A stretch of 64,000 bases of DNA, taken from IMG/VR virus record IMGVR_UViG_3300010430_000013, positions 1 to 64,000 of that record; one strand, 5' to 3'. The position numbers and the translations under genes were made by a program. This document shows positions 1 through 64,000 of the stretch, piece by piece (positions within the stretch are counted from its first letter, which is position 1; each line of letters starts with the position of its first letter). The notes under the pieces were generated by a model that did no database searches, had not been told where the DNA came from, and was given only the letters and a program-made list of their open reading frames with translations. Source of the stretch: a virus.

Positions 1-228
1 AATCACAGCAGTGATTCCCGAAAAGTGCAACAGAGGGTCATCGACAGAACAGTAGAGCTGGCTGAACGTGTCAAGGAACTCAATGTAACCAACCTAGAAG
101 ACATTGAAGAACTTTCCAACGACACAATCAATCTTTTGGCGAACCTTAGTTCTGACGTTGTGTCTACTGTTGACTCTGTTAGGGATGAAACTGTTAAGTC
201 ACTAGATTTAATCATTGGGAAGCTATGA
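1..228 (+). CDS. Hypothetical protein, 3' part (frame open from the window start)
   Basis: Frame 1 has no stop from position 1 to TGA 226-228; overlaps the next ATG at 225. Confidence 0.45.
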   Translation, partial: NHSSDSRKVQQRVIDRTVELAERVKELNVTNLEDIEELSNDTINLLANLSSDVVSTVDSVRDETVKSLDLIIGKL

Positions 229-422
229 GTTAATTTCAAAAAGAATTAACGGATCTAATTAACTTACATAGCCAAGAGACAGCTTCAGGAACTCCTGATT
301 ATATCTTAGCGGAATTTTTATCTAACTGTCTTGCATCTTGGAACCAAGGCGTTCAAGAAAGATCAAGATGGTACGGAACATCGGTTAACGGTCACAATCT
401 AAAAGATGCTGATCAAACCTGA
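225..422 (+). pseudogene. Small conserved phage protein (TPD(Y/F)ILAE type) with an in-frame TAA at codon 3
   Basis: ATG AGT TAA TTT CAA... then reads FQKELTDLINLHSQETASGTPDYILAEFLSNCLASWNQGVQERSRWY to TGA 420-422. Confidence 0.55.
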
Positions 423-1413
423 GTAGTTTCTTTATTGAAGAAAGCGCTTTATCTAATAGGTTATCTATGTGTTCAATCTTGTCGTATGGCAAATAACATA
501 TACGATAGCCGTTAGATAAAGCGTAATCTAACTTGATTTGGTCATTAGCTGTGACTTTGCTTAAAGAGTTATTTTGTTTTTCATTAAAGTACGTGTTCTC
601 ATGGTAATGATGTTGCCCGTGATACTCAATAAGAAGTTCGTAATCGGGCAAATAAAAGTCAAACCTATAGTGCTTATTGTTTTCGCTGATGCAATCGTCA
701 AACTTATGCTCTTGAAAAAAGACAATGTTATGTCTTTCAAGGTATCTTTTAATTGATTTTTCGCCTTTGCTAGAGCTACAGTTTGGACAGCCATAACCCG
801 ATTTCGCATTAGAAACTTTTATATTCCATGAGTGGTTACAAACTTTGCAGGTTGCGCAAAAATAATCATCGCTCCTTACTATTTCTTTTTGAGGCAGGTT
901 TGGAAATTTAATGTTCGAATTAATCTTTACTATGTCCTGCTTGTGCTCTTCCCATGTCTTTGAGGCTTTACCAACACAGTACGGGCACCCGTGACCTGAT
1001 TTAACACTATGCAAGGATGTTTTCCATGTATTATTACATATCTTGCATCTTAGATCAATTTTTGAATGATTGTTTGTTCCTTTTGGGCGAGCTTCAGGAA
1101 GAATAACATTCAGGTTAGCTTCGTTAGCTTCTTTTACATGATCTGACCAGTCTTTTCTCCTTCTGCCTAGAGTATAGGAGCATTTACGACAACTGCGACC
1201 CTGTCTCGCTTTTGATACCGCAATAAACCACTTATGGCCACATTCTTTACAGGTTGCTTCAAATTTAGATTTATTGTTTTTAAAATCTTTTGGTTCTTGA
1301 CTTGGAACAATGATTTTCTTATTATGCTTTAAGATATTTTCGCGATGCTCTTGCCATGTTTTCTTTTTAGTGCACATAACAACTCCAAAAAAATAGCCAC
1401 CGAGTTGGATCAA
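385..1413 (-). CDS. Putative homing endonuclease: zinc-ribbon repeats plus C-terminal PD-(D/E)XK (Vsr/DUF559-like) nuclease
   Basis: Three CxxC..H/NxW..CxxC repeats; SKGE..I, RFDFYLP, IEYHGQHHY, DQIKLDYA motifs; start probably ATG near 1377. Confidence 0.75.
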   Translation of the reverse strand: MIQLGGYFFGVVMCTKKKTWQEHRENILKHNKKIIVPSQEPKDFKNNKSKFEATCKECGHKWFIAVSKARQGRSCRKCSYTLGRRRKDWSDHVKEANEANLNVILPEARPKGTNNHSKIDLRCKICNNTWKTSLHSVKSGHGCPYCVGKASKTWEEHKQDIVKINSNIKFPNLPQKEIVRSDDYFCATCKVCNHSWNIKVSNAKSGYGCPNCSSSKGEKSIKRYLERHNIVFFQEHKFDDCISENNKHYRFDFYLPDYELLIEYHGQHHYHENTYFNEKQNNSLSKVTANDQIKLDYALSNGYRICYLPYDKIEHIDNLLDKALSSIKKLLRFDQHLLDCDR

Positions 1414-1479
1414 AACAGTATAGGTATAGAAACCTAAGAGTTTTCTCGGTGACTTTTGTATTAACTGTAGTGATCCGCC

Positions 1480-1494
1480 ATTATAAACACCAAA
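1480..1494 (-). promoter_or_regulatory. Putative phage promoter TTTGGTGTTTATAAT
   Basis: Copy of the recurring TTTGGTGT-N-TATAAT motif upstream of the minus-strand endonuclease gene. Confidence 0.55.
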
Positions 1495-1531
1495 TCACCC
1501 CTTTTGTACTCACTTTTAAGGAAAAAAAATT

Positions 1532-2794
1532 ATGGACTACGATTACAAAGCCCTTCAACAGAAGGTTGATGCTGCTCTGTATACTTTGCAAAGCCGCTTC
1601 AGCTTTTGGGGCCCCTGCGTTTACTGGACAAATGCAGAAATTTTTGACGGGAAACAATTCCGCGCTGCTACAGACGGCAAAAAAATCCTATTCGACGCAA
1701 AGTTTGTTGAGGAATCATCTCAAGCACTAATCAATGGTGTAACTGTTCACGAGATGGAGCACATTCTTAGGATGCACCACTTGAGAATGGGCTCGCGAGA
1801 ACCAGAAGTTTGGAATCTTGCTTGCGACACTATTATTAATGCGGACCTTGAGGAGTATTTTGCAAGTTACCCCGCTTATTTTGAGATTAAGGATTATTAT
1901 AATCTGGAATGTTTCGAGCGGGATTCCGGCAAAAAAATAGACGACCTCAGTCAGTACACAGAAGAGGAACTTTACGACATTCTCATGGAAAAGCTTGACC
2001 AAGACGCTCAGGCTGACGGGTATGATTCATACTCTGACATGAAGGAAAAAGTTGGCCAAAGTATTCTCGACAAGATCAAAGAAGCTATGGACCGACTGGA
2101 TCAGCCTGAGTCAGCAGAGCAGGGCGAAGGCTCAATGTCGGAAGAACAACGCCAAATTGAAGCTTTGATTAATGAGTGCGTTGAAGCAGAGAAATTTCAA
2201 GCTGGTAGCGTTCCTGGTCACTATACTGACTATATCGACAAGAGAGAGGAGCCAAAGGTACACTGGCAAGACAAGTTGAGACAATTCTTGACGCAATCTT
2301 TCCAGAAAGAGCACTCTTGGAAAAACTTTGAGAAGCGTACCCTGTATAGGGATTTGTATCTTCCGCGAGTCAACCCCAAGGAAGCCATCGGAGAGCTTGG
2401 CATTGCTTTGGATGGTAGCGGATCTATGTATGGACAGTTTCAAAATTGTATTGATGAAATCGCTGGCCTTGTTCGAGAGGTAACGCCAGATGTTATTCAT
2501 TCGATGCAGTTTGACACTGATGTGCATCATTATGAAAAATTGGAAGCTGTAGAGGATTTTCCAATTGTAGAAGGAGCGCAGTGGGGAGGCACTGCATTCG
2601 ACCCCATCTTTAATTTTGTAAAAGAAAAAGATATTGATCAAGAAATGACTGCATTGCTTATCTTTACTGATGGCTATGCAAGTTTTTCTGCTGATCAACC
2701 TAGTTACCCCGTGATGGCTGTAGTCACAGAAGATGGAACCGAAGAGTATTTCCCTGATTGGGTAGAAGTTATTAGAATTCCACCAGAGAAGTAA
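1532..2794 (+). CDS. DUF2201-type metallopeptidase plus VWA domain protein
   Basis: AATDG, HEMEH (HExxH), WNLACD..IN; VWA MIDAS DGSGS, GGTAF, FTDG. Confidence 0.85.
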   Translation: MDYDYKALQQKVDAALYTLQSRFSFWGPCVYWTNAEIFDGKQFRAATDGKKILFDAKFVEESSQALINGVTVHEMEHILRMHHLRMGSREPEVWNLACDTIINADLEEYFASYPAYFEIKDYYNLECFERDSGKKIDDLSQYTEEELYDILMEKLDQDAQADGYDSYSDMKEKVGQSILDKIKEAMDRLDQPESAEQGEGSMSEEQRQIEALINECVEAEKFQAGSVPGHYTDYIDKREEPKVHWQDKLRQFLTQSFQKEHSWKNFEKRTLYRDLYLPRVNPKEAIGELGIALDGSGSMYGQFQNCIDEIAGLVREVTPDVIHSMQFDTDVHHYEKLEAVEDFPIVEGAQWGGTAFDPIFNFVKEKDIDQEMTALLIFTDGYASFSADQPSYPVMAVVTEDGTEEYFPDWVEVIRIPPEK

Positions 2795-2821
2795 AAAAAA
2801 CGGTCGGTGGTCTTGATTATT

Positions 2822-2849
2822 CGTGCCGCCTTCGGGCGGCGTGTTTTTT
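2822..2849 (+). terminator. Intrinsic terminator
   Basis: GCCGCC-TTCG-GGCGGC hairpin followed by GTG and T6. Confidence 0.75.
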
Positions 2850-2863
2850 CCTTGGAGTAAACT

Positions 2864-3202
2864 ATGAAATTAACCGAAGGACAGCTTAAGGATTTGCTTC
2901 AAGAGGCAACCCAAGAAGCAACCAGAATGCTCAAAAAAGATCTCGTTGATAAGATTGAATACGAGATGACAGACGTAGCCCGAACAACCATAAAACACTT
3001 TGTAAAGGACTGGGTACAAGACAATGTTATTCCTGAGGTAACCAACAGACTTGTAGCCTCTAAGGATGGACTGGTAGCCTCAGCGATTCCAATGGCTGAC
3101 GCTATTACTGAAGGAGTTTCTCAAGCACTAACCGAAGCAGTAAAGGAGAATCTAAGCCGCTCATACGACAGAAAAAAGATTTTTAGCGCACTTTTCGATT
3201 AA
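2864..3202 (+). CDS. Hypothetical protein
   Basis: GGAG Shine-Dalgarno, 112 aa, predicted helical. Confidence 0.65.
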   Translation: MKLTEGQLKDLLQEATQEATRMLKKDLVDKIEYEMTDVARTTIKHFVKDWVQDNVIPEVTNRLVASKDGLVASAIPMADAITEGVSQALTEAVKENLSRSYDRKKIFSALFD

Positions 3203-3211
3203 GGATTCAAC

Positions 3212-3409
3212 ATGAATATTCATCTACTAAAAGATGACGAGGGTGGGGTCTTGAATTTTCCAAGTTTTCCCACGCTTCACAAAAAGACTTGTTTTGTTAG
3301 AGGGGACTATCTGTACGTCTTTATTGATAAGGAGTTCACTAAATACAAAAAACATTACTTTGACTCTGCCACAATTGAAGTGGATGAAGTCGAAACTGTA
3401 AACTCGTAA
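3212..3409 (+). CDS. Hypothetical protein
   Basis: AGGA Shine-Dalgarno, 65 aa, in operon order. Confidence 0.55.
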   Translation: MNIHLLKDDEGGVLNFPSFPTLHKKTCFVRGDYLYVFIDKEFTKYKKHYFDSATIEVDEVETVNS

Positions 3410-3445
3410 ACATTTAAACTTTTTTATTAAACTTGGAGAAAAATT

Positions 3446-3772
3446 ATGACTTTGCCTAACATGCAACCCGGACAAGAAGTTACCCCTGACATGCGTTACT
3501 GCATCATTCGATGCCGAGATGCTGGCGTTCACGCTGGATATGTTGCGCATCACTCGGGTCGAGAAGTGACTCTGCTGAAAAGCCGTCGTCTTTGGAAGTG
3601 GCACGGTAAAACGCTGAGTGGCCTTGCCCAGGAAGGCACGACCAATGCGGACGAATGCAAGTACGCCAATGAGATTCCTGAGATCATGGTACTTGATGCT
3701 TGCGAAATCATTCCATGCTCGGAAGCTGGCAAGGCTTCCATCGGCATGATTCCCGACTGGGAAAACGAGTAA
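3446..3772 (+). CDS. Conserved small phage protein (DUF6948-like, from recall)
   Basis: YCIIRCRDAGVHAG, SRRLWKW, LSGLAQEG, EIIPCSE pattern; GGAG SD. Confidence 0.65.
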   Translation: MTLPNMQPGQEVTPDMRYCIIRCRDAGVHAGYVAHHSGREVTLLKSRRLWKWHGKTLSGLAQEGTTNADECKYANEIPEIMVLDACEIIPCSEAGKASIGMIPDWENE

Positions 3773-3782
3773 TAAAGGGGGT

Positions 3783-3819
3783 GGGCGGCGCTGCCTTCGG
3801 GTGGCGCTGCCTGTTTTTT
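3783..3819 (+). terminator. Intrinsic terminator
   Basis: 13-bp GC-rich stem with G-U pairs, TTCG loop, followed by T6. Confidence 0.8.
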
Positions 3820-5865
3820 ATGCAAGAAATAGAAAACATACATGGCTCCTGTAGAATATCAGGCTATTCAACATTTGTTGTCGGTGATACACTCTATGGA
3901 AATACCCGACTTGAAAAAAAAGGCGATGGCAAAGGAAGAGGCTGTGGCGACGGATTCGGAAGGTCTAGCGGTTACGGACGGGGTGACGGTTGGGCTGAAG
4001 GCAGATGTCTGGCAGAAGGGATGTCCTGGTGATGACTGAAATAGAGGGGGCCTCTGGTTCTTGTAGGGTGTCAGGTTGCTCAACATATGATGTTGAAGTT
4101 GCTGCTTATGGAAACATCCTAGATCTAAATTACGGCTCAGGACTAGGCTGTGGCGATGGACAAGGAGATTGCCAAGGTTTCGGACGGGGGGATGGTTTCG
4201 GCAATGTTTGAAACAGACACATCGTGTAACATTAGTGATCACTCTGTGAGTAATTCTTATAATAATATATGCACTAAAAAAGGATTTGGTTCTGGTGCAG
4301 GTAGCGGCGATGGCAGAACAAGAGACCCTCGTTCCGCATCCGAGGGAGATGGCTACGGTAATGGCAGAGGAACCCAGTATGGACAATGGCCATAGATATG
4401 CCTTATTCAAATGCAGCAATTGAGACACGATACGGTTCGTGTGACTCTTCTGGATCATCCAAAGAAAATCCTTGCTATGCAAACGGCAACGTAATTTGCA
4501 ACGTAGGTTATGGATACGGCTCTGGTGACGGAGACACGGGCATGTCTGGTTACGGCGAAGGAGACGGTTATGCTATGGGACAAGGACTTAAAGAAGGGTT
4601 AAATGCTTAAATCACGGAACAAGCGAATAAATGCTAACGGCTCGTGTCACGCAGATGGCAGCTCTAAAATACCAGACCATCGGATTTATTTTGATCTGGA
4701 GGCAGAAGGACAAGGCTACGGTTACGGCAATGGGGACGGGTCTTATGGGTCCAAAACCCCCGGACGAAGAGCCTCGAACGGAAATGGGCGCGGCCACGGC
4801 ATGTGCTTCAGGTCTGGCGCATCAGTAGGTATAGGTGCATTAAAAGCTGATTGTTTCTCAGACGGAAGGTCTGTCAGAGAATGAGTTACCGTAATGAAAT
4901 ACTAGGAAGGGGCGCTGGATTCGGCTCTGGAGAATGCACTCAATATGGAAATTTTTCCAGATGGGCATATTTACCCTCTAGTAATTTTTGCTATGGATCA
5001 GGAGCCACTGGCGGGGGGTCAGACCACGGGACTGGCTTAGGTGGCGGCTTATTGTTTAGTGACTGCGATAAAACTGGCAAATCTCACTTAGCCGTAGAAA
5101 TTTAAATGAATGAACAGTTTGAAGATGGCTTAGGTCACGGAGATGGTCGCGCCGATGGCTACACAGACGAACAAGGCTTCGGAGAAGGCGACGGATATGC
5201 TTGGGGAAGAGGAACCAGTGGTGGTTACGAAGAACAATTTGATCTCGACCCAGAAGGATATGGAAACGGATACTGCTTCAAAACTGGTGAAGGGGCAGGT
5301 TAACATTGCTTACGAATGTCCCAGCGGGGCAACAACTTCAGCAGGGTTTGGATACGGTCACGGTTGCAAAATGAATGGTTATGGAAACGGATACGGCTCT
5401 GGCGAGGGATATTCTAATGGAGTCGGCAATGGAGTCTAAATCTAGGTTTGGCTATGGTGAAATCCTAACCGGATACATGGACTACGGAGGCGGCGAAAGT
5501 CATGACTGCTGCAATGTTTATGGTACAAATTGCCGTAGAAATTTAACAAACCAACAATTCGGAGACGGCTGCGGCAGCGGATCATCTGATTACGACGGAT
5601 TTTCTTTTGGTTTTGGCGAAGGCGATGGAGAGGGACTTGAAGATGGGCGCGGGTGCTGTTCTTAAAGTAAGTGCTACCGCTTACAAAAAAATCACCCTGC
5701 TTCAAAACAACGAACGGGGCATAGTAAGCTCCCCTAAAGAAAGCATCTACTTCGGCCAGCCAGCTTTTAAAGAAAATGGAAAAATTTTAACATTTAATCC
5801 AGAGCAGGGCCAATTCGTTAAAGTCGACCGAACTTGGGTTAACACTAGGGTTATGGTTAAACTAG

Positions 5866-6024
5866 ATGAAAGAAGAACATACAGATTGCCAGCATGACTG
5901 GGAAGCTATATATAGATTCAACAGCACATTTCGCAGTGGAATAGGCTGGGGCTTCGGAGAAGCTAACGACAATTCTGGAGGGACCACAAGTGGTAGATGC
6001 AAAAGCGATGGTAGCGGAGACTAG
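5866..6024 (+). CDS. Gly-rich mini-protein, 52 aa (below the ORF-track cutoff)
   Basis: MKEEHTDCQHDWEAIYRFNSTFRSGIGWGFGEANDNSGGTTSGRCKSDGSGD*. Confidence 0.6.
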   Translation: MKEEHTDCQHDWEAIYRFNSTFRSGIGWGFGEANDNSGGTTSGRCKSDGSGD

Positions 6025-7120
6025 TCTTCCTTTTCTAAAATCTCCTAGAATAGAGCTAATTAGCGCCAAACTCTTAAGAGAGGAGGGCACTTTAGAAATC
6101 TATCAAGTTACCTATAGAAAAGGCACAAAACCCCGACCTTATTATAAAAAATTCTACAAAGAAGGCATCATGGTGTATTCCAATGGAGTTTATGGCCTTG
6201 GTAAAACAGTTAAAAGTGCCAGGCGTAGCTTCATGAGGAAGATTGGATTTATCTAATGGAATTTGATCTGCGTAATATATTTAATTATGGCATAAGCTTC
6301 AAAGACCCGGATGATTATTGTCTTATTGAGAGTACCAGAAGACATCGTCGAGTCGTGACCCCTAAAATTTCAGCTCGTGAATTTAGGAATTATTTATTCC
6401 ATATTGGGGGCTGGCCTGATGTAGAGCGGGTCGTGTATTTTTACAAGAAGGATGGTATTTTATACATTTCGGACCAATGGCACAAAAATATTTACTAGAA
6501 GTTACTACGGATTGGGATTTTGCCTTGGTGTATAAGGATAGGTATTATTATGGAGATATAACACTTCTTTTAGACAGCCCAAGCGAATTAAATAAAATGA
6601 CAATCGTATGTGGCAGTAAAACTTACGAGTTCGACTTTTCCAAAGAACAAATTCTTTTTAATCCTGAGGCCGAATTTAAATATCTCGGCGGAAACAGAAA
6701 TGTAAAATGGACTCCGGTTACCCTAAAAAAATTAAATGAACAAAGTCAAATTTAAAGAATTTTCCGAAACTGGTCTCGGCTATGGAATAGGTTCCTTTGA
6801 TGGGGAAGAAGACGGTGAATGCCCTCAAGGTCTTTGGAAAGCCTACATTAAATTATTTTCTGACGGACACGGTTACGGCGGCGGAAAAGATAACACTAAT
6901 TGCCTAAGGTCGGGGCGTATAATATCAACGGACAATTCAAAATAAATGACAATGGCTGGGGCTGCGGATGCTTGGACGGTTTTACCGAAGATGAATTACT
7001 TAACGAGTGGTGTATTCTTGTTGCCGGGACGGGTTTAGACACCGGAGGCGGAGCGTTTAACTCAGATTGCGACAGTCAAGGTTTATCTAACGCTTGGACT
7101 CCTTCTGAAGGATTATCAAA

Positions 7121-7453
7121 TTGAGTATTTTAGTTAGCATATATTTGTTGTTTGCTGGTTTTGCCTTGCCATGGTATATATATCAATGTTTTTGTTTGAG
7201 AAATGACGTATCTCTACTTAAAAAAGCTTTATTAGCTAAACTTAACTCAACTAGTGGTCTTGCTAAGACTATAATTAAATTGAAGGACGAGATTACTCAA
7301 CTTAAACACATTGAAGATACCAAGATTCGGCAGATTTCTGAGGAATGGTCTAAATATAGAAAATTTCTTATGGAGAAATACCCAGCCGAGGATGGTAAGG
7401 AATGGGAGTTTGAATGCGAATACCACCAGAAGATAGATGGATTACTAAAATAA
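7121..7453 (+). CDS. Hypothetical membrane-anchored protein
   Basis: N-terminal hydrophobic helix followed by a coiled-coil-like segment. Confidence 0.55.
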   Translation: MSILVSIYLLFAGFALPWYIYQCFCLRNDVSLLKKALLAKLNSTSGLAKTIIKLKDEITQLKHIEDTKIRQISEEWSKYRKFLMEKYPAEDGKEWEFECEYHQKIDGLLK

Positions 7454-9435
7454 ATTGTTCAGAAGTAGCCATATTAACTGAAAAGATGGGAGTTGGATAT
7501 GGTCCCACCTATATAGCCAACACTATGTTTAATATGAATTGGACTCCTGGAAAGGGATCTCAGGGAGATTGCTATTGTCAGATGTGGTCTGAGGATGGCC
7601 AGTCTGGTTTAGGTTGTGGTGAGGCGAATGGTTCAAGATAACTGTGGAGATGGCTCAGGTCAAACTGTTTCAACAGGACTAGGCGTAGGCGCGGGAGCAG
7701 GTTCTGGCAAAAGCAATTGTTGTGGAGAATCTGAAATTGATTTGTCTGATTCGTCTAATCGCTGGAATATCGGCTGGGGAACCGGAACACGCTACGGAAA
7801 CTGCGATTTTAGTGGATTAAGCAGTCATTGGATAAGAAAAATTGAACATTTCAGACCATACGGTTAATCATTATGGATATGGCACAGGTTACGGTCATCT
7901 AGACAACACAGACCCGGATGACGATGATATCATATTCTATTTAACAGCTGTCACCGAAAAAAGAGGTGGTTCGACTGGCAGAGGATGTATATACTCAGAC
8001 GGGGAAAAATCTGGCTACGGCTCTGGAACCGGTCATTTAAATAAGGACTCATGCAAGGCGTCAGGAGCTGAATGTGGTTAAAGACTGTGACATACAAGGC
8101 TTTTCTTATAAAGAGAGAGCAGAGAGGGTTGATTGTGACGGCGACTGCAATGGGATTGGCGGTGGCTGGGGAGACGGAGAGGCATGTGGCCATACAATGA
8201 GAAACGGAACATCAAAATGCGAGAGAATTGGGACTGCGATTCAATTGGGGTCGGGCGAGGGTATGGACAGGTCTCTATAAACTTTGATAACCCAGTGGTT
8301 GTCCTGATGTATGAGCTTGCTGTTAAATCAGGTCAAAACATGACGCATGGTTGTTCTGAAAATAATTTTCAATTTGAAAAACACGGCATTGGTATAGGTT
8401 GGGGACATGCGTATACCGACAGGTAATAATTTTGGCATAGGAATGGGTCATATAGATGGTTTTGATGAGACCGATGCTTTTTTGGTCTTTATGTCTATAC
8501 TATATCAGTCGCGTGGGTATGGCTACGGAAAAGGCTGTAACCACACGCAGGACGAAATAAATTCTGGCGAAGGACAGGGAAGAGGATCATGGTAAATTCT
8601 GGAGCAGGCTCAGTTTACACTGATTGTCTTAGAGATGGTTCAACAGATGAACAAATTCTATGTTTAATTGGTTCTCCAGGATATTATGATGGGTCTGGGC
8701 TCGGTTGGGGGTCAGCTACAGGCTGGGCGCCTCAATACTATGGGGCAGGCTTTGGTAGTGGGGACTGCAATCAGAAAGGTGACAACAATTACCGTTTCTA
8801 GAATCAACAAACAATATAAAGACTCCAAAGGAGATGCTTGCGGAAAAGGCAGATCCGATGGAAAATCTACAGGTTATTGCATTGTTAGCTTTTATCCTCC
8901 AGGGGAGGGAAGCGGTGCAGGATACGAAACAGGACATGGTTTTGGAAGAGGAAGCGGAAACGGTGATTGTAGAAGCCTTGGCCAGAGCATTTAAGATATG
9001 TATAATGGTAACTACGACGAAACTCACAGTGACTTCTGTGTTTCAGGGTGCGGCTACTGCACCACAGACGGAGAAGGTTGGGGCAACGGACTACATTTGG
9101 ATTTTTGCTTTGGGTATGGGGCATCCGGCAGTGGAGTTGGTGTTACTTCTTGCAGCGCGTCCGGTTACTCAAAAATGAGCAGAACAAATGGATCAATTAC
9201 CGAAACTCCACGATGACTATGAAATCTACGGCTGCGGATATTGTTCAGCAGATGGCACAGCATGGGGAGACGGCGATGCATACACCACCAACACACCAAC
9301 CGGACTAGGCTTTGGAACAGGAGCGGCAGACTCAGAGGCTAACGATAACGTCAGTTCTGGTTCGGAAATAGGCATAGGTTGGGGCACCGGAGAAGCTTGG
9401 GGTAGTACTGATCATTGCGGGATTGGCTTATCTGG

Positions 9436-10107
9436 TTATTCCAAAGATTTTATGTAAGCGTCTAAGTGCTTCTTAATGATATATGCAGGAATACACACAG
9501 CCGTTGTGCCGCCATCTGTCTGTCTAGAAATCATTCCCATGACGTATCCACCCATCTCTAAAGATTGTGCGGGTGAGCCACTACAGCCGCCCTCACAAAG
9601 AGGCGAACCTTTAAGCACTTTAAAATCATAAACATCCCCAATACTAGTCTGTCTGTTGGCATGTCCAATAACATTTAGAACATTAGGCTTTCCAGCGGGG
9701 AAGCCTGGAGCCACACAGATAACGCCTTCGCATTTCTTTGCAGGACTGAGATTTAGAGGATTTTTTACCTTGCCGTGAGCTGGGTCAAACTTTAGAATTG
9801 CAACATCGTCCATTTGACCGAATTCAGCGCCTTCGCATTCATAGACAACTGTAGCTTTGCCAAGCTCTTTAAGAACTATCGTACCTGCTACAGGCCCAGG
9901 AATAACACTGTGAAGCGTTACTACTTCACCAATAGACACAGAGTGATCTGTCGCTATGATTGTACTGGCATCAATAAAAAAACCAGTCGAAAGTCCAGTC
10001 TTTTTGTCTGGGCCAATCTTAGATTCTATCCGAACAATTTGGCCGTTTACCTGACTAATCAAGGAGAACAGCAGTGAAATAACCGCAAGTGCTTTAAAAA
10101 TTCGCAT
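9436..10107 (-). CDS. Secreted trypsin-like serine protease
   Basis: Signal peptide; triad motifs ATDHSV (His), DDVAIL (Asp), GGCSGSP (Ser); GGAGG SD. Confidence 0.8.
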   Translation of the reverse strand: MRIFKALAVISLLFSLISQVNGQIVRIESKIGPDKKTGLSTGFFIDASTIIATDHSVSIGEVVTLHSVIPGPVAGTIVLKELGKATVVYECEGAEFGQMDDVAILKFDPAHGKVKNPLNLSPAKKCEGVICVAPGFPAGKPNVLNVIGHANRQTSIGDVYDFKVLKGSPLCEGGCSGSPAQSLEMGGYVMGMISRQTDGGTTAVCIPAYIIKKHLDAYIKSLE

Positions 10108-10125
10108 TTTATTTTTCCTCCAACT

Positions 10126-10140
10126 CTTTTATACACCAAA
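10126..10140 (-). promoter_or_regulatory. Putative phage promoter TTTGGTGTATAAAAG
   Basis: Recurring motif upstream of the minus-strand protease gene. Confidence 0.5.
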
Positions 10141-10143
10141 ACC

Positions 10144-10283
10144 AGACTGTTGCTAAACTTGTTAATTCAAGGTTCCGTTGTTCCGACGGGCTAAATAGAG
10201 TAAACTAGAGGCTGGCGCAGCTCCTTTACGACCTTCGGATAAAGGAGCTGTCGCCTCGAAATAGTATAATAGACGAACAGTCT
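10144..10283 (+). ncRNA. Retron-like msr-msd RNA, unit 1
   Basis: Terminal inverted repeats AGACTGTT (10144-51) / AACAGTCT (10276-83); G10152 directly after the 5' repeat; two short stem-loops; long hairpin CAGCTCCTTTA/TAAAGGAGCTG (10218-10250). Confidence 0.75.
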
Positions 10284-10286
10284 TAA

Positions 10287-10401
10287 CATTGCTGCTTTTC
10301 ATCGTGAAATTCCGTTGATACGACGGGCTAAATTTATTTAACTAGAGGCTTGCGCTACCAGGTTATCACCTGGTTTCGCGTCACCATTAAAACGAGCAAT
10401 G
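10287..10401 (+). ncRNA. Retron-like msr-msd RNA, unit 2
   Basis: Terminal inverted repeats CATTGCT (10287-93) / AGCAATG (10395-401, includes the RT ATG); G10294; stems TTTCA/TGAAA and CCGTTG/CGACGG; hairpin ACCAGGT/ACCTGGT (10357-10374). Confidence 0.75.
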
Positions 10402-11103
10402 CATCTTACACAAAAATCCATAAAAATAGGCAACAAAATCAGGAAAATTGTCCTGTGTCCACCAGACTTTAAGGAGTCATATTATCGAAAACACGTAGAA
10501 CTTAGCAACCTATTCGAAGAAAACCCGTTCTGTGAGTATGTACATTGCAGAATTGGAAGATCCGTCATCAGTAATGCCAAGCCCCACATAGGGTTTACCT
10601 TTACCCTTAAGATGGATTTAAAAAACTTCTTCTACAATATTACTGTAGACTCACATGGACAATACATCCCCAAAGAATATCATAGATTTGTGTTTTATCG
10701 GGGTAGAGTTCCACAGGGCTTACCGACGAGTCCTTCTGTTGCCAATCTAGCTTTTGCTGTTTGCGACAAGCAGATAGCAGAATTTTGCAAAAAGAAAAAA
10801 GTTATTTATACTAGATACTGTGACGACCTGAGCTTTTCATTTAACGACTATACTTTGGCTGACCAGCTAAAGAAAAAAGTTTCAGATATTGTTTCTGGCG
10901 AGGCTCACAAGATCAACACCCGAAAAACCAAGTTGCTTTACGCAAAGGCAGGCCGTAGAATAATCTGCGGAGTTGGCGTTGGAGAAACTAAGCTGCACGC
11001 CACCAGAAAGTCTAAGCGTAACTTACGAACCTACAAGAAGAATGGGCAAGAGCTTGCAGCCCAAGGAATGCAGGCTTGGATTAACTACTGCGAAAGCGAA
11101 TAA
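10399..11103 (+). CDS. Retron-type reverse transcriptase (minimal, 234 aa)
   Basis: NAKPH (retron NAxxH), MDLKNFF, PQGLPTSP.VAN, YTRYCDDLSFS (YxDD), INTRKTK, ICG at the VTG position. Confidence 0.9.
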   Translation: MHLTQKSIKIGNKIRKIVLCPPDFKESYYRKHVELSNLFEENPFCEYVHCRIGRSVISNAKPHIGFTFTLKMDLKNFFYNITVDSHGQYIPKEYHRFVFYRGRVPQGLPTSPSVANLAFAVCDKQIAEFCKKKKVIYTRYCDDLSFSFNDYTLADQLKKKVSDIVSGEAHKINTRKTKLLYAKAGRRIICGVGVGETKLHATRKSKRNLRTYKKNGQELAAQGMQAWINYCESE

Positions 11104-11104
11104 T

Positions 11105-13039
11105 ATGAAATTACCAACACGCACACAAATCAACAAAACCTTCTCAAGCAACTCACAACAAACCAAAGAGTGCTTCTTCTCAAAAGGTAAAACGAACCAG
11201 CGTAATCTGATTGTCTCTAATTACTCTTATCCTGAGAGAGCAATCATTAGAGAGCTTACGGCTAACGCTAGGGACGCACATATCCAAGCAGGTCAAACTA
11301 AGCCTATCAAGCTAACAGTAAAAAATAACAGCGACCAAAAATATATCACCAAAGGGTTCTGGTTTGAGATTCGTGATTACGGCAACGGAGTATCTAAAGA
11401 GTACCTTGATAATGAATGGTGCGAGATTGGCCTATCAACCAAATCAGAGTCTAACGACCAAGTTGGTGCGTTTGGTATTGGTCGAATGACCCCGTTTTGC
11501 TTGGCGGAATCGTTTAGTATTACGACATTCCAAGACGGTAAAGCTCACAGTTATGTGATGTCGGAAAATTCCAGCGGAGTATTTCAGAATACCTTCCTTG
11601 GAACCCGCGATACTAACGAAGAAAACGGATTGAAAATTCAATTTCAAACCAATAAGGGTCGCATCAATCCAGAACACTTTTTTAATGTGCTATTCCTTGA
11701 TGTGCCGCTAGACGCTACCGTTGACGGTCAAAAGATTAAAATCCAAAATCACTCAGACTACTCTTGGCATGGAGATGATTACAGCCTGTCTAATCGTGGT
11801 GGATTTGTAATCTACGGAGGAATTGCGTACGAGCCCGTTTACACGAGTTATCTAGGCGGTTCGCCCCTCAATGTAACTATCCCGCTGGGAGAACTTGAAG
11901 TTTCATCCTCCAGAGAGGCTCTCTCTAGGACCACAGAGAACTGCGAAATTATAAAAAAATACCAAGAAAAAGCCAAGAACAATATTAAAAAGAGCATTCA
12001 AGCAAAATTGAATACCTGCTCCTCCAGGAAGGAGGCGTTTAAATTATATTATGATTTAGTTATGCGTATGCCAAACGGAACACTTAACACGGCATTATAT
12101 CAAGGGGAGAGATTGCTCCTTAGAACAAAAAATAACTATCAAAGCTATGTCAATTCTCTTTCTGAAGAAACATGTTGGGATAATAGAGTTGGAAACATTC
12201 GTCTAGAGCCCGACATTAATGGGATAATCATTGATGATGATAAATATTCCGCCAGGAACTATATTAAAGCCGCTGAATTAGAAGGACTGGTTGTAGTTGC
12301 TAAGCATATTAGCGTTGAAGACTTCGCAAAAGAGTTGTGTCTTGACGAGAAAGATATTTTGCTTTCTTCAACATTAGTTGAGCAAACTAAAGAGTACCTT
12401 AAAGAGAAAAGAAAATCTAGAAAAAGCTCTACAACCGGTCCAAACTTTGGTAGCGCTAAGTATTTTTCTTACAACGGGAATTTTTCGGGGCACTATGTTA
12501 AGGGCAACCTTACCCCGGTTTCAAAGCCTGAAAAATACATCATATCTATGGATAAGTATCAGATAAATAAACGGGTACTATTAAGTAGTTACAATGATAT
12601 CGCTACTCTTCCGGCATTCAGCATTGTAAGAGAGAGCCAATTCCAAAAGCTTATTGACTCTGGCAAATGCGAGTCTCTTTATGATAAAGCTACTCAAGAA
12701 ATAGAGAAGCAATCTAAAAACGTATTACGACACATTAAAAGAGCAAACTTGCTAAGAACTCATGAGGGCAGGTTAATTAAGTTCCTTTACGAAGAATGCG
12801 GATGGAAAAAGCTTAAGCCGATTTTAGAGAAAATGCAAAAATCAGAAAAGATTTGCGCCAAAAATGCCGCGCTAGTCAAGTCTATTCGACGAGCACCTAA
12901 CCAAAGTCTAGACTACGATATTGATTTTGGAATTATTGAGAGACTACCCTACAATGTTAGTCAAGTAAGACCAAGAGAAAAGGAGGACCTTAAGGCTCTT
13001 TACAAGCAAAAATACGGGGAGACAAAAAATGGAAAATGA
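11105..13039 (+). CDS. rIIA: rIIA-like protein with N-terminal GHKL/HATPase domain
   Basis: IIRELTANARDAH, IRDYGNG, STK..SNDQVGAFGIG, GELEVSSSREALS; ATG 1 nt after the RT stop. Confidence 0.8.
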   Translation: MKLPTRTQINKTFSSNSQQTKECFFSKGKTNQRNLIVSNYSYPERAIIRELTANARDAHIQAGQTKPIKLTVKNNSDQKYITKGFWFEIRDYGNGVSKEYLDNEWCEIGLSTKSESNDQVGAFGIGRMTPFCLAESFSITTFQDGKAHSYVMSENSSGVFQNTFLGTRDTNEENGLKIQFQTNKGRINPEHFFNVLFLDVPLDATVDGQKIKIQNHSDYSWHGDDYSLSNRGGFVIYGGIAYEPVYTSYLGGSPLNVTIPLGELEVSSSREALSRTTENCEIIKKYQEKAKNNIKKSIQAKLNTCSSRKEAFKLYYDLVMRMPNGTLNTALYQGERLLLRTKNNYQSYVNSLSEETCWDNRVGNIRLEPDINGIIIDDDKYSARNYIKAAELEGLVVVAKHISVEDFAKELCLDEKDILLSSTLVEQTKEYLKEKRKSRKSSTTGPNFGSAKYFSYNGNFSGHYVKGNLTPVSKPEKYIISMDKYQINKRVLLSSYNDIATLPAFSIVRESQFQKLIDSGKCESLYDKATQEIEKQSKNVLRHIKRANLLRTHEGRLIKFLYEECGWKKLKPILEKMQKSEKICAKNAALVKSIRRAPNQSLDYDIDFGIIERLPYNVSQVRPREKEDLKALYKQKYGETKNGK

Positions 13040-13208
13040 AGATATTGAATACTTTTTCATGAACGGTACGCTTTGGATTCTTCCTCCTGATACGGATACC
13101 CCGAAGCCTGTTTCAACTGATAATCCACTTTATGCAATGGTGCTAGAGTTGGAAAACAAAAACGGAAATCTTAACGAGTATTTAAAGGAATCAGATGTCA
13201 AAGATTAA
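13029..13208 (+). CDS. 59-aa protein in the rIIB position, possibly an rIIB N-terminal remnant
   Basis: MENEDIEYFFMNGTLWILPPDTDTPKPVSTDNPLYAMVLELENK...; overlaps the rIIA stop. Confidence 0.45.
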   Translation: MENEDIEYFFMNGTLWILPPDTDTPKPVSTDNPLYAMVLELENKNGNLNEYLKESDVKD

Positions 13209-14289
13209 AATGAATCTAAACCTGGACATTGTTTTGGACGGGGACAAAATTACAGTCAGCGGGGCTGGCGAACGATGCCAGTGTGTGTGCAGAGAGCCTA
13301 CACCTACGCCTGAGCCGGAACCGGAGCCCACGCCTGAGCCAGAACCAACACCGGAACCGGAACCTACGCCTGAGCCTGAGCCAGAGCCAACGCCTGTCCC
13401 AGACGGAATGCCTAAAGAGTACGGATATAGTGAACTTTTCGCAACAAGTGGACCTGCTGGATCACACCGAGAAAGAGTTGATTATCCGGTATTTGTCTAT
13501 CAGATGAGCAGGTTTAACGCTTTTTATATCTGTAAGACCGGTGGGAAAAAGCAACTATACACCGCCATTGTTAAGGATGGCAAAATTGACTTCTCAACTG
13601 AGAAACACCTGCCTGTTGGAACTCAGAAAGTTGTTCACGTTCAAGCTGCCCAAGAAGAAAACTCTAGCCAAAAATGGCTGAACTTTGTTACGGAAAGCAA
13701 TGGTTTTCACTTGTATTCCTGGCTGGTAAACCGAGGAGAAGTTCAAGGAACTCCCGCAGAAACTCCTCACAGAACTTCGGACGTTATCGCGACAACCAGT
13801 GGACCAGGTATCGAGCTTTGGAAGAAAATCGATAATTTTGTCAAGCACCCATCGACCGGTAAAACTATTGATTATATCAGACGGTGGTTCAAAGGCGACA
13901 GCGACGAACTAACCTTTAATGGATTGGGCTCCAAAGAACAAGTCTACAGTATGGCCGTACATAAAGCCGACAACAAAGGCTATGTAGCTATGCTTGGCTT
14001 ATTCAAAATTGAGAACGATGGTGCTCATCAATACGGTGGAATTCACCCTGTTTGGGCCACGTCAAAAGATGGTATCGCTTGGGACTTGCCTTTTGGCACA
14101 AAGTCAGCTCTGGATGCTCCAGATAAAGACCGAATGGTTCTGCCTACTCAATTCATGCCATTCGGAAAAGAGTTGTATCTAGTCTACAGCGATAACGCAT
14201 TTAGCCACAACACTTACCAACCTGGAGATGTTACGAGTGGCGCTTATGTTAGATACCGTATGACAGATGTAGAAGGACTTCTTAATTGA
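13195..14289 (+). CDS. Protein with Pro-Glu-Pro-Thr linker and probable beta-propeller (glycoside hydrolase-like) domain
   Basis: (PEPEPT)n linker; Asp-box-like WATSKDGIAW; beta-rich C-terminal domain. Confidence 0.55.
   Translation: MSKIKMNLNLDIVLDGDKITVSGAGERCQCVCREPTPTPEPEPEPTPEPEPTPEPEPTPEPEPEPTPVPDGMPKEYGYSELFATSGPAGSHRERVDYPVFVYQMSRFNAFYICKTGGKKQLYTAIVKDGKIDFSTEKHLPVGTQKVVHVQAAQEENSSQKWLNFVTESNGFHLYSWLVNRGEVQGTPAETPHRTSDVIATTSGPGIELWKKIDNFVKHPSTGKTIDYIRRWFKGDSDELTFNGLGSKEQVYSMAVHKADNKGYVAMLGLFKIENDGAHQYGGIHPVWATSKDGIAWDLPFGTKSALDAPDKDRMVLPTQFMPFGKELYLVYSDNAFSHNTYQPGDVTSGAYVRYRMTDVEGLLN
13294..13400 (+). repeat. Coding tandem repeat (PEPEPT)n
   Basis: Repeated CCTGAG/CCGGAA/CCAACG codon units. 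Confidence 0.8.
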
Positions 14290-14531
14290 GTTTATCACCA
14301 ATAACTTTAGAAGAATTTATCTCTAGATGCTTTCCTGGGGAGGTTTATCCGCCTCCTCAGAAAGGGGTCATCATAAGCGAAAATGATCTGAAAACTCTTT
14401 TTAGATGTCTCGAAGTTTTAGCGGATGCGTCTAAAGGCCAAGCAAACTCCTATGATCTTGTTGTGGTTAATCAAAACCTATCTGATTTAAAAACATCTAT
14501 TCTGAGAAATACTGAATATCCTTACTTCTAA
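14286..14531 (+). CDS. Hypothetical protein
   Basis: TTG start overlapping the previous stop. Confidence 0.5.
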   Translation: MSLSPITLEEFISRCFPGEVYPPPQKGVIISENDLKTLFRCLEVLADASKGQANSYDLVVVNQNLSDLKTSILRNTEYPYF

Positions 14532-14709
14532 ACACGCTGTTCGAAAAGATCTCGGGAGTAACGTTATTATACGTCTCCTGAGTTCTTTTTTTTGTTATGA
14601 CGGCACCCTCTGCGTAGAACGTGTTTCCAATTGCTACCACGTCCAGATTAGTGTAGGTGTATGTGCTAGCGCTAAAAAACAAAAGTGTTCCAGCAATAAA
14701 TTTATTCAT
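14497..14709 (-). CDS. Hypothetical secreted protein
   Basis: Signal-peptide-like N-terminus; coupled to the upstream minus-strand ORF. Confidence 0.5.
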   Translation of the reverse strand: MNKFIAGTLLFFSASTYTYTNLDVVAIGNTFYAEGAVITKKRTQETYNNVTPEIFSNSVFRSKDIQYFSE

Positions 14710-14965
14710 AACTTAGCTCTCTAACCTTCTCTGGTGGAAGCCATCCATCCGTATTGGGTACAGTCAACTGCGAGTCGATAGCGATATCACCACTGTATTT
14801 TTTAACTTTCGTCGGAGCATTCTTAGAAGAATTGTCCGCCAAAACAACCACTGCGCTCACAAGAATAACAAACGATACAATCGTATACAGACTAAAAAGA
14901 CTGCTACGTCTTTCTGATTGTTTATTTTTTTCTTCAAAAGCGTTGTAAATGTCTAATGTACTCAT
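14702..14965 (-). CDS. Hypothetical single-pass membrane protein
   Basis: Hydrophobic helix LYTIVSFVILVSAVVVLA. Confidence 0.55.
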   Translation of the reverse strand: MSTLDIYNAFEEKNKQSERRSSLFSLYTIVSFVILVSAVVVLADNSSKNAPTKVKKYSGDIAIDSQLTVPNTDGWLPPEKVRELSYE

Positions 14966-16002
14966 TTTTTCAAACCCTTAAACTCTGTTATTACATTCTT
15001 CCAATTGATCAGATTGACCAACGTATCAAGTTCTGCTATGCAATATGAGTCGCCCTGCTTTAATATGTACTCCATGTCACGTCTGGAGCAAATGAAGGCA
15101 CCCTGAGGCAAGTCTTCTAGGAATCCAACGGGACCACCAATCCAGCCGCCGTATTGTTTATCAGGACCCCAAGAGTTCAAAATCACAAATGCATCTAACT
15201 CATCAATATAAGCGCAAACATTCATGCAATGAGCCCAAGCTCTGCCAGTTCTAGGTGAAACTCCCTGCGAATCCCGTGTCGTTCTAAAAGAACTCTGGGA
15301 GCAGATATATATAGGAAAACCGCGCTGTAAAGCGACCCTGGCTTCCTCCGTATCTTCGACTAAAACAGCTCTGCCCTTGTACTCAGAAGCCTTTTCTGTA
15401 ACTTCTTGAGGTACGGAACCAGAGCGCGTCCAAGATCTAATTAATCCAATATTGTAGTCATTGAAATCATATTGACCCGCCTTTTGAGATCTGAATGGAA
15501 TGCCGTATTTACTAATACTGCTAGCCATCCAAGATCCGGTTGAACCATCGCCAAATCCGCCATGACCAATACGACTGAGTGCATAGATATGACCCTTTGC
15601 AACAAGACCAACCCATCTATTGTTTTTTGACCAAACGCTTCGAGAGTAAGCCATTACGGCCCCTCTTTGATCAATTGCTGAGCCACTGCCAAATCCGACG
15701 CAACTCCCAAGTTGACCCTGATTTTCTGCGTCTAATCTACCTGTTTGCTTTTCTAGGTCGGATAACTCTCCCAATTCCTTCTTAAGTTGATAGAGTGCCC
15801 TATAGAGCAGGGCAGAACCTTCCTCGTCTTTGTATAGCGAAGCTACCTTGATGAACTTAGTTCTAAGGAGTTGATGTTCAGGACTCCGTTGGTATTCACG
15901 TCTGGCCTGTGGGTCATCTACCCATCCGTTAGTATTATAGGGTAATTGGGCCAACGAAACCTGAGAAAAAACCAGGCACAAGAAGATTATGAAATTTCGC
16001 AT
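14962..16002 (-). CDS. Secreted papain-like (C1 family) cysteine peptidase
   Basis: Signal peptide; NQGQLGSCVGFG (Gln/Cys), WAHCM (His), ILNSWG (Asn). Confidence 0.85.
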   Translation of the reverse strand: MRNFIIFLCLVFSQVSLAQLPYNTNGWVDDPQARREYQRSPEHQLLRTKFIKVASLYKDEEGSALLYRALYQLKKELGELSDLEKQTGRLDAENQGQLGSCVGFGSGSAIDQRGAVMAYSRSVWSKNNRWVGLVAKGHIYALSRIGHGGFGDGSTGSWMASSISKYGIPFRSQKAGQYDFNDYNIGLIRSWTRSGSVPQEVTEKASEYKGRAVLVEDTEEARVALQRGFPIYICSQSSFRTTRDSQGVSPRTGRAWAHCMNVCAYIDELDAFVILNSWGPDKQYGGWIGGPVGFLEDLPQGAFICSRRDMEYILKQGDSYCIAELDTLVNLINWKNVITEFKGLKK

Positions 16003-16003
16003 A

Positions 16004-16318
16004 TCAATTATTCAACTCTGGGATATCAGGATAAGTTCTTCTTCTAAATTCTGGGTCCTGAAGCTCTTTCCAAGACTGCCTAATAAAATATTCTCGTATT
16101 TGCTCAAGCATCCGTTGCTCAACCCGCCGAAAATATCGAGCTTTTGTTTTGTATTTTGATTTTGTTCTGAATGGTTCTTGCTTAATTAAGGGCTCCACGG
16201 TAGACTCATTAAGAGTAACTGACTTACTCGGAGTTGGCTCAAATGGCACAATTCCTGCAAAGCACGGAGCGCAGCATATTAAAAAGATAAATAATGTTAA
16301 TTTATTCATCCATGACAC
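16004..16318 (-). CDS. Hypothetical secreted protein
   Basis: Signal-peptide-like N-terminus. Confidence 0.55.
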   Translation of the reverse strand: MSWMNKLTLFIFLICCAPCFAGIVPFEPTPSKSVTLNESTVEPLIKQEPFRTKSKYKTKARYFRRVEQRMLEQIREYFIRQSWKELQDPEFRRRTYPDIPELNN

Positions 16319-16544
16319 CTAGCGGGCTTGGAACTACTGAATCGGGCTCCACAGGCTCTACTACATCTTTCCCAAAGAGTTTTGCCTTGGTGTAGCCCAA
16401 CTGATAACCGGCATTATAAGAGGCGCAGCTAGGCACGATTGCGAGAAGACCACCAACAACCAGCAAGACAACGGTTTTTACGAAGCCGTACATATCATCA
16501 ATAGGGTTGAAGATTCCAACGATGCTGCTCAATAGTTCTTTCAT
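16302..16544 (-). CDS. Hypothetical membrane protein
   Basis: One hydrophobic helix; overlapping operon arrangement. Confidence 0.55.
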   Translation of the reverse strand: MKELLSSIVGIFNPIDDMYGFVKTVVLLVVGGLLAIVPSCASYNAGYQLGYTKAKLFGKDVVEPVEPDSVVPSPLGVMDE

Positions 16545-16825
16545 TCTTCGATTCTCGCTATCAAAACGCCTTGACCCTTAATGAGCCTGTGATAGAATTC
16601 CTTCTCAATTAAGTAATCCTGACCAACGCATAGCTCGACTGGAACACAATCATCCATTTGGATTTTCCAGCCGCCTTCATTTGTCAATATTGTAACTCGT
16701 CTGTTGTTTTTATCTCTATGCCAAACTAAGTCTTTGGCGTTTGTATTTTTATCGAAGACTCTGTAAAAAACATTCTCATTAATGCCAGAGTCCGCTTGGA
16801 AAAATGGAAAGTCAGACATTACCAA
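16541..16825 (-). CDS. Conserved phage cupin-like protein
   Basis: DLVWHRD, GWKIQMDD..PVEL, YHRLIKG motifs. Confidence 0.65.
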   Translation of the reverse strand: MVMSDFPFFQADSGINENVFYRVFDKNTNAKDLVWHRDKNNRRVTILTNEGGWKIQMDDCVPVELCVGQDYLIEKEFYHRLIKGQGVLIARIEE

Positions 16826-17397
16826 TACTTGCCACCGATTGGCTCGCCTCCATAAATCTTATGAAAATACCGGTTAACTCGGCAACTCCAATAACTAGGA
16901 GTCAACTTATCATTAGCCTGCTCACAATTATGCCTAGCTGTGAAAGCAGCTCTGCGTTCCGGGTCTTCCAAAAGTTTACGTGTAACATTTAACCCAAAAT
17001 TAATCTTACGAACATTTCCAGTTTTAGGGTCCTTAACGAAAACTTTAAACTTTTTTACATCACCCTTCATTGGTTTGTTTAGTTCGACATCTTTTCCTTG
17101 ATACTCAGCCGCACTAACAAAACCAAAATATTCGTCAACTATGTAAATATGGTCGGCTGAGGTGAAATCTTCCGAAGAGATAGGAAAATCAAGAGGAACT
17201 TCCTCTCCATTGAACAAACCGAATTCTCCAATTTCAGTCGAAATAAAATCCCGTTCTGATTCAGAGATTTCTAGTGAATCAATATTGGCCTTGGCCTCAT
17301 TAATAACCCTAAAAAAGGTATCGCTTCCATAGCGATAGGCATCAATCAATCCATCGTCAACGCTTAAGGCGTATTCTAATTCTTTAGACAAGTTCAT
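16819..17397 (-). CDS. Conserved phage protein (DUF6321-like C-terminus, from recall)
   Basis: AEYQGKDVELNKP, KKFKVFVKDPKTGNV..INFG, F.ARHNC, YWSCR. Confidence 0.65.
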   Translation of the reverse strand: MNLSKELEYALSVDDGLIDAYRYGSDTFFRVINEAKANIDSLEISESERDFISTEIGEFGLFNGEEVPLDFPISSEDFTSADHIYIVDEYFGFVSAAEYQGKDVELNKPMKGDVKKFKVFVKDPKTGNVRKINFGLNVTRKLLEDPERRAAFTARHNCEQANDKLTPSYWSCRVNRYFHKIYGGEPIGGKYW

Positions 17398-17400
17398 TTT

Positions 17401-17850
17401 TTACCAAGGTTTTGAGTTATAGACAGAAGAAGCTTCGTAGGCATCAGCCAATTCTCTGAGTTTTGCCACAAGGGTAGCTCTATCTGTTACCTCTTCGAGA
17501 TTTTTTTCGACCCAAACTTCAATTTTTTCTGCTAGATTTGGATACTTTAACTTAAAATCAAAGCCAGCGGGATACGAAATCTCTAAAGCTCTGAGTAATA
17601 CACTCTGCATATCTGAAGGAGTCTTGTAAATGTTACGACCTTTGGCGTCTACGGCGATACTGTTAGAGGCAGACCTGAGACATGCCGCCAAAAGCGCCAA
17701 ATCGCTCGCTGACTCCTTTGGAGCGTTCTGGATGACTATCGTGTCGATTTCTGTCTTGGGGGCCACAGATTGCGAGCCAGGCATCGAGTTGAAGTATCCG
17801 AAGGCACCAATGCCGACCATAAGCAGGCCGATTAAGTCATTAGCTTTCAT
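17401..17850 (-). CDS. Hypothetical membrane-anchored protein
   Basis: N-terminal hydrophobic segment. Confidence 0.6.
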   Translation of the reverse strand: MKANDLIGLLMVGIGAFGYFNSMPGSQSVAPKTEIDTIVIQNAPKESASDLALLAACLRSASNSIAVDAKGRNIYKTPSDMQSVLLRALEISYPAGFDFKLKYPNLAEKIEVWVEKNLEEVTDRATLVAKLRELADAYEASSVYNSKPW

Positions 17851-18148
17851 TTGAATTCTCGTTGTCTTTAAGTAATTCCGGTAAAACAGTCGTTCGCAGG
17901 TAGTTCTTAATCTGCGGATTTGCTACAGTATCATGCAAATCTTTAACAATCGCAGCATTTTTCATGAACATGCTATTTTTTTCGACTTCTTTTGCCAAGA
18001 TAGGCCCAAGTTCTTTAACCTTTTTCAGGCTTGGTGACTTAGACTTACTTTTGAAAAGCTCTTTAAGAGCAGGAATTTTGTCAAAAAGAACGACGCCAAT
18101 TCCCAAAATGATTAACCCGATGTAAATTTTGTCCATTTTTCTGTCCAA
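17840..18148 (-). CDS. Hypothetical membrane protein
   Basis: IYIGLIILGIGVVLF helix followed by a Lys-rich tail; GGAG SD on the minus strand. Confidence 0.6.
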   Translation of the reverse strand: MDRKMDKIYIGLIILGIGVVLFDKIPALKELFKSKSKSPSLKKVKELGPILAKEVEKNSMFMKNAAIVKDLHDTVANPQIKNYLRTTVLPELLKDNENSNES

Positions 18149-18169
18149 TTTTAATTGAAGTCTCCATAC

Positions 18170-18184
18170 ATTATAGACACCAAA
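18170..18184 (-). promoter_or_regulatory. Putative phage promoter TTTGGTGTCTATAAT
   Basis: Recurring motif at the head of the minus-strand operon. Confidence 0.6.
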
Positions 18185-18207
18185 CAGGGTTTTATCGGAA
18201 ATTTTTT

Positions 18208-18235
18208 TTGTCGAATTCCCAAAATGGGGTACAAT
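18208..18235 (+). promoter_or_regulatory. Sigma70-like promoter TTGTCG-N16-TACAAT
   Basis: -35 at 18208-13, -10 at 18230-35, AT-rich upstream tract. Confidence 0.5.
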
Positions 18236-18241
18236 ACAGGT

Positions 18242-18790
18242 ACGAGGTTAATACTTCAGGCTGGCCGTGAGACTCTGGCGGCGACGTGGGCGCGATTTCA
18301 AAGCGACCAAGGGTGACGAGCCCACAGGAGATTACTTGCTCAAATTCAGGGCGCGTCTGCGGAGATTCGCGTAGGGGTAGAGCAGGACGGCAAACAGATG
18401 CCAAACTAAATCAGACTCACAAATCCTCAATGAGTCTACGTTTCTTAAATGAACCTGAATCCAGAGGTTATGCACTTCTAATAAGCCCCCTTGCTCCACT
18501 CTTTACACATTCAGCATGTGTTTTGTGTTTTTTCTTCTTGTAGTAGTGGGGTAAGGGGCTTTTCGTATGCACTCTGAAAGCAAAGCTAAGTTGGTTCTTC
18601 CAAGCCCACCGAGTTTTTAAATATAAGAAAAGTTTATTAGAAAATAGAGTGCATTTGCGCGACTTGGCTGGGTTATTCGGAAACCCAAGAGCACGGCGAA
18701 GCTAGCGTCGTTAGTTAATCTAACGTTTAATCTGTACAGATACCGTATTAGCCGTATAGCGGTAACTTACCGTTAACTCCTATAGAGGAC
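18242..18790 (+). ncRNA. Candidate large structured non-coding RNA or leader
   Basis: No convincing ORF in ~550 nt; many complementary pairs (CTCTGG/CCAGAG, GTGGGC/GCCCAC, CTTGCTC/GAGCAGG, ATTCAGG/CCTGAAT, AGACTCA/TGAGTCT, AAGCCCC..CCACT/AGTGG..GGGGCTT, ATGCACTCT/AGAGTGCAT). Confidence 0.5.
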
Positions 18791-18794
18791 CCTT

Positions 18795-19088
18795 ATGAAG
18801 ATTGAATCTTTTGATGGCAAAACTTATGCAGTTCTTGGTCACACTTTCGTGGACGGATTTTTTATTAATTTAGACTGTCTTGAAAGACATATTGCCGAGG
18901 CGAGAAAGTTAGGAGCAAACGACATACACATGGAAGGCCGTGCTGGTGGAGTTAAACTGCGTTATGTTCGACTCGCCACAAAAAAAGATGCCATCGAGGC
19001 CCAGGTTGGTTATGCGAAAGCCGCATTAAAAAGACAGCAGGAATATGTAAAAAGACTTGAAAGAGATTTAGCAAAGGAGAATAACTAA
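18795..19088 (+). CDS. Hypothetical protein
   Basis: GAGG SD, 97 aa. Confidence 0.6.
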   Translation: MKIESFDGKTYAVLGHTFVDGFFINLDCLERHIAEARKLGANDIHMEGRAGGVKLRYVRLATKKDAIEAQVGYAKAALKRQQEYVKRLERDLAKENN

Positions 19089-19669
19089 TGAAAGTTCCTA
19101 ACTATTTGTTTGATTTTTACTCCATTTCTCTTAGGTATCACAGAGGAGTTACCACCAAACAACAAGAAACCGCCATTAAGATTTTTCTTGAGGAGGTCAA
19201 ACAGAGCTTGCTTAAAGATGTGAGCTATTGCGTCTACAGAGAGTTGAGGCACGCCCAACACTGGACTCCATTCGCTGGTTATACAGTAACATACTCGCGA
19301 GTAGATTATGAAAGCCCAACAAAGCATGGATTAAGGATGACGTTAAATAATGTTGGCAGCAGAGCAAATTTTTTTAAGAAAGCCAACAAAGCATTTTCTA
19401 ACCGTGCAAACTGGTATCCATCGTACGGCGGTTCAAGGTGGGCCAGAATTGCTAAACTCGCAGCTCTCTTGGAAGAAGATAACTTTCAAGATGTTGGAAA
19501 TTCAATTGTTCTTATTGACAGATTGGTTGATGCTGCTCATAATACCGGACGCTGTCTTGATAAGGTTTATCCGGGAATCAATAAGTGGCTCGACAAAAAA
19601 CGCTGCTCGAAGAAAACCGACTGGATCATTCGAGGCTCCAATAGAAAAATCCGCCATATTTTTAGGTGA
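19088..19669 (+). CDS. Hypothetical protein
   Basis: TAATG coupling, 193 aa; YGGSRWARIA and AHNTG motifs. Confidence 0.6.
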   Translation: MKVPNYLFDFYSISLRYHRGVTTKQQETAIKIFLEEVKQSLLKDVSYCVYRELRHAQHWTPFAGYTVTYSRVDYESPTKHGLRMTLNNVGSRANFFKKANKAFSNRANWYPSYGGSRWARIAKLAALLEEDNFQDVGNSIVLIDRLVDAAHNTGRCLDKVYPGINKWLDKKRCSKKTDWIIRGSNRKIRHIFR

Positions 19670-19895
19670 ACAATGCATTTTAATAAACGCGTCTTAAATA
19701 CATACATTCAACATGGATATAAACTAGTCGGTCCATTTGATATGATAAGGCTTCGTTGTTATGCATGCGAACAAGTGGACCCTTTTTCAAAAAAGAGAAG
19801 TTTTAGTTTCTTAAAACTATCCACTGAATTTACAGGGTATCCAAAATACTTTTGTCTCAATTGCTTAAATCAAATCTTAAAAGAGGAATTCTTAC

Positions 19896-20225
19896 GTGGC
19901 CATCCCCAAAGTAACTAGAGAACAATTCGACAAAGCAATGGAAGCCGTCTGGACTGAAATCGAGTATCGAAATAATCTCGAAAGACGCACCGAAGAAGAC
20001 GAATGCAAGGATATTGCGGGTTTTTGCACGCTTCTTAGGCACATGTTGCACAAATGCGAGCAAGATTGGTACAGTTGGAAAGCCTCAGAGCAACCAGACG
20101 GTCAGATGCAAGTGACCGAGTGTCTTCATTGGATGAGAAAGCTTGCCTCTGGAGCAGTTATTGCTATGGTTTACAACGGATCTCTAAACAGAAGGACGTT
20201 TAAAACAAATGAAAAAACCAGCTAA
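19896..20225 (+). CDS. Hypothetical protein
   Basis: GAGG SD before GTG, 109 aa. Confidence 0.55.
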   Translation: MAIPKVTREQFDKAMEAVWTEIEYRNNLERRTEEDECKDIAGFCTLLRHMLHKCEQDWYSWKASEQPDGQMQVTECLHWMRKLASGAVIAMVYNGSLNRRTFKTNEKTS

Positions 20226-20634
20226 ACCAAAAACACCTAGAAAACCATCTGAGCCAAAGCTTCCCCTGAAGGAGTACCCGTATACAATCAATCATAGTAT
20301 ACAAGGCGAAGGTCGCTTAGTTAATCTTTTGCCAGAAGGGGTTCGTCCAGAAGATTTAGTGATGGAACACACAGGGTATGATGGAGGTTATGAAATCTAC
20401 TATGAGGCAAGGGGAGTCAGACCAAATCACCATTACAAACAAGAAATGAAGGCTTTTCAGGAGAGGTACGCTAAGTATGTAGAAAAACTGAAAGTCTACG
20501 AAGAAAAAATGGAATCCATGCGGGAGGAATTGGATCAATACGAAAAAGACATGGCTGAATACGAAAAGTTTAAAAAGTTAAAACATATTGAACAACTCAA
20601 ACAACAACTCAAGGAACTAGAAAATGAAGATTAA
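20209..20634 (+). CDS. Hypothetical coiled-coil protein
   Basis: E/K-rich C-terminus. Confidence 0.55.
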   Translation: MKKPAKPKTPRKPSEPKLPLKEYPYTINHSIQGEGRLVNLLPEGVRPEDLVMEHTGYDGGYEIYYEARGVRPNHHYKQEMKAFQERYAKYVEKLKVYEEKMESMREELDQYEKDMAEYEKFKKLKHIEQLKQQLKELENED

Positions 20635-20645
20635 CAAATTTTTCT

Positions 20646-20954
20646 ATGCAATCTAAAATGAAACTACCTGATGAAAAAATTCAAATAGCCATTTTAAATG
20701 TAATTAAAGCAGGAGGAACTCATCAGAGACACATTGTAGAGCTTGTTCTTAAGGAACATCCTGAAATCATGCACCCGAAAGATATTCGACTAGAAATACG
20801 TTATCTTGAAGGACTTGGTTTAATTAGACAAGAAGGCTTTGGTAGCACCCACAGGTTTCATTCCGCAGTACGTTGGAAGAAAATTACTGAAACTATTCAT
20901 GAAATAAATAAAGATCTACTTATGAACTTGCGCCAGCAGGGTAAAATCAAATAG
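20646..20954 (+). CDS. Hypothetical protein, possible winged-helix
   Basis: Helix-helix-LEGLGLIRQ-hairpin pattern. Confidence 0.45.
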   Translation: MQSKMKLPDEKIQIAILNVIKAGGTHQRHIVELVLKEHPEIMHPKDIRLEIRYLEGLGLIRQEGFGSTHRFHSAVRWKKITETIHEINKDLLMNLRQQGKIK

Positions 20955-21166
20955 AACCACAAAAAAACAAGTGAATATGAAAGGACTTAAATGAGCAGAT
21001 TGTCGATTTTTCTCGGTAACTTTATAGTAACAGTCAATACGTTATGTTTATATGATCCAGACTATAGTGTTAATTTCGCCACAGGATTTCTAATGTTAGG
21101 AGTTGGTCTGTCGATTGGCGGTTTGTTAGCTTTAATTTCGGAGGATTACTTGGCGTGAAAAAACTT

Positions 21167-22063
21167 CTAAGCTAGATCTAGAGATCTAGATAATTTGTTC
21201 TCAATTTTTGAGTTATATGGAATCTCGATATAACCAATGTTATTATCTAAGCACCAGTCTTTTTTTATCTTATCTCTTCTTTTTCTTGCCTTAAATTCGG
21301 CTTGTCCGCCAAAGTATGCCACTGGCATATAGTGTTGTCGTCCGTGGTACTCGATTACTGTATTGAAGTCAGGTAAATAAAAATCAAACCTTAAGGAGAT
21401 TTTATCAATACACCCTTTGAATTTTTTTTGAGTTTCAAACCTTATTCCTTTTTTAGTTAAAATTTCTGAGATCTTAAGTTCTCCTCTAGAAAAATTGCAT
21501 TGAGGGCATCCTCTTCCATGAAGATGGTTATTGGCATTTTGACTAAAAGGCCCGTGTTCGGGACAAACGATTTCTATTTTGTTGTTCACTCCACAAAAAA
21601 TAGATTCTGAGTAATCGTATTTTTCTCCATGAATTTCTTTAGCCTTTTTAACAAAATGATCTTTGTCAACTCTTCTCGTGTCGTAAAAACACCACCTACA
21701 ACCATCTTTATATAAATGATTTTTTGGTTTCACCATAAAGTCACCATGAATTGGGCATGTGACTGCAACTTCTGTCACTGAGTTTTTATAATCAACGTTT
21801 TCATAGGAGTATTTATTGCCATGTTTTTCTATTGCTTTTGCTATGAACTCTTCTTTTGAATAGTGGGCATTTTCCTTAATGCAGCAAGGACACCCTGTGA
21901 TACCAATTCTATTGCTGTATGGGATTTGCTCGAACCATACGTCATGTTTGATGCACTTTATTGAGATTTTATCTCTACAACTTTTGTAATTAGATTCGTC
22001 ATACTCAAATTTTCCGCCAGTTTCCTTAAAACATCTTTGTATATATTTGTTTTTGTATTTCAT
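21167..22063 (-). CDS. Putative homing endonuclease: DUF723-like repeats plus PD-(D/E)XK nuclease
   Basis: Repeats KHGNKYSY..V.Y/CPIHGDF/CPEHGPF..GRGCPQC; SRGE, LRFDFYLP, IEYHGRQHY, RDKIKKDWC. Confidence 0.8.
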   Translation of the reverse strand: MKYKNKYIQRCFKETGGKFEYDESNYKSCRDKISIKCIKHDVWFEQIPYSNRIGITGCPCCIKENAHYSKEEFIAKAIEKHGNKYSYENVDYKNSVTEVAVTCPIHGDFMVKPKNHLYKDGCRWCFYDTRRVDKDHFVKKAKEIHGEKYDYSESIFCGVNNKIEIVCPEHGPFSQNANNHLHGRGCPQCNFSRGELKISEILTKKGIRFETQKKFKGCIDKISLRFDFYLPDFNTVIEYHGRQHYMPVAYFGGQAEFKARKRRDKIKKDWCLDNNIGYIEIPYNSKIENKLSRSLDLA

Positions 22064-22101
22064 TCCAATGTCCTATCCGAGATAAAAAAGACACTTTAAC
22101 T

Positions 22102-22869
22102 ATGTATACACCAAAAACTAAAAAACTTCTTACACAGAATAAAAAATTAGAAAAAACCTCAAAGAACACCAAGTGGAAAATGTATGGCTTAAACTTAAGT
22201 CCTTCTAATATAGAGGGTTCCGGGTTCAATACATGTAAACATGCTGGTTTTTGCAAAGAAGTGTGCATTGTCAAAACCGGACTGAATGTAATGACAGCGG
22301 CTCAAAAATCTAGGATTGATAAAACAAGGTGGCTATTCTATGATCAGAAAGGGTTCTTAACTCATCTTCATAAAGAAATCGGGAATCTATACGATAAACA
22401 CGAAAACAACTTGCTCATCCGCTTAAATATTTTATCTGACATTCCATGGGAACGCATCGACCCAACTTTGTTTTCAAAATATCCAAATGCTCAATTCATT
22501 GATTATACGAAGTACATTGACAGGGCTTGCGATTCTAAGTTTGACAAAAAGTGGCCTGTTAATTACGAGTTAACTTATTCATGGAATGAAAAATCTCATT
22601 CTCACAAGAGAAAGATTAATAAACTGTTAATGTCTGGCGGCAGGATTAATGTTGTTTGGCATCATCGGTATAAGTATAATGATCTCCAACGAAATCAATT
22701 GCCTGAGAATTTTACAATCGCAACAAAAACTCACGAGGTTGTTGATGGGGATTTGGATGATGCAAGGCTGGAGGAAGGAAAGGTTGTAATGGTTAGAGCT
22801 AAACTAGCCAAAACAAAAATTCCGCACTATGTAAAAAAAGGATTTATTTTAGAAAGGAGTAAAGTGTAG
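22102..22869 (+). CDS. GP88-like phage protein
   Basis: NTC.HA..C...C; IRLNILSDI.WE; QFIDYTK; NYELTYS; VVDGDLDDAR. Confidence 0.7.
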   Translation: MYTPKTKKLLTQNKKLEKTSKNTKWKMYGLNLSPSNIEGSGFNTCKHAGFCKEVCIVKTGLNVMTAAQKSRIDKTRWLFYDQKGFLTHLHKEIGNLYDKHENNLLIRLNILSDIPWERIDPTLFSKYPNAQFIDYTKYIDRACDSKFDKKWPVNYELTYSWNEKSHSHKRKINKLLMSGGRINVVWHHRYKYNDLQRNQLPENFTIATKTHEVVDGDLDDARLEEGKVVMVRAKLAKTKIPHYVKKGFILERSKV

Positions 22870-22931
22870 CTTTTTTTAGTAATTTAGTTGTTTGTTTCTA
22901 ACACGTTGTTAATTTGTTTAGGGTTTTTTTG

Positions 22932-23690
22932 ATGAAAAAGTTTGTTTTTTCTTTGGTACTGTGTGCATTTACTGCTAACTTTGCTCAGGCAGGACTTGAA
23001 TGGGGAAGCGTTGACACCAGTGAAGCTGTAGTCTCGGCCTACGCTAGGTGGATCTTCAACAACTCTCCTGGCTTGAACGAAAGTGATTTCGATGATTCTC
23101 AGAATCTAACCCCTCAAGCTGCCTCGCAAGAGCTAGCCGAAGCTGATCCTCTTGACTGGGGAGATATTACTGGATATGCAAAAGCTATCTGGAATATGAC
23201 CGGTAGCGGAGTATTTAGCCTCTACACCAAAAGCACGATGGATGTAGGTTTGTTTCCTAATCCAGACAGTCATTATAGCAGTAATCAAGTTCACTTGGTG
23301 ACAGATTGTACATCAAGCGGAACTGTAAAGATTACCTATAAGATTGTTCTCAAGATGGATAAAGCCGAATGGAACGGTATGCATTTTGAAGATGATACCT
23401 TTACAGGCACTCTAACGGGAGACGAGGGAACTAGCTTTACATTTTCCTACGACGCTCTTTATGACAGAGTTGAAGTAAAAGAGTGGGATGGAGCTACACT
23501 CGTCAACACAGAGTATGCCTACACAGCAACCTCTGGAGACGGGAATTGGGAGCAAGCAACTTGGACCAAAGTCCGCACCTACAATAAATCAGTAGGGGAT
23601 CATCCAGGTTGGTTTGTTCTTGGAACTGCAAACATCCAAGATGTTGGCGACCATATTTTGGAAGTCAGCATTACGGGCGTTGAAAACTAG
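22932..23690 (+). CDS. Hypothetical secreted beta-rich protein
   Basis: Signal peptide MKKFVFSLVLCAFTANFAQA. Confidence 0.65.
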   Translation: MKKFVFSLVLCAFTANFAQAGLEWGSVDTSEAVVSAYARWIFNNSPGLNESDFDDSQNLTPQAASQELAEADPLDWGDITGYAKAIWNMTGSGVFSLYTKSTMDVGLFPNPDSHYSSNQVHLVTDCTSSGTVKITYKIVLKMDKAEWNGMHFEDDTFTGTLTGDEGTSFTFSYDALYDRVEVKEWDGATLVNTEYAYTATSGDGNWEQATWTKVRTYNKSVGDHPGWFVLGTANIQDVGDHILEVSITGVEN

Positions 23691-23702
23691 ATTGACTTAA
23701 GC

Positions 23703-23731
23703 GAGCCGGGGGGTAATTCCCCCGGCTTCTT
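23703..23731 (+). terminator. Hairpin terminator
   Basis: GAGCCGGGGG/CCCCCGGCTT stem followed by a weak T tract. Confidence 0.6.
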
Positions 23732-23736
23732 AATAA

Positions 23737-23928
23737 TTGCCCCCCACAAAAGAGAATTTCTTAATGATTTTTTACGGAATCGGATGTCAAACCGCCACCA
23801 ACGCTTATGGGGCGGGTGAACAGTATGACATGTACGATTCGAGCATGGGCGCTGGAGAAGGTTCCGGGGTAGGTTATAGCAACGGCGGAGGCCAAGGAAT
23901 AGGCCATGTTGGGTGGTCAATACTTTAA
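23737..23928 (+). CDS. Dispersed Gly-rich mini-protein
   Basis: GAGEGSGVGYSNGGGQGIG, same style as the 3.8-9.5 kb array. Confidence 0.5.
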   Translation: MPPTKENFLMIFYGIGCQTATNAYGAGEQYDMYDSSMGAGEGSGVGYSNGGGQGIGHVGWSIL

Positions 23929-24096
23929 TTAGGATTAGCAAATCATGCTAGAGTGGCTTAAAAAATTCTTAGCACGAGGAAATTGCTGGAGAAGCCACAG
24001 GCATAATTGGCGCATCGTAACTCGCTATGGAGATGGCAGGGTGAAAAAGTGGACTTGTTTAGAGTGTGGCAGGACTTGGATTAAAAGAGGACCAAA

Positions 24097-26310
24097 ATGA
24101 AAAAAGCCCTAATCACAGGCGTAACAGGACAAGACGGTTCCTACTTGGCAGAGCTTCTCCTTGAGAAGGGATACGAAGTTTACGGAATGATTCGTCGAGC
24201 TAGCACGAGCAATACGTCCCGCATTGACCATATTAATGATAAAAATTTTTCTATTTTATATGGCGACTTGGCGGATCAGGCCAGCTTGACGGGTTTGGTT
24301 GGTGCTGTCAAACCTGATGAAATCTATAACTTGGCGGCTCAGTCGCATGTGGGAGTTTCCTTTAAGGTTCCAGAATACACAGCAGATGTGACTGGCGTGG
24401 GGCCTTTGCGGTTGCTTGAAGCAGTTCGATTGAACGGCTTGTGTGGGCACACTCGCTTTTATCAGGCTTCTACTTCCGAACTTTTCGGAAAGGTTCAAGA
24501 AGTTCCGCAAAGTGAAACTACTCCGTTCTACCCGAGGAGCCCGTATGGGGTAGCTAAGTTGCACGCCCACTGGAGCGTAATCAACTACAGAGAAGCACAC
24601 AATATGTATGCGTGTAGTGGAATTTTATTTAATCATGAGACTTTATCTTATGGAACTCCAATTATTATCAAAAAAGATGAAGAATTAGATATTCTACCCA
24701 TAGGGGATGTTGCCAGATTTCATACTGGGGTGTTATTCAATATGGAAAAAGACTACCAGGAGGGAAAGCCTATTTCAGATATAAAAATATGGGACCAGTC
24801 TGGATGGGTCGACATTTCTTGGGTGTCAGGATATCCGCATAAAGGTGATAAAAAACCCAGAATAGTGAATGCCAGAAACTCTGTTTACATGGCCACAGGA
24901 AGTCATCCATGTATCATGGAAGATAACTCCGAAAAAAATACAGAGAATTTAAAAGTGGGGGATAAGGTAAAAAATATATCTTACCCGCCTGTTACGAAAG
25001 CTAAAGATGTTTCTTTAGAAGAAGCCGAGTGGCTTGGAATGCTGGTGGGAGACGGAAACCTTAAAGGCAATGCTCCAATATTTACAAATAAAGACCCAAA
25101 AATTAAAAAAAAGTTTGCCGATTTATGGGTTGCATTTACTGGCGGCGAATACAAATATCGAGATAGTTTTTCTGCATTTAACAATGAGCCTGTAGGACAA
25201 GTTTCATGTTATGGTAAATCAGATTTAGAGTATGACATCTATACGAGTGATATAAGTCCATTTGGACATAAAAATAAAAAAGTTCCAATGAAAATATTGA
25301 ATGGATCATTAGATGTAATGGAAGCTTTTTTAGTTGGATACAATTCTTGCGATGGACTAAAATCTAATAAATGCACTTATCGATTTAAGAATTTTAAAAC
25401 AAATTCACCAACTCTAGCCTCGGGTCTTTTGTTTTTAGTATCCAAAGTAACTGGGCAAAAATACAATATCACAGTAGAAGATTCGCTTAAGTGGGGAAAG
25501 CGTCAGCAATATTATTCTATTAATCTTCTCTCGGATCAAGAAACCTCTTTAGAGAAGTATAATGAAGTTAAGGGTCTGTTAGATAAAAATATTTTCATAA
25601 GAAAAATTCACAGAGATACTGGGATAAGCAGAAAATTTATACAAAAAGTTAAATCCGGCTATATTCCAACTAATGAACACGTACTCAAAAAATGTTCAAA
25701 TGAAATTAAAAAAATAATAGACATACCAGATTACTCTGGATGGTTTTTTGATTTAGAAACATCCAGTGGCACATTTCATGCTGGAATTGGGCAGGGAGTA
25801 GTCCATAATTCCCCTCGTCGCGGTGAGAACTTTGTGACTAGGAAAATTACAAAAGCCCTATGTAATGTAGCCAAAGGTGATCTAGCTTATCTCCACATTG
25901 GCAACATGGACGCCAAAAGAGACTGGGGACATGCTCGTGACTATGTAAGAGGAATGTATCTGATGCTCCAGCAGGATTCCCCAGAAGACTACGTTCTAGC
26001 CACAGGAGAACAGCACAGCGTCAGAGAATTCATCGAACTAGCCGCTTTAGAGTTAGGAATTGAGATTGGCTGGACAGGCAAAGGACTTAGTGAAGAGGGG
26101 TATGTTAAAAGACTGTTCGACACAAAATATGGAGATCCACCACTTGTAGAAGACGAAGTCATTGTGGTTGTTAATGAAGAGTTCTATCGACCGACCGAAG
26201 TCGATACCTTGTTGGGCGACCCCAGCAAAGCCAAGAAGGAACTCTCTTGGTATCCTCAGGTTTCATTTAAATCCCTCGTCTCTGAAATGGTGGAAGCCGA
26301 CTATGACTAA
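24097..26310 (+). CDS. gmd: GDP-mannose 4,6-dehydratase containing an intein
   Basis: [69 protein letters not shown]. Confidence 0.95.
24640..25809 (+). mobile_element. Intein (390 aa) with LAGLIDADG-like endonuclease in Gmd
   Basis: Interrupts FNHE|SPRR; starts TLSYGTPI; block B TGSH; WLGMLVGDG and [10 protein letters not shown]; ends FFDLET..VVHN followed by Ser. Confidence 0.9.
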
Positions 26311-26488
26311 CGATAGTCAAGGATATGGAGCAGGAACATGTTTTAGATCTGGCCATGCGTTTGTTAAGATTTATGATAAGTCATACGGGGAAGCTGTGGG
26401 TGGACATGAGCCTACTTTTTTTAAAAGTATTGGATTTGGAACTAAAAACATCCTCATGATAAAAAAGCTTCTACTAAATAAAAAGTGA
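26303..26488 (+). CDS. Dispersed, degenerate Gly-rich mini-protein
   Basis: [11 protein letters not shown] resembles GHGMCFRSG and GYCFKTG in array members. Confidence 0.4.
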
Positions 26489-26524
26489 ACTCATTTTACA
26501 ATCTAGCCAACTGAGCTAAATACC

Positions 26525-26743
26525 ATGACCAGACCATATCGGGCGGTGATTGTCCTTGAGACTGACGACGGCTGGTGTGCAGCGGTCGCGGAATATGAGT
26601 CAGAGGAACTGTATTACGAGTGTTGCAGCGGTGGTGAGTCATTCCCTGTGCCAGAAAGCGAAATCATGACAACCTGCAGACACCGTCACAGGTCGCCTGC
26701 GTCGTGTAGGCGATGTTGCTTACGCATGCAGAAGACGCTCTAG
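26525..26743 (+). CDS. Cassette 1: Cys/His-rich hypothetical protein
   Basis: Stop TAG lies inside the repeat; CRHRHRSP..CRRCC. Confidence 0.65.
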   Translation: MTRPYRAVIVLETDDGWCAAVAEYESEELYYECCSGGESFPVPESEIMTTCRHRHRSPASCRRCCLRMQKTL

Positions 26744-26784
26744 CCAACTGAGATAGGAAACCAAACGGAAGGAAACGAAACCAA

Positions 26785-27486
26785 ATGTTTAACCCAGAAA
26801 CCGGAAAACGAATCCACCTCACTCACGGAGCAGGCAACGGCGTGGATAAAGCCTGCTTAATTACCGCTTCCAACATGCTGATTGGTCGCGGACAAGACGG
26901 CGACAACAATAGTTGCGTCTGCCCTGTCCTGCGGAAATTCATTATCACTACCAACGACTCGATGCCCGAAGATTTGCTCAGCGAACTCTACGGTCCACTC
27001 GCATGGGAAATCCTTGGCACCGCAACCGGTGACCCTGCAACCGAACAGCAGCGTGCGTATCGCTTTGTGGACTGGGCGGTGCGGGAGATTACACCAATAG
27101 CATTAAGGGCATCAGGGATGGGTGACCACGCATCAAAGCTGAAGGCGCTGTCGCCAGTGGTAGACCAGCAGACCGCCCGTGCCGTCGCCCGTGCCGCCAG
27201 TGCCGCCCGTGTCGCCCGTGCCGCCGCCCGTGCCGCCGATGCCGCCTATGCCGCCGCCGCCGTCGATGCCGCCGTCGATGCCGCCGTCGATGCCTCCGCT
27301 TATGCCGCCGCCCGTGCCGCCGCCCGTGCCGCCGCCAGTGCCGCCCGTGCCGCCCGTGCCGCCGATGCCGAATTGATCTGGCGAAAGTGCCCTGACATTA
27401 TCCGCGAGGTAGCTGCGATTGGGGACAGGCGACCTGTTGAGACTGTAATTGACCACTGCGATTTAGCAGCCGCTCTAGCCGACTGA
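26785..27486 (+). CDS. Cassette 2: phage protein with Ala-rich repeat
   Basis: ACLITA..SCVCPVLRKF...ND motif; (AAR/AAVD)n tract; stop TGA inside the repeat. Confidence 0.7.
   Translation: MFNPETGKRIHLTHGAGNGVDKACLITASNMLIGRGQDGDNNSCVCPVLRKFIITTNDSMPEDLLSELYGPLAWEILGTATGDPATEQQRAYRFVDWAVREITPIALRASGMGDHASKLKALSPVVDQQTARAVARAASAARVARAAARAADAAYAAAAVDAAVDAAVDASAYAAARAAARAAASAARAARAADAELIWRKCPDIIREVAAIGDRRPVETVIDHCDLAAALAD
27172..27370 (+). repeat. GCC-rich coding tandem repeat (GCCGCCCGT and GCCGCCGTCGAT units)
   Basis: Directly visible; encodes an Ala-rich helix. Confidence 0.85.
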
Positions 27487-27516
27487 GCTAGTTAACTAAC
27501 CAGAAGGGAAATTGAA

Positions 27517-27774
27517 ATGGAACATCACGAAAAAGCAAACGAGCAGGAAGAACGTATCAAAGCACTCGAACAGATTGCGAGGCGATACCAATTCTTGCTT
27601 TCGCAATTCCAAATGCACTCGCCCGACATGGCTGGAGCGACTCGCTACCGGTTCCGCAATGGTGGCTGGCCTATGACACATTTTTGCGGCCCGACCATCG
27701 AGGCGGCGATTGATAATGCGATGTCGGAAGTAGAGCGGGAAAAAAAAGACACTCTAGCCAACGGAGCTAATTAA
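27517..27774 (+). CDS. Cassette 3: hypothetical protein
   Basis: Reads through a repeat copy with TGA>GGA and stops just after it; GPTIEAAIDNAM motif. Confidence 0.65.
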   Translation: MEHHEKANEQEERIKALEQIARRYQFLLSQFQMHSPDMAGATRYRFRNGGWPMTHFCGPTIEAAIDNAMSEVEREKKDTLANGAN

Positions 27775-27775
27775 C

Positions 27776-27874
27776 ATGAGAATGATTGCAATTGAACTTA
27801 TTTGTGCCGGATTGCTGATGGCTCTTGGGGTAGTCAAGTTAATCGAAATCATACACGACGCTCTAGCCAACTGA
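27776..27874 (+). CDS. Cassette 4: 32-aa single-helix membrane peptide
   Basis: MRMIAIELICAGLLMALGVVKLIEIIHDALAN*, stop TGA inside the repeat. Confidence 0.55.
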   Translation: MRMIAIELICAGLLMALGVVKLIEIIHDALAN

Positions 27875-27900
27875 GCTACACAACCAAGAGGTAATAAAAA

Positions 27901-28104
27901 ATGAACAAAATGCAATTGCAAAAGATTTCGAGCGACGTGTTCACGGTCAGCGTTGGCTGCGTGTCTATGGCGGTAGAGCTAGACAGCGATGACGAGAGGC
28001 ATCGTCTCGTACTGCGAGACATGGTCGACGCATATAACGATGCCATTGAGTTTCGGACAGCCAAGGAACGGCATGCCGAATCACAATACAACAATACGCT
28101 ATAG
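27901..28104 (+). CDS. Cassette 5: hypothetical protein
   Basis: GAGG SD; stop TAG inside the repeat. Confidence 0.6.
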   Translation: MNKMQLQKISSDVFTVSVGCVSMAVELDSDDERHRLVLRDMVDAYNDAIEFRTAKERHAESQYNNTL

Positions 28105-28122
28105 CCAACTGAGCTGATAACT

Positions 28123-28329
28123 ATGAGTCGAGAAGAATATAGAAACTTGGAATACGCACTGGGCGGGCGCAAGGCAGCGGATAGGCATATAGCTTCGCGG
28201 TTACGTGAACTGGCGGATATTGTCGAATCAGACGAGTGGCCAGACGTGATTAGCTGGCAAGACGATAGAGAGTTTGAGCCAATGATGACGACGGTAAAGC
28301 TGACGTTGTCACTGCCGCTGGGCGGGTAG
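28123..28329 (+). CDS. Cassette 6: hypothetical protein
   Basis: Stop TAG inside the repeat. Confidence 0.6.
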   Translation: MSREEYRNLEYALGGRKAADRHIASRLRELADIVESDEWPDVISWQDDREFEPMMTTVKLTLSLPLGG

Positions 28330-28379
28330 CCAACTGAGCTAGAAAAAGCTCTAGACAACTAATAAAGGAAACCAAACTT

Positions 28380-28751
28380 ATGTCCAATAACAAACAGCCA
28401 AATAGACACGTCTGGTTCTTCCGCCTTGCAGGTGGAGGAAACCAATGCACTGAATACAGAACTAGTGAAAAAGAAGCCGCGATGCGTCTCTTGCACGACG
28501 AATATGGAGAAACCGCAGTCGATGCTGTTCGGCGGGAGTTGACGTTTTTTGAATACGCTGGACTGCTCCGGTGTAATTACGAGGGGTACGGGCGGCAGGT
28601 GTATCAAGCGTTGCAGGACTTCTTTTTTCGGTGCGACCCGCGAGGACATAAGGGCTTTGACGACGAGACGTTAATCCGGTCGCAGTCCGACATCCAAGCA
28701 GGCAGGGTGCTGTCCACGGAGGAATACCTTGAGGACTTAAGGAAAGACTAA
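28380..28751 (+). CDS. Cassette 7: hypothetical protein
   Basis: AGGA SD; stop 4 nt before the last repeat core. Confidence 0.6.
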   Translation: MSNNKQPNRHVWFFRLAGGGNQCTEYRTSEKEAAMRLLHDEYGETAVDAVRRELTFFEYAGLLRCNYEGYGRQVYQALQDFFFRCDPRGHKGFDDETLIRSQSDIQAGRVLSTEEYLEDLRKD

Positions 28752-28784
28752 CGTTCTAGCCAAATGAGATAATAAGCATTAAAA

Positions 28785-28822
28785 TGCAAGCGCCGAAGTC
28801 GCCCGCCGCTTGTAGTTTTTTT
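28785..28822 (+). terminator. Probable terminator closing the cassette array
   Basis: GCAAGCG/CGCTTGT stem followed by AG and T7. Confidence 0.45.
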
Positions 28823-28914
28823 ATTGTTGTGCGACCAGGAGATAATTTTATAGGAATTTTTTCTGCGCTCATTCTTTTGTTGTTGACTGAAGTTAAACTC
28901 TAAGGACCATAAAT

Positions 28915-31290
28915 ATGTTAAATATTCTTGCTGCTTTCGGTGTGCTGCTTCTAGCGAGTTTTCCATTGATTGTTGGATACAAGATCATTCGATGGGTTCT
29001 CACAATTGAAAGAAGAATTGATGTAGTGGCTAACGCTATTAACGAAGTGGCTCGCACGCAGATGGCCTCAAGCCCTGCGCTGGCTATTTCATCTGAAACG
29101 TCTGAAACTCAAATGGGCTTTGTCCAAGGAACCTACCATGAAGAAGATGGGAATTCATAATTTCCTGCTATTGGTCTATTTATTTCTGTTTCTCTTTGCG
29201 GTGTTTGTGCCGCTCGGCATTTGGAAACTTTTGGAGATTTTATTCTGATGCCCAGCTATGAACTTGGTAGAGCCACCATTGATTATATTTCTGGTAAAAA
29301 TTCTGATCCATGCGATAATTGCGGTACCACTCATGCAACAATGTATTCTGTTGGACTAGCGAAATCGCCTGGAGAAGAAAAGAACATTTCCTGGACCCTT
29401 TGTGTTACTTGTAGATCCCACCTAGAAGGCGTATTTAATGAGCACACAGAGGACTGGGATTCAATCTTCTATTAAGTTGAGGTGAAATGATAGACTTAAT
29501 AAACGCAATAGCTATTGTTGTATTGGTATTCTATTGCTTTTATTGGCTACTTTGGATTAGTAAGGTTGAAAAATACATTGACTCTAAGGAAAAAGAGAAT
29601 GGACAATAAACTAGTCATCACTACAAAAGCGTACAGCGAATTAACCTATATTTTGAGGGAGCTGGTAGATGAAATACATGAATCACGCAGATGCTATCTT
29701 GTAGATGCTTTAAAAAAACTAGATGATGAGATTTACACAACAAATCAAGAGGCATGGCAAAATTTTTAATCCATATTCTGATAACAGCTGGCCTTCAATA
29801 ATCATAGCCCTCGCTTTAGTTGCGCTTTTATGTGGGTGGCTAATATATTCTCAAGAGAAACCAAAAGGTCCAATCATTCAAACTTGTGAGATGTGTGGGT
29901 CTGAATGGGAAGTATATCCTAGAGACCCAAACAGGCCAGTCCCATCCACTGTGGAATGGTGCTTTAATGATGGGTCATACTGTGAAGAAGGTTTCAAGAT
30001 GATTATCGAATCAATGGAACACGGAGAAACTCCTGAACAAAATGTTCAATGGATCAATCATTGTATGAGGTGTAAGGGCTGTAGGTGTGCCGCATTTAGT
30101 CCTGAAAGGTGGAAAGAACTAATGGAAGCTTTGGAGAGAATCTAATGGAATTTTTTATATTTCTGATATTATGGCTAGCGGCTGTCGCGATAGTGTTTAT
30201 CATGTACTTCATAATGTATGACATGAACAGAAGATTTTCAAGGAATGGCTTCCGTAGTTAATTATGAATTAATTGAGATGCAAAAATGAGTAACTATATT
30301 GGACTTCAACTTAGAGTTTCTAGAAAATTTCTTTTTATCCCCAGGAAAGTAGGAAAAAGGCTTATGTGGCTTCGCTGGGTTAAAGAAGTAAATTTTTGGT
30401 TTGATCCTCACAATTGCTGCATCCCTAGGTGGGCTCATGTTTGTTTCTACGTACCGAAGTATCTAAGGATAAATAATGATTGAGTTTCTAACTTTTTTTG
30501 GTGGAATGTCACTGGTGATGCTCGGTATCGTGGGTGTGTTTTTTACAATACATTTCATCTGTGAGACTTACGATTGGAGAAACAAGACAAAGAACCAAAT
30601 TTCGGATCTTCAGTCAAGGGTACAAGAACTTGAAAACAAGGAACAGTAATGCATCACATAACATGCGGCGAATATTGGATTAATTACAATTCAGATTTTA
30701 GTGGTGACCTCCACATTAGAAAAGATGATTTTTTTGTAAAGCTTCCTATGGAACTTTTCGAAGCTATAGTTGCCCAAAAAATTCGAACTGAAATGATTAC
30801 AACTTTAGAGAATGCTGATAATCAAACAATTCTTTATGGGAAGAACCATGAAAAATAACGATATGCTGGTCAAAATGCCATGAGTTTCAGTGAAGAAATT
30901 TTAGCACACACAGCAAAAGATGGTCTACTTTCTGTAGAAGAGAAATTTTTATTTCTGCCTAAAAAAATAGATGGTAAATTTTACTGGTTAAGAAAAGTCA
31001 AAATGCTATCGTTTTCAGTGGTTTTGGACGTACGGTTCAGAAAATTATCAATTTTATTACATTCCTAAATACATTAAATTACCATGAGAGTATATGAACC
31101 CGGAACAACCGTATTTATTGGAGATGGTACCATTCAAGGAGAGCTTTTGAAGGTGTGTATATGCAATGAAAATTACGTTAAATATCAGGTCGTTTGGTGG
31201 AATGGCGGGGAAAGAAAAGTAAAGTGGTTAGATTATAGGGAAATTCATACTAACTATAACAGCGAAACCATTAGAATAGACTACGAATAA
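28915..31290 (+). other. Run of small hypothetical phage ORFs, several membrane-anchored or Cys-rich
   Basis: 28915-29160, 29221-29475, 29515-29769, 29723-30145, 30286-30483, 30649-30858, 30880-31068, 31084-31290. Confidence 0.55.
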
Positions 31291-31991
31291 TGGATTTTGG
31301 TGTATGTAAGGTATACACCCGACCCACCCGAAACAATGGAAAAATGATCATTCTAAGTGACCTACATTTAGGCTCTAATCGTAACTATCTATATAACTTA
31401 AACAGGTGGCTAAAAAAGGAGAATAAAGACCAAGAAGTAGTTCTGCTTGGGGACACGTTCGACGATTATAAGAAAAGGTTTCTAACCTATGACGACTTGG
31501 TGTTTCTGGAGAGAGTTAGAGAATTCAATTCAGTTCACATATTTCCTGGAAATCACGACGCTCAAGTCTTTCGGAATCATTCTCACCACTTTGCGTCTTA
31601 TTGTGGGAAAATGCACTGCAATCTAGATAACCTTCCAGTTCATCTAACCCCCAACATCTTGGCCTTGCATGGCGACCATTGGGACAGAACAAACCCAATC
31701 CTTATGAGATGCGCAGATGTAGTGTACGACTTAATGCTGGCTAATAACAGAACCGGTTACGGCTGGATCAAACAGCTAGCTAAAAGACGCTGCATAAATT
31801 CTTTTCTAAAAAATGCAAAAATTTTGTTTGAGGAAAAGCCTGAAGTAGACTATATATTAGTAGGCCATCTTCATCAGCAACAGTCGTGGGAGCTACTTCC
31901 CGGTAAGACACTAGTGTGCTCTGGATGCTTTGTTGAGGAGGAAACTTTCCTAACTGTCCAGGGCAAAACCATAACCATGAGAAGGTTTTAA
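31290..31991 (+). CDS. Calcineurin-like metallophosphoesterase (LpxH-like)
   Basis: SDLHLG, LGDTFD, PGNHD, HGDHWD, GHLH. Confidence 0.85.
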   Translation: MDFGVCKVYTRPTRNNGKMIILSDLHLGSNRNYLYNLNRWLKKENKDQEVVLLGDTFDDYKKRFLTYDDLVFLERVREFNSVHIFPGNHDAQVFRNHSHHFASYCGKMHCNLDNLPVHLTPNILALHGDHWDRTNPILMRCADVVYDLMLANNRTGYGWIKQLAKRRCINSFLKNAKILFEEKPEVDYILVGHLHQQQSWELLPGKTLVCSGCFVEEETFLTVQGKTITMRRF

Positions 31992-31993
31992 AT

Positions 31994-32539
31994 ATGAAAA
32001 AGTTCATTATTTTAATGGCGCTTTTTGCCATGTCGATTGGCTGTCAGAGAGTTCCGCAGTATACTGTCGAACTAGTAGATGTTGTCCCAGATGCTCCGGG
32101 ACCTAATCCGACCCCCCGACCAAATTCCAATAAGGTTCAGACGGGCAGGGTTTACGAGCCAAGAACCTACAAAGAATACAACGATTTAGTCCAGAAGGCA
32201 GTCAAAGCTAAGCAGCCTGTCGCGATTAATATTGGGACTACTTGGTGTGGCTACTGCGTGAAGATGACTCCTCACTTCAAGAAGCTATCTAAAGAAATGA
32301 CCAAAGTTGTCTTTATTAAGGCTACAGTGGACAAGTGGTCCGAAGATGATAGAGTCCGACTGACTATCTTGGCAAAGATCAAGGGCTACCCTAAGACCTT
32401 TATTAAGTATCCCGACCGAGAATGGAAAAACAATACTGGGTATATGGAAGAGTCTGTTCTCCGAAATTACCTCAGCGAACGTTACAATCTAACTAACTCC
32501 CTTTATTACGGCGAAAGAACCCTGTTAAATGAAAATTAA
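31994..32539 (+). CDS. Thioredoxin-family lipoprotein
   Basis: Lipobox-like SIGC; WCGYC active site; GYP cis-Pro motif. Confidence 0.8.
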   Translation: MKKFIILMALFAMSIGCQRVPQYTVELVDVVPDAPGPNPTPRPNSNKVQTGRVYEPRTYKEYNDLVQKAVKAKQPVAINIGTTWCGYCVKMTPHFKKLSKEMTKVVFIKATVDKWSEDDRVRLTILAKIKGYPKTFIKYPDREWKNNTGYMEESVLRNYLSERYNLTNSLYYGERTLLNEN

Positions 32540-33509
32540 ATTCGAAACTCTAGAGAAAAAAGAGTTGTTCGCAATTGACGCTCTTGTAGATCACTTGTCT
32601 CAAAATGTGCATGATGCGGTAGCCGACAATGTCGCTCCGTACGAACAGCACATGTATTCAGAAGACGCTATTCATTTTCCCGGAGCTGGCTATGGAAAAA
32701 TGTGTACGGCTGGATTTCCTCAGTTTTGCTTTGGCGATGACTGGTGGGATGAAAACTTCTTCTTGGCTGAGTATGACTTTACGGGAGTTAACTACGGCCC
32801 CAAAAGCGGCACAGTAGTAGCACCGGATATTGTACTGTCCGCCGAGCACCACGGTAATCTAACCAGCACCAGTTCTCCATTGCCTGATTATTTGTATTTT
32901 TATGACCAAGATGGAGTGGAATATCAAAGATCTATCGTAGGTCATATGTATGTTCCGGGCTCTGGTGACTTGAGAGTTAATAAGCTTGACTCACCGCTGC
33001 CCGCTGAAATCAAGGTTTACAGCTTGCCTGACCCAGATTTTCATGCTGATGATTATAGATTAGCTAATGCAGTTTACATGGATCAAGACGACAATGTATA
33101 TATTGGCAAGTTGGCCAATTATACTCCAGCAGACGTATCAGACGTTAATGATCAGTACCAGAGATTAATTAAAGATACCGTCCCTTATGTAGACGAATGG
33201 GAAGGTGCAGTAGGAGGAGACTCTAGCCATCCAACCTTTATCCTCAATGGAAACGGCGAACTGGTTCTGGCATCAGTTATGCACAAGGGACCGTCTCCAG
33301 CGGGTCCAGACCTTGGGGACCCTGTGGTTCAAGCAAATCTGCAATCTGCTATGGCTACTTTGGGTTCTACATATTCCCTACAAACTGTTGAATGGGGAGT
33401 TCCTGCTGATTGGGAGGCTCCAGCACCCGCGTCTGTTGATGCTATATTTGCATCCTTTGAAGAAGTGGGAGGAAGACGAACGCGAACTGTTAGACAGACT
33501 TGGTCTTAA
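32529..33509 (+). CDS. Trypsin-like protease with planctomycete-type N-terminal motif
   Basis: KFETLEKKELFA resembles the Planc_extracel motif; LSAEHH, GDLRV, GGDSSHP. Confidence 0.6.
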   Translation: MKIKFETLEKKELFAIDALVDHLSQNVHDAVADNVAPYEQHMYSEDAIHFPGAGYGKMCTAGFPQFCFGDDWWDENFFLAEYDFTGVNYGPKSGTVVAPDIVLSAEHHGNLTSTSSPLPDYLYFYDQDGVEYQRSIVGHMYVPGSGDLRVNKLDSPLPAEIKVYSLPDPDFHADDYRLANAVYMDQDDNVYIGKLANYTPADVSDVNDQYQRLIKDTVPYVDEWEGAVGGDSSHPTFILNGNGELVLASVMHKGPSPAGPDLGDPVVQANLQSAMATLGSTYSLQTVEWGVPADWEAPAPASVDAIFASFEEVGGRRTRTVRQTWS

Positions 33510-33922
33510 TAATGATTAAAAGCTACAAAAAACGAAAAATAGATTTAACTTCAAAGGTGCAGGTTTATAAAAATTTACACAAAGATTGTTACTCAATAAG
33601 ACAAAACGGCCTGGTGGTAGGGCATGCCGACAAGGTAGTCCTGTGGGGATGCGCTTTCAAAGTAAGCAAAATGGGTGTCCAAAAGATACGGAAAGAAAAA
33701 AAGAAATCCGTAATTGCTTACGTGGAAGGAAATATTTCTCCATGTCGTAGGCCAATAACCAGGGTCTTTGAGCAGAATCTTGAAAATGAAAAAATTTCAT
33801 CAGACTTCACCTTTAATCCCTATAAAAACGAGGAGTTTATATGCACCAAGACACAAACCCCACTGAAGACGGCAGCGTATTGTCTCTTGGATTCCAAGAG
33901 AAGAAAGGTCGTCCTTTGGTAA
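33500..33922 (+). CDS. Conserved hypothetical phage protein
   Basis: VQVYKNLHKDCYSI..GLVVGH, KKKSVIAYVEG, FNPYK. Confidence 0.65.
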   Translation: MVLIMIKSYKKRKIDLTSKVQVYKNLHKDCYSIRQNGLVVGHADKVVLWGCAFKVSKMGVQKIRKEKKKSVIAYVEGNISPCRRPITRVFEQNLENEKISSDFTFNPYKNEEFICTKTQTPLKTAAYCLLDSKRRKVVLW

Positions 33923-34197
33923 CTTTCGGCGTAGATAGCGCCGGACAACTGGTAATTAAACTTCACGAGGGAGCAACTTCTGACGCAGAGTCATTGTCTG
34001 CGGCTATGTTTTACCTGACTCAGAAACCAGAAATTGTAGAGCAAAAACTTATCCAGGCCGTTCAAAATATTCTTTTGAATAATCCAGAAAAAGCCACGGA
34101 AATGGCGAACGCTTTGACCAGATTTAAAACCTTGGTAGCCTTAACTTCGGTTGAAAGACCAACTATGAGTGGTTACGATGTTTTTGTAGGATAATAA

Positions 34198-34632
34198 ATG
34201 ACTGATTTAGAAAAAGAAAAGTACATTAACGTTTCTGAGCGGCAAATTGATTTTAAGCCCATTACTGAAAGTGATTTTTTCGAATCTACGGAAGAAATGG
34301 TATACTCTGCCCAGGAAGCCGAACAAGTAGCGTCCCATCCATTATCTAATATTTACGCAAATAACTTGAGATGGGCGCTCAGTTCCTTTAATTTGTTCGA
34401 ATTTCACACAAATTTTCCAATTACAGAGCAAGTTCTGGACACAATTGAAAAAACCGCAGGAGTTGAAAGCATTTCTCAGTATACTAAGTACCGTGGGATT
34501 ATCAGCGTTGGGCGGCTTTTTGATGATGTTGTCGTCAGAAATGATATTCGAGAGGGTATTACCAAAACTTTCCAGAAGCAGAACGAAGACATCGAACCGC
34601 TTTTAAATGAACAAACTAAAGAGGAGGACTGA
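34198..34632 (+). CDS. Hypothetical protein
   Basis: HTNFPIT...IEKTAGVE....TKYR..ISVGRLFD pattern. Confidence 0.6.
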   Translation: MTDLEKEKYINVSERQIDFKPITESDFFESTEEMVYSAQEAEQVASHPLSNIYANNLRWALSSFNLFEFHTNFPITEQVLDTIEKTAGVESISQYTKYRGIISVGRLFDDVVVRNDIREGITKTFQKQNEDIEPLLNEQTKEED

Positions 34633-34633
34633 T

Positions 34634-34648
34634 ATGGTGTATATTATA
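34634..34648 (+). promoter_or_regulatory. Putative phage promoter ATGGTGTATATTATA
   Basis: Recurring motif in the intergenic gap. Confidence 0.5.
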
Positions 34649-34698
34649 ACAGGAATACCTTTATTTCTTGTTAATATAGCCAATAAGTGAGACAAATC

Positions 34699-35145
34699 AT
34701 GAGTGAGTTCATTCCGAATAATGCTGTGGATGGCAATCAGGTTGAAAGGGGCGCTATTTGGGGCGTAAAAAGCTCTAGCAACTCGGCTGCTGTGCAAGCA
34801 CATTACTTTACTGCACTTCCTTCGGGTTCGACGGACGCTACCAGTTCGCTGGTTTGTAGCCCGTCAAACGTAGGTGATTATGCCTGTACCCCTTGGACTG
34901 GCAAAAACGTTGTCGATTATAATAGCTGTCAGGAGCAATTGTGCCCTGCTACGGCAGAAACTATCGCAGACAACACTGAGTCGTACACAGTAACCTTGTG
35001 GGACGACCAGCAAAAATGCGCAACAAAGTATCAGTTTGCTAGCTGTGGGGGAGACCCTAAAAGCGGTGAACCAATCACTTCCTGGGATGCTGCACAGGTG
35101 TCTGGAGTATCTGCTCCAGGTAGTGACGCAGATCAAACAATTTAA
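34699..35145 (+). CDS. Hypothetical Cys-containing protein
   Basis: Open frame downstream of the promoter motif. Confidence 0.6.
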   Translation: MSEFIPNNAVDGNQVERGAIWGVKSSSNSAAVQAHYFTALPSGSTDATSSLVCSPSNVGDYACTPWTGKNVVDYNSCQEQLCPATAETIADNTESYTVTLWDDQQKCATKYQFASCGGDPKSGEPITSWDAAQVSGVSAPGSDADQTI

Positions 35146-35178
35146 TTTTAAACTAGCTATATTAACAGGACACGATTT

Positions 35179-36433
35179 ATGTCTGGATTTGACTATGAGC
35201 TTTGGTTAGTAGAACGGGACAACACCGGGAAACCGGTGTTGAACTCGTTTGGGAATCCCCGATACAAAAAAATGACATCTAACGATGCTAATGATGTATC
35301 GGCTTTCTTCGATAAGTATTCGGGAAAGAAGCGCAAAAAGAAGACTAAAAAAACTAAAAAATAATCAGGTCAAGGATTTGTACATGTCAGAATTTTTCAT
35401 ACCACGAAGAGACCTGTTAGAAATAAATTGTTTCTCTATCAATAGGATTTTATTTGAACCAGAAGGCGTTCCAGGTAGGTTTTCTGCTATGAGGCTTTCT
35501 ATTCTGGTGCAGCTTTTATCTCGAAACGGCGTTCAGGCTGATGCGGTTGAAAACATGTTTAGAGAATCAGCCGCAAAATGCACAACTGGAATTAGATTTA
35601 ACACTTCTAAAAATGAATTAATCTATGAGTAATATTTATACTACAGAGGCCGGAACCGGTCAATTCTTGATGAATGATGCATCGGGGAATATGACTTGGT
35701 CTGACCCAGTTTACGCTTCTACAACGAACTCAGTCTACGATACTTGGTCTGGGACCAATCAATGGAACTACACAATAAAAGTTCCTAACCCTAATGAAGA
35801 ACTCCCAGAAACATTAAAACAGATAACCGACCACACTCTTGAAGAATGCTGGAAGGACTCACGAGTCAAGTGCTTTAGTTCTAGAGAAGAGCTATATTCC
35901 TACATCGACTCACTAGAATATGAGTCTACGGTTTTCTTCCATGAAGAGATTTCCAAAAAGGTAAAGCCTAAAACTATTCTTCATGTATTTAAAGATTATG
36001 GGCGAGTTGGACTAATCCTCAGTGGCGACTCAAGTGAAATTTTCTTCGTTAAAGATGAATAGCTCTGATTTAATCCCAATACTGGCTATGCTGCTGTATT
36101 CTACACAGGGCTTCATATTACTACATAAAAGGCAGTACGGATTTGCCTTAATGTGGTTTTCTTATGCTGTAGCAAACATCGGCATCTTAATTGCACAAAG
36201 AAAATAAAATGAATTGGAAATATTATCCATTAGAGTCGCCCAAGCGGGCTGGAAAATATTTGGTCGTACTTGAGTGCATGGGCGAACGTTGGGTTTCTAT
36301 TAAACCTTGGGGTCAAACGCAAGTTCATAGCGGAAGCTCATTTGGTCACAAACAAGAAAAGTGCTGGTTTCTGGGCATGGAATTTAAAGATACGCAAGTT
36401 GTAAAGTGGTGTGAGATACCACCTTGGGAATAG
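35179..36433 (+). other. Run of small hypothetical ORFs; the last (36209-36433) is DUF551-like
   Basis: 35179-35364, 35285-35632, 35625-36062, 36022-36207; MNW...P...GKYLV...VVKWCEIP. Confidence 0.5.
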
Positions 36434-36518
36434 TCAAAAAAAACTTGATGACGTAACTCGTTGATTGGTGTAGAATACTATTAGCCAATTAATTTAACCC
36501 AACAATGGACGTATCCCA

Positions 36519-39515
36519 ATGGAAAACAATCTTCCCACCCCTTACCAAGAGTTCATTCATCTTTCACGTTACGCTCGATGGCTTCCAGAAGAAAAAAGAC
36601 GAGAGACTTGGGAAGAAACGGTTGATAGATTAGTTAACTTCTTTGAAGAGCACCTTAAGGAAAACTTTGACTTTGAGTTAGGCAAGGCAAAAAACCGCCT
36701 CCGCAAAGGAATCTTGAATCTTCAGGTTGTTCCAAGCATGAGGGCGCTTTGGGCTGCTGGTCCCGCTGCATCACGCGATAATGTGGCATGTTACAACTGT
36801 TCAGCTTTGCCTATCGACAAGCCCGCATCTTTTGATGAATTATTTTATATTTTAATGAATGGCTGTGGCGTCGGATTCTCAGTTGAACGACAGTTTATCA
36901 ACAAGCTTCCTGAGGTGTCTGATAGCTTCCATGAGTCCGATACAACCATCGTGGTGAGTGATAGCACCATCGGCTGGTGCAAGGCGTTAAAAGAGCTTAT
37001 AGGCATGCTCTACGTGGGGCAGGTTCCAAGATGGGATCTATCGAAGATTCGCCCTGCCGGAACTCCACTTAAAACCAAAGGCGGTCGAGCTTCTGGTGGC
37101 GAAATTCTCGGTCAACTGTTTGACTTTGTTGTAGTTACCTTTAAGGGTGCATCGGGCCGAAAGCTAAACTCTCTTGAGTGTCACGATATCTGCTGCAAAA
37201 TTGCTGAAATCGTAACCGTCGGAGGTTGTCGCCGTTCAGCTTTGCTGAGTTTGTCCAATTTGTCAGATTTACGCATGAGAGAAGCAAAAGTTGGGCGTTG
37301 GTGGGAAGAAAGCGCTCAACGTGCAATGGCAAACAACAGTGTGGCTTACACAGAAAAGCCAGATATGGGCATCTTTATGGAAGAATGGAAGTCCCTCTAT
37401 GACAGTAAATCTGGCGAGAGAGGTATCTTTAATCGGGAGTCTTGCAAAAAAATTATCGAAAAGATTGGTCGCAGGGATACTGATTTTGAGTTTTTAACTA
37501 ATCCGTGTGTCACATCTGATACATGGATTGATACTTCCGAAGGTCCGATTCAAGCATTCAATCTGATCAACAAGCCATTTCTGGCAACAGTAAATGGAAA
37601 AAATTATGAATGTAAAACAGGTTTCTTTAAAACGGGACATAAAGATGTTTACGAAATCGAAACCTCTCGCGGATACTCAATTAAATGCACCTCTGACCAC
37701 AAAATCTTAACAATTAAAGAAGGTCAAGAGCTTTGGGTTGAGGCGCAACATCTAGACGAGAGTTCAAATATCTGTATTAATCAGCTTGTTCATCAGGATG
37801 ATTACGATTTGGATTTGAATGAATTTCATCAAGGTTGGCTAATGGGGGAAGTAGCTGGAGACGGCGGTCACAATCCTGAAAAATATCCTTCGTATGTCAG
37901 ATTCTGGGGACATAATCGACATCAAATGTCGTCTATGGCTCACGATTTCGTTAAAGATTTGCCTTATGATTCGCACAGGCCAACAGCGCTTGCTGATGAT
38001 CCCACTGACAACGGAACTTATAGTCAATCGGCCAGCAGAGCGCTTGACGAGCTACTGGAGGGCATGCTTGAGCCAGAAACCAAGAATATCCTGCCAGCCC
38101 TAGAGGGGGCGTCAGACTCTACTGTGAGAGGCTTCTTGAGGGGCATTTTTGATGCTGATGGAACCGTGCTTTTTAATAAAGAGAAGGGGCGCTCAGTAAG
38201 GCTTGGTCAGAACAATTTAGACCGACTTAAGTCAGTTCAGAGAATGCTGCATCGTTTTGGTATTGAGTCTTCGGTTTATCAAAATCGAAAACCTGAAGGT
38301 TATTACGAAATGCCTGACGGAAAAGGAGGTAATAAAGAATACTTCTGTAAGGCTATGCATGAACTGGCTATCTCTCGTGAAAACATTTGCAAGTTTGCAG
38401 AATTAATTAATTTTTATGATGCTGACAAAAAAACAAAACTAACTGAGTGCATTGATTCGTTAAGTCGAACTCCGTATAAAGACAAAATGACCACGAATTT
38501 CGTGTCTCGTCGTCATATCGGTCAGCAAGACGTTTATGATTGCACAGTGGATGAAGTGCATCGGTTTGGAGCGAATGGAATTATTATTCATAATTGTAGC
38601 GAAATATTACTCAGACCTCGTGGATTCTGTAACCTCTCAGAAGTAATCCTTAGGGAGGATGATACAGAAGAAACAATCCTTGAAAAGATTGAACTAGCAA
38701 CAATTCTTGGAACCATCCAAAGCACCTTTACTAATTTTCGCTATCTTAGCAAAAACTGGAAGAAGAACGCAGACGAAGAGCGACTGCTTGGTGTTTCGAT
38801 GACTGGAATTATGGACTGTCCTCTTACGAATGATTCCGTAGAAGGTCTTGAAGGAAGGTTAGAGAGATTCAAAGAAAGGGCCATTGAAGTAAATAAAAAA
38901 TGGGCAAAGTCTATTGGTATTAATCAGTCTGCTGCTATTACCTGCGTTAAACCGTCAGGCAATACTTCACAGCTTTGCGACACTGCAAGTGGAATTCATA
39001 CTCGTCACTCTCCTTACTACATCAGAACGGTTAGGTCTGACAAAAAAGACCCGCTAACCAAACTAATGATTGATAAGGGGTTTCCATATGAGGACGAAAT
39101 TAACAATCCTCAAAATATTGCAGTGTTTAGTTTTCCAATTAAAGCTCCTGAGCAATCGTTTTTTAGAAATGATAAGACCGCTCTTGAGCAGCTAGAGCTT
39201 TGGAAGAAGTATCAGTTGCATTACTGTGAGCATAAGCCATCTATTACGGTTTCGGTAAAAGAAGACGAATGGCTTGAGGTTGGTGCCTGGGTTTATAAAA
39301 ACTTTGATTTGATGAGCGGCGTTTCTTTCTTGCCGTTCAGTGATCATGTCTATAAGCAAGCGCCTTATCAGGATTGCACTAAAGAACAATACGAAGAGCT
39401 TTTGGCAAAGATGCCGAAAACTATTGACTGGTCTGAACTATCTGCTTACGAGTCCTCGGATATGACTACCGGAGCACGAGAATTAGCATGTACTGCTGGA
39501 GGCTGCGAAATTTGA
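36519..39515 (+). CDS. nrdJ: Class II (AdoCbl-dependent) ribonucleotide reductase containing an intein
   Basis: FIHLSRYARW, PSMRALW.AG, YNCS, GCGVGFSV, GGCRRSA, TNP/CSEI, CVKPSGN, EHKPSIT, C-terminal ACTAGGCEI. Confidence 0.95.
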   Translation: MENNLPTPYQEFIHLSRYARWLPEEKRRETWEETVDRLVNFFEEHLKENFDFELGKAKNRLRKGILNLQVVPSMRALWAAGPAASRDNVACYNCSALPIDKPASFDELFYILMNGCGVGFSVERQFINKLPEVSDSFHESDTTIVVSDSTIGWCKALKELIGMLYVGQVPRWDLSKIRPAGTPLKTKGGRASGGEILGQLFDFVVVTFKGASGRKLNSLECHDICCKIAEIVTVGGCRRSALLSLSNLSDLRMREAKVGRWWEESAQRAMANNSVAYTEKPDMGIFMEEWKSLYDSKSGERGIFNRESCKKIIEKIGRRDTDFEFLTNPCVTSDTWIDTSEGPIQAFNLINKPFLATVNGKNYECKTGFFKTGHKDVYEIETSRGYSIKCTSDHKILTIKEGQELWVEAQHLDESSNICINQLVHQDDYDLDLNEFHQGWLMGEVAGDGGHNPEKYPSYVRFWGHNRHQMSSMAHDFVKDLPYDSHRPTALADDPTDNGTYSQSASRALDELLEGMLEPETKNILPALEGASDSTVRGFLRGIFDADGTVLFNKEKGRSVRLGQNNLDRLKSVQRMLHRFGIESSVYQNRKPEGYYEMPDGKGGNKEYFCKAMHELAISRENICKFAELINFYDADKKTKLTECIDSLSRTPYKDKMTTNFVSRRHIGQQDVYDCTVDEVHRFGANGIIIHNCSEILLRPRGFCNLSEVILREDDTEETILEKIELATILGTIQSTFTNFRYLSKNWKKNADEERLLGVSMTGIMDCPLTNDSVEGLEGRLERFKERAIEVNKKWAKSIGINQSAAITCVKPSGNTSQLCDTASGIHTRHSPYYIRTVRSDKKDPLTKLMIDKGFPYEDEINNPQNIAVFSFPIKAPEQSFFRNDKTALEQLELWKKYQLHYCEHKPSITVSVKEDEWLEVGAWVYKNFDLMSGVSFLPFSDHVYKQAPYQDCTKEQYEELLAKMPKTIDWSELSAYESSDMTTGARELACTAGGCEI
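37506..38594 (+). mobile_element. Intein (363 aa) with LAGLIDADG endonuclease in NrdJ
   Basis: TNP|CVTSDT..., CTSDH block B, WLMGEVAGDG and FLRGIFDADG, VYDCTV..IIHN|CSEI. Confidence 0.95.
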
Positions 39516-39696
39516 AGCCGTTAAAAGAATTAATAGATCTTAATGAAAACTTCTTCTGTGAATGGACCGGGGTAACGGATGACCCCGTAGGTTTGAAATA
39601 TAGCACTAAGTGTGGAAACACAGTCTTTGAATTTGAAACCAAGCCTCACGTTTCATGGAAATTTTGTCCATTCTGCGGAAAAATGCTGAAGCCATA

Positions 39697-39966
39697 ATGT
39701 ACATTCCAGATTTTAACGTACTAGACCAACTGAAACCTTGTCCGTTTTGCGGTGGGCCACCTCTTGTTATTGAGAATGACTCATATGGTGGATGCTTTGT
39801 AGAGTGTACAAAATGCGATATAGGCTTTATGGACGAAGCTGACAATCTACAAAATGTAGTTGAAATTTGGCAAACGCGCAAGTATCGCGAAAATCCATTC
39901 AATTTTCTCTATGAATTTGAGCATTGGTTTGCTTTTGAGGTTGCTATAAGAAACAATGACGACTAA
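39697..39966 (+). CDS. Lar-like zinc-ribbon protein
   Basis: LKPCPFCGG...VECTKC...IWQTR. Confidence 0.6.
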   Translation: MYIPDFNVLDQLKPCPFCGGPPLVIENDSYGGCFVECTKCDIGFMDEADNLQNVVEIWQTRKYRENPFNFLYEFEHWFAFEVAIRNNDD

Positions 39967-40261
39967 AATAAAGTGTCAGGAATGTTCGTCAACCGGAAAT
40001 GTCACAGTATTCGAAGATGGAGATAAGTTATGCGACAACTGTCTTTGTAAGAAGGCTAGACAAGGCGTAAAAGATTCTCTTAACAAGCGGTGCCCTAAAA
40101 AACATTGGGCTTTTGCCTTTCCTGAAATGGCAAATAAAGTTGGGATAGACATGAAGAAAATTTGTCCAGATTGCGAACTCGCTGTGGTCAAATTTGAAAA
40201 AGACTTGTGGACATGTCCTTCTTGTAAAACAGATTTTCCTAAAGAACGATTTAAACAATGA
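39956..40261 (+). CDS. Zinc-finger hypothetical protein
   Basis: Four CxxC pairs. Confidence 0.55.
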   Translation: MTTKIKCQECSSTGNVTVFEDGDKLCDNCLCKKARQGVKDSLNKRCPKKHWAFAFPEMANKVGIDMKKICPDCELAVVKFEKDLWTCPSCKTDFPKERFKQ

Positions 40262-40788
40262 ATGAAGAACACGTAAATGAGATTTTAAAAGACCTATCTA
40301 TTGAGACATGTGCTCAGATTTTGGGTAACACATGTCGCTTTAATGGTCGTTATGATTTTAGCAGCGTAGCAACACATAGCGTCTACGTTAGCAGACTCTT
40401 AGAAGACAGAGGTTGCTCGGCTGAAGTTCAAATGTGCGGATTGTTGCATGATTTGAATGAGATTCTAATTGGGGATATTGTCAAGCCGATTAAACCATAT
40501 TTGTTAGTTCTTAATGATAATCATTATATCAATATCTCGGTCTTCGAAGGACTCTTGATGGAACAAATTCTAGACTTGCTTGGGCATTATGACTTAAAAC
40601 AAACGTTTAATGACTTTCGTCACGAGATTAAACAAGCAGACAGGGATTCTTTAGCTGAAGAAAAAAAGCTAATCGATAAACAGCACACGGATTACTTTTT
40701 TGAAAACCCTGCGGAGGGGCGAGACTCTTTTCTTGAAAGATACCGAAAGCTTGAACTCTTAATGAAAGAAGAACGAGTTAATGCGTAG
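40258..40788 (+). CDS. HD-domain phosphohydrolase (YfbR/YfdR-like nucleotidase)
   Basis: CRFNG, SVATHSV, GLLHD..E..IGDI..PIK, IKQAD. Confidence 0.8.
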   Translation: MNEEHVNEILKDLSIETCAQILGNTCRFNGRYDFSSVATHSVYVSRLLEDRGCSAEVQMCGLLHDLNEILIGDIVKPIKPYLLVLNDNHYINISVFEGLLMEQILDLLGHYDLKQTFNDFRHEIKQADRDSLAEEKKLIDKQHTDYFFENPAEGRDSFLERYRKLELLMKEERVNA

Positions 40789-41425
40789 CTTCTCGATTTC
40801 TAATAGCGACACACTATTTGACTACTGGAATAAACGAGAATCGGGCACAGAAAAAGAATCTCTGATTTGGATTTCCGAATCTAAAAAACTTCTTTACCTT
40901 AAGTCTTGTAAGTGTGCAAGTACCTCAATAGCTCAAACGCTTATTAAAAATATTCCAGATATGAAGAACTTGAGGGCCTACCGCAAAGCTCCTGATTTCT
41001 CTAAGTATTACAAAGTTACATTTGTACGGAACCCATGGGATAGGATGGTTTCTTTGTATCACAATTATTATGATACGAATAAGCTTAAACGAAAATTCGA
41101 AGTTCCTGAAATGACCTTTGATGAATTTATGCATTCTGATGTGATATTCAAATATCAAACAGTTACCCTTCACGCTATGCCAATTATGGAACTAACAGTT
41201 TTTAATGGTAAGCAGCAAATGGACTTCATAGGAAAAGTTGAAAATCTAAACCAAGACTTCGCCAAGTTAAGAAGGTTTACAACAGCAAAGCTCCCTAAGT
41301 CAAACGCTACAAAGAAAAGAAAACATTATTCAAAATACTATACCGATGAAACGAAGCAAATGATTGCAGAGTGGTATCACAAAGATATCGAGGAATTTGG
41401 CTACACATTTGAATTGGAAAAATAA
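40781..41425 (+). CDS. Sulfotransferase family 2 protein
   Basis: KCASTSI (PAPS loop), FVRNPWDRMVSLY, DFIGKVENL..DF, Y.KDIE.FGY.F. Confidence 0.85.
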   Translation: MRSFSISNSDTLFDYWNKRESGTEKESLIWISESKKLLYLKSCKCASTSIAQTLIKNIPDMKNLRAYRKAPDFSKYYKVTFVRNPWDRMVSLYHNYYDTNKLKRKFEVPEMTFDEFMHSDVIFKYQTVTLHAMPIMELTVFNGKQQMDFIGKVENLNQDFAKLRRFTTAKLPKSNATKKRKHYSKYYTDETKQMIAEWYHKDIEEFGYTFELEK

Positions 41426-42309
41426 TGAAAATTGTAATGGTGGCTCCAGGGCATAAAGAAATCACAGAAGGAATACATGGCGGCGGGCAACAATCATGTA
41501 AAGATATCTGCCAAGGTCTGGCTAAAAAGGGACACGAGATGTTTCTGGTTGGCCATCCGATGACAGATTTGTCTTGCGTGTCTAAGGTTTATCCATACGA
41601 GCCAGAAGAAAAGAACGCGGTTAAAGTGCTCAAGTATGTCTGTAATGAGGTCACGCCGGATGTGATTTTAGACTCTAGCGCTTTTCATACTGCGGCAAAC
41701 GTAGACCTTGGAGTGGCTCGGGTTAATAGGTTACCACAACCACGCCAACCCGGAATCAAATACCCTAACACGGTAGTCAACTCCCAATGGATGGCTGATA
41801 GAAACCCTGCCAAAGTCATTAAAACAGCAATGCGAGACGTTGGATATACTGAACGCATGAGCGAAACATGGCACGATTATGTTGTTTATACTGGAAGATT
41901 TTATCCATTTAAAGGATATGAGCATGTAAGACGACTTCAAATGGCTGAAGCGCCAATCATCTCGATTGAGAATATTGATAGAGAAGTTTATTTTGATGTA
42001 CTTTCAAAAGCAAAATACCTACTTCATCCCTCGGTGGAGGATGCCGCACCAAGGTCGCCAGTCGAAGCGGCTATGATGGGAATACCAACGCTTTGTTTGG
42101 ATATCAGCGGAACGGTTGACCAAGTTATAGACGGGAAGACTGGATATGTCTGCTCTTCCCTAAATAACCTTTATGCAAGAATGACTCAACCTAGAGAGCT
42201 AAAACCTTCTGACATTAGAAACGCAATGCTGAACGATAGGTCCTATGACCAAATGATTAACGAGTACGAACAACTTCTGCAAAACGCAGTCAATGGAGAG
42301 ACTTGGTAA
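41425..42309 (+). CDS. Glycosyltransferase, GT-B/GT4
   Basis: MKIVMVAP..HGGG, GHE, YTGR....KG, PS.ED......EAAMMGIP, V.DGKTG. Confidence 0.85.
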   Translation: MKIVMVAPGHKEITEGIHGGGQQSCKDICQGLAKKGHEMFLVGHPMTDLSCVSKVYPYEPEEKNAVKVLKYVCNEVTPDVILDSSAFHTAANVDLGVARVNRLPQPRQPGIKYPNTVVNSQWMADRNPAKVIKTAMRDVGYTERMSETWHDYVVYTGRFYPFKGYEHVRRLQMAEAPIISIENIDREVYFDVLSKAKYLLHPSVEDAAPRSPVEAAMMGIPTLCLDISGTVDQVIDGKTGYVCSSLNNLYARMTQPRELKPSDIRNAMLNDRSYDQMINEYEQLLQNAVNGETW

Positions 42310-43088
42310 TGGTTAAAATTAATATTGTGTCAGATAAGGATGGATGGGTTCTTCAGAGGATTTCCGAAGAGCTACATAAACGCTTACCCGACAGTAAGAT
42401 CTATCCTTTTGGGGCTCAATACAGAGACGCTGATTGGACTTGGTACTGCCATTTTAGCTTATGCTTGCGTGAGAATGTAAATACAAAAATTGGGGGTTTA
42501 TTTACACATTTTGTTCCGGGTCAGGAACAGGCATGGAAGTTAGCCTCTCGAAAGCTGGATCATTGCTTTAGTATGAGTGAACCTTGGGCGAATCATCTTC
42601 CTCCTGAAAAGACCAGCGTGACTAAGTGTGGTCTCTTTGATCATTTTATTCAACCATTAAGAATCTTATTCATCAACAAAGAAAACAATGGTAATGCATG
42701 GCGCAAAGGCGTAACTCTACAGAGAGAGCTTAAAAGCAGATTTCCCCAGGTAGAGTGGATGCATATTAATGGTGGCCTAACAAATGAACAGATGGTCGAA
42801 AAGATACGTTCTGTGGATTATGTTTGTTCTACCTCTAGGGTAGAGGGAGGAGCTATGCCATACATTGAATCTATCGCGCTGGGCAAATCCTTAATCCTTA
42901 GAAACTCTGAAGAGATTGGTTATCTTGAAGAATGCAGAAACTATGGAGACGTACTGCGTTATTCCAGTGATGACGAATTATTTAATATTGTCGAAATGCT
43001 AATCAACACTAGGGACGCTCTTCATGAAGAATTCTCATGGGACAAATTCGCAGAACAACACCTCAAAATCTTTTCTGGGAAAAATTGA
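42303..43088 (+). CDS. Glycosyltransferase, GT4-like
   Basis: WRKG, STSRVEGGAMPYIESIALGK, FSWDKFAEQH. Confidence 0.75.
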   Translation: MVMVKINIVSDKDGWVLQRISEELHKRLPDSKIYPFGAQYRDADWTWYCHFSLCLRENVNTKIGGLFTHFVPGQEQAWKLASRKLDHCFSMSEPWANHLPPEKTSVTKCGLFDHFIQPLRILFINKENNGNAWRKGVTLQRELKSRFPQVEWMHINGGLTNEQMVEKIRSVDYVCSTSRVEGGAMPYIESIALGKSLILRNSEEIGYLEECRNYGDVLRYSSDDELFNIVEMLINTRDALHEEFSWDKFAEQHLKIFSGKN

Positions 43089-43233
43089 TAAAAAGTCAAT
43101 AAAATTACCTGTCTTAGAGGAGCCGACAGAGTATAATTTAGGTGAGCTTATAGCCAAGCTAGAGCAAAAGCATATTTATGGAATTAAAATAACTATAGAA
43201 AAGAACTACATCTCCTTAGAAGGAAAAGTTTAA

Positions 43234-43734
43234 ATGCCAAGAATTTCAGTTTCCGGTTTAGACGCGCAAGGTCTCACAGTAACCCTATATAGTGATAAAA
43301 GTGTCTCATCAGCAGAAGACACAGCAAAAGAAACAGCTAAGCTTTTGAAAGACGCTTTCTACCTAGGCCTTAAGGGCGAAGTTGACCCAGATCAACCAAG
43401 GGGTCTCGATAGGCAATTTGTAACTCACTTTATTCTTCGGAAAAAGGGTGAAGATCTTGAGGTGGATTTGTTTACTAAATATGCAAACATGAAAGTAGTA
43501 ACTCTTTACCTTTCTAACGAAGGAATGGAAGAAGCTTTCAAGGATAAGTCTGGCATAGAATCTATGGCGGCATACAAGGTTTATCCAGCAACGGCTTTCG
43601 ATAAATCTGAACAAGGCGAGACTTCAGAGTTCTTCCATAAGCTGCCAAAGTCTTTCCCGGTTACGATTAAGCCTAATGGAGTTTACAAAGACGGCAAGGC
43701 TAAAGGTAAACAAAAGATGAAAGCGATTCTCTGA
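43234..43734 (+). CDS. Hypothetical protein
   Basis: AAGGA SD, 166 aa. Confidence 0.6.
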   Translation: MPRISVSGLDAQGLTVTLYSDKSVSSAEDTAKETAKLLKDAFYLGLKGEVDPDQPRGLDRQFVTHFILRKKGEDLEVDLFTKYANMKVVTLYLSNEGMEEAFKDKSGIESMAAYKVYPATAFDKSEQGETSEFFHKLPKSFPVTIKPNGVYKDGKAKGKQKMKAIL

Positions 43735-43875
43735 TGCCTTCTTTAAGAGTTATTTTAGGTATGCTTGGGGCAACTTGGTTATTCTTCGGATTTATGGTCC
43801 TGGGACATCAAGTGATTTATTACCCCCTAGCGTGGTTATTTATTGGATTAGTTGTTTATTCATCAGGACTTGTAA

Positions 43876-44301
43876 ATGAAACTTTCTGTAAAATACAAAA
43901 AACTCGCAGAGAATGCTCAAGAACCAACAAAAGCCCACCCGTCTGATGGGGGCTGGGACTTGTATGCTTCAGAAATTGTACACGAGGGCTCCACGACTCT
44001 TGTTAAGCTAGGTTTTGGAATGAGTGTCCCAGAGGGCTGGTGTGCCAGAATTGCCCCCAGAAGCTCATTTACGAAGTATGGCTGGGTATTGAGCAACAGC
44101 CCAGCTTTGATTGACTGCTCCTACACTGGGGAAATTATGCTAAGATTTACTGGCATTTCCGAGAAAATCTTCCCATATGGAGTTGGAGATAGAGTCGCCC
44201 AAATGACATTCGAAGAAGTTCCCGAAGTCCTTTGGGAGCAAGTAGATACGCTGGGAAATACGGCTCGTGGAGACGGTGGCTTCGGCAGTTCTGGAAAATG
44301 A
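43876..44301 (+). CDS. dut: Trimeric dUTPase
   Basis: DGGWDLYA, IAPRSS, LIDCSYTGEI, GDRVAQM, RGDGGFGSSG. Confidence 0.95.
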   Translation: MKLSVKYKKLAENAQEPTKAHPSDGGWDLYASEIVHEGSTTLVKLGFGMSVPEGWCARIAPRSSFTKYGWVLSNSPALIDCSYTGEIMLRFTGISEKIFPYGVGDRVAQMTFEEVPEVLWEQVDTLGNTARGDGGFGSSGK

Positions 44302-44318
44302 CCAGAAGTTGCGACTGC

Positions 44319-44335
44319 TTTGGTGTATATAATAC
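44319..44335 (+). promoter_or_regulatory. Putative phage promoter TTTGGTGTATATAATAC
   Basis: Consensus copy of the recurring motif in an intergenic gap. Confidence 0.6.
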
Positions 44336-44374
44336 TGTCAGACAACTGACCAAACTTAACACGAGGATTTAAAA

Positions 44375-44590
44375 ATGCAACCGCAAGCTAAATCTATTCT
44401 TTTTTCGGTATTGTTTCTAGTTGGCCTTTTACTTGTTTTTACGGCTAATCTGCAAATTAGTGCAGGTGTAATTTTGATGGTCATTGGATATAATGAATTT
44501 CGTTCTTTCGGACTCGCTGAAAAGCTTCTCGCAGAAATCCGAGATGCGCTTGACGGCGACGATGAAGAAGAAAATTCTGAAGTATCCTAA
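44375..44590 (+). CDS. Small two-helix membrane protein
   Basis: GAGG SD; hydrophobic N-terminal half and acidic tail. Confidence 0.55.
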   Translation: MQPQAKSILFSVLFLVGLLLVFTANLQISAGVILMVIGYNEFRSFGLAEKLLAEIRDALDGDDEEENSEVS

Positions 44591-44649
44591 TAAAAACAAA
44601 TCTTAAAATCTGAGCGCGACTTCCTCAGCCAACATCCAGGAGTCCCTCT

Positions 44650-45282
44650 ATGTCCAACAAGGTCGGGAGGATTGTACGTCATCGTAATGACGAACAAAAA
44701 TATTTTTTAGAGGCTTTAAACAACTTTGACTTAACTATGGTAGAAGCCAGATTTGGCTCAGGAAAAACTGCATGTGCCGTAGGGCACGGCTGCGAATTAC
44801 TCTTACATAAAAAGATTGAAAAGTTTTATTTAATTAGATCCGTGGGTCATCTCAGCAGCGTTGTTGGTCATACCCCTGGAACTGTTCATGAGAAGTGCGC
44901 TAACTTTTTTGCTCAACAGATTGAATACCTTTGTCAGTTCTTAGGATCACGACAAAAGTATGAAGATTTTGTTAGAGATGGAAAGATTAAGCTATTACCA
45001 ATTGGTTTATTGCAAGGTCTATCTCTTGATAACTCATATGTTTTCTGTGATGAGATGCAAAACTCTTCAAAACAAGAATTTCAGATGTTGTTATCTAGAT
45101 GGGGTCGCGGTACAACTATGTGCTGGGCTGGAGACCGACTTCAGTCTGGGCGTGGTGAAAACTGTTACTTCGCAAGGCTTTTCGATAATCTAGAAGATGA
45201 ATCTATCCGTAAGGTTACTTTGACGGAATGTTTCCGACATAAGTCACTGGTTAGAATCTTCAATAAGATGGACAAGATTTAA
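44650..45282 (+). CDS. phoH: PhoH-family ATPase
   Basis: RNDEQ, GSGKT, GHTPG...EK, DEMQN, LSRWG, GDRLQ, RH.SLV. Confidence 0.85.
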   Translation: MSNKVGRIVRHRNDEQKYFLEALNNFDLTMVEARFGSGKTACAVGHGCELLLHKKIEKFYLIRSVGHLSSVVGHTPGTVHEKCANFFAQQIEYLCQFLGSRQKYEDFVRDGKIKLLPIGLLQGLSLDNSYVFCDEMQNSSKQEFQMLLSRWGRGTTMCWAGDRLQSGRGENCYFARLFDNLEDESIRKVTLTECFRHKSLVRIFNKMDKI

Positions 45283-45402
45283 CAAGACGTGAACAAAGCA
45301 TTGTAGTAGCGTCAGCAAACCAGAATGCTTGAAAGACCCACAGCCCATTTTTTTGGGTGGTTGAAGCTGTTAGGCTGACATTTTTTTACAAGGAGACTTG
45401 AC

Positions 45403-45708
45403 TTGCCTTTATACTGCTTTAAATGCAATAATCCAAAATGTGAAGAACCATATTTCGAGGCCGTAAATAATATGGCTGAGGCGCATCTAATTCCTAGCTG
45501 CCCAAGTTGCGGCAAAGGGGATGTGGAACGAGACTGGGGTTCCGAAGGCGCTTATCTCGCTGGACCCACAAAAACAGTTGGTTCTCTCATGGACAAAAAT
45601 AGTGCAAAAATGTCTGAAGACGAGAAGCAAAAAAAGCTCTATGATTATGGTAAAGAGCAAAACAAAGGCACGGGATCAATTTCCCCTTGGAAGAGAGTTG
45701 ACAAATAA
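45403..45708 (+). CDS. FmdB-like zinc-ribbon protein
   Basis: MPLY.FKC...C...FE......CPSCG; AGGAG SD before TTG. Confidence 0.7.
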   Translation: MPLYCFKCNNPKCEEPYFEAVNNMAEAHLIPSCPSCGKGDVERDWGSEGAYLAGPTKTVGSLMDKNSAKMSEDEKQKKLYDYGKEQNKGTGSISPWKRVDK

Positions 45709-47011
45709 TGCATCAAGACATTGTTGAATCGCAACGCAATATTTACGAACCTGGAGAGAATTGCTTTACTCTTCAGGGCAGCCATCACTTTGAAGACGAG
45801 GATGGCAACTTCAGGCTTATTGAACAATACGATAAGCGTGGCAATAGAATCGACTTCAGAGAGCATAGACAAGCTTACGCTATTGAAAAAGTTATGCCGT
45901 CTATGATTAAGTATTTTGTGATGTCAGATACGACTGGGCAATTATTTGACCCCAGGAATGTAGACCATTTACAAACTGCTATGACAGTAAGAAATGGAAA
46001 TAAGATTTGGCGCTGGGTAACCATCTCAAAGAATGGCTTCGAATTTTATAAAGATTATCTAAAAAGAAACAACAAGGTTTTCTACGCGAAAGCCAAAACC
46101 GCACTTTCAAATCCAGGAGGCTAAAATGCCAAGACTTAGTAAACTACAACAAAAGAAAATTCGAGAATTGTTCCTCTCAACGGATATGTCTTTTGATGAA
46201 ATCCGAGATGAGGTTGGATTGAGTAAAAGCTCTAAGCAGGTTGAAAAACTTGTAGAAGAGGAAAACTTGGAGGAACTCAAAGACAAAATTGTCGAAAATG
46301 TAGAAGTAGAAGCTGCCACAGAAGAACTAAACGACTACGAAGACGTTGTTGGACGACTTCGGAAAGCTGGACTTAGTGAAAATGATGCAAGAAATGCTCT
46401 TCGTCGAGCCCTTAAGTCTATGGAAGAAGCAGGAAACGAGAATGCCACCTCTGACGAAGTGTTCATCGCTGCAACTTCATTCATTGGTTCAGGTGCCCTT
46501 ATTCGTAAGACCACTGATTCTGGGCGAGAAGGTGTAGCGATTATGACGCCAGAAGCATCTCGTGCGGCTAGCCCAGCTCCATCTAATCCTAATGCAACTT
46601 CTCGACACCTGAAGAACGCGCATATCAGACCAAAAGATGTTTAATTCGAAGTATACTAAAAAGAGCGTTGACTGGAGGCATAGGATAATTGAGCTTCTTT
46701 GCGAAAACAAAGCTAAGATGGACAAGAAGCTTCCTTTGCCTCCTTCTTTTTGGAATAACAAGCCCTGGTCGCAGTACTGGGCATATCAAGCAAGTTTGAT
46801 TAAACCAATTGTTGAACATGTTGACTATATTAGCATTTACAAAGCAATCAAAGAGACTGGCGCGACATCCTTAAAGAATCAAAAATTCAAAAAAAGATGT
46901 TGGGCAATATACAAAGCTAGCCAAGCCAAACCTCAAGTTCAAGTAGATGTCTCTTCGGAAAAGTCTCTAGGGTCGTTTAAGAAAACGAAAACAAATTTAG
47001 ACCTGCTGTAG
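45708..47011 (+). other. Three hypothetical proteins (45708-46124, 46126-46644, 46637-47011)
   Basis: Translationally coupled ORFs upstream of recA. Confidence 0.6.
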
Positions 47012-47019
47012 GAAAATAT

Positions 47020-47988
47020 ATGAAAATTTCGGAACTAGTAAAAAAGATTACTTTCTCTTTTGAAGAGTTTGAGGCTATGCAAGGCGAAAAGCCAATTGTA
47101 AGTCTTAGTCCTACATTTAATTCAATTTGCGGAGGCATTAAAGGCGGCTCGTTTGTTTTGATGGGTGGACCACCTAAATGCGGTAAAACAATTACCTGTC
47201 TAGACTTTGCTGCACGCGCCCAGCAAGCTGGATATACAGTGCTTTATCTTAATTCAGAAGGAAGACTCGCCGTAAGAGATATCAAGGGCTGCAAAAAACT
47301 TGACTATTCGGTAGAAAAGTTTAAATTGATTACTTCTACCACTGAGAACAAAGTTTCTGCGGAGCAATATCTAGGCTCTGTACTTCATTACATGGAAACC
47401 GAAGAACGCTTGTTTGTTATTGCGGACTCTCTTAGCCATATGGAAGCAGAGAAACAGCTTAACGATGCAACTTGCGACCTTACAAGAGATGCCTCTCCAA
47501 GAATCATGTCTCAATTCTGCAAGAAGCTGGCTCCATACATCAGCTCAAGTGACCACATTTTTCTAGGCGTTGTCCATTTAATTGCCAATACTTCTGGTTA
47601 TGGAAAATCCGTAGTAGAAGGAGGAGGCAATAAAATTCAATATGCTGCTGATATTAAGCTTCGTCTAAAAAATTACGAACCTATGACGAATGCTGATACC
47701 TATAGGGACAGGGAATACGGTCGTAAAATTAACTGGATTTGCGAAACGTCTAACATGGGCTTCCCGAAGATGGAAGGAACGTCTTATGTTATCCTTGGAG
47801 AGGGCATTGACGACATTGCTGAGCTTTTGCCCATTGCACTGGAAACTGGCGTAATGAGCAAGGGGGGAGCGTGGTATAATTATGGAGAGCAAAAGTTTCA
47901 AGGAGAGAAAAAGACTATCGAAGCACTGCGCGACAATCCAGAAATGTACAAAGAAATTAAAGATGAAGTAGAGGCAAGACTAGCATAA
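47020..47988 (+). CDS. recA: RecA/UvsX-like recombinase
   Basis: GGIKGG, GPPKCGKT, YLNSEG, IADSL, GGNKIQYAAD, KGGAWYNY...KFQG. Confidence 0.9.
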   Translation: MKISELVKKITFSFEEFEAMQGEKPIVSLSPTFNSICGGIKGGSFVLMGGPPKCGKTITCLDFAARAQQAGYTVLYLNSEGRLAVRDIKGCKKLDYSVEKFKLITSTTENKVSAEQYLGSVLHYMETEERLFVIADSLSHMEAEKQLNDATCDLTRDASPRIMSQFCKKLAPYISSSDHIFLGVVHLIANTSGYGKSVVEGGGNKIQYAADIKLRLKNYEPMTNADTYRDREYGRKINWICETSNMGFPKMEGTSYVILGEGIDDIAELLPIALETGVMSKGGAWYNYGEQKFQGEKKTIEALRDNPEMYKEIKDEVEARLA

Positions 47989-48395
47989 TGGCAGACCCTA
48001 GAATGAAGGGCCTGGACGGAAAGGAGTATCCATTCAAAATGGTCAGTAGACCCAAAGCGAATTGTTCTTCCTACCATAAGGAAGCGATTGAATTAGTTAA
48101 GACTGTTTATCCTAACTCAACGATGCTTGAAGAAGTTTCAGCGAAGATTGGTTATGGAAAAACTCTATATTTAGATATTTATCTGCCAACATTGGGTGTT
48201 GCGATTGAAGTCGACGGTGAGCAACACAGCAAACGGAACGACTTCTTCCATAAGGACAGACAAGCATTTCTCAGAGCGAAATTTCGCGATGAACAAAAGA
48301 AAGAATGGTGTGAATTAAATGACATCAAACTCATCAGATTCGACTGCAACGGAAGGGAACAGTGGGAAGAGCTTCTTAGAGGCGCTGTTGAATAA
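47988..48395 (+). CDS. Vsr/DUF559-like PD-(D/E)XK endonuclease
   Basis: YLDIYLP..AIEVDGEQH..FFH..RD..KKEWCELN. Confidence 0.75.
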   Translation: MADPRMKGLDGKEYPFKMVSRPKANCSSYHKEAIELVKTVYPNSTMLEEVSAKIGYGKTLYLDIYLPTLGVAIEVDGEQHSKRNDFFHKDRQAFLRAKFRDEQKKEWCELNDIKLIRFDCNGREQWEELLRGAVE

Positions 48396-48840
48396 GTCAG
48401 AAGAACTTATCAAAGAGTTTCGAGAGAAAACAAAAACCCCCATCTTCGACGAGATTGACGACGTTAAGCATATTCTCTGTCCGCGCAAAGAATACTTAGC
48501 CACTCTAACGGCTGACGAATGTTTTACTAATTGTATGACGCTTATGACTTATAAAGCGGCCTACCAAAACATCGTAAATGAAGTGGCGTCTCAAAAAATA
48601 ATGCTGCAAAAGTATTTGAATCAGCAATACGCCAAATATTGGCATAAAGCGCCAGAGATGCTTCCCAAAGAAATTCATTACGCTTGGTTGAATAACGACC
48701 AGCAATACCTAATGCCAATCGTTAAACAAGTTAATGTATTAGAAGTTTATCTAAAAGAATCAGAAGGCAGGATAGCGGATATCTCAAGGTCGGTCTCATT
48801 TTACGAGAGTAAAGGTAAAGCAATCCAGTGGAATAAATAA
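48319..48840 (+). CDS. Hypothetical helical protein
   Basis: Open frame between nuclease and helicase genes; start uncertain. Confidence 0.55.
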   Translation: MTSNSSDSTATEGNSGKSFLEALLNKSEELIKEFREKTKTPIFDEIDDVKHILCPRKEYLATLTADECFTNCMTLMTYKAAYQNIVNEVASQKIMLQKYLNQQYAKYWHKAPEMLPKEIHYAWLNNDQQYLMPIVKQVNVLEVYLKESEGRIADISRSVSFYESKGKAIQWNK

Positions 48841-49341
48841 ATGTCTAAAGAACTTGACGAAATCAAAGCTTTGTTGGCGGGATTAGCTGAAGCTCAGTCT
48901 AAAATAGTAGAAAGAATAGATCAAATGGAGTCCTCCTCGGAAGAGGAAGCTCCTGCTCCAGCTCCCAAGAAAAAACGCGGTAGGCGCAGAAAGAAACAAC
49001 AAGATCCGGCAGGATCAACGTGAAGAGTTCCAAGTGCCGGAGTTTCCGACATGAATACAGCTCAAGCCAATACAGCCAGACCAAGAAGCGCCCAAAAATT
49101 TGGTGACGGCACAAATCAGTTTAATGCAATCCTTCCAAAGCTCAAGCGAGATAAAGACTATATCAAAGCTGACAAAGAAGATCAGGAAGAAAAAATTGAA
49201 TACTTCGAAAAAACCAGAAGAGCCCCGGCCAAAAAGGTTTCGGTTATGTGCAAGATGTGTGGAAAAACAGAGAAAGTAACTCCATATGACGGAATGAGAG
49301 AAGTACATCTTTGTAAGTCTTGCAACAAAAAGGGTTGAAAA

Positions 49342-50790
49342 TTGCAAAAAGATTTATCGGCAGAAAATGCCATCATTTCCTCTGTATTTAAGGGCGGCGA
49401 AGAAATATTTTGGGACCTACAACCAATCATTGTAGAACCTAGAACTTTTACAAACAATAACAATGGCGTCTTATGGGACATCTATGAGAAGGCTTTCGTA
49501 ACCCATAAGCAAAAAACGATAGATTTACCTAGTATCTTCAGCATTGCAAAAGAACGGGGTCTCGATTCTTGGGTGGGTCGAGACTCTTTTCAAAAGCATC
49601 TTGATGACATTGTCGGTTTGCCTTGTGATCCAGCCAACGCCTTACCTAAGGCTAAAAAAATCAGACGGCTTTATGTCTGTAGAATGGCGCAAGAATGCGT
49701 GGCAAACATCGGTAACGACTTGGAAATCGTAACCGGCGACGAACCAATTAGTCAAATATTCTCAATTCTAGAGAAGCCGATTTTCGACTTAGCTGGAAAG
49801 ATTAATTCGGTTGAGCAAGAACCCGTAATGATGGGTAACGCCGTTGACGAGTATCTAAAAGCTAGAACTGAAAATTCCGGCGAAGACATTGGCGTATCAA
49901 CTATGTTGCCAATTTATGATTGGGCGCTAGGTGGTGGCTTACGTCCAGGCGCACTAGACATCATCGCAGCCAGAGCTAAACAGAATAAGTCCTCTTTGGC
50001 GATGAACCAAGCAATCCACTTTGCCAAGATGGGCCTTAAGGTTCTCTATGTAGATACAGAGCTTTCCTTGGATGACCAAATGTCTCGCGTTTTGTCGAGT
50101 CAAACCGGCGTAAAGATGCGCAACATTGAGAATGGAGCGTATGCCTCAAGCGAGAACGATGCTCGGCTGATTGACAGCGAAGCAGAAGTCCTTAAAGAAA
50201 TACCTATTTACCATTTAGATGTCAGTCAGGTTCCGTCATTCGAGGAACAAATCTCAATTATGAATAGGTGGGTTAGAAAAGTCCCAGGAGTAAACTTTGA
50301 CAATTCTTCTAATCCTTGTGTTGTAATTTATGACTATATCAAACTGCTCAATAAAGACCAGCTCAGTAGGAATGTGGCAGAGTATCAACAGATTGGTTAT
50401 ATGGTGAGTCAATTAAAAAACTTTGCGCAAAAATATTCCTTGCCGATTCTGGCGTTGGCTCAACTAAATAGAAGCGGAGTTTCAGATCAAACCTCAACAT
50501 CTCTCAGTCAATCTGATAGAATTCTATGGTTCGCATCTAGTGTATCCATCCTAGCTAAGAAAACGCCAGAAGAAATCGAATCAGACGGCGCAGAGAACGG
50601 AACACACAAACTTTACGTGTCAGATGCCCGACACGGCCCAGGAACTCCGTTCGGTTCTCATATTAATCTGGAAATACAACAAGACTCATTCAAGATGAAA
50701 GAAGTCGGTATGAACGTTGCAGAAGAAGATGAAGACGACGGAAAATCCAAAAAGAAAAAGAAAGAAAAAGTAACTGAAATTGATTTCTAA
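49342..50790 (+). CDS. dnaB: Replicative DnaB-like helicase
   Basis: SAENAII, GGGLRPG.L.IIAARAKQNKS, YVDTEL, YDYIKL, LAQLNRSG, ARHGP. Confidence 0.9.
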   Translation: MQKDLSAENAIISSVFKGGEEIFWDLQPIIVEPRTFTNNNNGVLWDIYEKAFVTHKQKTIDLPSIFSIAKERGLDSWVGRDSFQKHLDDIVGLPCDPANALPKAKKIRRLYVCRMAQECVANIGNDLEIVTGDEPISQIFSILEKPIFDLAGKINSVEQEPVMMGNAVDEYLKARTENSGEDIGVSTMLPIYDWALGGGLRPGALDIIAARAKQNKSSLAMNQAIHFAKMGLKVLYVDTELSLDDQMSRVLSSQTGVKMRNIENGAYASSENDARLIDSEAEVLKEIPIYHLDVSQVPSFEEQISIMNRWVRKVPGVNFDNSSNPCVVIYDYIKLLNKDQLSRNVAEYQQIGYMVSQLKNFAQKYSLPILALAQLNRSGVSDQTSTSLSQSDRILWFASSVSILAKKTPEEIESDGAENGTHKLYVSDARHGPGTPFGSHINLEIQQDSFKMKEVGMNVAEEDEDDGKSKKKKKEKVTEIDF

Positions 50791-51033
50791 GGTCTTTCTC
50801 TCTGAAAATTTAGAACCAAGCACGGTTGTGATTAAATCAAGACATTGGGATACACATTTGTCTTACTCGGATGTCATCTCTATTGCCTGTTTTAAGCATG
50901 ACTGTTTGCGTAGTTACATTACGTCTCCTAAGACAGAATACGGATTTCTCTTTATCCCTATTGAGTATATAATAATTGGGAAAGAAGTAAAGCTAATAGA
51001 ATGTGCGGAACCAATTCCTCTGAAGAGATTACC

Positions 51034-51867
51034 ATGAGCGAACGCCTCAAAAAACACGGATTTGTCGACAAAGGTGATTATTGGTCTGGACCATGCCCAG
51101 TGCACCGAGGAGATAATACTACAGCTTGTACAATTTACAAAGACACAAGAATCTGGCGCTGCTGGACCAGACAGTGTCATCGTAATCAAGATGCCCTATG
51201 GGAAGCCCTAAAGATCAATAAAGGGTTAATCCACACGGACGAACAACTAGAAAAGAAAAAAGTTGATATTAATGATCTTCCTGAACTTATGTCCAAAATG
51301 GAGATCAAGAAACGTTTTTGTATTCCAAGTCCGTTCTTAATTAATCGCGGGTTTAATAGGGATGTATTAAATGAGTTTTACGTTGGGGCTTGTTTCAACG
51401 CAAGAGATTTTCTTGTAAATAGGACGGTTGTCCCAATGTTCTACAATGGTATAATAATAGGGTGGTCGGCACGCGCACATGATCCGAATGCTAAAAGCAA
51501 ATGGATTCATTCGAAAGGTCTTCCAAGGTCTCAATATTTATACAACATGGACTCAATCCAAGATACCGTTATCCTGACAGAAGGCCCGCTAGATTGTTTA
51601 AAGCTTCATGAGGCTGGATACACAAGCTGTGCCGCTATTTTGGGGTCGTCCATTAATAGCGGTCAAGTTAATCTGCTAGAAAGCAAACAAGTTAAAAAAG
51701 TCATTCTGCTGTTTGATAACGACGAAGCAGGAAAGAAAGCTACGGAAGAATCTCTTAAGAAGCTTTCAAAAGTTGAAACTGTAGTTCCTAAGATATCTGG
51801 CGCTGATCCCGGTGACATGGGCGCGCAAGAACTTAAAAAAGAGTTGGAGGGATTTCTAAATGACTAA
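51034..51867 (+). CDS. dnaG: DnaG-like primase (Zn finger plus TOPRIM)
   Basis: CPVH.GD...C...WRCW..C; NRTVVP, GWSAR, LTEGPLD, FDNDEAG, DPGD. Confidence 0.85.
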   Translation: MSERLKKHGFVDKGDYWSGPCPVHRGDNTTACTIYKDTRIWRCWTRQCHRNQDALWEALKINKGLIHTDEQLEKKKVDINDLPELMSKMEIKKRFCIPSPFLINRGFNRDVLNEFYVGACFNARDFLVNRTVVPMFYNGIIIGWSARAHDPNAKSKWIHSKGLPRSQYLYNMDSIQDTVILTEGPLDCLKLHEAGYTSCAAILGSSINSGQVNLLESKQVKKVILLFDNDEAGKKATEESLKKLSKVETVVPKISGADPGDMGAQELKKELEGFLND

Positions 51868-52624
51868 AATCATCGGTTTCTGCGGGGAGAAGACCTCCGG
51901 GAAAAACACTATCGCCAACATATTTACATTAGTGGCTCTTCAAAGATATAATCTCGGTGAAAACCTACAGATGAATGGATCTACCGGTAAGATCATCATG
52001 GACGGAGAGCCTGTTCATCCTAATAGATTAAATTCTATGATTGTAAAACAATATGCCTTGGCCGACGCCCTCAAAGAAATCTGCGTTAATGTGTTGGGTT
52101 TGGAAGAGCGATGTGTCTATGGGTCTAATGACGATAAGGCTGAGTTGACCGATTACTACTGGGAAAACATGCCTGGGGTAATCACCAACAAAAGAGCCTA
52201 TACTTCAATAGAAAAAATGTTCAAGGAAAACAACTGGAGAGAATCATCGTGGCCTTGGCTCTTCCATAAGAAAGGTCAAATGTCAAACCGAGAAGTAATG
52301 CAGTTTGTCGGAACGGACATTTTTCGAAAAATGAACAGCCAAGTTTGGGTAGACTGCACAATCAAAAGAATTGCCCGAGAAAACCCAGAGTATGCCCTAA
52401 TTACGGATGTTCGCTTTCCAAATGAAACATTGGCATTTTCCAAAATTGGAACAGTGGTCGGACTTAATAAAAAGTCTGGAGAAGTCGATACCCACGCCAG
52501 TGAACAAATTAACATGCAGAACTGTAAATATATAGTTAAAAACGAAAACGCTAAAAACGTTCAAGACTTGATTCAGTGTATTTATGAAACCTTCGGAAAG
52601 AATAAGGACTTACTAAGCATATGA
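51860..52624 (+). CDS. Deoxynucleoside monophosphate kinase
   Basis: IIGFCGEKTSGKNT, LADALKE, REVMQFVGTD.FR, ITDVRFPNE, HASE. Confidence 0.85.
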   Translation: MTKIIGFCGEKTSGKNTIANIFTLVALQRYNLGENLQMNGSTGKIIMDGEPVHPNRLNSMIVKQYALADALKEICVNVLGLEERCVYGSNDDKAELTDYYWENMPGVITNKRAYTSIEKMFKENNWRESSWPWLFHKKGQMSNREVMQFVGTDIFRKMNSQVWVDCTIKRIARENPEYALITDVRFPNETLAFSKIGTVVGLNKKSGEVDTHASEQINMQNCKYIVKNENAKNVQDLIQCIYETFGKNKDLLSI

Positions 52625-52923
52625 GAAACCTACTAATTATTTTGACTTTTTGTTTTATTCCGGCAGTAGCTGATGCTCAGATTAGGGCTCCACAGCCTGA
52701 CCGTTTGCGACAGCCTGAATGTAGAAATGTCGACCGACTGCACAGCGCAAGAGTTCGAACTTACATTTATAGATATCCTGTTCGACCAACTCGACGCCTA
52801 GATGAATACTATCCTGGTTTGCGTCAGCCGTTTCGACTTCGACGGTATGAGCCAGTTCGACCAGTCTATCCCGTTCTTCCTTTGTACGGGCCAGGACCAT
52901 TTTATTATCGATATTGGTATTAA
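52621..52923 (+). CDS. Secreted Arg/Tyr/Pro-rich small protein
   Basis: Signal peptide ending ADA; low-complexity mature part. Confidence 0.55.
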   Translation: MRNLLIILTFCFIPAVADAQIRAPQPDRLRQPECRNVDRLHSARVRTYIYRYPVRPTRRLDEYYPGLRQPFRLRRYEPVRPVYPVLPLYGPGPFYYRYWY

Positions 52924-52932
52924 GGAATAATT

Positions 52933-53424
52933 ATGTGTAGCTCTCGCGTTAAAGTTGAACTTACGGACGACGAAGTTAATCGTGTAAGGGAGATAGCTAG
53001 CATTAGAGACAGCAATAAAAAAGGCTTTTCCTCAACGCGACACTGGACAGGGAAAGAGAGCACGCATTTTGTAGGGCTGCTAGGCGAAATGGCATTCGCT
53101 AAATACACAGGGCTCGACTTAGACGATACTAATTATCGTTATAAGGGGGATGGAGGCATAGACTTCGCAAAAGATGTAACCTGCCAAGTCAAGACCACCA
53201 ATTATAAAAATCCATCTATTTTGTGTTTTTACGACCATCTGAATGATTTCACGGCGGATTATGCCGTACTTACATACAGGGAATCAAACAACGTTATCTG
53301 GCTTTGCGGTTGGATTTCGAGACATGATTTTGAAATGGCGGCACACATTAGAAATTTCGGCTATGGGGATAGACTCGTAATGCGTGATCATGACCTCGAA
53401 CCAATGTGGGAAAAAGATGCATAG
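52933..53424 (+). CDS. Putative PD-(D/E)XK nuclease-fold protein
   Basis: GLLGEMAF, GDGGIDF, QVKTT, D.AVL, LCGWI. Confidence 0.6.
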   Translation: MCSSRVKVELTDDEVNRVREIASIRDSNKKGFSSTRHWTGKESTHFVGLLGEMAFAKYTGLDLDDTNYRYKGDGGIDFAKDVTCQVKTTNYKNPSILCFYDHLNDFTADYAVLTYRESNNVIWLCGWISRHDFEMAAHIRNFGYGDRLVMRDHDLEPMWEKDA

Positions 53425-54427
53425 AGACAGAATTTCGGCTTCAGAAATAGCAAAATTCACAGGATGCGAAATGGATTGGTTCTTGAGTTATGTGCTCAAG
53501 TTTTACATGCCTGCGGGAATTGCGGCGACCAGAGGATCAATTTGTCACTCTTTCTTGGAGACCTGCGCAATCAGCAAGATGCACAGGCAACAAGGTGGAG
53601 AATTGCTGGACGACCCAATTTTGGGACCTAAGTCGGTCGGCTCAGATTACGAGCCAGACAAATGGTTTGATGCTGTGCTTGAGTATTACAAAGTGGAGGA
53701 TTCACATGTCGATATTACAAACAGCGACATAAAAAAATGCTGGAAGGGCATCGAAAAGGTCCTTGAGCATGAAATGAGTCCTTACAATCTTTATGAGGTT
53801 GTAGCTCCAGAATTATTGATCCACCAAGAAATTGATCAAGACTGGGCTCTCTTTGAGAAAGACGGTGAGCAGAAACGACTTATGATCAAAGGCTTCGTCG
53901 ATGCCGTGTTCCGAGACGAAGAAGGAAATTTAAATTTTATTGACTACAAGAGTTCATCTAGACTAGAATGTTTTTCGACGGGCAAAACTAAAACCGTGTT
54001 AAACATGCACGAGGACCCGCAGTTAGTTTTTTACTGGTGGGCCGCTAACAGGATGTTTCCAGAAGATCATGTGATTGGACATATTTGGTTTTTCAATCTG
54101 GATACCTTCTGGAGCCTCGGCATAGATGAAAACGACGCTCAAGCTTGCTTTGACAAGGTTGGCGAGAGAATTCAAAAAATGAGAGAGTTGAAAGTACCTA
54201 AGTGCCGATACGAACTCGATAAGAAGCAATCATGGAAATGTAAACGATTTTGTCCGTTCAGCAAAATGGTTCATCCGACGATACAGGTAGACTACAACCC
54301 AATGAGACACAGGTTCGACCCAATCGACGGAAAAGCATGTATCTGCGATACTATTAAGCAGGCTTGTGAACAAAGAGACATTCTGACAGTTGTAGAAAAT
54401 TGCCAGAATAAAGATTCAAAACGATAA
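53417..54427 (+). CDS. Cas4/RecB-like PD-(D/E)XK exonuclease
   Basis: SAS.I..F..C, RGSICH..LE, GFVDAV, IDYKS, PQL.FY, CKRFCPF. Confidence 0.8.
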   Translation: MHRDRISASEIAKFTGCEMDWFLSYVLKFYMPAGIAATRGSICHSFLETCAISKMHRQQGGELLDDPILGPKSVGSDYEPDKWFDAVLEYYKVEDSHVDITNSDIKKCWKGIEKVLEHEMSPYNLYEVVAPELLIHQEIDQDWALFEKDGEQKRLMIKGFVDAVFRDEEGNLNFIDYKSSSRLECFSTGKTKTVLNMHEDPQLVFYWWAANRMFPEDHVIGHIWFFNLDTFWSLGIDENDAQACFDKVGERIQKMRELKVPKCRYELDKKQSWKCKRFCPFSKMVHPTIQVDYNPMRHRFDPIDGKACICDTIKQACEQRDILTVVENCQNKDSKR

Positions 54428-54451
54428 CCACTTTTTTCTCAGGAGGCCACA

Positions 54452-54832
54452 ATGGCTAACTCTTACAATCACTCGGTTCTGGTCGGCAACGTTGTTCGTG
54501 ATACGGAAATTCGCGATGCCGGAAAGTCTAAGGTAGCAGACAATGCTATCGCCATTACGGAGACTTTCGGGGAAAAGGAAGTAACAACATTTGTTGACAT
54601 TACTCTTTGGGGACGAAATGCTGAAACGTTTCAGAAGTTCTGCCCTAAAGGTCGCACGGTCTTGATTGAAGGCTCTCTTCGTCAAGACAAGTGGACAGAC
54701 AACGACGGCAACAAACGTTCTAAAATGTTTGTTAATGTCGACCGATTTGTTCTTTTAGGCTCAAAGCCTGGCGGTGGTCAGCAGCAGGAAACTGTTGCGG
54801 CAGGAGCAGGCTCGGATGATCTCCCCTTCTAA
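54452..54832 (+). CDS. ssb: Single-stranded DNA-binding protein
   Basis: LVGNVVRD.E, FVDITLWG..AE, IEGSLRQDKW...DG.KRSK, C-terminal DDLPF. Confidence 0.95.
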   Translation: MANSYNHSVLVGNVVRDTEIRDAGKSKVADNAIAITETFGEKEVTTFVDITLWGRNAETFQKFCPKGRTVLIEGSLRQDKWTDNDGNKRSKMFVNVDRFVLLGSKPGGGQQQETVAAGAGSDDLPF

Positions 54833-54863
54833 GCCTCCCTCTCGCTTAGAAGGCACTTCGATG

Positions 54864-54896
54864 CGCCTGCGTGCTCGTAGCACGCAGGCGTTTTTT
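54864..54896 (+). terminator. Intrinsic terminator
   Basis: Perfect 12-bp stem CGCCTGCGTGCT/AGCACGCAGGCG followed by T6. Confidence 0.85.
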
Positions 54897-54914
54897 ATTC
54901 TTTTGGAGTTGTTT

Positions 54915-56420
54915 ATGTATCACCCCGGCGTAATGACTCACGGCTCTGTTTTGCAAAGTGCAGTACACCCGGAGCATATTCAGGATTTTATCAATAATTC
55001 TGACTACTCCATGCTGCCAATCCTTGACTGGAATCTTAGTCAGGCTTACCCGTATATAGACTCGACCGAACAACCTGTAATCGGTCTATTGAAAAACTTT
55101 ACACAAGATAATGTTGAGATAACCTGCGCCCTCTATGCCCTCAATCGAAAGGGGTTTGGCGAGCTGCTCAGAATATCCAACGGGCTCCCAATTGCGGATA
55201 ATTGCAAGAATATTGCAGCACTCTCGCCGGAAGCTTTAAATATCCCGGATCTTGAAGATATTGACCTGCATATCAAGACATTCAATCCTATAGCCCCAGC
55301 GCTCGTTCTAAGGGACTCTCAGCTTGATCACCATAAGGTACTCATTAACAAAGCAAAAGGCGAATACGACGCGCCTGTGCCCCTAGAAAACGATGTTACC
55401 GATTGGTCTTGTTTAGCGCCGCTTTATGAGGCCGTAGAGAAATACAGTTTGGACAACAATCCTAGGCTTCCTCACTTTCCAACGGGAGACAAAACTGAAG
55501 ACGAATTTCTCCGCGAACTCTGCGTTAAATCCTTAAAAGATAAAAATTTAGAGAGTGAAATATACCTTAGCCGTTTAAATTATGAGCTACAGACGTTCGA
55601 AAACGCCGGAATGAGTGGTTATTTCCTAATTATGTGGGATATTTGCCGCTTTATTCAGGAGAGTGGCTCTATGTTGGGGGCTGGTCGTGGGTCTGCTGCG
55701 GGTTGTTTAGCGAGTTATCTGCTGGGCGTTACTAAAGTTGACCCGATTAAGTACGACCTAATCTTCGAAAGATTCTATAATCCTGACCGAAAGGGCGTAC
55801 CCGATATCGATTGCGACATTGTGCCGGAATTTAGACCTAAAGTTATTGATTATTTAAGAGACAAGTATGGTTCCGAGAAAGTTGCACAGCTTTGCACTTA
55901 CACTACTTTTAAAGGTCGAGGAGCCCTCAAAGAAACCCTAAAGCAACACGGAATGTCGCACGCAGAGGCAAATAAGGTAACTGAATGCCTTCATGAAGAA
56001 TCTAAAATTGATCCACAGCTCAAAGACCAGTATAATTCATTAGGGACTAAAAGTGTGCTTCTGTACACTTTAATGCATAGTCGAAGACTCGATTTCTGGT
56101 GTAAATTTAATAGGAAGACAAGTAAATACACTGGTAAGTGGGCGGATGCCTTCAAACTGGCAGTTGAGATGGACAGAACTAATATTGCAATTGGCAAACA
56201 CGCTTCGGCTTTTATTCTGTCAGATAGAAATTTGCTAGATCAGTGTCCTGTTATACCAGATCCGGCCAACGGGCCTCACCCAGTTTGTGGCTGGGAAATG
56301 AATGCGGCAGAAAGATCAGGTTTGGTTAAGTTGGATTTGTTGGGACTGGACTGCTTGTCTAAATACCAAAGAAGCAGAGAAGTCATATCTAGTAAATCAA
56401 TCTACTTGGAGGCCATATAA
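54915..56420 (+). CDS. dnaE: DNA polymerase III alpha, N-terminal half (reduced PHP plus palm)
   Basis: RLNYEL, GYFLIMWD, GAGRGSAAG, FERFYNPDR...PDIDCD, GKHASA, GLVKLDLLGL; GGAG SD. Confidence 0.9.
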   Translation: MYHPGVMTHGSVLQSAVHPEHIQDFINNSDYSMLPILDWNLSQAYPYIDSTEQPVIGLLKNFTQDNVEITCALYALNRKGFGELLRISNGLPIADNCKNIAALSPEALNIPDLEDIDLHIKTFNPIAPALVLRDSQLDHHKVLINKAKGEYDAPVPLENDVTDWSCLAPLYEAVEKYSLDNNPRLPHFPTGDKTEDEFLRELCVKSLKDKNLESEIYLSRLNYELQTFENAGMSGYFLIMWDICRFIQESGSMLGAGRGSAAGCLASYLLGVTKVDPIKYDLIFERFYNPDRKGVPDIDCDIVPEFRPKVIDYLRDKYGSEKVAQLCTYTTFKGRGALKETLKQHGMSHAEANKVTECLHEESKIDPQLKDQYNSLGTKSVLLYTLMHSRRLDFWCKFNRKTSKYTGKWADAFKLAVEMDRTNIAIGKHASAFILSDRNLLDQCPVIPDPANGPHPVCGWEMNAAERSGLVKLDLLGLDCLSKYQRSREVISSKSIYLEAI

Positions 56421-56632
56421 TGGCAGATTCTATTACATATGGTCAGTTGACGGTTGGCCAGAAATATACTCTCGTTAATGGAGAGGACACAGATACAATT
56501 TGGCTTAAAATCAAAACTCAAACAAAAGGCTGCTGCCGTAATCGAAAGGTTGTGGCGAATGCTCGTAATTCTGTGGATGCTACTAAAACAGCAATCCATA
56601 AACCAAGCGATAAGGTCGTGGTTGTCGGTTAA
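56420..56632 (+). CDS. Hypothetical protein
   Basis: TAATG coupling with GGAGG SD. Confidence 0.55.
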   Translation: MADSITYGQLTVGQKYTLVNGEDTDTIWLKIKTQTKGCCRNRKVVANARNSVDATKTAIHKPSDKVVVVG

Positions 56633-56661
56633 TCAATAAAAGATAAATTGATTCTTTTTTG

Positions 56662-56701
56662 AACCCGCTGACTGACCTATAGGCTTTTGGCGGGTTTTTT
56701 T
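56662..56701 (+). terminator. Probable terminator
   Basis: AACCCGC/GCGGGTT stem followed by a T tract. Confidence 0.55.
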
Positions 56702-56723
56702 ACTTCTTAAATAAGGATTTATT

Positions 56724-56927
56724 ATGGCTAGATTTGACTGGGTTCCTTTTGGTGAGCAATTCCGATTTGAGGGGGATATGTTCAAAAAGATAGATTTCGA
56801 TACCGCTGAGAATATGTTCACAGGCGACTTTCAGCGTTTTGACTCGATGCAGCAAGTAGAGTACGAAGACTACGAAGAAGAAGCGATGGACGTATTCGCG
56901 CTTGATGACGATAACTTGGACTGGTAA
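56724..56927 (+). CDS. Small acidic hypothetical protein
   Basis: AAGGA SD; D/E-rich C-terminus. Confidence 0.55.
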   Translation: MARFDWVPFGEQFRFEGDMFKKIDFDTAENMFTGDFQRFDSMQQVEYEDYEEEAMDVFALDDDNLDW

Positions 56928-56931
56928 TCTT

Positions 56932-57723
56932 ATGAAGAAAGTATGCGGCAAGTGCAAGACAGAGAAGCTCACGGAGGAGTTTTACAAAAATAAGTCAACG
57001 AAAGACGGCTATGCTGGTTGTTGCAAGTCTTGCCACACGTCATACTTAGACGCATACAAACAAAGAAATATAAAGATACCAGAAGAAAAAACTTGTTATA
57101 AATGTAAAAAGACAAAATCCAAAGACTGCTTTAGTAAAATGAAGCAAGCTAAGGACGGCTTACAGCAATCATGCAAAGAGTGTTGTAAAAAATACAAAGA
57201 GTCTCTAAAGAATAGAGAAGATAAAGCTGAATCAAAAGCATGCCCAAGTTGTAAGGTTCTTTTAAGTTCTTCCGAATTTAATTCTTTTTGTTATAGCGCT
57301 GACGGACTTTCTGTCTATTGTAAAGAGTGTACAAAAAAGAAAAAAACAGAATATCTTCCAGTAAGACGAAAAAGGAAAAAATTTAGATATGATAATGACG
57401 TTCAATACAAAATAAAAGACTCCTTAAGAAAAAGAATTCGCGTTGCCCTTAAAGGTAAAGCAAAATCAAAAGCCACAATAGCTCTTTTGGGGTGCTCCGT
57501 AGATTTTTTAAAAACATATCTAGAAAATAAATTTGAATCTGGAATGACGTGGGAGAATTACGGAATTGATGGTTGGCACATAGATCATATAATTCCTTGT
57601 TCTGCATTCGACTTAACTGATCCAGAGCAACAAGGGCTTTGTTTTCATTACACGAACCTTCAGCCTTTATGGGCTGAGGACAACATTAAAAAAAGCAACT
57701 CACTGAATTGGAGAAAAAGATGA
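56932..57723 (+). CDS. HNH-type endonuclease with N-terminal Zn-finger repeats
   Basis: Three K.C..CK..K....F......DG....CK.C repeats; GMTWENYG, WHIDHIIP, CFHYTNLQPLW..DN..KSN. Confidence 0.8.
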   Translation: MKKVCGKCKTEKLTEEFYKNKSTKDGYAGCCKSCHTSYLDAYKQRNIKIPEEKTCYKCKKTKSKDCFSKMKQAKDGLQQSCKECCKKYKESLKNREDKAESKACPSCKVLLSSSEFNSFCYSADGLSVYCKECTKKKKTEYLPVRRKRKKFRYDNDVQYKIKDSLRKRIRVALKGKAKSKATIALLGCSVDFLKTYLENKFESGMTWENYGIDGWHIDHIIPCSAFDLTDPEQQGLCFHYTNLQPLWAEDNIKKSNSLNWRKR

Positions 57724-58421
57724 TTTTAGTTACGGATTTGGAGACAATAGACTTAAATAAAAATAAGGTTTCTCATGAGACTGCAATTCCCGTACAACTT
57801 GCGGCCATCCCTCTGGATGAGAATTCTCTGGAGATTATCGACGACCCTCTGTGTATGTGGATTAATCCTGGCGAAGAAATACTTAATTCACCGTCCTTTT
57901 ATCAAGATTACTCAAATGTTTTGGCCTTTCATGAAAAAGCACAAGGTAAACCAAAAGAGGAACTTGTCGAACTCTGGCGCTCAGGATTGGCCACGAGAGA
58001 CGCGATGAAAGAATTTAAGGATTACGTTAAGTCTTATACCAAGGGCTCAAAAAAAGCATATTTTGGAGGTATGAACGTCAGAAATTTCGACATACCTATT
58101 CTAGAGCGTTTAATCGACAAAGGCTGGCCCTTTGCTAAAGTTAAGACTTGGGATATTAGAGACGTTGCCCAAATGTGGTTCGAATATTCTCGCAACCCAC
58201 CTAAGTTGAACGGTAGAGTCAGCTATAGCTTCGACTCTTTGCGTCAATACTTTGATATGAGCACAGAGAATGCTCACGACGCCCTTGTTGACGTTAGGCA
58301 AGAAGCAGACCTGCTCAGAAGATTTTTACGACTTCAGAAGAACCTAATGACTTACGGTTATCAACACAGAGACCAAAAGGCATTTGCTTGGGCTAAAGTT
58401 CTTCATGGAGTTAAGTCTTGA
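57720..58421 (+). CDS. DnaQ/DEDDh 3'-5' exonuclease
   Basis: TDLET, N.RNFDIPIL, WDIRD, AHDALVDV. Confidence 0.85.
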   Translation: MILVTDLETIDLNKNKVSHETAIPVQLAAIPLDENSLEIIDDPLCMWINPGEEILNSPSFYQDYSNVLAFHEKAQGKPKEELVELWRSGLATRDAMKEFKDYVKSYTKGSKKAYFGGMNVRNFDIPILERLIDKGWPFAKVKTWDIRDVAQMWFEYSRNPPKLNGRVSYSFDSLRQYFDMSTENAHDALVDVRQEADLLRRFLRLQKNLMTYGYQHRDQKAFAWAKVLHGVKS

Positions 58422-59014
58422 GCTTAGGCGATAAGATTAAAGCGCTAAGAAATAAAGGATATTCTTACAACGAAATAGCAAAAGAGCTTGGTTGCTCTAA
58501 AGGCACTGTTTCGTATCATTGTGGAGAGGGTCAAAAGGATAAGGCAGAAGCCAGAAGAAAAAAACGAAGGAAAGAAAAGCCTGTCGACAGAAAGGTTGAA
58601 AATTTTCATGCTGAGAGAACATCATCCTTTGAACAATCTATTGTTAGAAATAATAACGAAAGAATTTCAGGGAAGATAGCGCTTTTTCATAGTTGTGGGA
58701 GTAGAATGAAAACTAAATATACACCAAGAACCTTCAGCGTGAGCGAAGCAAAAGAACTACTAGAAGAACGAGGAGTTTGTTATTTGACTGGAGATCCAAT
58801 CGACCCAGAAGACAGTCAATCTTATCATTTTGATCACATTAAGCCAAGGTCCGCAGGGGGAGAAAATACAATCGATAATTTAGGAATTTCTTCACCAGAG
58901 GCTAATTATGCCAAGGGAAGCATGGAATTTGAGGACTTCATAAAAATGTGTCATAAAATAGTGAAGAGATATCCTGATCCAGAAGACCCAAGACCAAAAC
59001 ACGAAAGGGGCTGA
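58418..59014 (+). CDS. HTH plus HNH endonuclease
   Basis: GYSYNEIAKELGCSKGTVSYH; CYLTG, FDHIKPRSAGG.N..DNL......N.AKG. Confidence 0.8.
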   Translation: MSLGDKIKALRNKGYSYNEIAKELGCSKGTVSYHCGEGQKDKAEARRKKRRKEKPVDRKVENFHAERTSSFEQSIVRNNNERISGKIALFHSCGSRMKTKYTPRTFSVSEAKELLEERGVCYLTGDPIDPEDSQSYHFDHIKPRSAGGENTIDNLGISSPEANYAKGSMEFEDFIKMCHKIVKRYPDPEDPRPKHERG

Positions 59015-59142
59015 AATAGTTTCGATTCGAAGTCAAGTGATGCGTCTGCCGTGGGAGGCAAAAAGGTCTAACTGCACTAGCAAAAAAGCCTTGGCGTTAT
59101 CAGCAGCTTTTGAAGACCTCGGGGCAGGACCGAGCAGCTCCA
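59007..59142 (+). ncRNA. ssrA: Minimal tmRNA-like RNA (136 nt)
   Basis: Acceptor stem GGGGCTG/CAGCTCC with G3-U70 and discriminator A; 5' GGGGCTGA..TTCGA; T-arm CTCGG-GGCAGGA-CCGAG preceded by GAC; helix 2 TTCGAA..TGATGCGTC / GGCGTTATCA..TTTGAA; CCA not encoded. Confidence 0.75.
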
Positions 59143-59162
59143 CTTTTTTCAAAGGAGAAGCA

Positions 59163-59366
59163 ATGGGTGAATTTTTTGTAGAGGCCATTTTTGGCATGAT
59201 AGTGTCTGCGGTTATTGTAACCGCGCTTGTTGTGGGAGGAGTTACGTTTGCCGTGACTTGGTATTTCAGTCAACCTCCTTCAGAAGCTCAAGTCTTAAAA
59301 GAAGGGCAACGACAACAAGTTATCGAAAAACTTACACCTGAAGAACGAGAATTGCTGGGCGTTTAA
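59163..59366 (+). CDS. Small membrane protein
   Basis: AGGAG SD; hydrophobic N-terminal half; C-terminal KLTPEERELLG. Confidence 0.65.
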   Translation: MGEFFVEAIFGMIVSAVIVTALVVGGVTFAVTWYFSQPPSEAQVLKEGQRQQVIEKLTPEERELLGV

Positions 59367-59367
59367 T

Positions 59368-60954
59368 ATGATTTTTGATTGTGGGTGCGAATTTCACCAA
59401 ACAGAAGACGGCGGCTGGACTTGGGACGACGAGAATATTAATTTTCAATGTCCAAAAGTTTGGAGGTTAATTTGTTCTGGCAATACGTCTGGCGTCTTTC
59501 AGCTGGACGCTATGCTGGGTCAACATTGGTCCAGGCAGGTCAAGCCAGAAAACATTAATGAATGGTCTGATCTTATTGCTATTATCCGTCCTGGTATGCT
59601 GGAAGCTATCGTGGACGGAAAGAGCCAGACTCAGCGCTATGTTGACAGAAAACACGGCAAAGAGAGTGTCGCGTTCGACCATCCAAAGCTAGAGGAGGTT
59701 CTAGGACCAACTCAAGCTACCATGCCGTTTCAAGAGCAAGCCATGAGAATCGCCACAGACTTGGCGGGGTTCACAATGGCCGAGTCGGATACTTACATTC
59801 GCAAGGGTATCGGCAAGAAGATTCCTGAGGTGATTGCCAAAGCCAAGGAAATGTTCATCGAGGGATGCCTCAAGAATAATATCTCCAAAGAATTAGCCGA
59901 AAGAATCTTTACGTCTATCGAGGCTGCACAGCGATATTCGTTCAATAGGTCACACAGTCTTAGTTACGCTCTGGATGGTTATATTTATTCAGCATATATC
60001 AAAGCGCATTTTCCGCTGGAGTTTCATTGCACAGAATTAGACTTTGCTAAGGGCAAGCAGCCTAAGACTGACCTTGAGGCCGTCTGTGACATCATCGAGG
60101 ATGCCCTAAAGATGGACATCAAGGTTATGAAACCCGACCTTAGATATTTAAATGAAAGATTTTCTATAGTTGACGGCACCATCCTTTACGGCTTAACTAA
60201 GATAAAGCATCTCGGTCCCGATAAAATTCGAGCACTTCCAGAGCTGAAAGACGCTACTTACATAGAGCTTATCGCTGCCTTAGACAAAATAAACAAAACT
60301 TCCGCAGAAAACTTAATCAAAAGCGGGTCTTGTGATTGGATCAAAGCGCCTCGTTCTAAAATGTTGGCAGACTATGCGGCTTACTCCAAGCTAAATGTGC
60401 AGCAAAAAGAAGTTTGTGTAGAAGAATCTGACGTTCTTAAGGGAATTCAAAAAATTATAGAAATTGGGCCGTCCACCAAGAGCAAGCTGTGCTATAATAA
60501 AGTGTCGCTAAAAAAATTAAAGGAACTTGAGAATCTCCTCGTGAATCCAATCCGACAGCCAAAAGACACCCCTCAAAAGATTATTGACTGGGAAAAGGAA
60601 ACACTTGGGCGCTCATTTACTTTTGATGAGGCTTTGACTCGTTATTGGGATGGGAATTACAAAGAGTTGATTGATGTTAAGCATCATTCTGTCCCCCTAA
60701 AAGATCAATTCCTGTTGAGCGCGGTTCTCAGGGACTTTAAAGAAATTTACACCAAGAAAAAACAAGAACCTATGGCTCGAATAACTGTTTACAGTTTAGA
60801 TTGGGTCAGTGATGCGGTTATATTTCCTAGGGCTTGGGAATTGTGCAAGCATGCGATTGAATCTAATGTCGGCCAGCCGCTTTTATTCAAAGCCAGAATG
60901 AATTTCTACAACGAGCAATGGGGCCTAGTAATCGAGGAGATAGAAGATGTCTAG
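59368..60954 (+). CDS. dnaE: DNA polymerase III alpha, C-terminal half (fingers, HhH, OB)
   Basis: G.TSGVFQL, IAIIRPG, FQEQAM.IA..LAGF, RKGIGKK, YSFNRSHS.SY, YIKAHFP.EF, YGLTKIK, WEKETLG, MA.IT..VIFP. Confidence 0.9.
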   Translation: MIFDCGCEFHQTEDGGWTWDDENINFQCPKVWRLICSGNTSGVFQLDAMLGQHWSRQVKPENINEWSDLIAIIRPGMLEAIVDGKSQTQRYVDRKHGKESVAFDHPKLEEVLGPTQATMPFQEQAMRIATDLAGFTMAESDTYIRKGIGKKIPEVIAKAKEMFIEGCLKNNISKELAERIFTSIEAAQRYSFNRSHSLSYALDGYIYSAYIKAHFPLEFHCTELDFAKGKQPKTDLEAVCDIIEDALKMDIKVMKPDLRYLNERFSIVDGTILYGLTKIKHLGPDKIRALPELKDATYIELIAALDKINKTSAENLIKSGSCDWIKAPRSKMLADYAAYSKLNVQQKEVCVEESDVLKGIQKIIEIGPSTKSKLCYNKVSLKKLKELENLLVNPIRQPKDTPQKIIDWEKETLGRSFTFDEALTRYWDGNYKELIDVKHHSVPLKDQFLLSAVLRDFKEIYTKKKQEPMARITVYSLDWVSDAVIFPRAWELCKHAIESNVGQPLLFKARMNFYNEQWGLVIEEIEDV

Positions 60955-61246
60955 AAAGCCTCTAGAAACGAGCCCTGGAAATATTTACGTGTACAATTGC
61001 GACTTATGTAACTGTGATAAAAACTTTTACAGAGAGTGCGAATACTGCGAAAAAGACGTTTGCGAAAAATGCTGTGAGTATATAAAAAAAGATTTATTTT
61101 GGCATAATAGTAGCAATAGTTGCTTTGTTTGTGACGATTGTCTTGCAAGATTTAATGAGAGGTATAAAAAAACCACCACTCATATGAATAAGGCTATTAA
61201 AGAATTTGAACTCGAATTTAGAGAAGATAGAAATGCTAAGTCCTAA
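60947..61246 (+). CDS. Cys-rich zinc-finger protein
   Basis: Multiple CxxC pairs; GAGGAG SD. Confidence 0.55.
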   Translation: MSRKPLETSPGNIYVYNCDLCNCDKNFYRECEYCEKDVCEKCCEYIKKDLFWHNSSNSCFVCDDCLARFNERYKKTTTHMNKAIKEFELEFREDRNAKS

Positions 61247-62711
61247 AGACTCAAAAATACTTGTGATTGGCGACTCCTCAACAAAAAAGACAGGATTTGC
61301 TGTAGCTAAAAGACAATTGCTTGATCTATTGTGGGGCGAAGGCTATAATATAGCAGAGTTCGGATTTGCTGGAGCGCAACGAAACAAGCAGTTGGTTCCA
61401 TGGAAATACTATCCAGTTGTTCCAACAGATAGAAACTCTGAAGAGTATGCGGCTTACGGAAGAAACCCCAAGCACAAGCAGGGCGGCGGCAGATGGCACG
61501 ACTTATGTTTGCACTATAAGCCGAACCTCGTTATTATGTTCTGTGATCCGTGGGACGTAGACACGATGGTGTTTTCGCCATTGTCAGATTTTTACAAAAC
61601 TGTGCTTTATGTACCTTTGGATTCTGGTCCGGTTAATGCGCATTTGACTTCCGTGCATCATGCAGCAGATTATGTTATTCCATTTACCCATTTTGCTAAA
61701 GATGAATTGGCCAAAGTTGGCATTGAAACCCTTGAGCCAATCGCGCCGGGGTTTAATCAGGTGCATACAGACAAAGCTGCTTGCCGAAGAGCTTTGGGCA
61801 TTCCCATGGAGGCAGAAGTTTTTGGCTGGGTGGGCAGAAACCAGCCACGAAAAAGAATCCTGGAGTTAATTAATGCCTTCGAACGATATCTTGCATCCAC
61901 AAATCGTGATTCTTATTTGTTTTTGCATACTGGTTTGGTTGATGTCAGCTCTTGGGATTTACCTAGCCTCCTAGTAAACTCGGACTACGCTCATAGAATC
62001 TTGTTTTCCTACAAAGAAAAGGATACGCAAAACATAATTGCTCGACCGTTTCAGCATGTGAGAATTCATGCAAATGATAAAATATACAATGCATGTAACG
62101 CCGAGTCGACCGTTATTGAGTCTATGGCTACGATTTATGGAGCCATGGATTGTTATGTTCAGGCAGCAAATTGCGAAGGATTTGGCATTCCGATTGCTGA
62201 AGCGGCTGCCCACGGGACTCCAAACATCTGTGTTGACCATACAGCAATGGCTGAGGTTTGTCGAAACACAAAAGGTCTTCCGGTTAAGCCAGCCTCTCTT
62301 TTGTATGAACCAATCATTTCAACATTAAGGGCTTCAATCGACCAAGAAGCAATGGTGGAAGCGATGAAAAATCGACCCACTGCTGTCGAACATTACTACA
62401 CTATGGAAAAGTTTGAAAGAGATTGGCTTAAGTTCATCAATGAGGTAGAATTAGAAAACCTTTGGGATCAACCTCAAAGACGATTTGACCAAAACCACCC
62501 ATATGAATTAATGAGCACGGCTAGCTTTGCAGCGTGCGGGAACATACATCCTTACGTTAGTTTGCAAATCTTACAAGATTCTTACATTCATGATAGAAAA
62601 TCTGAGGAAATAACAAATAGAGTTCGTGACGCCGAAGGCAAACTGAAGCATATGGAAGCTATTCGTTTAGGCTTAGTTCCACTAGAAGAAAAAGATTGGA
62701 TGAAAGATTAA
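61233..62711 (+). CDS. Glycosyltransferase, GT4
   Basis: KILVIGDS...TGFA, WVGRNQPRKR, EGFGIPIAEAAAHGTP. Confidence 0.85.
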   Translation: MLSPKDSKILVIGDSSTKKTGFAVAKRQLLDLLWGEGYNIAEFGFAGAQRNKQLVPWKYYPVVPTDRNSEEYAAYGRNPKHKQGGGRWHDLCLHYKPNLVIMFCDPWDVDTMVFSPLSDFYKTVLYVPLDSGPVNAHLTSVHHAADYVIPFTHFAKDELAKVGIETLEPIAPGFNQVHTDKAACRRALGIPMEAEVFGWVGRNQPRKRILELINAFERYLASTNRDSYLFLHTGLVDVSSWDLPSLLVNSDYAHRILFSYKEKDTQNIIARPFQHVRIHANDKIYNACNAESTVIESMATIYGAMDCYVQAANCEGFGIPIAEAAAHGTPNICVDHTAMAEVCRNTKGLPVKPASLLYEPIISTLRASIDQEAMVEAMKNRPTAVEHYYTMEKFERDWLKFINEVELENLWDQPQRRFDQNHPYELMSTASFAACGNIHPYVSLQILQDSYIHDRKSEEITNRVRDAEGKLKHMEAIRLGLVPLEEKDWMKD

Positions 62712-62712
62712 T

Positions 62713-63459
62713 ATGGCCAAAAGTCAAGAATATCAAACAAGCTGCGTAAACTGTGTTTTTGCTGATTGGGACCCCGAAAGCCCATATCAAATTGGTTGCA
62801 AGGTTCGTCCGCTTATGGAATGTGACGAGCACCTTGGGGATGGCCATTGGAATTTGCGCAGACGATGCCATTACAAAAGAGAAGACGGATGGCTTCAGTC
62901 AGCAGCACGCAAACAAGTACGCAAGGAAGTTACCCCAAGTTACACGGTAGCCTTTTCTCTCAAGGAAAATAACGCTGACCGCATCTTTGATGCTTTTGTT
63001 GGGGCTCGACTGATGCCTAAGCAAATTTTGGCCTATACTACAGACGTAGACAAGTTCTACTCTATGATGGATAAAATCAAAACTCGACCATCTTATTGTT
63101 CAATCAGGTTGATGCAAGATGATATTGATCCCAAGCTAGAAATCTTGCGAAACGAAAAAAACAAGTATGTTTGGTTTTTGAATCCAGGCGAAGACCCATA
63201 TAAGGACCTGTTCTGGTGGATGGACCGACAAGTAAACGACTTGGAGTGGCGTTACGGTCTCATTGATGGAATCTGGCCCGTATCTCTGTTTAAAGCTTTG
63301 CCAGGATTGTCTCTGGAAGAAATTAAACAAAAAATTATGTCTGAGGAAAACCTTTACTATGAGTACGATTTTATTACAGACTGCGCAACATCCGGTGCTG
63401 ATTGGGCTTGGAAACAGGCTCGCTTTATCAAACCAAGTAAAGATGCTGGATCTGAATAA
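62713..63459 (+). CDS. Hypothetical protein
   Basis: TSCVNCVFA..QIGC; 248-aa open frame next to the GT gene. Confidence 0.6.
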   Translation: MAKSQEYQTSCVNCVFADWDPESPYQIGCKVRPLMECDEHLGDGHWNLRRRCHYKREDGWLQSAARKQVRKEVTPSYTVAFSLKENNADRIFDAFVGARLMPKQILAYTTDVDKFYSMMDKIKTRPSYCSIRLMQDDIDPKLEILRNEKNKYVWFLNPGEDPYKDLFWWMDRQVNDLEWRYGLIDGIWPVSLFKALPGLSLEEIKQKIMSEENLYYEYDFITDCATSGADWAWKQARFIKPSKDAGSE

Positions 63460-63913
63460 TCCAGAAAAAGCAGACGTAATTCTCCTGGATAATCCAAGCG
63501 AAGTTCCAAAGAATATGGTCTCGCACTTTGGCAAGGCGTGCCGATGGATATGCATTAACGCGCCTAAGCCATTTGCGTCAAGCCGCTTCGAGGAAGTGCA
63601 AATCGACAATATGGAATACATTGACGATGTAGCGTTTAGCCCCTCGAAGAAGTTTAATCTAGAAAATGTTGTTTTATTCTATTCATCCGAGCAGTCGGAA
63701 GAAGAGTATGAGTACGATATCGCGACTGGTCCTTACAAAGATGTAGAAAACTATATTGGATATAGCACAGCGGCAGAAGCTATCGAAATGGCTCTCTCGG
63801 CTAAGGGTTTTGTGACCAACAGCGCAACCATGGAAAACATATTCAAGCATTTCAGCGGTGAAACAACTCTTAAATCGTACAAGGCGCTTGCAGAAAGGTT
63901 AGAACTGTGTTAG
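63359..63913 (+). CDS. Hypothetical protein
   Basis: Open frame overlapping the previous gene; start uncertain. Confidence 0.5.
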   Translation: MSTILLQTAQHPVLIGLGNRLALSNQVKMLDLNNPEKADVILLDNPSEVPKNMVSHFGKACRWICINAPKPFASSRFEEVQIDNMEYIDDVAFSPSKKFNLENVVLFYSSEQSEEEYEYDIATGPYKDVENYIGYSTAAEAIEMALSAKGFVTNSATMENIFKHFSGETTLKSYKALAERLELC

Positions 63914-64000
63914 GAATCTACATTAACTCTCACGACCTCCAAGATGAAAAACTTATCAATCTTGTGCAGGCTATCCCAGCAGGAAAATGCAAGATATTCT

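What the first reader, a model, noticed from the sequence alone, without database searches (positions are those of the whole stretch)
3446..9457. About 22 divergent Gly/Cys-rich mini-proteins in a coupled array behind a DUF6948-like gene
Seen: nearly 6 kb of 50-95 aa ORFs sharing G-x-G-x-G-(D/N)-G tracts with Tyr/Phe/Trp and Cys, separated by variable segments, with little obvious DNA-level identity. Two further members lie at 23737-23928 and 26303-26488. A strong terminator separates the DUF6948-like gene from the array. From recall, such genes are usually followed by one or a few Gly-repeat ORFs. Inference: a diversified family on a polyglycine-II-like scaffold with variable loops, for example anti-defence binders, partners of the DUF6948-like protein, or modified-peptide precursors.
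Basis: partly seen in the sequence, partly recalled or inferred. Interest (0 to 1): 0.7.

Follow-up and report, generated by a model that had tools for sequence, protein, structure and literature searches.

The report
Amplified glycine-rich mini-gene array in phage
An uncultured marine-sediment phage carries about 22 different small glycine- and cysteine-rich protein genes in a row behind a conserved small phage gene (DUF6948); they look like a greatly multiplied and diversified version of a partner gene that normally follows it as one copy, and their job is untested.

Summary
The observation largely holds. Behind a DUF6948 gene (3446-3772) and a strong terminator lie 22 plus-strand ORFs of 52-93 aa (3820-9457) with alternating-glycine tracts, a recurrent C-x3-G motif and variable segments. 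Five unrelated small ORFs split them into three blocks.

They behave as real, separate genes. The called frame has the best coding statistics in 24 of 24. Of 16 strain differences in an independent assembly, 11 are synonymous, with no indels. Three members have orthologues on another contig, with Gly kept at 41 of 46 positions.

The two distant "members" (23737, 26303) are not supported (leave-out profile E 1.9 and 0.84).

In 79 of 82 DUF6948 genes from 84 other phage loci, an acidic (Gly-X)n ORF follows directly, nearly always as one copy. This array is therefore an amplified, diversified form of that partner gene. It has less glycine, carries Cys, has mixed charge, and is uncoupled from DUF6948 by the terminator.

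Function is inferred only. My best guess is a set of interchangeable partners of the DUF6948 protein.

This scan has already flagged the same module and smaller or similar arrays in at least 16 other genomes. A search for 'DUF6948' found no paper.

The parts
3446..3772 (+). DUF6948 gene (108 aa)
   Evidence: PF22253 E 1.5e-26. phrog_18306 E 4.1e-11. 394 homologues.
3783..3819 (+). Intrinsic terminator: 13-bp hairpin 3783-3812 (UUCG loop) and T6 run 3814-3819, ending one base before the first array ATG
   Evidence: -28.1 kcal/mol, z -4.9
3820..4032 (+). m3820, 70 aa mini-protein (block A)
   Evidence: LOO E 4e-4 (72). 52% identical to m4032 (41).
4032..4211 (+). m4032, 59 aa
   Evidence: LOO E 1.8e-5 (72). 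Called as a 59-aa protein in the public collection, P0126.
4204..4395 (+). m4204, 63 aa (public call starts at 4156, 79 aa, P0125)
   Evidence: LOO E 1.6e-5 (72)
4386..4610 (+). m4386, 74 aa
   Evidence: LOO E 7e-6 (72). Orthologue P0131, 35 of 67 identical.
4603..4884 (+). m4603, 93 aa, three C-x3-G motifs, net charge +5
   Evidence: LOO E 2.2e-3 (72). Orthologue P0122, 53 of 71 identical.
4881..5105 (+). m4881, 74 aa
   Evidence: LOO E 0.018 (72)
5106..5303 (+). m5106, 65 aa, net charge -12
   Evidence: LOO E 5.4e-5 (72). 4 of 5 strain substitutions synonymous.
5260..5439 (+). m5260, 59 aa (start uncertain; frame open from 5134)
   Evidence: LOO E 2.1e-3 (72)
5429..5665 (+). m5429, 78 aa, 6 Cys (start uncertain; frame open from 5375)
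   Evidence: LOO E 0.051 (72)
5866..6024 (+). m5866, 52 aa, last member of block A
   Evidence: LOO E 0.066 (72)
5625..6755 (+). Four unrelated small ORFs (5625-5897, 5990-6256, 6256-6498, 6477-6755) that interrupt the array; G+C is lower here
   Evidence: No PHROG hit. G+C 0.384 at 6001-7000 against 0.47 in the array (2).
6736..6945 (+). m6736, 69 aa (block B)
   Evidence: LOO E 1.2e-5 (72). Atlas model pLDDT 0.41 (55).
6900..7124 (+). m6900, 74 aa (TTG start)
   Evidence: LOO E 4.9e-4 (72)
7121..7453 (+). Unrelated 110-aa ORF with a hydrophobic N-terminus, between blocks B and C
   Evidence: No Pfam, PHROG or PADLOC hit
7414..7641 (+). m7414, 75 aa, weak member
   Evidence: LOO E 0.57 (72). 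Only 2 GxGxG and no C-x3-G motif.
7628..7867 (+). m7628, 79 aa
   Evidence: LOO E 3.1e-3 (72)
7842..8081 (+). m7842, 79 aa (TTG start)
   Evidence: LOO E 0.013 (72). 4 of 5 strain substitutions synonymous. The variant protein P0127 is on record.
8074..8280 (+). m8074, 68 aa (GTG start)
   Evidence: LOO E 3.9e-3 (72)
8217..8426 (+). m8217, 69 aa (start uncertain; an ATG also at 8184)
   Evidence: LOO E 0.035 (72)
8407..8595 (+). m8407, 62 aa
   Evidence: LOO E 1.6e-3 (72). Orthologue P0129 has the same length and ends, 44 of 62 identical.
8589..8801 (+). m8589, 70 aa
   Evidence: LOO E 0.014 (72)
8779..8994 (+). m8779, 71 aa (start uncertain; frame open from 8668)
   Evidence: LOO E 1.8e-3 (72)
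8998..9216 (+). m8998, 72 aa
   Evidence: LOO E 0.12 (72), but BLASTP E 5e-7 to m9188 (41)
9188..9457 (+). m9188, 89 aa, last member, net charge -12
   Evidence: LOO E 1.6e-5 (72)
23737..23928 (+). Gly-rich 63-aa ORF proposed as a further member; not supported
   Evidence: E 1.9 against the 22-member profile. 5 GxGxG (68). Coding statistics are good.
26303..26488 (+). 61-aa ORF proposed as a further member; not supported
   Evidence: E 0.84 (72). One GxGxG and one CFRSGHA motif.

Best explanation
The array is a lineage-specific amplification and diversification of the '(Gly-X)n partner' gene that follows DUF6948 genes in phages. There are at least 20 statistically supported genes, and 22 by my count.

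Shown: the genes are separate, under purifying selection in the called frames (which implies translation), and restricted to this phage and one relative.

Inferred: the products are alternative partners of the single DUF6948 protein, acting as 'tails in trans'. The short head and the alternating-Gly tracts (with C-x3-G and aromatic anchors) would be the constant part that docks on or is handled by DUF6948. The variable segments would give each complex a different binding surface or a different strength of competition with its ligand.

The terminator between DUF6948 and the array would set a lower, separately tuned dose of the partners than the usual overlapping, coupled start does.
For: Identity of the genes.
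- Coding log-likelihood is best in the called frame in 24 of 24 ORFs. It lies in the range of 24 long reference genes even without Gly codons, and Gly codon usage equals that of the reference genes.
- An independent Logan contig covers 3300-9600 in one piece with 0 indels and 16 substitutions. 11 are synonymous in the called frame, against 2 and 4 in the other frames. P = 0.004 against a transition-only expectation of 0.33.
- Orthologues P0122, P0129 and P0131 are each on one ENA contig of 12,892 bp. They keep Gly at 41 of 46 positions against 73 of 128 for other residues, and P0129 has the same start and end as m8407.

Link to DUF6948.
- In 84 other loci, 79 of 82 DUF6948 genes with room downstream are followed by an alternating-Gly ORF. 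By my start picks, its start overlaps the DUF6948 stop in 71 of 79.
- Examples in deposited phages are Koroua, NK-7 and MW202898.
- Multi-copy forms exist in L002, L018, L020 and L035. L035 has six diversified, Cys-bearing members.
- No third gene recurs beside the pair; the commonest neighbour family is in 7 of 83 loci.
Against: - No interaction, expression or structure data exist. No RNA run holds the stretch (this is no evidence either way).
- A strong terminator and a 47-nt gap uncouple the array from DUF6948, unlike 71 of 79 other loci.
- The members differ from canonical partners: Gly median 20% against 43.5%, net charge median -3.5 (range -12 to +5) against -9, and Cys present.
- One DUF6948 gene faces 22 partners.
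- The array profile hardly detects canonical partners: best E 5.4e-5 and 1.6e-3 in a small local set.
- The descent of the array from the partner gene therefore rests on position, motif style and the intermediate forms in L019 and L035, not on significant sequence similarity.
Confidence: 0.4

Rival explanations
1. The mini-proteins are stand-alone small binders or decoys that act on host proteins, for example defence systems, early in infection. They work independently of DUF6948; their position beside it only records their origin.
For: The terminator uncouples them from DUF6948. Their variable loops, charge and Cys content are strongly diversified. The region is an accessory one, with a retron RT, rIIA and homing endonucleases. 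In other phages the module lies among early replication and recombination genes.
Against: No PADLOC match for the five proteins tested (DUF6948 and four mini-proteins) and no Pfam match above a cut-off for the 24. No known anti-defence family was matched. Nothing identifies a target.
Confidence: 0.25
2. They are low-complexity 'material' proteins. Like FUS-type [G/S]Y[G/S] regions or high-glycine-tyrosine keratin-associated proteins, they self-associate into a condensate or matrix, and sequence details matter little.
For: The composition is Gly, aromatic and Cys rich. Weak compositional Pfam hits go to KRTAP (2 of 24, best E 0.0018) and TrAA12 (7 of 24), all below the cut-offs. The Atlas model of m6736 is unconfident (pLDDT 0.41). 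Canonical partners are 43.5% Gly and 12.9% Tyr.
Against: Orthologues conserve many non-Gly positions and exact protein ends. The motif order is far from random. Gly is only 14-29%.
Confidence: 0.1
3. They are precursors of ribosomally made, post-translationally modified peptides. Many different cores would be served by one enzyme, possibly DUF6948 or a host enzyme.
For: There are many short, diverse, Cys/Ser/Gly-rich ORFs in a row, with a recurrent C-x-x-S-G-x-S-like motif.
Against: No radical-SAM, YcaO or LanC-like match in the 89.7-kb record. The record is only 59% complete by CheckV. The ~25 neighbouring ORFs scanned in Pfam show no modifying enzyme. There is no shared leader and no signal or hydrophobic segment (maximum KD15 1.07). 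DUF6948 is 85 aa with no enzyme match.
Confidence: 0.05
4. It is decaying repeat DNA, or one large glycine-rich gene broken by frameshifts or assembly errors, and is not translated as 22 proteins.
For: The frames change from ORF to ORF. The first ORF has no Shine-Dalgarno-like sequence, and 12 of 22 starts have none.
Against: An independent assembly has no indel over 6.3 kb. Substitutions are mostly synonymous in the called frames. Orthologues on another contig are called as separate small proteins with matching ends. Coding statistics are good in 24 of 24. The genome's long genes are intact.
Confidence: 0.04
5. They are exchangeable receptor-binding tips, like the glycine-rich gp38 adhesins of T-even phages, or targets of retroelement-driven hypervariation.
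For: Gly-rich motifs separated by variable segments resemble the gp38 layout (recalled; PMC12227593 passages list S16 gp38 as a PGII bundle). A reverse transcriptase lies 1 kb downstream.
Against: No sequence match to any PDB chain of that kind. The proteins are 52-93 aa and have no attachment domain. They do not lie in a tail module. The RT is retron-type. No template/variable repeat pair exists; the longest repeat is 32 nt.
Confidence: 0.03

Closest known systems
DUF6948 (Pfam PF22253) with its downstream (Gly-X)n gene in phages. Examples: Pectobacterium phage Koroua CDS0033/0032; Ralstonia phage NK-7 XCO36016/XCO36015 ('fibroin heavy chain-like protein'); Iodobacter phage phiPLPE.
   Same: A DUF6948 gene lies directly upstream on the same strand. 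The downstream ORFs are small and carry alternating-Gly tracts with Tyr/Phe/Asp/Ser. The module lies in an accessory or early region.
   Different: There are 22 copies instead of one. Gly is 14-29% instead of about 43%. Cys and hydrophobic segments are present and the charge is mixed. There is no DNA repeat. A terminator replaces the overlapping start. In print I found only the phiPLPE element, listed as a DNA repeat, (KMGCCG)35 at 46,046-46,255. Its authors guessed an attachment site (PMC3391216, Table 3 and text passages). It abuts the DUF6948 match at 46,295-46,534.
Hfq with a glycine-rich, acid-tipped C-terminal domain (Acinetobacter 'GGFGGQ' repeats; E. coli and Caulobacter acidic tips that autoregulate the Sm core)
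   Same: A small conserved core is associated with a Gly-rich, often acidic low-complexity piece. This is the working analogy for 'tails in trans' (PMC11617691 abstract; PMC5606850 and PMC6561178, search listing only).
   Different: Here the two parts are separate genes. DUF6948 shows no profile similarity to Hfq (hhalign probability 0.3%). The Sm-like fold comes from earlier notes of this scan and was not testable here. RNA binding is unknown.
Polyglycine-II bundle proteins: Salmonella phage S16 gp38 adhesin and snow-flea antifreeze protein
   Same: Gly-rich motifs are separated by variable segments, the proteins are small, and the antifreeze protein has Cys (recalled; list of PGII proteins from PMC12227593 passages).
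   Different: No sequence match. Gly alternates with period 2 here, whereas the antifreeze protein has Gly every third residue (recalled). The fold is untested.
High-glycine-tyrosine keratin-associated proteins (Pfam KRTAP)
   Same: They are small Gly/Tyr/Cys-rich proteins encoded in large tandem gene families (recalled). 2 of 24 members give weak hits (best E 0.0018).
   Different: The likeness is in composition only. The hits are below Pfam's cut-off, the proteins are eukaryotic and structural, and homology is not implied.

Membership tests
DUF6948 (PF22253), for 3446-3772 | Score above Pfam's gathering cut-off over the whole domain | tested here: met
   92.8 bits against a cut-off of 27, profile positions 1-85 of 85
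DUF6948 + (Gly-X)n two-gene module | Gly-rich ORF directly downstream of DUF6948 on the same strand | tested here: met
   The first member starts 47 nt after the stop. The rule holds in 79 of 82 other cases.
DUF6948 + (Gly-X)n two-gene module | Partner start overlaps the DUF6948 stop (translational coupling) | tested here: not met
   A terminator hairpin lies between them. Elsewhere 71 of 79 overlap by 4-17 nt (my start picks).
DUF6948 + (Gly-X)n two-gene module | Partner is almost wholly alternating Gly-X, about 43% Gly, made of G/Y/S/D, and acidic | tested here: inconclusive
   Alternating tracts are strongly enriched (110 against 12.9). But Gly is 14-29%, net charge is -12 to +5, and Cys is present. 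The array profile gives only weak hits to canonical partners.
Sm/Hfq superfamily, for the DUF6948 protein | Sequence-profile similarity to the Hfq Sm core | tested here: not met
   hhalign of A2 (38 DUF6948) against A5 (20 of the 31 usable Hfq cores fetched): probability 0.3%. A PDB profile search gave 0 hits at E up to 10.
Sm/Hfq superfamily, for the DUF6948 protein | Sm fold: N-terminal helix plus a bent five-stranded sheet that forms rings | not testable with these tools
The Atlas structure search returned only DUF6948 clusters. The Sm-like claim comes from earlier notes.
Polyglycine-II bundle proteins (S16 gp38, snow-flea AFP) | Sequence relation to a solved PGII protein | tested here: not met
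   Profile A1 against PDB sequences gave only an artificial GS linker and chance hits.
Polyglycine-II bundle proteins (S16 gp38, snow-flea AFP) | PGII helices packed in a bundle | not testable with these tools
The Atlas model of m6736 has pLDDT 0.41.
RiPP precursor peptides | A cognate modifying enzyme encoded nearby | tested here: not met
   No PF04055, PF02624 or PF05147 match in the 89.7-kb record. No enzyme among the scanned neighbours. The record is 59% complete, so absence is not proven.
Diversity-generating retroelement targets | Template/variable repeat pair and a DGR-type RT | tested here: not met
   The longest direct repeat is 32 nt. The RT matches retron-type models best.

The most novel reading that the evidence does not exclude
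The phage encodes a repertoire of about 20 small glycine-scaffold proteins that plug, one at a time, into a single conserved adaptor (DUF6948). Each would redirect the adaptor to a different nucleic-acid or protein target. This would be a virus-encoded combinatorial 'one core, many specificity subunits' system built on a fold class not yet described.
Probability: 0.15. Interest if true: 0.8.

Novelty: new variant of a known kind. Interest (0 to 1): 0.55.

Why it matters
The DUF6948 plus (Gly-X)n pair is common. The sequence search found 394 DUF6948 homologues, and 79 of 82 genes with room downstream have the partner. A full-text search for 'DUF6948' found 0 papers.

Simple-repeat partners are hard to study because all three frames are open and they look like DNA repeats; phiPLPE's was published as one.

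This array has non-repetitive, individually distinct members. It therefore gives the clearest evidence here that the partner acts as a protein: synonymous strain variation and conserved orthologue ends. It also offers a natural panel of about 20 variants for binding and structure work.

If the members prove to be interchangeable partners of one core protein, that would be a new way for phages to diversify a function.

Tried and rejected
**Family and structure searches that found nothing**
- Pfam and PHROGs on all 24 mini-proteins gave only sub-threshold compositional hits: TrAA12 7 of 24, KRTAP 2 of 24, phrog_18306 2 of 24.
- PADLOC gave nothing for DUF6948 or four members.
- blastn of the array against INPHARED gave no match.
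- PDB sequence searches with profiles of DUF6948 and of the array gave nothing real.
- The Atlas returned only DUF6948 clusters for DUF6948. It gave no usable hit for m6736 (pLDDT 0.41, all TM below 0.5).

**Searches for relatives and fusions**
- Looking for fused forms of DUF6948 among longer proteins found one 215-aa protein with an unrelated N-terminus and no Gly fusion.
- Looking for the relative's contig in IMG/VR with m4603 and P0122 found none among 395 pattern matches.
- The metagenome scan with DUF6948 returned only the L002 phage again plus a fragment.
- The scan of bacterial genomes found two MAG loci, which I did not analyse further except as handles.

**Expression**
- No RNA holder was listed. 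Only one DNA run, a marine-sediment metagenome, holds the stretch, and it may be the source sample.

**Other tests**
- The neighbour-gene census found no third conserved gene.
- Sm-like test by sequence: hhalign probability 0.3%.
- Literature: 'DUF6948' gave 0 papers. 'polyglycine II' with 'phage' gave 6 papers, none on this. A five-term search gave 57 papers; none of the 15 listed was relevant by title.
- Supplementary tables of PMC3391216 (S1-S5), which may annotate the phiPLPE genes, were not opened.
- Rejected readings: a broken large gene, DGR target, adhesin cassette and RiPP precursors (see rivals).

Full report
**Context.** The window is the first 64 kb of an 89,733-bp IMG/VR virus record with a CheckV completeness of 59%. 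The only sequencing run found to hold the stretch is a marine-sediment metagenome. Proteins identical to array members are also on record on a 98,139-bp contig. Genes around the finding are phage accessory and early types:
- two HNH homing endonucleases;
- a DUF2201 metallopeptidase/vWA protein;
- a retron-type reverse transcriptase;
- rIIA;
- a B12-dependent ribonucleotide reductase.

**The observation.** 3446-3772 encodes a DUF6948 protein (PF22253, E 1.5e-26). It is followed by a GC-rich 13-bp hairpin with a UUCG loop and a T6 run (3783-3819; -28.1 kcal/mol, z -4.9). The first array ATG (3820) follows at once.

From 3820 to 9457 I count 22 plus-strand ORFs of 52-93 aa, median 70.5. They form three blocks: ten genes at 3820-6024, two at 6736-7124, and ten at 7414-9457. 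Five unrelated small ORFs with no family match separate the blocks.

18 of 21 junctions have a gap of 3 nt or less, and 16 of these overlap. Several starts are my choice among alternatives.

The proteins have 14-29% Gly, 1-6 Cys (68 Cys in 1564 residues), net charge -12 to +5, and no hydrophobic segment.

Motif order is not explained by composition. GxGxG occurs 110 times against 12.9 +/- 4.0 in shuffles, and CxxxG 33 times against 13.8 +/- 3.2. Many members begin and/or end with a [G/S/D]-C-x-x-[S/T/D]-G-x-[S/T]-like motif. Several have an acidic and then hydrophobic segment between two Gly tracts.

DNA identity is limited to patches of 19-32 nt, and there is no tandem repeat.

**Family membership.**
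- BLASTP links 27 of 276 pairs at E<0.01. Neighbours are most alike: m3820/m4032 at 52%, and m8998/m9188. This fits tandem duplication followed by fast divergence.
- Leave-one-out profiles recover 14 of 22 members at E<0.01 and 20 of 22 at E<0.1. m8998 (0.12) is tied to m9188 by BLASTP, and m7414 (0.57) is weak.
- The two distant candidates at 23737 and 26303 score E 1.9 and 0.84. I do not accept them as members.
- No further member appears in the rest of the 89.7-kb record.

**Are they real genes?**
- A codon log-likelihood trained on 24 long genes of the window is highest in the called frame for 24 of 24 ORFs. Values are 0.12-0.51 per codon against 0.19-0.42 for the reference genes. This also holds with Gly codons removed, and Gly codon usage matches the reference genes.
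- Shine-Dalgarno-like 4-mers or longer precede 10 of 22 starts, against 20 of 37 reference genes and 18% of random sites. This is soft evidence, because Gly codons inflate such matches.
- An independently assembled contig of one public run covers 3300-9600 in one piece with no indel and 16 substitutions. 11 are synonymous in my frames, against 2 and 4 in the other two frames. P = 0.004 against the transition-only expectation. The run may be the source sample, so this reflects strain variation and not an independent occurrence.
- An exhaustive HMMER search of 1.84 billion representative proteins with a profile of nine sequences found nine proteins at E up to 1e-3. Five are the window's own. P0122 was itself in the profile. 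P0129 and P0131 are new orthologues, and one is a 13-residue chance match.
- P0122, P0129 and P0131 each lie on one ENA contig of 12,892 bp. They are 75%, 71% and 52% identical to m4603, m8407 and m4386.
- In these pairs Gly is conserved at 41 of 46 positions, aromatics at 14 of 20, Cys at 4 of 6, and others at 73 of 128. P0129 has the same first and last residues as m8407.

These results exclude decayed repeats, a broken long gene and an assembly artefact.

**Relation to DUF6948.**
- DUF6948 has 394 homologues in the size range searched.
- I examined 84 other loci: 80 from IMG/VR and 4 deposited phages. They hold 87 DUF6948 genes, of which 82 have at least 150 nt downstream.
- 79 of those 82 are followed within -60 to +400 nt by an ORF with an alternating-Gly tract. 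By my start picks, its start overlaps the DUF6948 stop by 4-17 nt in 71 of 79.
- These partners have a median length of 83 aa, are 43.5% Gly, 12.9% Tyr, 12.8% Ser and 11.8% Asp, and have a median net charge of -9.
- Ser is encoded by both TCN (715) and AGY (163), which points to selection on the protein.
- One of the three exceptions (L043) has a less regular Gly-rich ORF.
- No third gene recurs.
- The partner is usually unannotated or mis-framed. Chlorobiaceae phage CV-1-33 gene_25 is annotated as 'MAMAMA...' over a Gly-X frame. In phiPLPE it was published as a DNA repeat, (KMGCCG)35, with an attachment-site guess (PMC3391216; position compared).
- Most loci have one partner. By a crude count, 65 of the 84 other loci have exactly one, and most higher counts in G+C-rich loci are false.
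- True multi-copy cases are L002 (three, with two DUF6948 genes), L018, L020, and L035. L035 has six diversified, Cys-bearing members that share an 'IQLCSDEVL..A.RITD' head.
- L019, a 253-kb phage, has a single non-repetitive partner.

These intermediates, the position and the motif style are my basis for reading the array as an amplified partner gene. Sequence similarity to canonical partners is weak.

**What it does.** Nothing here shows function. I commit to the partner-repertoire model at about 0.4. The mini-proteins would be alternative ligands of the DUF6948 protein, with constant Gly/Cys/aromatic anchors and variable loops.

The working analogy is Hfq, whose Gly-rich, acid-tipped C-terminal domain tunes the Sm core (PMC11617691 abstract; PMC5606850 and PMC6561178 by listing only).

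Earlier notes of this scan call DUF6948 Sm-like. By sequence profile there is no similarity to Hfq (probability 0.3%) or to any PDB chain.

Against the model stand the terminator, the lower Gly content, the mixed charge, and one core gene facing 22 partners.

The main rival, at 0.25, is that the proteins are independent binders or decoys. Other readings are given under rivals.

**Novelty.** A search for 'DUF6948' found no paper. Within this scan the same module, and arrays of 8 to about 20 or more members, have been noted in at least 16 other genomes. The kind is therefore not new to the scan.

This case stands out in two ways. It has the largest number of tandem members among the 85 loci I examined, window included. 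Its members are non-repetitive, Cys-bearing and of mixed charge.

Noticed in passing
window 9436-10107 (-) and 10399-11103 (+): The trypsin-like protease on the minus strand, right after the array, weakly matches the protease part of PADLOC's retron 'RT-Protease_XI' models (E 4.8e-5, profile positions 348-502 of 506). It lies divergently beside the retron-type RT, so it may be that retron's effector. It has a signal-peptide-like N-terminus.
   Followed up: partly
L005 3270-3536 (Chlorobiaceae phage CV-1-33, MT192033): The deposited gene_25 is annotated as 'MAMAMALAMA...'. It overlaps a frame that reads as a Gly-X partner (GYGDGDGSGDG...) right after the DUF6948 gene, so the annotated frame is probably wrong.
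   Followed up: partly
L035 7470-9725 (IMGVR_UViG_3300047377_000522): This locus has a second diversified array: six Cys-bearing Gly-rich mini-proteins that share an N-terminal 'IQLCSDEVL..A.RITD' head around a DUF6948 gene, plus a 3' fragment of a second DUF6948 copy. It is the nearest analogue of the window's array among the loci examined.
   Followed up: partly
L018 8225-9190 (IMGVR_UViG_3300020045_018361): The junction 'end of DUF6948 + Gly-X ORF' is duplicated in tandem; fragments such as '..IEIIPT..KDYTP' recur before each Gly-X ORF. This suggests how such arrays grow.
   Followed up: no
window 26785-27486 (+): A 233-aa protein with a long Ala-rich repeat (AARAA/AVDAA) sits in the G+C-richest kb of the window (0.568). 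By eye it resembles ORFs that follow the Gly-X genes in L018 (9442-11800). The similarity was not tested.
   Followed up: no
window 13195-14289 (+): The protein has an (EPEPTP)n low-complexity stretch after a Cys-rich start. It gives only a weak Pfam PARP-repeat hit.
   Followed up: no
window 36519-39515 (+): The 998-aa B12-dependent ribonucleotide reductase aligns to phage homologues in two pieces that cover only 62-74% of its length. It probably carries an insertion such as an intein.
   Followed up: no
window 5600-7450: The five non-Gly small ORFs inside the array lie in lower-G+C DNA (0.384 at 6001-7000) and have no family hit. They look like later insertions that split the array.
   Followed up: partly

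Follow-up and report, generated by a model that had tools for sequence, protein, structure and literature searches.

Phages acquire and swap many small accessory genes by routes that are partly understood. The closest described route is the PeSL-mediated shuffling of T4-type phages (PMC2839356). PeSLs (promoter-early stem-loops) are short, conserved modules lying between genes, where they border the small ORFans of plastic genome regions (PMC2839356; PMC4122927). They carry an upstream stop plus a downstream start region, coincide with breaks in inter-phage homology, and are proposed to recombine with one another, including via mini-circles. They consist of sigma-70 promoters and strong stem-loop terminators, in ~50 copies genome-wide. 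The PeSL model is based on a few T4-type coliphages and vibriophages.

Integrons hold co-oriented, apparently promoterless single-gene cassettes that each end in a repeat. These attC sites are ~55-140 bp in length; their sequence varies, and what defines them is an imperfect palindrome that folds. The known primer-binding sites of retroelements pair with the 3' end of a tRNA or, for some, with the 3' end of a processed tRNA fragment. Direct repeats formed of tRNA sequence also part the cargo units of tycheposons, which are kilobases long, accrete in tandem at one site, and carry or depend on tyrosine or serine recombinases beside an intact tRNA, with the partial tRNAs being attachment-site copies (bioRxiv 10.1101/2020.12.28.424599). 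Described here is an array of single-gene cassettes in an uncultured phage bounded by a repeat that matches part of a tRNA.

Genome context of the array

The DNA analyzed (the window) is a 64,000 nucleotide stretch covering positions 1 to 64,000 of the IMG/VR virus record IMGVR_UViG_3300010430_000013, which has 89,733 bases and is 59% complete (CheckV). It represents a large phage genome that encodes, among others, a DnaB-like helicase and a primase. Its T4-type traits comprise a UvsX-like recombinase and an rIIA-like protein, inteins, a DNA polymerase in two pieces, and homing endonucleases. The family-B-type polymerase was split into pieces at 54774-56420 and 59368-60954 (region 54774-60954), and the genes lying between them included one for an endonuclease VII/HNH-like protein (56902-57723). 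Three HNH homing-endonuclease genes were found at 385-2794 and 21167-22063, two from one PHROG family, and the ribonucleotide reductase (RNR) gene was intein-bearing as well as gmd. The genome is thus rich in selfish elements, namely the HNH genes and the inteins in Gmd/RNR.

The array formed a 2.3 kb island of raised G+C (26498-28771) between gmd and AT-rich phage DNA. The GC content rose from 0.29 to 0.53 at repeat copy c1 and dropped to 0.38-0.39 past copy c8, such that the island limits coincided with these two copies on the left and right, respectively. GC3 of the island ORFs was 0.45-0.62 (0.53-0.62 omitting the 32-aa o4) versus 0.35-0.44 in seven other genes of the window, and the array is a compositionally foreign island.

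Organization of the repeat and cassettes

The 21-mer given as the cassette repeat in the earlier, sequence-only reading was confirmed on the + strand as copy c5 (Table 1). Allowing for up to three mismatches, the window contained seven matches (c1-c6 and c8), all on the + strand, compared to a mean of 0.00 in 100 dinucleotide shuffles. An eighth copy, c7, was reduced to the core at about 28327-28341 (14-15 nt). Searching the entire 89,733-base record gave eight forward and no reverse matches, with none in a backwards control, and the repeat was restricted to the array and lacking in the remainder of the record. The repeat therefore comprises ~21 nt with a 14-15-nt core, in eight same-strand copies plus one degenerate half copy. 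The seven intervals between copies, corresponding to cassette units of 110-735 bp, each held exactly one + strand ORF of 32-233 aa. In copy c4, through which o3 reads, TGA is replaced by GGA, and the c7/half-copy pair without an ORF may be either an empty unit or a recombination scar.

Table 1. Coordinates of the repeat copies, cassette ORFs, and associated features in the window.
Feature	Position	Strand	Remark
RVT_1-type gene, small reverse transcriptase	10426-10941		
gmd, intein-bearing	24097-26310		Precedes the array
Terminator-like hairpin and T run	26396-26425	+	Between gmd and the array; from a consensus scan in which such sites were not above shuffles in number
Copy c1	26498-26518	+	Left edge of island; 5' flank degenerate
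ORF o1, 72 aa	26525-26743	+	Stop is TAG within c2
Copy c2	26735-26755	+	L141 nucleotide homology begins here (26728)
ORF o2, 233 aa	26785-27486	+	Ala-rich middle; stop is TGA within c3
Copy c3	27470-27490	+	L141 homology stops at final base
ORF o3, 85 aa	27517-27774	+	Passes through c4 to TAA 3 nt past the copy
Copy c4	27749-27769	+	
ORF o4, 32 aa	27776-27874	+	Hydrophobic; stop is TGA within c5
Copy c5	27858-27878	+	Named in the earlier finding; identical to consensus
ORF o5, 67 aa	27901-28104	+	Stop is TAG within c6
Copy c6	28096-28116	+	3' end and next start region like L141 copy b (39 nt, 90%)
ORF o6, 68 aa	28123-28329	+	Stop is TAG within c7
Copy c7	28321-28341	+	Core alone kept
Degenerate half copy	28348-28362	+	25 nt past c7, no ORF between
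ORF o7, 123 aa	28380-28751	+	Real homolog family; TAA abuts c8
Copy c8	28751-28771	+	Right edge of island; 3' half degenerate
Hairpin followed by seven U	28785-28822	+	Terminator-like array end; -16.3 kcal/mol, z -1.0, not significant alone
UvsX-like recombinase	47020-47988		phrog_97, E 6e-36

A consensus scan of 26000-29300 identified two promoter-like sites versus 3.0 in shuffles, one of which was weak and overlapped c8. No stable stem-loop terminator was found within the repeat, and terminator-like hairpins were present only outside the array ends; the hairpin at 28785-28822 was missing from the + strand list of the consensus terminator scan. A weak Rfam match to YrlA overlapped c5 on the minus strand (27825-27938; 17.7 bits versus a gathering score of 69, E 4.8). 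YrlA is a Y RNA-like RNA with a tRNA-like domain, and the match was taken as chance.

Similarity of the repeat to the tRNA D-arm

The sequence-only reading described the repeat as the reverse complement of a tRNA D-arm, and database comparison upheld this far beyond chance. A complete scan of IMG/VR for the 21-mer gave 76 exact matches, 67 of which started at position 8 or 9 of tRNAs from 18 anticodon classes (Ala-TGC 10, Met 9, Val-TAC 9, Asn 8, and others). In these, the reverse complement of the repeat is the sense strand and matches positions 8/9-28 letter-for-letter. The 16-nt core had at least 115 exact matches in at least 114 stretches and, among the matches listed, 101 were inside ARAGORN tRNAs starting at position 8 (94) or 9 (7). 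Specificity was controlled by comparing both strands of the window with the 840 distinct 21-mers at positions 8-28 of 1622 tRNAs. This gave 13 matches with up to two mismatches inside the array (3 exact) and none outside it, confining such D-arm segments to the array in 128 kb of window strands, and three of the window copies each equaled the 8-28 segment of some real tRNA exactly. This D-arm is too generic for a single donor tRNA to be named, and it is also frequent in bacterial Thr, Gly, and Ala tRNAs.

The accompanying claim that no anticodon arm, T-arm, or acceptor stem is present at any copy also held, according to ARAGORN, Rfam, and flank comparison. ARAGORN identified no tRNA genes in the window, the 89.7-kb record, or the contig carrying the second array (L141, below); Rfam showed no tRNA at 25500-30000 with E up to 10; RF00005 matched neither of the two viral records at E up to 1; and no T-arm consensus pattern was present in the 89.7-kb record. 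On both sides of the copies, the flanks resembled real tRNAs no better than shuffled flanks did, such that they contained no tRNA remnant supporting descent and the proposed extension of the 27858 copy to GTGTAGCTCAG was not significant. Lacking the cloverleaf arms, the copies are not a tRNA gene or pseudogene.

The non-tRNA matches in the 21-mer scan were single copies except for L141 and its near-duplicate L165, as were the 14 non-tRNA matches among those listed in the 16-mer scan. By eye, the single matches looked like truncated, intron-bearing, or end-cut tRNA genes. Several viral contigs (L010/L040, L062, L070, L077, L049, and L081) contained isolated tRNA 5' fragments running into unrelated sequence and made up of the acceptor strand and the D-arm, with a few extending as far as the anticodon loop. 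These fragments may be attachment-site remnants or split tRNA genes.

A second array and homology breakpoints at the repeat

A second array with the same consensus was identified on the contig IMGVR_UViG_3300010430_000383 (L141, record G001; 43% complete), which has a GC content of 0.537 and is unrelated to the window phage apart from the array. Its five same-strand copies delimited four intervals with one ORF each on one strand, while a fifth ORF ended in the first copy. Both arrays thereby had an integron-type layout, with seven ORFs in seven intervals in the window and four in four in L141, all on one strand. Exact scans of IMG/VR for the 21-mer, a two-copy pattern, and the repeat plus spacer found only L141/L165 beyond tRNA genes, and the same was true of the 16-mer scan among the matches listed. 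In cellular genomes, tRNA pairs dominated the two-copy pattern among the matches listed, with 72 of 120 loci being Thr-TGT with Gly-TCC.

Comparison of the window phage and L141 by blastn and tblastx identified cassette o2 as their sole substantial similarity and the only cassette common to the two arrays (71% amino-acid identity). Nucleotide homology was 73% over 766 nt, starting 7 nt before c2 and ending on the final base of c3, and the cassettes on either side of o2 were unrelated between the two phages. One spacer that precedes o2 in L141 follows it in the window. In addition, the likeness of c6 to L141 copy b covered the repeat and the opening codons of ORFs that are unrelated beyond that point. 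The comparison comprises two arrays and one shared cassette, too few for mapping crossover points.

An L141-like contig with the same 27-nt spacer was present in the same marine-sediment run as the window. Four joints from this run placed on the window (27878>26785, 28128>27846, 26879>26977, and 27259>27857) fitted one or two L141-like contigs rather than rearrangements of the window phage. Co-occurrence of the L141-like phage explained all of the solid joints, and no recombination product of the window phage was seen among the sediment-run joints; the joint 26733>27515 was left out as its short side had just 21 letters. An empty site was sought through relatives of the neighboring gene (29723-30145), for which no relatives were found.

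Stop codons and conservation of the repeat

Twelve ORFs precede a copy of the repeat (seven in the window and five in L141), nine of which stop within the 14-nt core using TAG (4) or TGA (5) in two different frames. The remaining three stop 3 nt past the copy, abutting it, and 22 nt upstream. Next starts lay anywhere from 6 to 63 nt past the repeat and, combined with the stops in the core, this indicated that the repeat tracks gene ends rather than gene starts. All three frames were closed within 30 nt in 11 of the 13 copies, compared to a background of 1022 of 63,970 (1.6%) 30-nt windows, although the copies share descent and the count does not represent 13 independent events. Variant 3' ends of the copies still spelled a stop in that frame. 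This is suggestive of selection for stop codons in the repeat, and the all-frame stops could also be a by-product of the D-arm sequence.

The repeats flanking o2 were 46/50 identical between the window and L141, compared to 91/165 for third codon positions of o2 (Fisher p 5.6e-7) and 371/495 for all its coding positions (p 0.005). The repeat was accordingly better kept than the o2 codons, suggesting that it is constrained or homogenized. Among the 13 copies, the core held 1.2-2.0 bits per position with nine invariant positions, and the 5' flank was the least conserved (0.6-1.4 bits).

The sequence-only reading expected conservation across homologous arrays to follow the tRNA-invariant positions, and this was not borne out by the two arrays. 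In tRNA numbering, U8 was changed in two copies, A14 in one, and G10 in two, non-invariant loop positions were fully kept, and the 3' strand of the D-stem was the poorest-kept part. D-stem pairs were kept in 71.2% of 52 cells without compensatory changes, a value that all 500 of 500 shuffles reached. No stable or conserved fold was found, with an alifold energy of -1.9 kcal/mol, no compensatory pairs, and single folds at z -1.3 to +1.1. The sole dyad in the repeat had arms of 4-5 bp around a 7-nt spacer that was as invariant as the arms.

Homologs of the cassettes

The cassettes had no PHROG match and no Pfam match at E below 0.05. For o2, the best PDB match was at E 0.085, and the Atlas contained unnamed phage clusters together with a weak Imm5_like lead (score 0.83, 26% of members). 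The large, unnamed o2 family is mostly viral; an E limit of 0.001 gave 2155 representatives and one of 1e-30 gave 32, and no o2 homologs were found in genome contigs. Inside o2, an alanine-rich GCC-repeat stretch (27175-27360) differed in length and sequence among all homologs and is a hypervariable low-complexity linker between two conserved domains. A 200-fold depth spike over this stretch in the sediment run derived from unrelated contigs.

Homologs of o7 were found at seven metagenome loci, and the repeat was present only at L115, which is the same phage. The o7 product has a conserved ~85-aa domain followed by a 28-aa tail that was missing in six of seven homologs, the seventh carrying an unrelated tail of greater length. 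The 3' end of the o7 cassette was probably remodeled on joining to the repeat. Two contigs with o7 homologs, L116 and L117 (790-1960), had small-ORF arrays of their own, including some tandem paralogs, in which a different conserved module of ~18-24 nt, spanning the start codon and its ribosome-binding site, formed the junction. Arrays of small genes of this kind may commonly have conserved junction modules.

Origin and role of the repeat

The explanation put forward here, tentatively, is that the repeat is a probably tRNA-derived junction module that punctuates translation and provides a short patch of homology for cassette exchange of the PeSL type. A D-arm piece would have been captured from a tRNA gene and later become free of the tRNA and of tRNA-type constraints. 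The module would close the 3' end of each single-gene cassette in the co-oriented array, with its stops in all three frames ending whichever ORF is attached and a start region for the following ORF lying downstream. Its copies would also offer shared sequence for excision, insertion, and exchange of cassettes between otherwise unrelated phages, possibly by recombination between copies via mini-circles or double crossovers as for the PeSL motifs of T4-type phages. The encoded UvsX-like recombinase makes recombination at such short homologies plausible. Counting against an exchange role, 21 nt is short for homologous recombination and the o7 homologs in other contigs were not flanked by the repeat. 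Regarding its origin, the D-arm region of a tRNA gene (positions 8-28) on the opposite strand is a likely source, and a fragment of such a gene offers the most parsimonious ancestry.

A site-specific mechanism, in which the core is an att- or integron-like crossover site for a putative recombinase acting in trans, derived from a former attachment tRNA and followed by tandem accretion, is less likely. An att-like site was among the suggestions of the sequence-only reading, and its geometry was supported by the direct repeats that bound each cargo unit. The half-degenerate first and last copies also resemble hybrid att sites, the spacer is as invariant as the arms as expected of an overlap region, a tandem copy pair lacks an ORF (28327-28362), and tycheposon islands document scattered partial tRNAs from tRNA-targeting integrases (bioRxiv 10.1101/2020.12.28.424599). 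However, Phage_integrase (PF00589) and Resolvase were each matched in 0/2 records (59% and 43% complete) and neither end of either array had an intact tRNA in these incomplete records. The inverted arms are also only 4-5 bp, and the similarity at one inter-array junction extended 17 nt beyond the repeat into the next ORF, suggesting variable breakpoints. Finally, tRNA-targeting integrases reportedly use the anticodon loop, T-loop, or 3' end rather than the D-arm. An extended form of this idea is a miniature integron-like system in marine-sediment phages, whereby a putative trans-acting recombinase would move genes of 100-700 bp using a 15-21-bp tRNA D-arm core that doubles as an all-frame stop; this is speculative and unlikely.

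It is similarly unlikely that the repeat is purely an RNA- or protein-recognition element that takes no part in recombination, in arrays built otherwise. Bound by a host or phage factor, it would coordinate cassette expression as an operator or processing site, for instance as the target of a translational repressor or an endoribonuclease wherever one cistron meets the next. Such an element would account for a 14-nt core that is (near-)invariant across the 13 copies of the two unrelated phages and exceeds the neighboring coding sequence in conservation, and for its strict placement on the coding strand, where it separates the cistrons of what appears to be a single transcription unit with a terminator-like end. 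It leaves unexplained why homology limits and island edges lie at copies; furthermore, the repeat had no stable or covarying structure (alifold, as above) and, apart from o2, no candidate factor shared by the two phages is known.

Rather improbable is a coincidental resemblance to the D-arm, with the motif having arisen at the 3' end of an o2-family gene (L-A-D/E-A-L-A) and later reached the remaining junctions. In its 5' flank, the repeat encodes D-A-L-A, matching the native C-terminal pattern of the o2 family (L-A-D/E-A-L). Among 30 o2 homologs compared, the six closest end in repeat-encoded residues and the remoter ones, at 46-55% identity, still have L-A-D/E-A-L, including homologs missing the final N found after A-L-A in the clade that bears the repeat. 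No repeat was present at the 3' end of the two distant homologs for which DNA was available, and the tRNA invariants are not kept in the copies. Part of the motif could therefore stem from the 3' end of the gene, and either this is the case or the joining of the o2 gene and a tRNA fragment was aided by microhomology. Arguing against coincidence, the 21 nt are identical to positions 8-28 of 67 tRNA genes, three copies are exact tRNA segments, and nothing elsewhere in the window came within two mismatches of the 840 segments. In addition, the core is located 3' to the D-A-L-A codons and takes in 4 nt past the TGA that are free of coding constraint. Descent from a tRNA gene was retained as likelier because the invariant core is situated beyond these codons and the stop.

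The sequence-only reading also proposed that mRNA copies pair with a tRNA or tRNA 5' fragment, or prime the phage reverse transcriptase across the upstream ORF, and this is highly improbable: the mRNA-strand copies are perfectly complementary to D-arms common to many tRNAs and the phage has an RVT_1-type gene, but the D-arm is buried in folded tRNA, the primer 3' end would face the least conserved 5' flank, the L141 record (43% complete) had no RVT_1 match, neither record had a tRNA gene, and conservation across both arrays departs from the tRNA-invariant positions.

Comparison with known systems

Similarly to retroelement primer-binding sites, the RNA-strand sequence of the repeat is complementary to part of a tRNA. 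It differs from them in being complementary to an internal stretch (positions 8-28) and in being least conserved at the end where priming would occur. The array shares with tycheposons the cargo units parted by direct repeats that are partial tRNAs and stacked in tandem at a single site, but its units are of 110-735 bp, are situated inside phage genomes, and are bounded by a D-arm fragment with no tRNA or recombinase nearby. As in integrons, the single-gene cassettes share one orientation, apparently lack promoters, and finish in a repeat where the ORFs often stop, and a cassette is common to unrelated replicons. Unlike attC, the repeat is 21 nt, conserved in sequence, and unstructured (-1.9 kcal/mol; single folds not above shuffles), and unlike in integrons, no integrase gene was identified adjacent to the array or elsewhere (PF00589 in 0/2 records, 59% and 43% complete).

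In the literature searched, no phage cassette repeat derived from a D-arm was found to be described. PeSLs resemble the repeat in being short conserved intergenic modules at the junctions of small genes, in combining the stop of one gene with the start region of the next, in the proposed recombination between copies, and in their association with T4-type traits, and the break of inter-phage homology at the motif was reproduced here from repeat to repeat (26728-27490). In contrast to PeSLs, the repeat is shorter, is confined to one 2.3-kb array, has no stable hairpin and no promoter-like hexamer pair beyond the weak match at c8, and is identical to the opposite strand of a tRNA D-arm. The element is a different and much shorter junction that delimits single-gene cassettes in two uncultured phages with no relation in other respects, and it is probably a piece of tRNA sequence in another use that is kept better than the genes it flanks. 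If an exchange mechanism were shown, the repeat would provide a simple sequence tag for mobile phage cassettes in metagenomes (likely accessory or counter-defense genes) and an added case of tRNA-derived DNA serving other than as an integrase target, and it would extend junction-mediated modular shuffling beyond promoter/terminator motifs.

Follow-up and report, generated by a model that had tools for sequence, protein, structure and literature searches.

A reduced tmRNA gene in a split dnaE locus

The stretch of DNA analysed here (64,000 nt, hereafter the window) belongs to the 89.7-kb record of a marine-sediment phage in which dnaE is split by an insertion bearing an HNH endonuclease gene. 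Within this insertion lies a genuine tmRNA-derived phage gene, which is one-piece and miniature and whose parts are listed in Table 1. Its 5' end overlaps the upstream gene, as a first, sequence-only reading of the locus had noticed, with the HNH stop codon (TGA, 59012–59014) falling inside the 5' acceptor strand. A promoter scan returned no convincing promoter directly upstream of the RNA, and a search for RNA sequencing runs containing the stretch gave none. No integrase was found in the record and neither was a SmpB gene, so that host SmpB would be used, although the record is ~59% complete and SmpB or tRNA genes may lie in the missing part.

Table 1 Features of the locus and of the reduced RNA gene (window coordinates).
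Feature	Positions	Strand	Remarks
DnaE N-half	54774–56420	+	PF07733, E 2.1e-62
HTH-HNH endonuclease gene	58418–59014	+	Pfam HTH_38, HNH_4, HNH; PHROG HNH endonuclease
Reduced 136-nt tmRNA-derived RNA gene	59007–59142	+	CCA not encoded; 3' boundary is the end of homology in contig X3
Acceptor stem, 5' strand GGGGCTG	59007–59013	+	G3 is 59009; pairs 7/7 with 59135–59141
D-loop analogue AAATAGTTTCGAT	59014–59026	+	TCGAT co-varies with AGAC; GG absent, like every G-type T-loop form
Helix 2, 5' strand (predicted)	59026–59032	+	Partner 59108–59114; MFE and constrained folds
Small hairpin TGCC-GTGGGA-GGCA at the pseudoknot 1 site	59047–59060	+	From folds; placement inferred
Resume-like context, TCTAAC then TGC/GCA	59067–59076	+	TAACT-GCA at 59069–59076; aligns with TAAAC-GGA of L101/L104
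Relic tag frame CTSKKALALSAA	59073–59108	+	12 codons, then TTT GAA; by translation, no in-frame stop up to the RNA end
Helix 2, 3' strand (predicted)	59108–59114	+	MFE and constrained folds
AGAC linker preceding the T-arm	59114–59117	+	
T-arm CTCGG / GGCAGGA / CCGAG	59118–59134	+	5 bp; same loop in one other phage record (L087/G001)
Acceptor 3' strand CAGCTCC and discriminator A	59135–59142	+	3' strand at 59135–59141
Predicted 67-aa membrane ORF, outside the RNA	59163–59366	+	AAGGAG 5 nt upstream; strain-variable
DnaE C-half	59368–60954	+	PF17657, PF14579; X3 joint 59142>59368, directly downstream of the RNA

The Ala-type tRNA-like domain (TLD) proposed in the sequence-only reading (G3-U70, discriminator A, T-loop GGCAGGA) held up in both its coordinates and its pairing, with G59009:T59139 as the third acceptor pair and A59142 as discriminator. 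Helix 2, proposed alongside it, was recovered in the folds as a predicted helix of 7 bp including two G:U pairs. An inner helix encloses ~45 nt and the interior of the RNA comprises ~75 structured nt including a tag relic; taken as a whole, the RNA has an unremarkable MFE (z = −0.88). The molecule does not form a tRNA-Ala cloverleaf, since it has no anticodon arm and ARAGORN gives no tRNA, and its ..TTCGAY D-loop analogue and RGAC linker are of tmRNA type and form the pair that covaries where helix 2 begins.

The interior is strongly reduced. Only a 4-bp hairpin stands where pseudoknot 1 would be, inspection by eye found no pseudoknot partner for it, and pseudoknots 2–4 (or replacements for them) are absent, no sequence being left between the relic tag and the 3' helix 2 strand; the earlier description of an RNA without these pseudoknots and without a normal terminated tag frame was accurate. 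Translation likewise bore out its account of a TAACT-GCA context followed by a GCA frame without a stop, of CAC-TAG in the +1 frame and of a stop-less ALALSAA in the third frame. The choice of GCA as the resume-like codon stood in part: the context is present, but TGC at 59073, one base upstream, fits at least equally well. From this TGC the relic frame reads the tag-like ..ALALSAA, and its end (GCGTTA..GCAGCT) is similar to GCGTTAGCTGCTTGA, the end of the tag in L153, one of the short phage tmRNAs compared below. On translation the tag-like frame shows no canonical resume codon, and the frames from GCA 59074 and TGC 59073 both run stop-less to the 3' end, the TAA, TAG and TGA stops all being in the one remaining frame; TGA 59111–59113 lies 2 nt out of the relic frame. 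A double −1 frameshift (A AAA AAG, then T TTT) that reaches this TGA is conceivable on paper and unsupported.

Specificity, covariation and detection by tmRNA models

The bare geometry of a 7-bp acceptor with G3:U and an adjacent T-arm is common (144 matches in 1.24 Mb, both strands), and among these matches tmRNA sequence was present only at 59007–59142. A composite mini-tmRNA pattern matched once in the window vs. never in 100 shuffles, and gave no match when scanned over viral contigs. The 5' 19-mer of the RNA, GGGGCTGAAATAGNTTCGA, occurs at 18 viral loci. In 13 of them a tmRNA can be recognised from its length, its tag or a call by ARAGORN; the remaining five comprise L087, which has no recognisable tag, and four copies that are truncated or lack a located 3' end. 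Two covariations measured on 67 unique one-piece sequences are both intact here. In the linker, TCGAC goes with GGAC (41/41) and TCGAT with AGAC (17/17), the RNA being TCGAT/AGAC, while GGC/TGC T-loops go with a GG-less D-loop (46/46) and TTC with GG (15/15), the RNA having GGC and no GG.

The sequence-only reading had suggested ARAGORN and Infernal tmRNA models as a check; ARAGORN and the Rfam models make no call at 59007–59142 at standard thresholds. Rfam at gathering thresholds, including RF00023, gave 0 matches; RF02544, whose gathering score is 65, gives the RNA 16.4 bits, and the Rfam model of the tRNA domain, tmRNA_permuted, run on a 161-nt stretch, matches both halves (22.6 bits, E 0.0037; 13.4 bits, E 0.47). 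ARAGORN reported 0 genes in the window, in the whole record and in 80 DnaE-related loci (see below), and relaxed thresholds yielded noise only. Since this program also misses checked one-piece forms whose T-loop is of the GGC or TGC type (among them L091, L101, L102, L104, L107 and L153) as well as 12 of 12 mini forms of 79–80 nt, its miss here is uninformative.

The GGC-type T-loop is similar to the consensus of mt-tmRNA and of alphaproteobacterial forms, in which the sequence-only reading had noted loops of this type, but such loops are not confined to those forms and are frequent in one-piece tmRNAs of ~375–415 nt from metagenomes. The exact loop GGCAGGA was not found in cellular tmRNAs; five genome-contig matches all lack a T-stem and hence are due to chance. 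Separately, L140 is a 73-nt tRNA-Ala(UGC)-like gene with T-loop GGCAGTA, and L229/L281 is a 73-nt tRNA-Ala-like gene.

Conservation between strains

Several coastal and sediment studies yielded samples in which the RNA is conserved. Relatives carrying a full-length tmRNA, which would make this copy a unique deletion, had been named as an outcome that would speak against the sequence-only reading; instead the closest relatives seen, contigs from four other sequencing runs, bear the same kind of mini form. The RNA is unchanged in contigs from other samples whose flanking genes differ by ~3–4.5%. Contig X2 (covering 58798–59145) has seven differences, which lie in the HNH gene and extend no further than 58939, and none in 58955–59145, X4 (58998–59148) has none at all, and X5 (58884–59087) differs at 58894 and 58897 only. 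With 16 of 466 nt (~3.4%) differing in the X2 flanks, the Poisson expectation is 6.6 differences in 191 nt, and the probability of finding none is ~0.001. As X2, X4 and X5 carry the same HNH variants they count as a single lineage, not as three separate witnesses, and their identical RNA stretch could reflect recent exchange instead of selection.

Contig X3 represents a more distant strain (~6% different in HNH, with the HNH-RNA-dnaE(C) locus 93% identical) that retains the RNA, with about 6 to 14 differences by count in 58955–59142. Its homology stops exactly at 59142 and restarts at 59368, with 59143–59367 exchanged for 20 other letters, so that the RNA and the start of dnaE(C) are 20 nt apart in this strain. 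The HNH differences between strains sit at third codon positions.

Beyond these strains, blastn against GenBank phages gave no match, and a search for related loci with a single DnaE C-half query found none. The DnaE alignment A1 query retrieved the 80 related loci mentioned above (31–53% identity in the best segment), none of which has a GGGGCTG-type TLD within ~8 kb. The proposed search for homologs in related phages came out negative at this distance within that span.

Comparison with known and newly found reduced tmRNAs

A TLD-only phage tmRNA is already in print for mycobacteriophage DS6A (Mao et al. 2009, cited by PMC4131195 and PMC11915505). The citing papers report that a TLD-only molecule like that of DS6A has an inhibitory effect on tmRNA in E. 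coli, perhaps via SmpB titration; a 2025 tmRNA database is described as holding nine 'standard, no CDS' sequences. We located the DS6A RNA at JN698994 28478–28557 (80 nt), where the deposited DS6A record carries no annotation of it. Like the RNA described here, it is phage-encoded and one-piece. Both have G3:U70 in an acceptor of 7 bp, A as discriminator, a T-arm and a short stem resembling helix 2, and both lack a usable tag message and an encoded CCA. It differs in having a canonical TTCGATT T-loop (GGCAGGA here) and no trace of a message, whereas the 136-nt RNA retains the resume-like context and the 12-codon tag relic and overlaps the HNH stop; homology between the two is undetectable beyond the shared TLD consensus. 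The DS6A RNA begins ~10 nt past gp33, and that of another mini form, L160, ~11 nt past a stop, neither overlapping its upstream gene.

By its one-piece order, its intact TLD, its being nearer to tmRNA than to tRNA and its lack of a terminable CDS, the RNA belongs with the CDS-less, TLD-only forms; it exceeds the ~65–80 nt of molecules that are little more than a TLD and is a longer variant. Reduced phage forms recur at 68, 79, 80, 226, 227 and 280–282 nt, and pattern scans found two families of 79–80-nt forms in 12 viral loci and 68-nt forms in two metagenome loci. The sequence-only reading had considered the RNA unusual, a view that does not survive the published DS6A case and this recurrence in phages. 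A literature search found no stop-less phage tmRNA forms of greater length, and the supplementary entries of the tmRNA database (PMC11915505) may include some.

The nearest complete counterparts are short phage tmRNAs, namely L101/L104 (280–282 nt; tag GKCKNSYALAA, then stop), whose first 22 nt match the RNA save one base, and L153, a complete one-piece phage tmRNA of 227 nt (tag ANDYFYPTALAA, then stop); these tags were read by eye and are not ARAGORN calls. All share with the RNA the TCGAT/AGAC pair, GAAGACC ahead of the T-arm and an end in ..CAGCTCCAC without CCA. The resume context TAAAC-GGA of the short phage tmRNAs aligns with CTAAC-TGC here and the tag end GCGTTA..GCTGCT is similar, but L101, L104 and L153 have an in-frame stop and 90–150 nt more RNA past the tag, and the 136-nt RNA has neither.

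The sole other sequence found with the GGCAGGA T-loop is L087 (G001:476–701, 226 nt), from a second uncultured phage. As here, its CCA is unencoded and no canonical tag was recognised, and the 5' 19-mer is identical; it is 90 nt longer, of the TCGAC/GGAC type and inside an array of 24 tRNA genes. The DnaE halves of the two phages are just 26–30% identical, and the RNA interiors do not align. Message-less tmRNAs of mitochondria (jakobid, oomycete) and the ~65-bp forms of plastids likewise retain the TLD without a tag frame (RF02544; PMC11915505). As described there, these organellar forms are mostly permuted and derive from two-piece alphaproteobacterial genes, whereas the present RNA is a one-piece phage form.

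Interpretation and alternatives

Taken with the observed anatomy, covariations, strain conservation and gene boundary, these comparisons lead us to favour, with moderate confidence, a genuine shrunken phage tmRNA gene that would act as a competitor of host tmRNA. Its most likely origin is a short phage tmRNA of the one-piece kind, in which an internal deletion removed everything from just past the tag up to the 3' helix 2 strand. Such a deletion would have kept the full TLD, helix 2, the hairpin in the place of pseudoknot 1, the resume-like context and the tag relic, whose stop is now out of frame. We infer expression, processing, charging, SmpB binding and an effect on the host as follows. 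RNase P would free the RNA at 59007 from an HNH-RNA-dnaE(C) transcript, a 3' tRNA-processing nuclease would cleave at 59142 and the CCA-adding enzyme would append CCA; host AlaRS would then charge the RNA (G3:U70, A73), and host SmpB (and EF-Tu) would bind it. Because there is no terminable message, trans-translation would not be completed and the RNA would act as a competitor, by SmpB titration and/or occupancy of stalled ribosomes, the outcome being less degradation tagging during infection. By analogy, the published DS6A-like molecule lends indirect support to a role of the RNA as SmpB decoy, and phage RNAs of this kind probably interfere with the host rescue-and-tag system. For the other two roles put forward in the sequence-only reading, rescue without tagging and a decoy for RNA-cleaving defences, the analysis brought up no evidence.

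That the gene is instead a decaying pseudogene, left functionless and on its way out by the deletion and the loss of its stop codon, appears rather unlikely to us. The missing in-frame stop, canonical resume codon and pseudoknots 2–4, the absence of a promoter of its own and the finding of this type of mini form in close strains of the phage only would all fit decay. Against it, the X2/X4 lineage has no change over 136 nt vs. ~3.4% in both flanks, every TLD pair and both covariations are intact, the X3 strain has kept the RNA while losing the adjacent ORF, and TLD-only forms arise repeatedly and independently in many phages.

We also consider it unlikely that the RNA performs tag-free rescue, a proposal made for message-less mitochondrial tmRNAs, in which the charged RNA and SmpB would donate alanine and free the ribosome untagged, so that truncated phage proteins persist. 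The intact alanine identity set and the retained resume-like context are consistent with it, as is the reported conservation of message-less organellar tmRNAs along with SmpB (PMC11915505). No route to termination is known, however, for a message that lacks a stop codon; a ribosome reading the relic frame would pass through helix 2 and the T-arm, reach the 3' end and stall anew, and the sole published test of a similar molecule is reported to show inhibition, not rescue (PMC4131195).

A role as processing signal, in which the tRNA-like fold is an RNase P/3'-nuclease site that separates the HNH and dnaE(C) messages, seems improbable as the main explanation. Cleavage at 59007 would strip the HNH message of its stop and make it non-stop, keeping the endonuclease scarce; both the position of that stop in the 5' acceptor strand and the short distance from the RNA to dnaE(C) in X3 point this way. 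Yet an ordinary tRNA or some other hairpin of tRNA-like shape would suffice for this purpose, which leaves the kept tmRNA-specific D-loop, linker and helix 2 features unexplained, and other minis (DS6A, L160) lack the upstream overlap. Such processing can go together with competition against host tmRNA.

That 59007–59142 is no RNA gene at all, being a chance fold or terminator, the N-terminus of a 109-aa protein (GTG 59037 to 59366) or an attachment-site copy of a host tmRNA 3' end, is very improbable in spite of the open frame, the T-run at 59144–59149 and the frequency of the bare geometry, given the result of the shuffles. The long ORF is not a unit, because X3 has 59007–59142 without 59143–59367, and ATG 59163 has its own AAGGAG; the terminator scan made no call and the T-run is not conserved in X3. 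An attachment-site copy would hold the 3' part only and lie beside an integrase, whereas both ends are present here and the record has none. An intron or homing-endonuclease insertion within a tmRNA gene was also considered and rejected, no further TLD piece lying near HNH genes.

A more speculative idea, to which we give little credence, is that the stop-less relic and the HNH-stop overlap are not accidents and form one regulatory circuit. In releasing the RNA, RNase P would then cleave the HNH mRNA 5 nt ahead of the stop codon and so make it non-stop, the mini-tmRNA would contest host tmRNA for those same stalled ribosomes, and its reading would take ribosomes onto an exit-less message. One 136-nt RNA would thus throttle the phage's own homing endonuclease and blunt host tagging, with the phage-specific GGCAGGA loop (absent from the scanned cellular genomes) marking a TLD that binds SmpB without completing the cycle.

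For the specialist the surprise is modest, the kind of RNA and its likely mode of action being published already, as cited above. Message-less phage tmRNA genes are nevertheless represented in print by the single case of DS6A, and as ARAGORN called none of the mini forms it was run on (L186 was left out), the class is under-annotated. The 136-nt RNA is a longer, probably deletion-derived, stop-less variant of the published TLD-only kind. As an intermediate in which the site of the message is still visible, it would document how a short, working phage tmRNA can be reduced by deletion to a TLD-only form. If the function proposed here is true, many phages would bear a small RNA inhibitor of bacterial quality control, a system that is also a drug target.

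Anatomy of the RNA and its locus

Re-reading of the sequence bore out the description in the sequence-only reading of a 136-nt one-piece tmRNA at 59007-59142 (+), which keeps the tRNA-like domain (TLD) and a predicted helix 2 around a short interior lacking pseudoknots 2-4 and a normal tag frame (see table). CCA is absent from the DNA of the 136-nt RNA, a C and six T following directly after 59142. The RNA occupies the sole non-coding gap between the HNH gene and a 67-aa ORF, within a 2.9-kb insertion in the DnaE (pol III alpha) gene that also holds the HTH-HNH gene, an HNH/endonuclease VII-like gene and a proofreading exonuclease; the split separates the palm domain (PF07733) from the finger domain (PF17657). 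Stand-alone DnaE C-halves of ~500-560 aa are common in database matches, and inteins (PF14890) occur in some homologues. An 89.7-kb IMG/VR phage record (~59% complete) from a marine sediment metagenome is the source of the window, which spans its first 64 kb.

Features of the RNA, its locus and the 79-80-nt comparison families
Feature	Position or loci	Basis or strand	Remarks
Acceptor stem	GGGGCTG 59007-13 with CAGCTCC 59135-41	+	7/7 pairs, third pair G:T
Discriminator	A59142	+	read from sequence
T-arm CTCGG / GGCAGGA / CCGAG	59118-34	+	adjoins 3' acceptor strand
Helix 2	59026-32 with 59108-14	predicted	7 bp, two G:U
Inner helix		predicted	9 bp
Hairpin	59047-60	predicted	4 bp, at expected place of pseudoknot 1
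Short stem		predicted	fourth element of predicted fold
HTH-HNH endonuclease gene	58418-59014	Pfam and PHROG	stop codon inside the 5' strand of the RNA
67-aa membrane ORF	59163-59366	predicted	own AAGGAG
DnaE polymerase halves	54774-56420 and 59368-60954		separated by 2.9-kb insertion
79-nt TLD-only mini-tmRNAs	L348, L354, L359, L363, L370, L378, L382	IMG/VR loci	
80-nt TLD-only mini-tmRNAs	L355, L356, L362, L366, L381	IMG/VR loci	

The folding energy of the RNA is ordinary (z = -0.88). Its nearest likeness is to the phage tmRNAs L101 and L104 (280-282 nt), which share its first 22 nt bar one base and also match in the linker and 3' end, their resume context TAAAC/GGA aligning with CTAAC/TGC at 59073. 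From 59073 a frame of 12 codons (CTSKKALALSAA) can be read. It finishes with GCG TTA TCA GCA GCT, similar to the GCG TTA GCT GCT TGA that closes the tag of the 227-nt form at locus L153. This relic frame continues TTT GAA, with the TGA at 59111-13 lying 2 nt out of frame; the three stops in the RNA (TAA 59069, TAG 59078 and TGA 59111) are all in the third frame, and the 3' strand of the predicted helix 2 begins directly past the relic tag. Judged from the alignment, the simplest history would be an internal deletion and stop loss in a short one-piece phage tmRNA; no full-length sister tmRNA was found at the same locus. The RNA also contains an A AAA AAG heptamer (59082-59087) and a T TTT run (59108-59111), and on paper two -1 shifts would link GCA 59074, the ..ALALSAA frame and TGA 59111, a curiosity without support.

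Relationship to tmRNA

The bare geometry of the RNA is not rare, as 144 matches turned up when both strands of 1.24 Mb were scanned for a G3:U-bearing 7-bp acceptor next to a 5-bp/7-nt T-arm; its specificity, as judged from these comparisons, is in sequence and not in bare geometry. A composite pattern matched once in the window and never in 100 shuffles. The 5' 19-mer of the RNA, GGGGCTGAAATAGNTTCGA, was found in 18 viral loci, 13 of which hold a recognisable tmRNA (either a one-piece gene of 280-400 nt or a permuted coding piece whose tag is, for example, ANDNFAPQDFALAA), while the remaining five comprise L087, without a recognisable tag, and four copies that are incomplete or have no found 3' end. 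Against a 161-nt stretch, the tRNA-domain model tmRNA_permuted of Rfam matched 59093-59155 (22.6 bits, E 0.0037) and, for the other half, 58995-25 (13.4 bits, E 0.47), the two matches being separate since the model is built for permuted genes; the mt-tmRNA model reached 16.4 bits, and all Rfam scores of this stretch lie below the gathering scores.

The TLD was further compared across 67 unique one-piece sequences with GGGGCTG...T-arm...CAGCTCCA. The D-loop analogue base after TCGA and the base before the GAC that precedes the T-arm covary perfectly, with TCGAC accompanying GGAC in 41/41 cases and TCGAT accompanying AGAC in 17/17 (the motif is missing in nine of the 67), in sequence sets collected with patterns that fixed the D-loop, the T-loop or AGAC and never both partners together. 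Likewise, in these sets GGC/TGC T-loops go with a D-loop without GG (46/46) and TTC loops with GG (15/15). The window RNA is of the TCGAT/AGAC type, with a GGC T-loop and a D-loop without GG. On this evidence of sequence, its TLD is that of a tmRNA, foldable and with parts adapted to one another, rather than a collage. Taken as a whole, we are highly confident that the RNA is a real tmRNA-derived gene.

T-loop classes, reduced forms and standard detection

Only one other viral record carries the T-loop GGCAGGA, in a 226-nt tmRNA-like gene without a recognisable canonical tag (L087 476-701, equal to G001:C1:476-701), which has tRNA-Tyr and tRNA-Leu as its neighbours in a 24-tRNA array, is not called by ARAGORN and belongs to a distantly related phage whose DnaE halves are only 26-30% identical to those of the window. 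With the pattern used, the loop was absent from the cellular genomes of 185,579 species, the 5 matches all lacking a T-stem. In metagenomes GGCAGTA and GGCGGTA are common loops, carried by permuted alpha-type genes as well as by one-piece genes of ~400 nt, and the loop class is therefore normal; the earlier attribution of GGCAG-type T-loops to alphaproteobacterial and mitochondrial tmRNAs was too narrow, given these one-piece genes.

Reduced forms without encoded CCA recur at 68 nt (L160, L186), 79 nt (7 loci), 80 nt (5 loci), 226, 227 and 280-282 nt. Both TLD-only mini families (79 and 80 nt) have the canonical TTCGATT T-loop and an AGAC linker, and in the 80-nt one a TATACT box precedes the first G by 7 nt. 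The RNAs of the metagenome contigs L160 and L186, also TLD-only, combine a GGCAGTA T-loop with a very short middle and are the smallest forms found here. Another metagenome contig (L140) bears a 73-nt tRNA-Ala(UGC)-like gene with G3:U70 and a tmRNA-style GGCAGTA T-loop, which ARAGORN does not call; the gene comes after an ORF with an end that is HNH-like by eye, and it carries promoter-like boxes of its own. Among 400-nt one-piece tmRNAs in large-phage tRNA arrays, L091 and L102 are near-identical in body to L098 and differ at the 3' end (GGCAGTT/GGCGGTT plus CAGCTCC vs TTCGATT plus CAGTTCC), which suggests from sequence that T-arm/3' ends may have been swapped between G-type and T-type versions.

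ARAGORN called no gene in the window, the whole record or 80 related loci. Among the collected loci it missed one-piece tmRNAs with GGC- or TGC-type T-loops (L091, L102, L101, L104, L153 and all of some two dozen 374-415-nt genes) as well as 12/12 of the 79-80-nt mini forms, and called permuted forms; since comparable forms are missed, its silence on the window is uninformative. The two dozen genes (L107-L184, e.g. L111, L156, L161), from soil, gut and other metagenomes, have GGCRGTA T-loops and apparently unusually long tag frames.

Constraint among close strains

No GenBank phage matched, and identity to the nearest DnaE C-halves does not exceed 40% across most of their length; close strains of the phage are present in public runs of other studies, and contigs from these were aligned to 58400-59700. 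In the X2 contig (58798-59145) the 7 differences all fall within HNH, no further along than 58939, which leaves the final 52 nt of HNH and the RNA unchanged; with 16/466 nt differing in its flanks, 6.6 changes would be expected for 191 nt (P(0) ~0.001). X4 (58998-59148) shows zero differences and X5 (58884-59087) two, both in HNH. X2, X4 and X5 share the same HNH variants and are thus counted as one lineage; X2 and X4 break at 59145-59148.

The 10.4-kb X3 contig has 48 differences in 58400-59142; of these, the 34 listed all fall no later than 58954, and those at 58828-58954 are spaced in multiples of three, at third codon positions. X3 retains the RNA, and homology stops exactly at 59142, is followed by 20 other letters and resumes at 59368, the start of dnaE(C), the downstream half of the split gene. 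In X3 the RNA thus directly precedes dnaE(C), and the stretch 59143-59367 (67-aa ORF and T-run/RBS) is a strain-specific indel. The phage can therefore do without the 67-aa ORF and the T-run, the RNA does not belong to any longer ORF, and a real boundary of the module lies at 59142.

Possible function of the RNA

The most likely reading, which we hold with some reserve, is a released, charged and SmpB-bound competitor of host tmRNA. We infer each of its steps: tRNA-processing enzymes would release the RNA, CCA would be added, alanine would be attached, host SmpB would bind the product, and it would compete with host tmRNA while unable to finish trans-translation. No smpB gene is present in the 89.7-kb record (~59% complete).

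An inert pseudogene, with the lost stop and relic frame on one side and the unchanged RNA of the X2 lineage on the other, is unlikely. Slightly less probable again is tag-free rescue, as proposed in the sequence-only reading. The RNA could also act mainly as a processing signal that makes the HNH mRNA non-stop, the HNH stop codon lying within its 5' strand; in Carsonella the smpB CDS runs into ssrA, and a non-stop smpB mRNA is expected, as noted in PMC11915505. We consider this improbable as the main role, and it is compatible with the competitor reading. That there is no RNA gene here at all is scarcely credible beside the composite-pattern match, the X3 contig and the covariations.

Among published forms, complete two-piece tmRNAs are documented in marine phages (PMC9004378), and, as given in PMC11915505, bacteriophages account for 79 sequences of the 2025 tmRNA database and 'standard, no CDS' forms for 9. 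The TLD-only, message-less tmRNA of Mycobacterium phage DS6A was located at 28478-28557 (L389, JN698994; 80 nt, unannotated in the GenBank record), between gp33 and gp34, the latter being a DnaN sliding clamp that bears the label 'DNA polymerase III'; the DS6A RNA, in common with the window RNA, adjoins a replication gene and is not in a tRNA array. Literature searches turned up no account of longer forms from phages that lack a stop. The finding is solid and only moderately novel, the CDS-less class having already been published. Because the tag CDS and pseudoknots are lacking, the RNA falls outside standard tmRNA; its place is in the published CDS-less class, of which it is a longer variant still bearing the scar of its message.
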